A stretch of DNA of 32,146 nt, taken from NCBI RefSeq assembly GCF_001194135.2, contig NC_068988.1, positions 57,508,154-57,540,299 of the forward strand, given 5' to 3'. The notes under the pieces are model-generated. The model searched no databases. It was not told the origin of the DNA and saw only the letters and a list, made by a program, of their open reading frames with translations. Source of the DNA: Octopus bimaculoides. Lineage: Eukaryota. A program made the position numbers and the translations under genes. Below are positions 1 through 32,146 of this stretch, one piece after another; the stretch's first letter is position 1, and every line of letters begins with the position of its first letter.

Positions 1-1
1 G

Positions 2-2413
2 GGCAGGGGTTTTCTTCAAGGTACCAGTTTTATTGTCCACAGCTTTACTAAGCCGTAGCTCGAGTTCTTTGGCAAATAATGCATTTTTCTCACTAGTAGC
101 TGCGCACCTCGGTGCACTCGGAGCTGGCATCTTTTTCGGGCTTTTCACCCTTCGCTTAACAACAACAACATCTTCTGTATTTTCAGATAAGTTTGAACTG
201 TTTGACATAGAATTTGATTGATGTACGGATTCTCGGGACAACGTTGACTTTCGTGACGAAGGGCTGCTCTCATCAATCTCTTCTGCAGATTCTCTAGGTC
301 TGTCCTGGCTTTCATTTCGTACATCTGAAGAGCTAATCATTTCAGATGGAGGCCGGCTGTCCAGAGTTTCGTTGCTAGTACTGCTTGTAGTTGAAGAAAC
401 ACTTACATTACTTTTAGTCGGAGATGGGAAGACACGCACTCGGAACTGGCCCCCAGATGTCTCATCTACGTTGCCATTATCAGGACTTAGAAATTCTGAT
501 TTATTATCATACATGATTGAAGGTACTTCCTTACTTGTGTCATTTGGTTTCACTGCTGTGTTATTATCAAAGCTTTGTTCTGTGCTGCTTTCAGAAGAAG
601 AATCCCGTCCACGACGAAGGAAACTTCGAAACATACTAGCAAATCCTTTCTTCATGCTATTTTCATTCTTTTTTCCTTTATAGCCATCCATACTTTCCAT
701 AGATTCAACATCTTCTCCAACAGCAGATCTTCGACATTGATCTAAGCTTGGCCCTTTCTTGCAACTTCCATCAGAAGATTTAGTACTTGATTTAGAGGGA
801 GAAGCAGAAACACCAGCCACTGGTGATACAGGTGGTTGGGGTGCCTGGCGCTTCCCTTTAGTTTTTGTAAAATCCAAAGTGGCAGCAACAGAAGCCATTT
901 TAGCTTCGAAATCAACTGATTTTGCCTTAGAATATCTCGCTTCATAAGCATCACCTTCTACTCTCAGCATTGTGAAATCATCCCTGTCGTATTTTCTGTC
1001 AAACGTGGTCCCAGCAAAACTTGAGGACATTTCATCTCGTCTACCAATAGTCCCTTCTTTGGTAAGGTGCTGCCGCTTAACTGGAGCCGGCGGCTTCAAA
1101 CCATGTCGTCTCAAAGTGTCAGAATCTCCAATGTCAGTTTTCTCAAAGCAATCCTCTAATCTCCCTTCTACAGAGCGTGACATCATGCACATTACAGACT
1201 GGTTTGACTGTCTGTCATCTTTGTGTCGAGCACTGGGAATTGGTTTCTCTACAGGATCGCTAACACCTTTCTTCAGAGATGCCGGTTTGGGAGCAGGTTT
1301 AGGAAGCGACTCAACAACCCGATAAGGGGAAGAACTCACCTGTTCAATATTATCAGTATCTTTACTCGTTTTTTGATCCATGATATTTTTTGAAGCATTA
1401 TTTTGCATATTCCTACTTTGATACAATGTTGAATTCTCTGAAGCAGATCTTAGACGAAATGTCAAATCTTCGTCAGCATCTTGAATAGTTTCATTGTCAA
1501 AATTCTTTGATGATTTTAAAGGTGAAGTTTTAATTCCGTGACTAAATTCTAAAGAGGGTCGGGAAGACAGTTGAGCTTTAGGAGACTTGTTTCGTCTAGG
1601 GAAAGTTCCAAACTTCTTTGGTAGCAGGTCACAATCTCTTAGACCCTGAAAACGATCAGCTTTCCATAGGAATTCTAATTCAACGTCTTCAAATTCTTTA
1701 CTTGGAACTCTCTTCAGACGACCCTCCAGGGGAGTCTCAACTCTCAAATTATGAGTATCTGAATTCCACAGAGTATTTTCTAAAGCCAAGAGAGCAAACT
1801 GCTTTTCTTCCTCAGTCAGTTGAATACTCCCAGGTGGTGTAATCTCCGCCTCTTCGGGTACATCATCATCATCATCTGGGTATAAATAATCGGAACCACC
1901 GTCGTGGCCAATAATTTCAGGTTCTGATTCAGAAAATATAACTCTAAAAGCCCTATTTTCATCTTTATTTCGAGTTAACTTTAAAACTCCTTTCAATGGA
2001 ATCTCTGACTTTGTCAGGTCAACTTTGGTATTGATAGAATTATCTTTGCTTCCCGACTGCTCACAACTCAGTGGGTTTTCATCTGAAGAATGGGTTGCAA
2101 TTCTTTTAGAAACATTATCGTCAACTACTAAAGGTTTGATACTAAGCAGCTTAATGTTTTCATTAAGATTCTGTTGGTCGTTAGCATTTTTATCAACAAT
2201 TGATGAAACTCTCGGTCCAACTGATAAGTTGCTTTTTATTAGGGATGAGTTCCGTTTTGCAGGAACTGGTGGGGAACCTCTGCCAGCAGAATTCCTTCGG
2301 GGTTTGAGATGGTTACAGGGGGGTTTGATGTGCTCAGACCGGGGACGTAAGCAGTTTGCACACAGGTCTTTACGCCAGGCATTTTGTGAGAACTCTGCAC
2401 ACACTTCTGACAT
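2..2413 (-). CDS. PEAK1: First coding exon (3'-partial, 804 codons, open to the window edge) of a PEAK1/PRAG1-like (NKF3 family) pseudokinase scaffold protein, N-terminal region
   Basis: Manual translation gives no stop from ATG 2413 to position 2: MSEVCAEFSQNAWRKDLCANCLRPRSEH...RGSPPVPAKR...KGVLK...RVIFSESEPEIIGHDGGSDYLYPDDDDD...KKFGTFPRRNKS...SPYRVVE...MFRSFLRRGRD...ALFAKELELRLSK. Five collinear motifs match human PEAK1 as recalled (CNTFTEHVWKPGECKNCFKPKSLH; VILSGSTEVISNEGGRFCYPE; KKWNTIPLRNKS; KPYRVVN; FKSFFRRRKTD). In-frame TGA at 2425-2423. The kinase-like domain would lie outside the window. Confidence 0.85.
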   Translation of the reverse strand, partial: MSEVCAEFSQNAWRKDLCANCLRPRSEHIKPPCNHLKPRRNSAGRGSPPVPAKRNSSLIKSNLSVGPRVSSIVDKNANDQQNLNENIKLLSIKPLVVDDNVSKRIATHSSDENPLSCEQSGSKDNSINTKVDLTKSEIPLKGVLKLTRNKDENRAFRVIFSESEPEIIGHDGGSDYLYPDDDDDVPEEAEITPPGSIQLTEEEKQFALLALENTLWNSDTHNLRVETPLEGRLKRVPSKEFEDVELEFLWKADRFQGLRDCDLLPKKFGTFPRRNKSPKAQLSSRPSLEFSHGIKTSPLKSSKNFDNETIQDADEDLTFRLRSASENSTLYQSRNMQNNASKNIMDQKTSKDTDNIEQVSSSPYRVVESLPKPAPKPASLKKGVSDPVEKPIPSARHKDDRQSNQSVMCMMSRSVEGRLEDCFEKTDIGDSDTLRRHGLKPPAPVKRQHLTKEGTIGRRDEMSSSFAGTTFDRKYDRDDFTMLRVEGDAYEARYSKAKSVDFEAKMASVAATLDFTKTKGKRQAPQPPVSPVAGVSASPSKSSTKSSDGSCKKGPSLDQCRRSAVGEDVESMESMDGYKGKKNENSMKKGFASMFRSFLRRGRDSSSESSTEQSFDNNTAVKPNDTSKEVPSIMYDNKSEFLSPDNGNVDETSGGQFRVRVFPSPTKSNVSVSSTTSSTSNETLDSRPPSEMISSSDVRNESQDRPRESAEEIDESSPSSRKSTLSRESVHQSNSMSNSSNLSENTEDVVVVKRRVKSPKKMPAPSAPRCAATSEKNALFAKELELRLSKAVDNKTGTLKKTPA

Positions 2414-2426
2414 CCTGTTGCATCAT
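2370..2426 (-). other. Out-of-frame upstream ORF overlapping the main start (MMQQDVRSVCRVLTKCLA*)
   Basis: Tandem ATGs at 2426 and 2423, 13 and 10 nt upstream of the main ATG in another frame; TAA at 2372-2370. Confidence 0.6.
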
Positions 2427-2429
2427 GAG

Positions 2430-2478
2430 CTGTAGTGAGAGAAAAAGAGAAAGAAAAAAAGAGAAGGTATATGAGTAA
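2430..2478 (-). promoter_or_regulatory. 3' splice acceptor of the first coding exon (exon starts at 2429)
   Basis: Minus strand reads ttactcatataccttctctttttttctttctctttttctctcactacAG|ctcatgatg: branch-point-like CTCAT, ~30-nt polypyrimidine tract, CAG. Confidence 0.85.
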
Positions 2479-3854
2479 GGTTACTGAAGAAGAATAAAGT
2501 TTTGTGAATGAGAAAATAGACTTAATTTTAAGCAAGTAAAAAATATTAGAAAATTACTATTTCTAAATCTCACAATGTGATATACTCAGCAACAGTACTT
2601 TGTAGTAAAGATTTGTTTGCCAGCATAACATAGCAGTCTGGTTTAGGATGAATGTTGCTGTAATTTTGGCAATATCCTGCCCTGGACAATTTTGTTCTCA
2701 CAACCATACCCCTGCATCCCATACTGTATTTGATAAACCCCAGAAGTATGACAGGTAAGATTTAACTTGGCAGGATTTGAATCAAGAATATAAACAGCTG
2801 GAATAAAGAACCCTGCATGGTCATACAACCTTCTAGAAATAACAACCAAATTTCCTTCAAATCATACCTTGTCATCTCTAAAAAGGAAGGACACATTGAT
2901 CTGATGAAAAAGAGGAGAATATCTACATCAATGTCCACAATTTCTTTAGAGTTGTTGTTATTGTGGTAGTTTTGCCTGAGATCAGACTTCATGAAGCGAC
3001 CAAATTTGTTCCAAAGTGACCAACCCAAATTTTATTCATCCATAGGATTATGTTATCTTTTGTGTTATTATTCTATTTTTAAGACAGTAGGGTTTTCCTT
3101 TGAGTGAAATTTGGCTGCTATTTCTAGCATGCTATACAAATGTAACAGAGAGTCCCTTGTTGAGTTGAAAAGAAAGCGTGGTACATTATAAACACAATGA
3201 TGAACATTATAAAATGATTGGTTTTGATTAATTGGAAGTTCTGAATGAAGTAAGAGCTTGATGTGAAGATGCTGAGTGAGGGTAGTGAACCATTAGTCAT
3301 CAATGCTGTTGAGAGAAGTTGCAGATGTGGAAACAAAAAAGATGGCGTTTTGTTTCTTTAATAATTTAGTCAGGAGTAGAGGGGTGGGTAGATGGGATAT
3401 CGTTCTCACAACCTTAACATGTTCTTGAAGGCTGAACATCTATCTACAGGCAGGTCAGTGTGGGTGGAGAGATTAACAGGATGTCTGGTCCTGGATGCTT
3501 ATAACTAAGTGAACTCTGTGCGAAAAGCACAGATAGACCAGAGGTGGTGTTGGTGGTGGTATTGATGGTGGTGGTGTTAAACCAGGTGGTGTGTAGTTAC
3601 TAACGATGGATGTCAGATGTGTAATGAAGGGAGATATTGAAAAGAAGGAAAATAGTGAAGCAAGTACTGTTAACCAGCTCTATCTCATCAAAAAATAAAT
3701 AGATAAATGAATAAAATAAAATTTGGCTTCTGTATCAGCTGAAAATGTTAGGAGCGAAAGAAATCTGGAGCACTGTAGTTTGCAAATAAATGGTTTTGAG
3801 TGTCAGAGAGCATTGATAATTCTAAAGATTCTGTCTATCTTTTTTCTTTCTTTC

Positions 3855-4212
3855 TTTCCTTTTGTTTTAGTCATTCGACTGTGGTTATGCTGTAGCATAT
3901 CCTTCTTGAAGGGTTTTAGTTATCAAATTGACCCTTGGACTTATCTATAATTCTTAAGTCTGATGCTTATTTTTGCAGTCTCTTTTTTGCTGAGCCACTA
4001 AGTTACAGGGATGTAAACAAACCTACACCAGTTGTCAAGCAGTGCGAGACACACACACACTTGTATGATGAGCTTCCACACAGTGTTCATGTACCAGATT
4101 CACTCACAAGGCATTGGACAGCCTAGATCTAAATTAGAAGACACTTGCCCATGGCATCCTGCATCAGGACTGAATCTGAAACCAGGTACATCCAAAGTGG
4201 ACTTCTTAACAG
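3855..4212 (-). mobile_element. tRNA-derived SINE family A (OR2/CORE-like), diverged full-length copy
   Basis: Head, central (CA)n and 3' segments all resemble the better copies at 17348-17912 and 26451-26790. Confidence 0.7.
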
Positions 4213-5136
4213 ATGCTTATAAAAGAGGTAGTGTTGTGGGTGGTAGTGGTGATAGTGGTAGTGGTGAAGTAAAGTGTTATGCTCAAGAAAGTCAGCTGGT
4301 AAAGCTACTGAATATCCTTCTTGTCTGTCTTTCCTAGCTTCTTTTTCATTTTAATTTTCCACTTGTCACTTGTCAAGGTTTTGTCTTTTCACATTATATC
4401 CAATAAACTCAGTCTATTGCCAGCTTATGTTGATAAGAAGCTTTCTGATAGCTTTGGCACGTTGCAATACTTAAAAGTCTGTTCATCTATCTTTATAATA
4501 ATATCTTCAGCATTTGCTTGAAAACCACATCTCTGCAGCATTGGCACATTTTTGCACTTGTTTGTTAATGTTGCAACAACACAACCATATGTACAAACGG
4601 GTTCTATGTGCACCCCTAGGACTTTTTAACTCCCTCATATTGATAGCAGTTTATTTGACAAAGTATATTTGATATTACCAAAAGCAGCATGAGTCTATCT
4701 ATTACTTGATGTTTTTCCCATCTGATGCAATAATGGTGTCCAGATATTTAAATCTATCAGTTTGTTTCAAGGTCGTTCCATTATTTCTTAGGTTGAAATT
4801 AGCAGTTACTTCCTTTGAGATTGTCATTGTCGGAGTTTCATTAAATCACTTCAAAAAGAGGTTATCAACATAGTTACTAATGAATGACATCCGATACTAA
4901 CTGTGAGAAGAATACAATTGACAGCTTCCTATGACCAAAGTAATTAAGCATCTAACAAATCTGGGTGTGGATATGTTGATGTCGGCAGAACAAGATGATC
5001 AAACCACAGAAGTTCCTCTCACATACACACACTCAAGGGACAAGTGCCTTTATATGGTTACTCAACTTGCTAGAAATATCAATCAAATCACCCTCAAATC
5101 ACACTCTACCATCTTTAAAAATAAATATATTGAAAC

Positions 5137-5455
5137 ATGCATGGGTGTGTGGTTAAAAAGCCTGCTTTGCAACCATGTGGTTTTGAGTGTAGTCCTTGTG
5201 AGTATGTATGATGGTGGAAACTGTATAGAAGCCTGTCACATATATGAGTGTGTTTCTTTGTATGTACCCCCTCACACTACTTAACTGGTATCAGTTTGTT
5301 TATGTCCTTGTAACTTAGCTGTTCAACAAAAGAGACTTATAGAATAAATGCCAGACTTAAAAATTAAGTACTGGGGACACACTTATTTGACTAACCCCTT
5401 TAGCGCTCTGCTACAGCATGGCTGTAGTCCAATGACTAAAACGGGAGAAAAGATA
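5137..5455 (+). mobile_element. SINE family A, diverged and internally deleted; interrupts an older repeat (about 5065-5135 and 5456-5590)
   Basis: Head gtgtgtggttaaaaagcctgctttgcaaccatgtgg; 3' end cagcatggctgtagtccaatgactaaaac. Confidence 0.65.
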
Positions 5456-5760
5456 GTGGAAATAAAAAGACAAATAAGATAATGTAGATTAGAATATATG
5501 CAAAGACAAGCTGGTCATGGTTGGAATGCCTTTGATCAAAGATTTACTTTAACAGGTTAGGTCTGGCCTGCAGGCTGAAGAAGAATCACAACCCAAGAAT
5601 GAAGGTAGGCACATAGACATGCATGCATGTTCAAACATACTCATTTCCAAATTGCTGAGTGTAGACTCAATCATCATACTCCAAGCTGTGCCTGGATCAG
5701 ACCAGGACAACTGCAGGAAGTTGGTACTGTTGAAAGAGATTTTTTCAAGAAAGCATGCCT

Positions 5761-6146
5761 AACAAGAGAAATCAGAGAGTGTAAACCTCTGCCAAAGCAG
5801 CACCAACATCCTCTCAATGATTAGCCAGAGATGATTTTTTTCAATGAGAATATCTGAAATAAACTCAACTGCTCTCACAAATGAGGATATTAAAAATGCA
5901 CTCAACCGCTCTCAAAAATTAAATAAAAAAAAAAAACAGGAAAAATGATACAGAATCCCTGTTCAGTACCAGATCGATCCCAAAGTCTAATCAGTTCATG
6001 CCAGTCATGAGACCAAACATCCCCGAAAGTTTCATTTAAATCCATCCAGCGGTTCTTGAGATATCTTGTCCATGGACAAACAAACAAACAAACAAACAAA
6101 CATGACCAAAAACAATTCCTTTGCCTTTACTAAGGCAGAGGTAATA
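5761..6146 (-). mobile_element. Non-autonomous Helentron-type element (HINE/DINE-1-like)
   Basis: Minus 5' end ATTACCTCTGCC with adjacent hairpin GCCTT-agta-AAGGC; (TTTG)n tract; core caagatatctcaagaaccgctggatggatttaaatgaaactt; 3' subterminal inverted repeat GGCAGAGGT (plus acctctgcc 5785-5793) followed by cactctctga...ttgtt. Confidence 0.75.
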
Positions 6147-6482
6147 ATTCTTGTGAGAAAGAGCTTAACTGCAGCTGTCATCGTCATCATCATAGTCATT
6201 ATTATGTCTACTTTTTCCATGTATGCATGAGTTAGAGAAAACTTTATGAAACAGTATTCTACGGCTGGATGGCCTTTTTAATGCCAACTATTACTTCTTT
6301 TACAAGTAAGATATGTTATCTCACTGATCTTTGCACATCAAACTGCTGAGCTGTGGTAAATATTATCTGTGTGGGACATTAACAAATGTTGTATATTATA
6401 CATACATAGATATATACACCCATACATATAAAGCAGCCTTCAATAATATTTATCAGCCCTGGATAAATACTTTACATCTAAC

Positions 6483-7350
6483 CTAGAACACTATGCATTT
6501 GGTATCCAAGAACAAGAGATAGCTACTAAATACCTGATCATCAAAAGAGATAAGGATGCTCCAAGACCTCCACTGCCATAACAGTGTGCAAGATATCATC
6601 CATATCATCAACAGCTGTCCAGAAATGTCCGCTAAAAATAATACCTTATCATGAGGCATAGGATTATCACTAAATCCGCCCAAAGTGGCAAGCTGGTAGA
6701 ATCAGCTTGCAGGGCAAAATGCTTAGCGGTATTTTGTCTGTCTTTACATTCTTAGTTCAAATGCTGCCGAGGTCAACTTTGCTTTTCATTCTATCAGGGT
6801 TGATGAAATAAGAACTAGCTAAGTACTGGGGTCAATGTAATCAATTAACCCCACTCCCACAAAATTTCAGGCCTTGTGTTTATAACAGAAAGGATTAGCA
6901 CTTAAACCATCCATAATGCTATATCCAGAAACAATTGTCATGACGGCCATAGCAAAAGAACATTAGAACCAGAAAGTTCCAGAAAGTTCTGTCCACACCT
7001 TTAAATAAAAAGAATACTGGCAGAACAAATAAAAACTGCAAATTTGTGTCAGTACAACAGGCCTGATATTGTATGGGACAAGGAGCAAAAGCTGTAGAGA
7101 TCAGTTACCAAGCAAATGTGGCTGTCACTTCAGAAATTGGAGAAAAGGTGACCATTTACAGAGAACTAATGAGAAACCTATTCTCATATCAAGGCTACAA
7201 GTTTTCATTTGCATATATATTACCATTGATACACTGGGTTACATAACAACAAATCTGCATAAAAATCTAGAAGTGGGAGGGTTCTTCAAAACAGAACAGC
7301 ATACACTGATTTGCATTCTCTGAATACAATTGATTAGAAGTACAGTGAAA
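6483..7350 (+). mobile_element. Decayed R4/Dong-group non-LTR retrotransposon 3' fragment (CCHC knuckle plus restriction-like endonuclease), interrupted by a SINE at 6683-6898
   Basis: Broken translation: YAFGIQEQEIATKYL...CHNSVQDIIHIINSCPEMS...RH / NRPDIV-WDKEQKL...EIS...EKVTIYRELMRNL...IDTLGYITTNLHKNLE...STVKICK; multiple stops and frameshifts. Confidence 0.7.
6683..6898 (+). mobile_element. tRNA-derived SINE family B (OK/OR1-like)
   Basis: Box A-like gctggtagaatc, box B-like agttcaaatgc, 3' end tttcaggccttgtgtttataacagaaaggatt. Confidence 0.8.
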
Positions 7351-7394
7351 ATCTGCAAACATTCAAGAGATTCTCCATTTGTGGTTTCTGGGGA

Positions 7395-7610
7395 CAGACA
7401 GACAAACGGATGAACATACACACATGCATGCACACGCACACACACGCACACAGAATTTCCATAGAGTTTCTGTCTATCAAATTTTATGCTCAAATCATTG
7501 GTCAACTACGGCATAATACAAGACACTAACTCAAAATGCCATGCAATGGAATCAAATCCAAAACTACATGGTTGTGAAGTGAAGTTCTTATCAATATAAC
7601 TATGCCTAGC
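7395..7610 (-). mobile_element. SINE family A 5' half, strongly diverged
   Basis: Residual similarity to the family A head, followed by a (CA)-rich tract. Confidence 0.5.
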
Positions 7611-8522
7611 TTTTTTAATTCCATTCATGCCTCCTCTGATAACACTGCATAACAAGAATTTTATCTTTGGGTAGCAACTGTGGTTTCCTATTTGCCAACC
7701 CCTATAAAGTATGAAAAATAACTAATATTTTCTTCAAATTTTACTTTTGTTACATTTATTCAAACTCCAGAGAATACCGCTCAACACATAGCTATGATGC
7801 TTCCCCACTACTCCTGCTCATGATCAGAGATGCACATATTGTCATCAGGGGACATGCTCAAGTGGTTAAGGTCAAGCAACTGACAAGCAAATCTATGGTA
7901 TTGAGCATATTGCTCTAATGATATTTCTGCTTCAGCAACTCAGCACTGAATCTGTCTGAAATATAAATTACACAGTGTAATTTATAAGAATATCAAATCA
8001 ACCCCAAATCAATACTTGATTGGTACTAGATTTTATTGAGCAGCCCCTGGAAGGATGTAAAGCAAATATGACCTTAGTAAGATTTGAACTTAGCACATAG
8101 TAGTTTTGTTGCTAAATAGTGTAAGGCATTTTATCTGACCCACTAATGATTCTGTCTACCCAGCACTCTACAACTTAATTTCCCATCTCTAAACCCTACT
8201 TCCCACCCTGACAACAACCATTTACCATTTTATCATATTTTCATACTCCATTATCTAATACGCAAGAGAAACATCACACCCGTACAGTGCAATGTTGAAG
8301 AATTAGTCTGCCAGCAGGCAAGGTTGGGTAGGGTTAGGGGGTGAAAGGATTAGCAAGGAAAGAGAGGGTTATGCCACAGATGGGTCCATGTAAACATTTA
8401 ATCAGGTCACTTAATAATAAAGCAGTCTAAGGAGAAGGTGTGTGGAGTGGGGAGTGTAGAAGATAGGGGGAGGGAGGGAAGGGGGTAATAATTAAACAAA
8501 TTATTATTATTGTTGTTGTTGT

Positions 8523-8745
8523 TAAGGTGGCAAAGCTGGCAGAATTGTTAGCAAACTGGTCAAAATGCTTAGCGGCATTTCGTACATCTTTATGTCCTGA
8601 GTTCAAATTCCACCAAGGTCAACTTTGCGTCTTATCCTTTTGGGGGTCAATAAATTAAGTACCAGTGAAACACTGGGCTCAATGTAATTGACTAGTTCCC
8701 TCCCCCTATATTTCAGGCCTTGTGCCTTTAATAGAAAGGATTATA
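8523..8745 (+). mobile_element. SINE family B
   Basis: aaggtggcaaagctggcagaattgttagc...gagttcaaattcc...aggccttgtgcctttaatagaaaggatt. Confidence 0.85.
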
Positions 8746-8771
8746 ATTGTTGTTGTTGTTAATGATAATAA

Positions 8772-8966
8772 TAATCCTTTCTATTATAGGCACAAGGCCT
8801 GGAAATTGTGGATAAGTCAATCACATCAACCCCAGTACTTGAATGTACTTAGTTTATCGACCCCAAAAGAATGAAAGGCAAGGTCAACCTCAGCAGAATT
8901 TGAACTCGGAATGTAAAGATGGGCATTTTGTCCGGTGTGCTTACAATTCCGCCAGTTTGCCACCTT
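8772..8966 (-). mobile_element. SINE family B, tail-to-tail with the 8523-8745 copy
   Basis: Reverse complement of family B with a small internal deletion. Confidence 0.8.
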
Positions 8967-8992
8967 AACAACAACAACAACAATAATAATGA

Positions 8993-9209
8993 TAATCCTT
9001 TTTTACTAAAGGCACAAGGCCTGAAATTTGCAGGGAGGGGACTAGTGGATTACATCAATCCCAGTGTTTCACTGGTACTTAATTTATCGACTCCGAAAGG
9101 AAAAAAAACAAAGTCAACCTTTGCGGAATTTGAACTCAGTTCGTAACGACAGACGAAATACCACTAAGCATTTCATGTCGCATGCTAGCGATTCTACCAG
9201 CTCACCACC

Positions 9210-9211
<2 letters not shown>
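8993..9211 (-). mobile_element. SINE family B
   Basis: Full-length reverse-complement copy flanked by (AAT)n. Confidence 0.85.
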
Positions 9212-9256
<45 letters not shown>

Positions 9257-9274
9257 GATGATGATGATAATAAT

Positions 9275-9368
9275 AAAGTCGACCTTGGCGGAATTTGAAC
9301 TCAGAACATAAAAACGAATGTGATGCCACAAAGCTAACAATTCTGCCAACATGCCACCTTCACCACTT
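9275..9368 (-). mobile_element. SINE family B, 5' part
   Basis: aaagtcgaccttggcggaatttgaactcagaac...ctaacaattctgccaac. Confidence 0.7.
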
Positions 9369-9370
9369 AA

Positions 9371-9401
<31 letters not shown>

Positions 9402-9402
9402 T

Positions 9403-9790
9403 CACCGAAGGCCAGATATAGTAACCTTTAGGAGGGACAAAGAAGAATGCTTAATAATTGACGTGACAGTGCCAGGAGATCAAATATCATCCTGAAAGAA
9501 AGAGTAAAGGTTGATAAATATGGAGTCCTGAGAACTGAGATCGCTAAGATGTGGCAGATGTGAGTGTCAAACATAAAGGTTATCCCTATTGTCATCGGAA
9601 CATTGGGTTCAATATCACCCAATCTGAAAAGACATCTGAAAACCTTAGGAATACCCTACAATCTAGATGTATTGCAAAAGTCAGCATTACTTGGAACTGC
9701 ATGCATATTGCATAAAGTACTGTCTGTCTGAGGTCCTTGTTGTGACTTGACAAATAGTACAAACCCCTGGTAGACACAATATCTTCAATC
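9403..9790 (+). mobile_element. 5'-truncated R4/Dong-clade LINE (RLE domain plus 3' UTR) adjoining an (AAT)n tract
   Basis: HRRPDIVTFRRDKEECLIIDVTVPGDQ/IILKERVKVDKYGVLRTEIAKMWQM*VSNIKVIPIVIGTLGSISPNLKRHLKTLGIPYNLDVLQKSALLGTACILHKVLSV* (stop 9729-9731); one frameshift and one internal stop. Confidence 0.85.
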
Positions 9791-9834
9791 AACAACCTCA
9801 CGATATTGTATACTGTGCAATGTCTATAATGGTT

Positions 9835-9993
9835 TGAAATTTTGGAACAAGGCCAGCAAATTTTGGTGGGGATGTGGTAAGATGATTACATCGACCCCTG
9901 TGCTGAATTGGTACTTATTTTATTGACCCCGAAAGGATGAAAATCAAAGTTGAGGTTGGCAGTATTTGAACTCAGAAAATAAAGGCAGATGAA
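9835..9993 (-). mobile_element. SINE family B, partial
   Basis: gtacttattttattgaccccgaaaggatgaaaatcaaagttgagg...tttgaactcagaa. Confidence 0.7.
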
Positions 9994-10007
9994 TATAATA
10001 ATAATAA

Positions 10008-10227
10008 TAATCCTTTCTACTAAAAGCACAAGCTCTGAAATTTTGTAGGAGGGGACTAGTTAATTATATCAATCCCAGTGTTTCACTGGTACTTAATTTA
10101 TCAACCCCGAAAGGATGAAGGGCAAAGTCAACCTTGGCAAAATTTGAACTCCAAATGTGGTGGTAGGTGAAATACCACTAAGCATTTTGACTGGCATGCT
10201 AACGATTTTTGCCATCTCACTGCCTTG
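10008..10227 (-). mobile_element. SINE family B
   Basis: Full-length reverse-complement copy flanked by (AAT)n. Confidence 0.85.
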
Positions 10228-10242
10228 AATATAATAATAATG

Positions 10243-10275
<33 letters not shown>

Positions 10276-10538
10276 GTAATAATAATAATAATAATAATCG
10301 TTATTAATGAAAGAATGAAGAAGGAGGGAAAAGAGAAGGAGAAAGAGAAGTCTGATGACTGACTTCTCTTTGAGTGAATCTAAGATTTATATCAAAACAG
10401 CTGACTGGGACATGAATAAAGTCTAGGGCGGTGGCAGTTAACTTCTAGGTTTTGTTCTTGATTTTGCTTTTTGTTTTTTGTTTTGGTTTCCTTTTGTTTT
10501 TGCTAAGAACAACCCCTTCTGTTTGATAACATTTCATG

Positions 10539-10910
10539 NNNNNNNNNNNNNNNNNNNNNNNNNNNNNNNNNNNNNNNNNNNNNNNNNNNNNNNNNNNNNN
10601 NNNNNNNNNNNNNNNNNNNNNNNNNNNNNNNNNNNNNNNNNNNNNNNNNNNNNNNNNNNNNNNNNNNNNNNNNNNNNNNNNNNNNNNNNNNNNNNNNNNN
10701 NNNNNNNNNNNNNNNNNNNNNNNNNNNNNNNNNNNNNNNNNNNNNNNNNNNNNNNNNNNNNNNNNNNNNNNNNNNNNNNNNNNNNNNNNNNNNNNNNNNN
10801 NNNNNNNNNNNNNNNNNNNNNNNNNNNNNNNNNNNNNNNNNNNNNNNNNNNNNNNNNNNNNNNNNNNNNNNNNNNNNNNNNNNNNNNNNNNNNNNNNNNN
10901 NNNNNNNNNN
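10539..10910. other. Assembly gap (others: 17619-17739, 19439-19769, 20975-20984, 24928-25541, 27985-28350)
   Basis: N runs. Confidence 1.
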
Positions 10911-12572
10911 GTGGCAGTAGTAGTAGTAGTAGTAAAATCCTTCTTTTGGTGAAGGTAGAAAAAGGGTTTACATCATTTACTTTTGTGGGAGTTCAGGAAC
11001 AGTGGAAGAAAAGGAGGAGGAGGGGGGTGGAGGAGGAGGAGGAGGAGGAGCTGTTGAAAAGCAAAGAATATCAAACTTTCTCAAAGCCTCACCCAACAGT
11101 TGTCTTTCATCATGATGAAAGTTACTATGCTTATTATTATTATTACTATTATTATTATTGTTGTTGTTATTGTTATCATCGAACATTATTATTGCTATAT
11201 TATTGTACATTATTGTTGTTATTATTACACCAATATCTATTCATCTGCCTATTGAATCATTTATAAAAGGCAAAATGAGAAATTATATACCATCTGGAGA
11301 GAGAAGAAAAAAAATATATTTGATTACAAAATGCATATGAATGTATGTGCATGCATGTATTTATATATGTTTATGCATGCATTTATATGTGTGTGTGTGT
11401 GTGAGTGTGTATGCATTTATACACACGTTTGTATGTATTTGTGCATGTGTATATGTGTACGCACACATACACACACACACACACATCTGTCGGTTATAAA
11501 GAAAGGAAAAAAAAAAAACACATAAATAACATCATAGTATTTCCTGTCTGGTTTTTCTTGTCTGAAGGAACTGACTTTCACCTCCAGGAAACTCCAGAGG
11601 AACAAGCCAACAGATCATCCAAAACACACACACGCACGAATACATCTCAATACACAATAAACTGATTGTTTAATGTGTTGTACCACTATACTACTATCTA
11701 AATATCTTTATCAAGATAATAGTACAACCTACCATTATCTAGATATGTTTATCTTGATAGTAGGTGTCATAAGATTCCACCCAGCCACTATCTCCTATTC
11801 CAGCTCTCAACTTAAACCCTTAAAAACCACTCCACTTCCTTGTCTGTTTACTAAACAAGTGAGATAAGATGCTGTTTGGGATGCTGTGATTCCTGTGATT
11901 AGGAATCAAAACTAGAATCCCAGCCAGCAATGAAGTCTCCAGTGTTCATTCAAGATTTAGTTCATAATAAATGTTACAAAAGTTACCTTGACATTTAGTA
12001 GTTTCTTGTTCTTTTTCTAGTTTCAAGCACTGGACGACTGCCATACTGGGGCACCACCTTTAAAAGTTTTTAATCAGTTAATCATATTGACTCCAGTACT
12101 TATTTCACACTGGTATTTATTTTATTGATCTCTGATTATTAACTGACTTAGCATATTTGTTTGGCATTATAAGACATACTATTTTTTTTTTAAAAAGATG
12201 TTGCAAAAACAAAACAAAAATTGCAAAATCATTTTGGGTCCTCTATGTGAAGTTAGGCCTCCCATGAGCTTTAATGCACAAAAAAACTTAACTTGTTTTC
12301 TTGGCTGCATACTGCTGAAACTGGGGTGTATCTAACATGTCCATGCAGCCCTTACAGCTTTTATACCATCAAATATGCTAGTTACTATTTTGACATGAAG
12401 TAAAATAACTCAACACAAAGGTAAACACTCACACACACATTCAAAATGGATGCATGAATTTTTCCACTTCTTAAAGAAGGACTTTGTAATGTCAGAGATT
12501 TCCATTCCCTTCACTTTTATAGTACTATTCTATACGCATATAAACACACACACACACACACACACATTGTGG

Positions 12573-12725
12573 GTGCAGTATGACCAAATGGTTAGGAAGT
12601 TTACTTTGTAATCACAAGGCCCCAGTTTCAATCCCACTGCACAGCATCTTGGGCAAATACCATTTTCTATAGCCTTGGGTTGACCCATACCTTGTTGGTG
12701 GAATTGAAAAAAAATGTATTGAAAC
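12573..12725 (+). mobile_element. SINE family A 5' half, diverged
   Basis: tcaatcccactgcacagcatcttgggcaaataccattttctatagccttgggttgacc. Confidence 0.65.
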
Positions 12726-13515
12726 CTATCAAATGGATTGTATCTACAATTCAAAGATACATCCTCGTTACACACTATACCACACTGATTCTACCAGAGA
12801 ATCACATTAAGAATACATGTGTCTGTGAAATGTTCAACAACTTAAGCATTAACTTAATGAGCAATTAATTTAATTGATTGAATAACTGAACCTTCATCAG
12901 TGATTGACAGGGATCCAGCCATATACAGACACCATCATGGGCTTCTGCAAAATTCCATCTACCAAATTTCAGCTTAGCTGGTCACTGTTATTGTGCTGAA
13001 CATCAGGCCATATTGGATGTTATAGGTTGAGACACACAACATGAAATTGAGGAGGCTACCAATGCTAATGAGGACAGAGATTCCTGGTTGGAGATTAAAT
13101 AATTTTTCTCTCTCTCACTTTCACTCTCTTTCTCTCTCCCTCTCTCTCTCTCTCACACACACACACATCCCCAATATTTCATGGGTACTTTGCTTTTATT
13201 AACCACAGAAGAATGAAAGACAGATTCTATCCAGAATCTGAAATCAAAGCCTCAAAGGCTGCTCCTAAACATAGCTATGCATTTTGCTCCAAACCGATTT
13301 CTGATGTAGGGACAGGGCTACAAATTTTCAGAACAGGAGAATGCAGTTGATTATATCAACCTCAATATGTAAATAGTCATATTTTTTTTTCAACCCCAGA
13401 GAAACATTAAGTTGGCCTCAGTGAAATTTGAAATCAAAACATTAAGGGACATAACCAGACATCACAAGCCATTGGTTCAATATAAACATTCAACCAATCG
13501 GATCAATTTATTTAA

Positions 13516-13735
13516 CCCTCTAGTATTCAAACCGGTCATATCTGGTCAAAGTACTCTGCCTGTTTTACATTTAAACTGGCCAGATTTGGCTTCTCTTACC
13601 AACCCTACAATATCTTTCCAAAAATTAACAGTTACCACATTGAACTTTCATATCAACAGGATAATGCATGATTAATTCAAAACAATGTGAATAAATATGG
13701 ATTACATTTGGCAGAATAATGTGAATGTTAAAGGG
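13516..13735. mobile_element. piggyBac-type MITE
   Basis: TTAA|CCCTCTAGTATTCA ... TGAATGTTAAAGGG|TTGA: imperfect TIRs with a TTAA-like target site, 220 bp, non-coding. Confidence 0.65.
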
Positions 13736-14049
13736 TTGAATATTCATCAGCACAAGAACACACATTTGGTGTGAAGGAATAGTTGGTGATAATGGTTTTG
13801 ATATATGATACTGTTATTTCTTCAGTCTCAGAAGGATGAAAGGCAATGTCTCAACCCTGGTGAAATTTAATTTGGAACATAACCAAACACTGCAATAGAG
13901 TGTGTTTGATGTTTGGCCAATTCTTACACTAAACATTAAGCTGAATTTTTTATCAAACTGGCATCCTCTGTACTTCCATAAATGATGGTATAATATGGAG
14001 TATATATGCCAGAGAAAGGGAGAAAGTTAAATGTTTATTGCTTAAGATG

Positions 14050-14200
14050 TCTTTGCAAAATCTTTGGTATTACATGGGAAAGACAAGATCGCCAACTCTG
14101 AGGTTTTGGGTAACAAAGGAAAGAAGACCATATCTGCAATGCTCAATGAGTGTCATCTGTGATGGCTGGGTTATTTGTGCCAGACAGACACATCCCTAAA
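14050..14200 (+). mobile_element. RTE-clade LINE fragment (C-terminal to RT)
   Basis: LCKIFGITW/KDKIANSEVLGNKGKKTISAMLNECHL*WLGYLCQ resembles the RTE motif LRRILGITWQDKVPNTEVL...RRLRWLGHV. Confidence 0.65.
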
Positions 14201-15334
14201 TGTTTAATACATAGCCTACTTGAGTATGGATCACATCAAACAAATCATTTTTATCTAAAATATATGAATGCATGTTAAAGGGACAACTGACCAGTACACG
14301 TTTAATGGGGACATAGAAGGATGTAGCATTAAACTGTTTATTCCAGGGATGTGCTGTGAAGGCAGAGGGGAAAAAGGTTGAATTTGAGAAACTAAAAAGA
14401 CAAATGTGAAAGACATCAACTCTACACAACTTAGTCTTTGTCTGTAGTAACTGTAAAAAGAACTCCACTTATCAAACAGGCTGACACAGTCATTACATAT
14501 GATGTACCAGTATAATGATGGAGTAGAAAGGAAAGAGTGGAAAGAAAAAGAGAAAGAAAGAGAGAAGTAGAAGAAAAGAAGAAATTTCCATCAAGTTGAG
14601 GTTGATGATGATCAATCCACACAAATATTAAATCCCATGAGAAAGAAAAGCAAAAACAAACATGTTTTAGTGCTTATCTGGAAAGAGTAAGGAATAGGTG
14701 AAGTATTAATGTCGACCCAGTGCAGAAAACTGTATCTGTTAGCAGCTAGCATTGCAGCAAATAATTCCTAAGGAAAGAGGAAATAGCAGTGTAAAGTAAA
14801 GAGTAGTTTATCTTTTAGTAAACATTCTGTGGGAATACCAGAATGTTCTCAGGTAGAGAAAACGAAAACAGTTTCTTTTTTTTTTCAAATACTTTAATCT
14901 GATTTAATAATCATACTGGTAAAATGTCTAACGGAGGATAAGATACTGAGCAAACAGCTTGCAGGATGGGGGTGGTAAGGTAAATTCGTTCATATCTATT
15001 GAAGGAATTTTGGTGTGTACCTGATGTTTATACATGTTTGGGTGTGCAAACAAGAGACAAGGTACTTGAGTCGAGTATATTTATTCACTTGAAATTTACG
15101 ATGCATTTCATTGTAACTCAAAGTGTCTTGTCACTTGTATTCTTTCAAAAAAAAAAAAAATATGGATTTCATATCTTTTCCTTACCAAGAAGATAGCACA
15201 TGGCAAAAAACCCTGACTAGCAATGCTGTGAATGAATGTGTGTCTATAGTAGTGGTTCTCAACTATTTTTTTTTTTTATCTATGTACTCCTTTGATTACT
15301 ATTCTATTCTGGACAATGAATTATATGAGACATA

Positions 15335-15560
15335 TATTATCATCATCATCATCAAACATTTGCTTCCCATACTGGCATATGTTCAACGTTTTGACAGGGT
15401 CCAACAAGCTGCAGAGTTGTGTCAGGCCCCAATGTCTGCTTTGGCATGATTTCTACAGCTGGATACCTTTTCAAACATCAGCCACTTTGTGCTTTGCACT
15501 GGGTGTTTTTTATGTGGCACCAACACTAGTGAGGTCACCAAATAACTTGCAAGACAAAGC
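15335..15560 (-). mobile_element. Family D repeat: 3' end of a (GAT)n-tailed retroelement, probably RTE-related
   Basis: (CAT)n then catttgcttcccatactggcat...tttctacagctggatacc; homologous to 16628-16726, 21037-21700 and 23808-23856. Confidence 0.6.
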
Positions 15561-15817
15561 AAAGAAAGAAAAAGAAAAAGGAAAAAGCCTCCTCAATTGA
15601 GCAGGAGTGTATCTGAGAGAGGGGGAGGTGACTTTATGCCAGGTGTTGATAGAAGAACAAGCACAGGTGTCTTTCTATAGCAGAGACACCTGGCTATCCT
15701 ACATTATGTGAAAGTGAGTGAGTTGCTGGAAGAGAAATAAAATATAGTGGTGATGGGGTGCTAGAGTGTACTCTCAAGGTACAAGGTGAGTATAAAGGAG
15801 AATATAGATAGTGGATC

Positions 15818-16090
15818 TGGGCAAGTGTCTTCTACTATAGCCTCGGGCCGACCAAAGCCTTGTGAGTGGATTTGGTAGACGGAAACTGAAAGAAGTTTCC
15901 CCCCCAACATCGCTTGACAACCAAAGCTGGTGTGTTTAAGTCCCCGTAAATTAGCGGTTTGGCAAAAAAGACTGATAGAATAAGTACTAGGCTTACAAAG
16001 AATAAGTCCTGGGGTCGATTTGCTCAACTAAAGGCGGTGCTCCAGCATGGCCACAGTCAAATGACTGAAACAAGTAAAAGAGTAAAAGAG
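15818..16090 (+). mobile_element. SINE family A, well-preserved, 5'-truncated, lacking the central microsatellite
   Basis: ggcaagtgtcttctactatagcctcgggccgaccaaagcc...ggtgctccagcatggccacagtcaaatgactgaaacaagtaaaag. Confidence 0.9.
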
Positions 16091-16096
16091 TATATG

Positions 16097-16156
16097 TATT
16101 CTTTTATTCTGTTATGTGTTTCAGCCCTATGGCTGTGGCCATGCTGGAGTACCACC
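16097..16156 (-). mobile_element. SINE family A 3'-end fragment, inverted against the preceding copy
   Basis: ctgtggccatgctggagtaccacc is close to the reverse complement of ggcggtgctccagcatggccacag. Confidence 0.7.
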
Positions 16157-16627
16157 AGTATTTCATGATGAAGAGGCCACAACAATGTGGAGGTGAAGAA
16201 CCTGAATGTGCGAAACAACAAATGAATGGAGTTGCAGCTATCGGTGACACGGATGAGTATGAATGAATGAACGAGTGATCACAGTGGCTGCAGGGTGCGA
16301 GGTGGAGTGCAACTATGAGAGCAGAGGCGAAGGCACTTAAATGCAGACAGATGATGTGGTGGCGGTGGTGACATATCGAGGACTTGCTGGCTCAGTTGGG
16401 TCAAGAGGCATGTACCCGTGTCGGTGATCACTGAGCAGAAGAGAGTGACAAGAACTGCCCATCCACACAACTACCTCATCTGAATCTTCTAATAAGGAGG
16501 AAAGGTAGTGCTTATGACTTTTTACAGGGCCTCCAAGACTGGTGTGACAAAATGTATTTTTAGACAAGAGACCTGGCCCAAATTCATGCAACAGAGTAAC
16601 CCCTGCTAAAGGACCCAAGGTGCCAAT

Positions 16628-16726
16628 TCATCATCATCATCATCGTTTAACGTCCGCTTTCCATGCTAGCATGGGTTGGATGATTTGACTGAGGACTGGT
16701 GAACCAGATGGCTACACCAGGCTCCG
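16628..16726 (-). mobile_element. Family D 3'-terminal fragment with (GAT)n tail
   Basis: catcatcatcatcatcgtttaacgtccgctttccatgctagcatgggttgg. Confidence 0.7.
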
Positions 16727-16973
16727 CTAAATTGGGTGACAGATTAAGTCAATCATCCAAATAGGCTATGGTAGGATTTGAAATCAGAACACACAGAACT
16801 GCAACAAACACCACAAGGAATCAGGTCTGATACTTTTACAATTCTACCAATGCCCCACCCAGGTGGATGGGCTGAAAACTAAAAGTAGAAAAAAAGGGTG
16901 GTCTCAACTTCAAATAAAGGAACAGACTTTTGTACATGTATTGGGTACTTCTTCACATTCAAGTATTCAAATG

Positions 16974-17015
<42 letters not shown>

Positions 17016-17347
17016 GTTTTTAACATCTGTTTATACAAAGTGTGAAGGGCTGAAGTACAAGAATAGCACAACAACAAATCACCACTCATCACAACCCTGT
17101 ATCATCTCAACATCTTGAGAAGTGATCTTATCACTTCTCCATACTTCCTCTTCACTTTTTCCTTTTCCTATCACAGTTAATCTTCTTCCACTGACACCAT
17201 CATACACCACATTTTCTCTCATCATCCATTCACATTGCATATTCACACCGCAGTAGTCATGTCTCCTTTAGCAGCAGATACTTGTAATTAAAACATTTAT
17301 TTCACAATCACATGCTTCCAGGTTCAATCCTACTGTGTAGCACTTTA

Positions 17348-17569
17348 CTCCTTTACTTATTTCAGTCATTTGACTGTGGCCATGCTGGAGCACCGCCTTT
17401 AGTCGATCAAATCGACCCCAGGACTTATACTTTGTAAGCCTAGTACTTATTCTACCGGTCTGTTTTTACCGAACCGCTAAGTTACGTGGACGTAAACACA
17501 CCAGCATCGGTTGTCAAGCGATGTTGGGGGACAAACACAGACACACAAACATATACACACACAAACATA

Positions 17570-17618
<49 letters not shown>

Positions 17619-17912
17619 NNNNNNNNNNNNNNNNNNNNNNNNNNNNNNNNNNNNNNNNNNNNNNNNNNNNNNNNNNNNNNNNNNNNNNNNNNNNNNNNNN
17701 NNNNNNNNNNNNNNNNNNNNNNNNNNNNNNNNNNNNNNNTATATACACACATACATATATACGGTGGGCTTCTTTTAGTTTCCGTCTACCAAATCCACAT
17801 CCACTCACAGGGCTTTGGTTGGCCTGAGGCTATTGTAGAAGACACTTGCCCAAGGTGCCAAGCAGTGGGACTGAACCCAGAACCAAGTTACTTATCACAC
17901 AGCCACTCCATC
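17348..17912 (-). mobile_element. SINE family A, near full-length with an expanded (TA)n centre spanning an assembly gap
   Basis: Clear 3' half at 17348-17560 and 5' half at 17760-17912. Confidence 0.9.
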
Positions 17913-18099
17913 GCCTTTAGTCAAAAAAAAAAAACAAAAAGGGTAATCTGTCATAACTTTATGTTGACTCAAAACTCAAGTGAAACTGGCTGGCTGAGTA
18001 CACCGCTGATTATGATGACAAGTGTTTATCATGAAATTAACATGCAAGTGGCTGAGCTCTTCAAGTATATCACTGCTTTTGAAAGGTAGGAAAGGTGTT

Positions 18100-18365
18100 G
18101 TGCTTGGTGTTCGTTGACCTGATGAAAGCCTTCAACAGGGTCCTTAGTTTTGAGATCTGATTGACTATGAAGGAGCTCGAGGTAAATGAATGTCCTGTGA
18201 AGGCTATACAACCTGTGAAATGGGGTGCTGTCAGGAATTTCACAGGTCTTGGTTCTCAGTCCCCTCCTATTTGTTATAGTCTTCCGGGCCACAACAGAGG
18301 AACTTATAACCAGTTGACCCTGTGAACTACAATAAGCTAATAATGTTCTTCTCATAGCAGAATGT
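18100..18365 (+). mobile_element. RTE-clade LINE reverse transcriptase fragment, decayed
   Basis: CLVFVDLMKAFNRV...GS/LSPLLFVIV...ELQ*ANNVLLIAE corresponds to RT motifs FVDLEKAFDRV, QGSVLSPLLF and YADD. Confidence 0.75.
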
Positions 18366-18564
18366 CTAAAAGACACACATACCCTTAATGTAGTTTTTAG
18401 GCAGATTTTCAGGCAATTTAAAGTTGTATGTTGGTAGAGTCATTAGAACATCAGATAGAATGTCTTGGGATATCCCTTTGTACTCTGAGTTCAAATCCCA
18501 GCAATGTTAACTTTGCCTTTTAACCATTAGTGGATCAAAGCACCTGTCAAGTATTGAGTTTTGA

Positions 18565-18565
18565 T

Positions 18566-18612
<47 letters not shown>

Positions 18613-18625
18613 TCTCTCTTTCTCT
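18565..18625. repeat. (CT)n microsatellite
   Basis: Direct inspection. Confidence 0.95.
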
Positions 18626-18957
18626 CGCTTCCTTTAGATAAACTTCTTAAGACCAAACTATGAAAAAACTCAGAATATCCTTAACATGTACCCTGGTGTG
18701 TACAGCATGCAACCTGTTACTGCTCACCCCCATCTTCTGACATTTAATTCCCCCACCCAGTCTTTCTTTTCCTTTGTTTTCTTGATGATGTTGTTATGGG
18801 TTTTTTTTTTATACTTGATCTTTTATACTTTTTATATTTTTTCTTTCTTTTCTCTCTCCCCTCCACACCGTAAAAATTCGTTTGTTTCTTTAGCATTAAT
18901 CAACATAAATTCTAAACTCTAGCAAAACAAAAGATTTTCTCCAAACAATTATTGTTG

Positions 18958-18992
18958 CAGTGGCAGTGGCAGTGGCAAAGCAGCAAAGCAGG

Positions 18993-19041
<49 letters not shown>

Positions 19042-19222
19042 CAGTAGCAGCAGCAGTAGTAGTAGTAGTGTTGGTAGTGGTGGTGGTGGTAGCAGTAGTA
19101 GTAGTAGCAGCAACAGCAGTAGTAGTAGTAGAGGTGGTAGTGGTGGTGGTGGTGGTGGTGGTGGTAGTAGTAGTAGTAGCAACAGCAGTAGTAGTAGTAG
19201 AGGTGGTGGTGGTAGTAGTAGT
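18958..19222. repeat. Compound (GTA)/(GCA)/(GTG) trinucleotide microsatellite
   Basis: Direct inspection; source of spurious poly-T/V/L ORFs. Confidence 0.95.
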
Positions 19223-19250
19223 CATATAAACAATAAAGGTACTGTGTAGG

Positions 19251-21423
19251 AAATGATCACCTTCTTTCTCTGTCTCCCTTCATTTCATTATGAAGCCTAC
19301 TTTGAAGAAGACAATGGACACTTGAGATGTGTGTCTGTGTGTGTGTGTGTGTATAAAACTTGAGAAAGAGGGGTAAAGAGAGGACGTATAGGAGATAAAG
19401 ACTGGTATAAGGGCTCTTGGTTATATAGGATGAGAAGCNNNNNNNNNNNNNNNNNNNNNNNNNNNNNNNNNNNNNNNNNNNNNNNNNNNNNNNNNNNNNN
19501 NNNNNNNNNNNNNNNNNNNNNNNNNNNNNNNNNNNNNNNNNNNNNNNNNNNNNNNNNNNNNNNNNNNNNNNNNNNNNNNNNNNNNNNNNNNNNNNNNNNN
19601 NNNNNNNNNNNNNNNNNNNNNNNNNNNNNNNNNNNNNNNNNNNNNNNNNNNNNNNNNNNNNNNNNNNNNNNNNNNNNNNNNNNNNNNNNNNNNNNNNNNN
19701 NNNNNNNNNNNNNNNNNNNNNNNNNNNNNNNNNNNNNNNNNNNNNNNNNNNNNNNNNNNNNNNNNNNNNTTTTGCCGTGTTAATTTCATCATCATCATCA
19801 TATAGTGTCAGTTTTCCATGCTGGTATGGTCTAGACCAGTGGTTCCCAAACTATGAGTCGCGACCCACTGATGGGTCGCAAACGGAATCCTAGTGGGTTG
19901 CAAAAAGTTATAACATTACGCATTAGCTTTGATTAACTGCTGTCTATCGAGATAGTTCAAGACTCATGTTTTAAATACTAGACTGGTTGTTTTATCATTG
20001 AACCTGATGTTAATTCTATTATTGAGTGCAGCAAGAAACAGGCTCATCCTTTTCACAGGCCTCAATGATAAAGTAATCTGAAATAAATTTGCTTCTTTCA
20101 TTAATGTTTTTACCCAGTAGAGTTAAGTGGGTCACCATAAACTGGTGTCATAAATAGTGGGTTGCATCTCTAAATGATCACCTTCTTTCTCTGTCTCCCT
20201 TCATTTCATTATTAACCCCCCCACACCACTGAAGCCTACTTTGAAGAAGACAATGGACACTTAAGATGTGTGTGTGTGTGTGTGTGTGTGTATAAAACTT
20301 GAGAAAGAGGGGTAAAGAGAGGACGTATAGGAGATAAAGACTGGTATAAGGGCTCTTGGTTATATAGGATGAGAAGCAAGTGGTCTGGGTGGGGGGGGGG
20401 TTATTTTATCTTTGTTTACACTTGACCAACATTGAAAATAGTTGATTTTGCTTTGTGTTTGCTACAGTTACAGCAAAAAGTGTCATGTGCAGAAGAAGGT
20501 CAAAGAATTTGTGGGAAGGATGAGAGAGGTCACCTGTCAGAAGTTTGGAGGTTTTTTGAGGAAAAAACCAGGGTGAACAGTATTGGTGAAACTGATGAAA
20601 CCAGGGTGAACTGATGCTGCAAAATCCCTACCATTTTGCCGTGTTAATTTCATCATCATCATCATATAGTGTCAGTTTTCCATGCTGGTATGGTCTAGAC
20701 CAGTGGTTCCCAAACTATGAGTCGCGACCCACTGATGGGTCGCAAACGGAATCCTAGTGGGTTGCAAAAAGTTATAACATTACGCATTAGCTTTGATTAA
20801 CTGCTGTCTATCGAGATAGTTCAAGACTCATGTTTTAAATACTAGACTGGTTGTTTTATCATTGAACCTGATGTTAATTCTATTATCGAGTGCAGCAAGA
20901 AACAGGCTCATCCTTTTCACAGGCCTCAATGATAAAGTAATCTGAAATAAATTTGCTTCTTTCATTAATGTTTTNNNNNNNNNNACCAGGGTGAACTGAT
21001 GCTGCAAAATCCCTACCATTTTGCCGTGTTAATTTCATCATCATCATCATATAGTGTCAGTTTTCCATGCTGGTATGGTCTAGACCAGTGGTTCCCAAAC
21101 TATGAGTCGCGACCCACTGATGGGTCGCAAACGGAATCCTAGTGGGTTGCAAAAAGTTATAACATTACGCATTAGCTTTGATTAACTGCTGTCTATCGAG
21201 ATAGTTCAAGACTCATGTTTTAAATACTAGACTGGTTGTTTTATCATTGAACCTGATGTTAATTCTATTATCGAGTGCAGCAAGAAACAGGCTCATCCTT
21301 TTCACAGGCCTCAATGATAAAGTAATCTGAAATAAATTTGCTTCTTTCATTAATGTTTTTACCCAGTAGAGTTAAGTGGGTCACCATAAACTGGTGTCAT
21401 AAATAGTGGGTTGCATCTCTAAA
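19251..21423. repeat. Local tandem duplication of a ~0.9-kb unit, plus a 375-bp exact duplicate across a 10-N gap
   Basis: 19251-19438 matches 20172-20377 (18-bp indel, SNPs); 19770-20174 matches the MITE-bearing block; 20600-20974 equals 20985-21359. Confidence 0.9.
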
Positions 21424-21440
21424 AAGTTTGGGAACCACTA
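21086..21440. mobile_element. hAT (Charlie-like) MITE, 355 bp, inserted into a family D element; right-truncated duplicates start at 19837 and 20701
   Basis: 16-bp TIR CAGTGGTTCCCAAACT / AGTTTGGGAACCACTA; 8-bp TSD GTCTAGAC (21078-21085) / GTATAGAC (21441-21448), matching the hAT NTCTAGAN target preference. Confidence 0.9.
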
Positions 21441-21448
21441 GTATAGAC

Positions 21449-21700
21449 AGCTTGACTGGAACTGGTAAGCTGGAGAGCTGCACCAGGCTTCAGTGTATTT
21501 TGGTTTGATTTCTACAGCTGGATGCCATTCCTAATGTCAGCCACTCCACAGAGTGTACCAGGTACCTTTAACATGTCGCCAGTATGGGTACCTTAACATG
21601 TCACCAGCAGAGGTGCCTATTATGTGTTACCGGAATGGGTGCCTTTTACATGTCACCAGCTCAGGTGCCTTTAATGTATCACCAGCACTGGCTAAGACTA
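21449..21700 (-). mobile_element. Family D repeat continuing after the MITE, with an internal ~24-bp minisatellite (about 5 units of ggtgccttttacatgtcaccagc)
   Basis: agcttgactggaactggtaagctggagagctgcaccaggc...tttctacagctggatgccattcc; tandem units at 21558-21690. Confidence 0.65.
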
Positions 21701-24247
21701 CGATTTCACTTAGCTTTCATGGAATATTTAACATATGCGGGGAAAAGCCGACAACTCAGCTGTGTGTGAGTGTGAGTGTGAGTGTGAATGTGAGTGTGTG
21801 TGAGTGTGTATCATACAATGATATCTTTGTATATACAAGTGACATACGATTACTATAAAACACAAGATCATAAACTTTTGGAAGAAAGTGTAGTTAATTA
21901 TACTGACTGACCCCACTACCTCACTATTAATTATTTTATTAACCCCAGAAGGTTGACTGTCAAAGTTGATCCTGGCAGGATTTGAACCTAGAATATAAAG
22001 AGCCATACTAAAATGCCATAAGGCATTTAGTATGGTTGTATACTGATTCTGGTAGCTACCACCCTAAGAGTCATCAGGCACATACATGACCGCTCAGATG
22101 GAGGAGAATGATGTCAGTTAAATTAATGCCAGTAATGGATCGGTACCTTGTTTCATTGACCCCAGAATGAAAGGCTAAGCTAGCTTTCACAGGATTTGAT
22201 CTCAGAAAGTAATGCAATTCAACTAAATTCTGTAAGATCCATACAACCAGAGTTTATCTTTGGTTTCCATCGTGTTAAGAAAATATGGGATGGAAAGAAC
22301 TGAGGGCTATTTTGGGTAACTTTTCCATTAGAAGGATTTGAACAGAGAACTTACAAGCTAAGGAATATATGAGAGAAAGATAATTACTTGGTGGATAAAA
22401 AGGCAATGTTTTCTTTTATATTCTTCAGTATGGGTCAGTATTTTGCTGCTAAGATTGAATTATAAAAGCTAGAAGAGGAGAGAGAAGTTGTAGGAGGAAG
22501 GGGTTTATTTCTAAAGGTAAATATGGCCTGAGACATTCTGTAGAATTAAGTTAAATATTCTGCAGAGATTGAAAGCTAGTAATTCACAGTAATTCACCTG
22601 TAATTCAGTGAGTAAATGGAACAACAACACCAATATCAACATTAACACACAGAGAGGAAATGAATGAATGAGTGAAACTGAGAGAAAGAGAGTGAGAGCG
22701 AGAGAGGGTAATTGAATAATGAAGTATCAGTCTCTTAGAAGTAACAAATATCAGATGTTTTAAGAAGAACAGGAAGAGAGGAGAGAGAAACAGTAGTTAT
22801 TCTGGTGGATTATAATTGCCAGTGTTTAAGCCTCAAAGGCTATTTAATAGACCAGATGAAAAGAGAAAAATGGGAGGACAGGAAATATGTGCATATTTAC
22901 CTTAGTAGGGAAGTAATTAAGTTTTTCTTTTATTGGCAAAAACGTAAGAAAGCAAAAGGGCCCCTAACCAGTTTAGACCACTTTGCTGATGGAAAAGAAC
23001 AAAAACAAAAACAGGGTTTTGGTAGATGTGGAAAGAGGTTAGGTGGGGGTGTAGGATTAGGTACGATTAAGTCAATTGTGGTTTTAATTCTCCCTACTGA
23101 AGAACTGTTGCTAAAAAGATGAAAAGGAAAGAATAAAAATTTCCAAGGAAAGTGGGTTGTGTTGCAAATGCTTCGTGTTTTTTTTTTTTTTTTTTGGTTT
23201 TGTTTTGTTTTTTTCTACAGAATGAAATTTGGCTAAAACAAGAAAGGTCATTGTTCGCAAAACAGGTAGACCAGGTAAATCTTTTGGAACTCATTTAAAA
23301 TTGGAGTAAAAAGAATAAATAGATGAATAAATGCTGAGAAGGATGCAACAACTTGAAGTATAAATACTTGGAATTTGGAAACAAGGGTTTCTCTGGTGGA
23401 AGAAGAACTGTATTTGGGTTCCACAAGAATGGAACCAGTTTTCAACAGTCCTTGCCACCTTTCCTTCACTGTTTGTATGGTGGCAAAATTTGTTTACTAT
23501 CAGTACATAATGTCAAGACAATGAAACACAAATACACACATGCATGCTTACACAAATACACCGACATATAAAGTCAGCAGCGAAAGTTCCTTCTATTTTG
23601 TTTTTGTCTCCCTTTTCTGTCCATTATATTTTCACTTAGTTTTCATCTCCACCCAATAAATTCACTCACAAGGCTTTGATTAGCCCATGTGCAGCACAAT
23701 AGGATTGCACTTGAAACCATGAGTTTGGGAAAATAAACTTCTAAACCAGTCACCCTCTCATATCAATGCAGAATTCACTTTCTTAATGGGACCAGTGTCT
23801 CAGTCTTCATCATCATCATCATTGTTTAACGTCTGCCTTCCATGCTAGCATGGGTGGGACTGTTTTCACAAGAAACCTGCACCAAACTTTTGGCTATGAT
23901 GTATTGAAAGGGATTCTCAACAATGTGACAAAAGTAAAGCCTGAAGGAAATTTTAGCTACTTCTCCTACTTTCCAGGGGTAAGCAAACAGGAAATAACAT
24001 TTGCTACTCAAGGACAAAAACCATGTTACACAATGTTATTAACAATAGGTGATATAATAATTATGCTATCAAATATCACTTTACATTAAAAGGTTTAACA
24101 ATTATTCCATTCCTAATTGTCTTCTAATATTTTATTCTCAACCAACAGCATTTCGATATCACAATAACAATAAGTTATGTAGACAAAGTGTCAAAGAGTA
24201 AAATAGTAATTGAATAACTCAATACATTTTGTATATAATTAATAGAG

Positions 24248-24735
24248 ATTGCTGTGTGGTTAAGAAGCATGCTTTGCAACCACATGCTTTCAGGTTCAAT
24301 CCCACTGTGCAGCACCTTGGGAAAGTGTCTTCTACTATAGCCCCAGGGTAATGAAAGCTTTGTGAGGGAATTTGGTTGATGGAAACTGCGTGGAAACCTA
24401 TTGTGTCTGAGTGTATGTGTGTGTGTGTGTATGTGTTTGTATGTGTGTGTATGTGCCTGTCTGTGTGCTTGTGTGTGTGTGTGTGTGTGTGTGTACATGT
24501 GTGCGCCTCTGTGTGTGTGTGTGTGTGTGTGCACGTGCATGTCCTTATGTTTGTGTTTGAACCCACTCACTACTTGACATCTGGTATTAGATTGTTTACA
24601 TCCCCTTAACTTAGTGGATCAACAAAAAATATTGATAGAATAAGTACCAGGAGGCAATTTTTTTTTACTAACCCTTTAAAAGGTAGTGCCCCAGCATGGT
24701 CATAGTCCAATGAATGAAAGAAGTAAAAGACATAA
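24248..24735 (+). mobile_element. SINE family A, full-length diverged copy with long (TG)n centre
   Basis: Head, CORE-like gcaccttgggaaagtgtctt, 3' end ccagcatggtcatagtccaatg. Confidence 0.85.
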
Positions 24736-24754
24736 GATAAAAGAATGATTAAAA

Positions 24755-24927
24755 GCAGGAGTGGTTGTGAGGTAAGTAGCTTGCTTCCCAACCACATGGT
24801 TCCGGGTTCAGTCCCACTGCGTGACACCTTGAGCAAGTGTCCTCTACTATAGCCTCAGACCAACCAAAGCCTTGTGAGTGGATTTGGTAGACGGAAACTG
24901 AAAGAAGCCCATTGTATGTGTGTGTGT
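24755..24927 (+). mobile_element. SINE family A 5' half, well-preserved, running into a gap
   Basis: gcaggagtggttgtgaggtaagtagcttgcttcccaaccacatggttccgggttcagtcccactgcgtgacaccttgagcaagtgtc. Confidence 0.9.
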
Positions 24928-25569
24928 NNNNNNNNNNNNNNNNNNNNNNNNNNNNNNNNNNNNNNNNNNNNNNNNNNNNNNNNNNNNNNNNNNNNNNNNN
25001 NNNNNNNNNNNNNNNNNNNNNNNNNNNNNNNNNNNNNNNNNNNNNNNNNNNNNNNNNNNNNNNNNNNNNNNNNNNNNNNNNNNNNNNNNNNNNNNNNNNN
25101 NNNNNNNNNNNNNNNNNNNNNNNNNNNNNNNNNNNNNNNNNNNNNNNNNNNNNNNNNNNNNNNNNNNNNNNNNNNNNNNNNNNNNNNNNNNNNNNNNNNN
25201 NNNNNNNNNNNNNNNNNNNNNNNNNNNNNNNNNNNNNNNNNNNNNNNNNNNNNNNNNNNNNNNNNNNNNNNNNNNNNNNNNNNNNNNNNNNNNNNNNNNN
25301 NNNNNNNNNNNNNNNNNNNNNNNNNNNNNNNNNNNNNNNNNNNNNNNNNNNNNNNNNNNNNNNNNNNNNNNNNNNNNNNNNNNNNNNNNNNNNNNNNNNN
25401 NNNNNNNNNNNNNNNNNNNNNNNNNNNNNNNNNNNNNNNNNNNNNNNNNNNNNNNNNNNNNNNNNNNNNNNNNNNNNNNNNNNNNNNNNNNNNNNNNNNN
25501 NNNNNNNNNNNNNNNNNNNNNNNNNNNNNNNNNNNNNNNNNCCTAGTGGACTATCTTAATGCAAAATAA

Positions 25570-25669
25570 CCTGATGATGAGGAGGAGGAGGAAGAGGAGG
25601 TGGAGGACGTGGTGATGATGATGATGATTATGATATGACAATAATGACATTATGATGATGATGGTGATA

Positions 25670-25718
<49 letters not shown>

Positions 25719-25819
25719 CAAGAAGATGCTGAGGAGAATGAATGGACTTGGCTAAAATATTCATCCAAGACCTTCATCTCTACATTGTCACTCATCACCA
25801 CTACTATTACTGCAATGGT

Positions 25820-25880
<61 letters not shown>

Positions 25881-25885
25881 GTTGC
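25570..25885. repeat. (GAT)n and (CTA)n microsatellites
   Basis: Direct inspection. Confidence 0.95.
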
Positions 25886-26289
25886 TGCTAGAACATAATC
25901 TGCAGCTGCCAATTAAGAATTAAAAAGAATTATTAATCTGTTATCACTGTCATTACCATTGAATTTCTTTTCAGAATATCTATCAAACTCATTAAAGTCT
26001 AACTTAATTAAACCATAATTAAACCCTGTATCCAATTACTTTCTAGGGAATACCTTCCCCCTATACTTTTTAAATGTTTATATATTTATTTGTTTGTTTT
26101 CAGCTCCTTTCTAAGTCACTGTGAAAAAAGAAAATGAAAAAGGAGGCAAAGAAGGATTGGAAAATGACAGAAAGAAAGAAAGAAAGAAAGGAAGAAAGAG
26201 AAAGAAAGAGAGAAAGAAAGAGGACAAAGGACTAAAGGCCTTTGAGTTTTCTAACTCCAAAGAAAAATAGTCAAAAAAAAAATTTAATG

Positions 26290-26448
26290 AGTTCGATTCC
26301 TAGACCAGGTTGTGTGTTATGTTCTTGAGCAAGACACTTTATTTTACATTGCTCCAGTTCACTCAGCTGTAGAAATGAGTTGCAACATCTCTGGTGCCAA
26401 GCTGTATAGACCTTTACCTTTCCTTTGGATAACATCATTGGCATGGAG
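26290..26448 (+). mobile_element. Third tRNA-derived SINE family, 5'-truncated
   Basis: Box B gagttcgattcc followed by ttgagcaagacactttattttacattgctccagttcactcagctgtagaaatgag. Confidence 0.6.
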
Positions 26449-26450
26449 AC

Positions 26451-26790
26451 GGCCTTTAGTTGAGCAAATCGACCCCAGGACTTATTTTTTGTAAGCCTAG
26501 TACTTATTCTATTGGGGCTCTTTTGGTGAACCACTAAGTTACGGGTACGTAAAAACGCCAGTATTGGTTGTCAAGCAATGTTGGGCGGGGACAAACACAG
26601 ACACACAAACATATATATATATACATATATACGACAGGCTTCTTTCAGTTTCCATCTACCAAATCCACCCACAAGACTTCGGTTGGCCCGAGGCTATAGT
26701 AGAAGACACTTGCCCAAGGTGCTACGCAGTGGGAATGAACCCGGAACCACGTGGTTGGTAAGCAAGCTACTTACCACACAGCCACTCCTG
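26451..26790 (-). mobile_element. SINE family A, near full-length
   Basis: Reverse complement of head, short (TA) centre and 3' body. Confidence 0.9.
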
Positions 26791-27564
26791 ATATATATAT
26801 AATGCCTTATGTTTTGATAATTTCTTATCCCTTTCTTAGCTTCTACAGAAGCTGTTGTTGAAACTCGATGTGTGTCAATGAACACTTTTGACTTATGTAG
26901 AACATTATCACAAATACAGGGATTTACTGATGCGAAATGGTATGGCACAGAGGAAGAAGGCAAAGCAAAAAGCTAAGAGGGTGATGATGATGATGGTGGT
27001 GAAGGGAATGATAATGATGAGGACAACAACAACAACAACAATGATGGAGACAAAGACAAAGTCAAAGATAACAAGGAGTGGGGGGAAGCGGAGGAGGAGG
27101 ATTCAGAAAGTAAAGTAGGTGAAAGAAGAAAACAAAATTAAATAAAAGGAAATAAGAATAAAAATCTTGAAGATAACATAAAGCTTCGAGGAAAATCTAT
27201 ATTCTATCTTATATGGAAAATCAGAAAGTAATAAAAGATTGGGTGTCCATTTGCTTAGATTTTTGGAATCTGAAATCCAATGTGTAACTGCAAGTATCTC
27301 TAAAAAGATGAGACTGAAAAGAAGAAAAAGAAAAAGAAGGAAGCAGTTCTACCGCCCATCAGTTGTTCAACAACTGTACATATGGACGAATCTCATATGT
27401 AGGTCAGTGCCAATGGGAAGATGACTGCATTTTCTTGTTAAGGTAGCTTTTATTTCTTAATTTTTATTTTCTCTTTCGTCTTTATTTTTGTCTCCTTCCA
27501 ACTTCTTAATACATTTCTAAATGATCCACCAACCCCACCACCACCACCACCAATGGTATTTCGT

Positions 27565-27738
27565 CTGCCGCTACATTCTGAGTTCCATTTCCACCAAGGT
27601 CGACTTTGCCTTTCATTCTTTCGGCATTGATTAAATAAATACCAGTTACGCACTGGGGTTGATGAAATCGACTTACCCCCCCACTCCCAACAAATTTCAG
27701 GCCTTATGCCTATAACAGAAAAGATTATTATTATTATT
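27565..27738 (+). mobile_element. SINE family B, 5'-truncated, with (ATT)n tail
   Basis: ggtatttcgtctgccgctacattctgagttcc...caggccttatgcctataacagaaaagattattatt. Confidence 0.8.
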
Positions 27739-27931
27739 TTATGTTTGACTTTTGCTTTGCATTTGTACAAGTTGGATCCAAGTCTCACCCAGAGACCTCA
27801 AGAGACAACAAGTTAGAAGTTCATGTAGGTGTTATGCCTAGGGTACCATATATTTGGATTTGTAGTTTTGTTCTAGTGAATGTTTAAGAAACCATAAGAA
27901 AATTATGTGTTTGTTTTAAAATTTGAGATCA

Positions 27932-27934
<3 letters not shown>
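27739..27934 (-). mobile_element. Probable 3' UTR of a Dong/R4 LINE ending in (TAA)n
   Basis: Minus-strand motif GAGGTCTCTGGGTGAGACTTG resembles GAGGTCCTTGTTGTGACTTG after the stop of the 9403-9790 Dong fragment; same strand as 28351-28623. Confidence 0.55.
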
Positions 27935-27973
<39 letters not shown>

Positions 27974-28350
27974 GGCAGCAGGCANNNNNNNNNNNNNNNN
28001 NNNNNNNNNNNNNNNNNNNNNNNNNNNNNNNNNNNNNNNNNNNNNNNNNNNNNNNNNNNNNNNNNNNNNNNNNNNNNNNNNNNNNNNNNNNNNNNNNNNN
28101 NNNNNNNNNNNNNNNNNNNNNNNNNNNNNNNNNNNNNNNNNNNNNNNNNNNNNNNNNNNNNNNNNNNNNNNNNNNNNNNNNNNNNNNNNNNNNNNNNNNN
28201 NNNNNNNNNNNNNNNNNNNNNNNNNNNNNNNNNNNNNNNNNNNNNNNNNNNNNNNNNNNNNNNNNNNNNNNNNNNNNNNNNNNNNNNNNNNNNNNNNNNN
28301 NNNNNNNNNNNNNNNNNNNNNNNNNNNNNNNNNNNNNNNNNNNNNNNNNN

Positions 28351-28622
28351 ATATATATTTGTAAGTCCTGGTGTTTTTGTTATGTATTTGTCTGAATATT
28401 TTTTTATTATACCTAAGGCACCTACTATGATAGGAATTGTTTCTGTTTTTAGATTCCACATTCGAGTTACCTCTATTTCCAGGTCTTTGTATTTTGAAAG
28501 TTTTTCCATTTCTTTTAGAGAAACGTTGTCATCTGCTGGTATTGATACATCAATTAGAAAGCATTTTTTTTCTTCATGATCTTTGACAACTATATCTGGT
28601 CTATTTGCCTTAATTTCTCTTA

Positions 28623-28623
<1 letters not shown>
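28351..28623 (-). mobile_element. 5'-truncated R4/Dong LINE, RLE domain with intact frame, adjoining (AAT)n
   Basis: IREIKANRPDIVVKDHEEKKCFLIDVSIPADDNVSLKEMEKLSKYKDLEIEVTRMWNLKTETIPIIVGALGIIKKYSDKYITKTPGLTNIY (PD..D..K nuclease motif), no stops. Confidence 0.9.
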
Positions 28624-28662
<39 letters not shown>

Positions 28663-28664
<2 letters not shown>

Positions 28665-28790
28665 GGCAGCAGGCAAAATGCTTAGCGACATTTCGTCCAT
28701 CTTTATATTCTGAGTTCAAATTCCGCTGGGATCAATTTTGCTGAAATTTCAAGCCTTGTGCCTATATTAGAAAGGATTATTTATTATTAT
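28663..28790 (+). mobile_element. SINE family B with two internal deletions
   Basis: aaggcagc|aggcaaaatgcttagc...gagttcaaattccgctggg...caagccttgtgcctatattagaaaggatt. Confidence 0.75.
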
Positions 28791-28801
28791 TATTATCATT
28801 A

Positions 28802-29071
28802 TAAAGAATAAAAAGTTTAGAATGGCACAACAATGCACTATAAAACAAAAAATGGACTATATACCTGTTGTAATTTGGTTATCTATAGTCTGATGATATT
28901 TCGGAATTACAATTCCTTCTTCAGATCTTTAGACTCCATCTAAGAATATCTGAAGAAGGAATTGTATTCCGAAATATCATCGGACTATAGATAACCAAAT
29001 TACAACAGGTATATAGTCCATTTTTTGTTTTATAGTGCATTGTTGTACCATTCTAAACTTTTTATTCTTTA
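28802..29071. mobile_element. Penelope-like element (PLE)-type inverted repeat: 270-bp near-perfect palindrome
   Basis: Arms of about 125 bp differ by 2 substitutions and 1 indel; each arm carries CTGAAGA-stem-GAAA; similar sequence may extend to about 29113. Confidence 0.65.
28887..28935 (-). ncRNA. Minimal type I hammerhead ribozyme motif
   Basis: 5'-AGUCU AAA GAU CUGAAGA A GGAAU UGUA AUUCC GAAA UA UC^AUC AGACU-3': stem I GAU/AUC plus AGUCU/AGACU, 5-bp stem II, palindromic AUAU in place of stem III. Confidence 0.6.
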
Positions 29072-30199
29072 CAAACAATACACAATGCTTCAAGCAAACT
29101 ACAATACTCTCCTATTATTATTATTATTATTATTATTTGTTTTCCTTCATGTGATGTGTTATTATGAATAATTTGCTAAGGAATTGTTTTAGAACTTAAA
29201 AGCCAAACCTGTTTATAAATTAGATTTCTGTCGCGAATATAATTATTTTCAATTGTTATTGAGAGGTTTTGAATAGATCTTAAGGAAATTATTGAAAACC
29301 TCAAGTTGTTGTTTATATTGTTTGGCTCCAATTCAACCCTGATCATACAGACTTATGACCAAAAGGAATTCCAGCCAGAATCAACTTTAATCCCACTTGC
29401 TGACATCAGGCTTTGGGTCAACTAAAGCCTTGTAAAATTCCTTAGATGAAACCCACTGGAGGGACTGGCATTCCTCTTCATGAGTGGTAAATTAAACATG
29501 TTACCCAGTTTAACATCACTACCTGATTCTTAGGTACATTTCATTCTCTTACAAGAACGGGCAGGTCTCTAATCCAAGAATAACACCATTCTGTTCATCC
29601 ACCAGTTACAGAGGCCCTGAAAAGAAAAAGGTCACTGGTGCTGCCCTTCTTCCTCTGAACTAACATATATGAGTTTAAGTTTTTGTCTAAAGTAGGATGA
29701 TTGAGAGATGCCAAATATTTAAATGTAGACTGGTGCTGGGTTAATTATACTTATAAGTAGGTACATTTGGGTACAGGGATGACCTCCAGGAAATAACTGA
29801 GATACATAGTCCAAGCTTTAAAACTTTACCTGTTAGAAGGCACTGGATTTGTACGAGTTGCAAAAGAACAACAACCTCTGCAACAGAGAACCAATGGGAG
29901 AATCTAATTTGCGAGAAATAGCAGCCAAATCACTCTCAAATCCCACTATATAAGAAAGGATACACTTATCAGAGTAATTCCTGATATATGAAAAAAATGA
30001 GGATGGTTATAATTGGAATGAATTTTATCATTGGTCAACTAGATCAGGGATGATTTAGAGATAAATAGCAATAAAAGCAATCTCCTAGAAATAGCAACCA
30101 AATCTACAATTTATATCTTACTCTCTTTGAAACATGGGAAGATTGGAATGACTTTAATCATAAGTTTGCCTAATCAGTCGTGACCTAAGGTTAAACAGT

Positions 30200-30411
30200 A
30201 ACAAGCTGGCAAAATTGTAAGCATGCCGGACAAAATGCTGCTAAGAATTTTGTCTGTCTTTTATGTTCTGAGTTCAAATTCTGTCAAGGTCAACTTTGCC
30301 TTTCATCCTTTTGGGGTCGATAAAATAAGCACCAGCTTAGCACTGGGATCAATGTAATCAACTAGCCCCTCCCCTAAAATTTCAGGCCTTCTGCCTAGAG
30401 TAGAAAGGATA
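30200..30411 (+). mobile_element. SINE family B
   Basis: aagctggcaaaattgtaagcatgccggac...gagttcaaattctg...tttcaggccttctgcctagagtagaaaggat. Confidence 0.85.
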
Positions 30412-30504
30412 CCTTTATTATTTTAGTGGCCATTGTAAAAGGAAAAAGTTTCAAATCACATGAAACATAAAAACAGACAACAAAAAAAAACAGTTTTACA
30501 TTAC

Positions 30505-30560
30505 CCATGAGATTAGGAGACATTGATGCTTACCTGGAAAGAAGAAAAGAAAAGAAAAAT
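30505..30560 (-). promoter_or_regulatory. Candidate recursive splice site (ratchet point) with a 29-nt cryptic exon
   Basis: Minus strand: tttttcttttcttttcttctttccAG|GTAAGCatcaatgtctcctaatctcatgg|GTAATGT. Confidence 0.55.
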
Positions 30561-30929
30561 TATAAATCATACTGATTAAAAGTTATTATATTTATAAATG
30601 GTTACTAATTAACACACTGTTAATTTCAACAAAGAAACAACAAGAAAAAGTTACAAAATTCAAGACAAACTGAAAAAACATCATTACAAACTACACAGTT
30701 TGATGTATTTTGTCATTCATGGTTTATTCATTACTACTGTTAAGGCTATGATTCACTGATGAGGTCAGCATAAAATTAAAACTAATAAAAAGTTGTCTCC
30801 TTTCTTTCTCACTGCATTTTTATTTATTTATTCTATAATGACTGAGAGAATTTATCTAGAGATCTCATCTTCATACATACATTTATTAACCTAAATGCCA
30901 ACACAATGAGTACTCGCTATTTACTTAAA

Positions 30930-31430
30930 TGTTCTATCTAGCACCGTTGAGAGTGCATAAGTCTACTACTGCCAATTTTATGCCTATTAAACATTACACC
31001 TGCAGCAAGGGCTGATGCAATATAGCAGGGACAGACACATCCTTAGTCACGGCAGATAGCACTTGGAGAAATCACCAGCTCATTTACTATTACATCTCCA
31101 AAAGATCCCATCCTTGATAAACTAGGTATAAAGGACCTATTAGAGTATCTCCCTAAAACTCTCTACCAAACTGCATAATGGCACAGAAACATCAACACCT
31201 TCCAGCTGCCCCTATAAACTAACATGGAGGCAGCTCTTATACATACATACCCAACAGTTTTCTCTGCCACTAATACCTAAGTCCTCAATAATCTAGGAAT
31301 GATACTCGAGGGAATTCTACTCTATAAAACTTTCTGCATACCAGGTTGTCCTCTTCAGAATAGAACAGATATGAATCCTGAACCCACAGGACTTTTAGTG
31401 TTACTATGAGTCCCATGAAAACTAACCACT
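30930..31430 (-). mobile_element. Heavily decayed L1/Tx1-like RT fragment
   Basis: Scattered remnants in the expected order: KSP..., RIPSSI, IVN...*GC/LSLLY/PLL, TYA; many frameshifts. Confidence 0.4.
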
Positions 31431-31799
31431 CTTTCCGGTGTCAATCTTAACATGTTGACCTTTGACTATTATAAATAATTGTTGGCACAAAGTGAAGGAA
31501 CCCTTAAGTCAAAATCAATATAGAATAAGGAAGACTATTTTAAAAGTTTCTGCTGTTTATTGCAGGAAGCTAACCTACACAGTCTGGTTTCTAAAAATAT
31601 GGCTTTGTGTTCTTTCTACATTTTCCCCTGATAATGCATCAATTCAATTCATTTACAATATCAGTTTGCTTGTAGAAACAGAGTGCTCTGGTAGGAGTTA
31701 GGTTTGTAATTTCTGGGTGTATATGTTAGGTACGTGAAGAAGAGGACAGTTTGAACAACTAAGCAATGTTAGCACTGAGAAGATATCTGCATGTATATA

Positions 31800-31885
31800 T
31801 TCTTTTATTTGTTTCAGTCATTTGACTGCAGCCATGCTGGAGCACCACCTTTACATATATATGCATATATATACATACATACATA

Positions 31886-31916
<31 letters not shown>

Positions 31917-31935
31917 GAGCGCGCGTGCATGAATA
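31800..31935 (-). mobile_element. SINE family A 3' end followed by a (TA)/(CA) microsatellite
   Basis: ttttatttgtttcagtcatttgactgcagccatgctggagcaccacc. Confidence 0.7.
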
Positions 31936-32146
31936 TGTACATAGACATAGCCTTGTCACACTTTGCGTTGTGTTGATTCAGGCTAAGGATTACATTTATG
32001 GATACAAGTTTCTGTGGAGTATTCAGCCATTTGACTGTAATAATAGATACTTTCCATTGATATAATAACAGAAACACTCATCATCACAACCACTGGAAAT
32101 TCTATCATCATCATCATCACCAAAACCACCACCACCACCACCACCA

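Follow-up and report, generated by a model that had tools for sequence, protein, structure and literature searches.

A candidate recursive splice site in the long 5′-UTR intron of a PEAK-family gene of Octopus bimaculoides

Does a splice acceptor that runs directly into a splice donor, tens of kilobases upstream of an octopus coding exon, act as a recursive splice site (ratchet point)? Insects and vertebrates are known to splice recursively; a search of full-text literature found no paper linking the process to octopus or molluscs, and a broader one that took in cephalopods and squid had no paper on it among the results listed. Cephalopods are protostomes, yet their genomes are of vertebrate size and their neural and signalling genes have very long introns; the octopus genome is intron-rich and neural-gene-rich. 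The arrangement in question lies on the minus strand of a 32,146-nt stretch of O. bimaculoides DNA (the window), the low-coordinate end of which holds the first coding exon of a PEAK-like gene.

Direct reading of the minus strand gives the recursive-splice-site candidate as ...ataatttttcttttcttttcttctttccag|gtaagcatcaatgtctcctaatctcatgg|gtaatgtaaaac..., and its parts are as follows.

30562–30566, minus strand: candidate branch point TTTAT, with its A at 30563, −29 from the AG
A at 30576, minus strand: second branch-point candidate TTAAT, −42 from the AG
30536–30559, minus strand: polypyrimidine tract of 24 uninterrupted pyrimidines, including the C of CAG
30534–30535, minus strand: acceptor AG of the candidate ratchet point (recursive 3′ splice site; CAG is 30536–30534)
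30528–30533, minus strand: GTAAGC, candidate regenerated 5′ splice site, directly abutting the AG
30505–30533, minus strand: putative cryptic RS-exon of 29 nt (GTAAGCATCAATGTCTCCTAATCTCATGG)
30498–30504, minus strand: second donor GTAATGT, preceded by TGG, with its GT at 30504–30503

In TTTCCAG|GTAAGC (30540–30528, minus strand) a 3′ splice site and a 5′ splice site stand at zero distance. The 20-mer scored before the AG consists entirely of pyrimidines (20/20), and positions −6 to −1 of the candidate acceptor read TTCCAG, which places TT at −5/−6. Both branch-point candidates were assigned from sequence only; the branch-point consensus is yUnAy, and the TTTAT candidate matches it. Transcript sequence from 30533 begins GTAAGCATCAATG, and the ATG inside the 29-nt putative RS-exon is out of frame with the main ATG of the gene. 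An earlier note on this DNA had proposed an acceptor followed at once by GTAAGC and by a further donor 29 nt on, and every one of its coordinates is correct. Its description of the second donor as strong was overstated: TGG|GTAATG matches MAG|GTRAGT at 5/9 positions and has no G at +5, and is best called weak to moderate. Joining the upstream exon A (see below) to 30533 would give AAG|GTAAGC, with 8/9 consensus positions, so that the second donor is the weaker of the two; these strengths are consensus match counts, with no trained model behind them.

The identity of the host gene was taken from matches to PDB sequences, because a Pfam search of the gene product, O. vulgaris ortholog included, gave no match.

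1–2429, minus strand: LOC106883491 (PEAK-like gene), first coding exon, with its acceptor AG at 2431–2430 and its ATG at 2413–2411; the ORF exits the start of the window

The encoded protein is that of O. bimaculoides LOC106883491. Its O. vulgaris ortholog (P0007; 1575 aa) has an N-terminus that closely matches the exon in the window and a C-terminus that matches the structures of PEAK1 (6bhc, E = 8.6e-8), PRAG1 (6ewx, 2.7e-7) and SgK223 (5ve6, 1e-3), which bears out the label “PEAK-like” that the gene had been given from the window alone; the PEAK-type pseudokinase/SHED region itself is encoded outside the window. The O. bimaculoides annotation has two adjacent “uncharacterized” genes here, LOC106883491 (841–860 aa) and LOC106883493 (720 aa), and O. 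vulgaris and another species have one protein of 1575–1614 aa with a PEAK-type C-terminus. The O. bimaculoides gene has probably been split in two by mis-annotation.

RNA contigs from several runs, and raw reads, leave the coding exon at 2429/2431 and pass into one or the other of two upstream exons. Exon A, found in runs X1, X13 and X50, has the 3′ end ...GTTATGAAGTTAAG (also given as ...AGGACCTCTTCATTATCTGTTATGAAGTTAAG and ...TCTGTTATGAAGTTAAG) and finishes in ...GTTAAG; exon B, found in runs X8 and X49, has the 3′ end ...CACATATACCTAT (also given as ...GAATGGATATATATATACACATATACCTAT) and finishes in ...CCTAT. This suggests alternative promoters or tissue-specific 5′ exons. Neither exon is in the window when searched for by its last 30 nt (≤3 mismatches), by longest exact match or by suffix plus GT. 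A 20-nt match of exon B at 17590–17571 was rejected as a chance (AT)n/(AC)n similarity that breaks down at the junction. We also considered that the candidate might be the donor of an alternative first exon ending ...TTTCCAG and rejected this on the basis of the observed ends of exons A and B.

Because exons A and B are absent from the window, the intron would be at least 29.7 kb long and extend to 32146 or beyond, unless one of the six N gaps conceals an exon. That the transcription unit extends beyond the site had been a supposition of the earlier note; it is upheld by the use of the coding-exon acceptor, which is joined to exons absent from the window, and the unit very probably runs past 30534. 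The candidate thus probably lies on the sense strand, within a 5′-UTR intron that measures 29.7 kb or more. RNA contigs of low depth occur here and there to either side of 30534, consistent with pre-mRNA spanning it, and no exon with RNA support lies between the site and the coding exon, in agreement with the earlier note. The 28.1 kb previously given for the distance from the site to the acceptor agrees with our figure (30533 to AG 2431–2430), which can only be approximate since 1,814 N, and blocks duplicated exactly at the gap edges, are counted in it. Among the other cephalopod loci, L001 and L002 come from a relative as unspliced contigs, L003–L007 are too diverged for intron alignment, L008 (O. 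bimaculoides v2) ends at window position 12413 and L009 (O. vulgaris) reaches window position 8721; none of L001–L009 extends 28 kb upstream, so the orthologous site and 5′ exon are not reached.

We propose that the arrangement is an intronic recursive splice site in the long 5′-UTR intron of this PEAK-family gene, and give this reading a probability of about 0.45. During transcription of the intron, of at least 30 kb, U2AF and U2 would recognise the 24-nt tract, the AG at 30535–30534 and a branch point ~29–42 nt upstream, and exon definition could be helped by U1 at GTAAGC and/or at the weaker GTAATG 29 nt downstream. Exon A or B of the 5′ UTR would then be ligated to 30533, which would remove the first part of the intron and recreate the strong donor AAG|GTAAGC. 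The regenerated donor would outcompete the weak downstream one, and the remaining ~28 kb would be spliced to 2431–2430, leaving no trace in the mRNA. Skipping of the RS-exon is predicted from the greater strength of the reconstituted 5′ splice site, and, as the site is in a 5′-UTR intron, an included exon would bring in an upstream ATG instead of a premature stop codon. The motif, its rarity, its intronic sense-strand context, the lack of structure and the constraint among congeners are observed, and each RNA-level step of this route is inferred. A weak point of the proposal is that a 29-nt exon would be short for exon definition and that its donor is weak, both of which favour a chance motif.

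In fly ratchet points the acceptor abuts the donor and follows a very prominent pyrimidine tract, the motif is sharply conserved and the host intron is long, and 196/197 of them (99.5%) have TT at −5/−6 (bioRxiv 10.1101/006163); those with cryptic RS-exons, which are typically ~50 nt long and have a donor weaker than the regenerated one, include sites in Ubx, kuz, Bx and luna (Duff et al. 2015; Joseph et al. 2018/2021; Pai et al. 2018). The octopus candidate has all of the sequence-level features of these sites. It reads YnTTNCAG|GTAAG, with an extreme tract and TT at −5/−6; its downstream segment of 28 kb falls inside the fly range of 2.6–63.6 kb; and it is placed similarly to the Bx ratchet point of Drosophila, which lies in a ~31-kb intron of a longer isoform. 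As in flies, the cryptic exon is short and out of frame and its donor is weaker than the regenerated donor, although its length of 29 nt is below the ~50 nt seen there, and the motif is sharply conserved, here only across congeners ~4–6% diverged. There are two further differences: fly ratchet points have sawtooth, junction and lariat evidence whereas the octopus candidate is known from sequence alone, and the octopus genome, unlike that of the fly, is vertebrate-sized and repeat-rich, which makes chance motifs far more numerous.

Recursive splice sites with RS-exons are also found in long vertebrate genes (Sibley et al. 2015; Zhang et al. 2018; Blazquez et al. 2018). The octopus candidate resembles these in having AGGT, a strong 3′ splice site, a long intron, a distance of >2 kb from annotated splice sites and conservation, and in a reconstituted 5′ splice site that beats the 5′ splice site of the RS-exon. 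Among human AGGT sites that are conserved, lie in long introns and have a strong 3′ splice site, 60% are supported by junction reads in a search of 70 billion reads, and the introns of candidate recursive sites have a median length of 32.9 kb (PMC6110456). The octopus intron (at least 29.7 kb) is near that value, whereas the host introns of human sawtooth-type sites have a median of 329 kb; the human candidates are defined by junction reads and the octopus candidate by sequence. In human nascent RNA, junction reads were found for 342/36,870 putative sites and a sawtooth for only 16 (PMC6110456), figures that favour a chance motif. Calibrated against the human data, a site of this kind is quite likely to be touched by the spliceosome; that it serves as a major pathway is much less certain.

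A chance motif is what we rank as the main rival of the recursive site. It would consist of a low-complexity polypurine/polypyrimidine tract, perhaps a decayed retroposon tail, that ends in CAG and is followed by GTAAG; the site would be inert or a source of splicing noise, and the invariance of its core would reflect a fluctuation or a locally low mutation rate. We regard this as a substantial possibility, if on balance a doubtful one. AGGTRAG occurs three times on the plus strand of the window and twice on the minus strand, and the candidate is the only occurrence with a pyrimidine-rich upstream 20-mer (20/20 vs 7–9/20 for the others). Upstream 20-mers with ≥18/20 pyrimidines are found at 1.47% of minus-strand positions and those with 20/20 at 0.37%, and the chance expectation per sense strand of the window is ~0.03 sites (≥18/20) or 0.007 (20/20). 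Some 40 AGGTRAG sites in ~183 kb of homologous cephalopod loci, on either strand, include none with >14/20 pyrimidines, and across the ~430 kb of strand sequence that was scanned no other AGGTRAG has a strong tract. No RS-like motif with ≥15/20 pyrimidines was present in the 10-kb upstream flanks or gene bodies of the homologs, and a comparable motif is absent from the 73-kb O. vulgaris gene body; this lack of a second example counts against the recursive site. Such a motif is uncommon without being extraordinarily rare: by the same arithmetic (~0.03 per 30 kb per strand) several thousand copies are expected by chance in a 2.7-Gb genome. Against a chance origin, every position that is constrained in ratchet points is perfect here, TT at −5/−6 included.

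A further argument against a chance motif, and for the recursive site, comes from single-copy orthologous contigs of four congeners (species B–E), ~4–6% diverged, that span the site. The earlier note had named conservation of YnCAG|GTAAG in other Octopus as a mark of a genuine site, and the motif is indeed kept in all four, a result that extends over ~4–6% divergence only. The acceptor AG, GTAAGC and the second donor are invariant in 4/4 congeners, and the pyrimidine tract, by nature prone to slippage, carries no substitution or indel in any of them, unlike the adjacent A/T runs, which do carry indels. In a control region (30850–31300), 38/451 positions (8.4%) are variable when species B, C and D are compared with the window (4.4–6.4% per species), and the immediate flanks of the site (30450–30490 and 30572–30640) are normal in this respect, with 8/110 variable positions (7.3%) plus five indel variants. 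Between these flanks, 30491–30571 shows zero changes in B, C and D. Species E has a single core change at 30508 (plus-strand T>C), a silent-position change inside the 29-nt exon. For the 63-nt core this amounts to 0 variable positions in B, C and D vs 4.7 expected from control rates by base context (CpG, other G/C, A/T), with P = 0.009, and none of 389 sliding 63-nt control windows has one or fewer changes. In C and D the mismatch totals per contig cover all listed differences; B has one further mismatch that is not listed and E has two, probably close to where the aligned stretch ends.

Two features of the same alignments support the view that the motif is accidental. Substitution counts in the control windows are over-dispersed (2–14 per 63 nt), and a broader stretch of ~370 nt (30446–30811), which takes in the candidate and sequence upstream of it, is less diverged in species C, with 2.5% mismatches vs 6.4% in the control and 5–6% in the next 950 nt. 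Overall, the comparison argues with moderate strength for constraint that would be centred on the splice-signal block, across a shallow divergence (~4–6%). Within the broader stretch, 30742–30811 matches many paralogous contigs in all four species.

The sequence surrounding the site bears on both readings, owing to a repeat on the downstream side.

30229–30445, plus strand: high-copy SINE-like repeat, directly downstream of the candidate in the sense of the gene (from word depth and repeat families)

The SINE extends over about 30179–30445 by read depth and 30229–30382 by repeat match, and starts ~60–90 nt downstream of the candidate site. The earlier statement that the site is in unique, non-repeat sequence therefore holds for the core, which is single-copy, and fails for its surroundings, given this SINE and a tract that is of low complexity and draws paralogous contig matches. 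Antisense retroposon tails are known to create cryptic 3′ splice sites and pseudoexons, as in Alu-type exonisation. The octopus site resembles such cases in its long low-complexity pyrimidine tract beside a SINE and in an acceptor that is strong but possibly accidental, and it is possible that a classic source of accidental 3′ splice sites is what we see here, as the chance-motif explanation would have it. It differs from them in that the tract lies outside the high-copy signal, which ends near 30445, in that the core is single-copy and invariant, and in the presence of a consensus donor at zero distance from the AG. The tract could be a decayed retroposon tail.

Word depth over the SINE-like repeats at 30179–30445 and 31781–31850 is up to ~1e5 (RNA and DNA), and further members of repeat families D6, D9 and D10 are found at 6712, 8558, 27539 and 28671 (plus strand). 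Inverted SINE-like copies are present at 9025 and 9869. When reads are mapped, these repeats give rise to many spurious “joints” between copies; joints from 29931 or 30559 in run X15 were considered as deletion alleles and rejected, as repeat or low-complexity segments are being connected.

The RNA runs of O. bimaculoides are of poly(A) type and essentially without intronic reads, which leaves them almost no power to detect recursive splicing; in earlier work, billions of total or nascent RNA reads were needed to detect recursive intermediates. Raw reads are wholly absent from unique intron sequence, and depth along the contigs is uniform by construction. Within these limits, the fraction of sampled 31-mers of 30446–30640 present in the species' RNA runs was 0.00, three raw runs (each sampled at ~6%) gave zero reads on 30495–30536, where RNA-contig depth is also zero, and neither a junction from an upstream exon to 30533 nor a loose end at 30533 resembling exon A or B was seen. 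This lack of RNA evidence of use counts for a chance motif, with the little weight that runs of this type allow. Use of the site in splicing is neither shown nor refuted by these data, and the site is best described as a good but unproven candidate.

A further explanation is that of an ordinary alternative or “poison” 5′-UTR cassette exon, rarely included and carrying an out-of-frame upstream ATG. Such an exon would extend either 29 nt to GG|GTAATG or ~122 nt to AAG|GTATCC near 30412; GTAAGC would be incidental, or the exon would be an expressed RS-exon, and inclusion would take place in unsampled tissues or stages. In favour of a cassette exon, neither splice site of the 29-nt unit varies in the four species, two or more alternative 5′ exons are already in use in the gene, and expressed RS-exons are known in flies and mammals. 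However, no sampled 31-mer of 30446–30640 is in any RNA run of the species, the 29-nt exon is in 0 of ~11 junction reads and 0/3 contigs at the coding exon (2429), and GTAAG directly after the AG would need a separate coincidence. We consider a cassette exon improbable.

It is similarly improbable that the constraint is unrelated to splicing of the host gene (for example, a regulatory element), or that a mis-oriented contig or a site outside the transcription unit makes the motif antisense or intergenic. The assembly does allow some room for this. The window has six N runs (10539–10910, 17619–17739, 19439–19769, 20975–20984, 24928–25541 and 27985–28350). Three 300-nt blocks that are 100% identical (19770, 20634 and 21019) and a 148-nt pair that is 99% identical (19291 and 20230) flank assembly gaps, and these duplicated blocks within 19291–21359 look like gap-edge duplication artefacts. 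The contig piece that carries the site (28351–32146) is oriented by scaffolding alone, across an N gap, and the chromosome-level v2 record of O. bimaculoides retains the same contigs and gaps and thereby inherits this orientation. A 5′ exon could also sit in an N gap, as the 5′ exons were not located in the window. This uncertainty tells against the recursive site as well. Abutting one of the gaps is a minus-strand ORF fragment (27970–28719; ...RPDIVVKDHEEKKCFLIDVSIPADDNVSLKEMEKLSKYKDLEIEVTRMWNLKTETIPIIVGALG...), which looks like the C-terminal part of a retrotransposon protein.

Several observations at the site count against this explanation. Although the broader stretch 30446–30811 is somewhat conserved, as a non-splicing element might be, the invariant island 30491–30571 coincides with the splice-signal block and not with the wider region, and the low-depth RNA contigs on either side speak against a site outside the transcription unit. 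No Rfam family or tRNA was found in the window, and no stable fold or hairpin on either strand around the site: shuffled sequence folds better than the sense strand (z = +1.65), and the antisense strand does not stand out in the same comparison. This makes a structured RNA unlikely and is in keeping with a splice signal on an accessible single strand.

If the recursive site is real, it would be the first reported in a mollusc. The wider claim, that recursive splicing is actively maintained in the long introns of cephalopods, with this site as the first one identified among molluscs and lophotrochozoans, is one that we put forward tentatively, and we would sooner bet against it than for it. Were it true, ratchet-point splicing with cryptic RS-exons would be ancestral to bilaterians and not confined to flies and vertebrates, and the fly-type signature (extreme tract, TT at −5/−6, GTAAG) could be used to map sites across the octopus genome. 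Ratchet points in cephalopods bear both on the age of the mechanism and on the accurate processing of long introns, and one confirmed site would be a positive control for genome-wide scans. An unused site would instead be a warning that a motif with shallow conservation is insufficient in large, repeat-rich genomes.

A confirmed site would also offer a handle, through mutation of GTAAGC, on whether recursive splicing guards the transcript from a cryptic exon with an upstream ATG. The coding exon has upstream ATGs of its own: two out-of-frame ATGs (2426 and 2423, minus strand) lie just inside it, and an 18-codon upstream ORF (window 2426–2370) overlaps the main ATG at 2413 and stops at TAA. A distant octopod (L003, ~9990–10060) has the same upstream-ATG arrangement.
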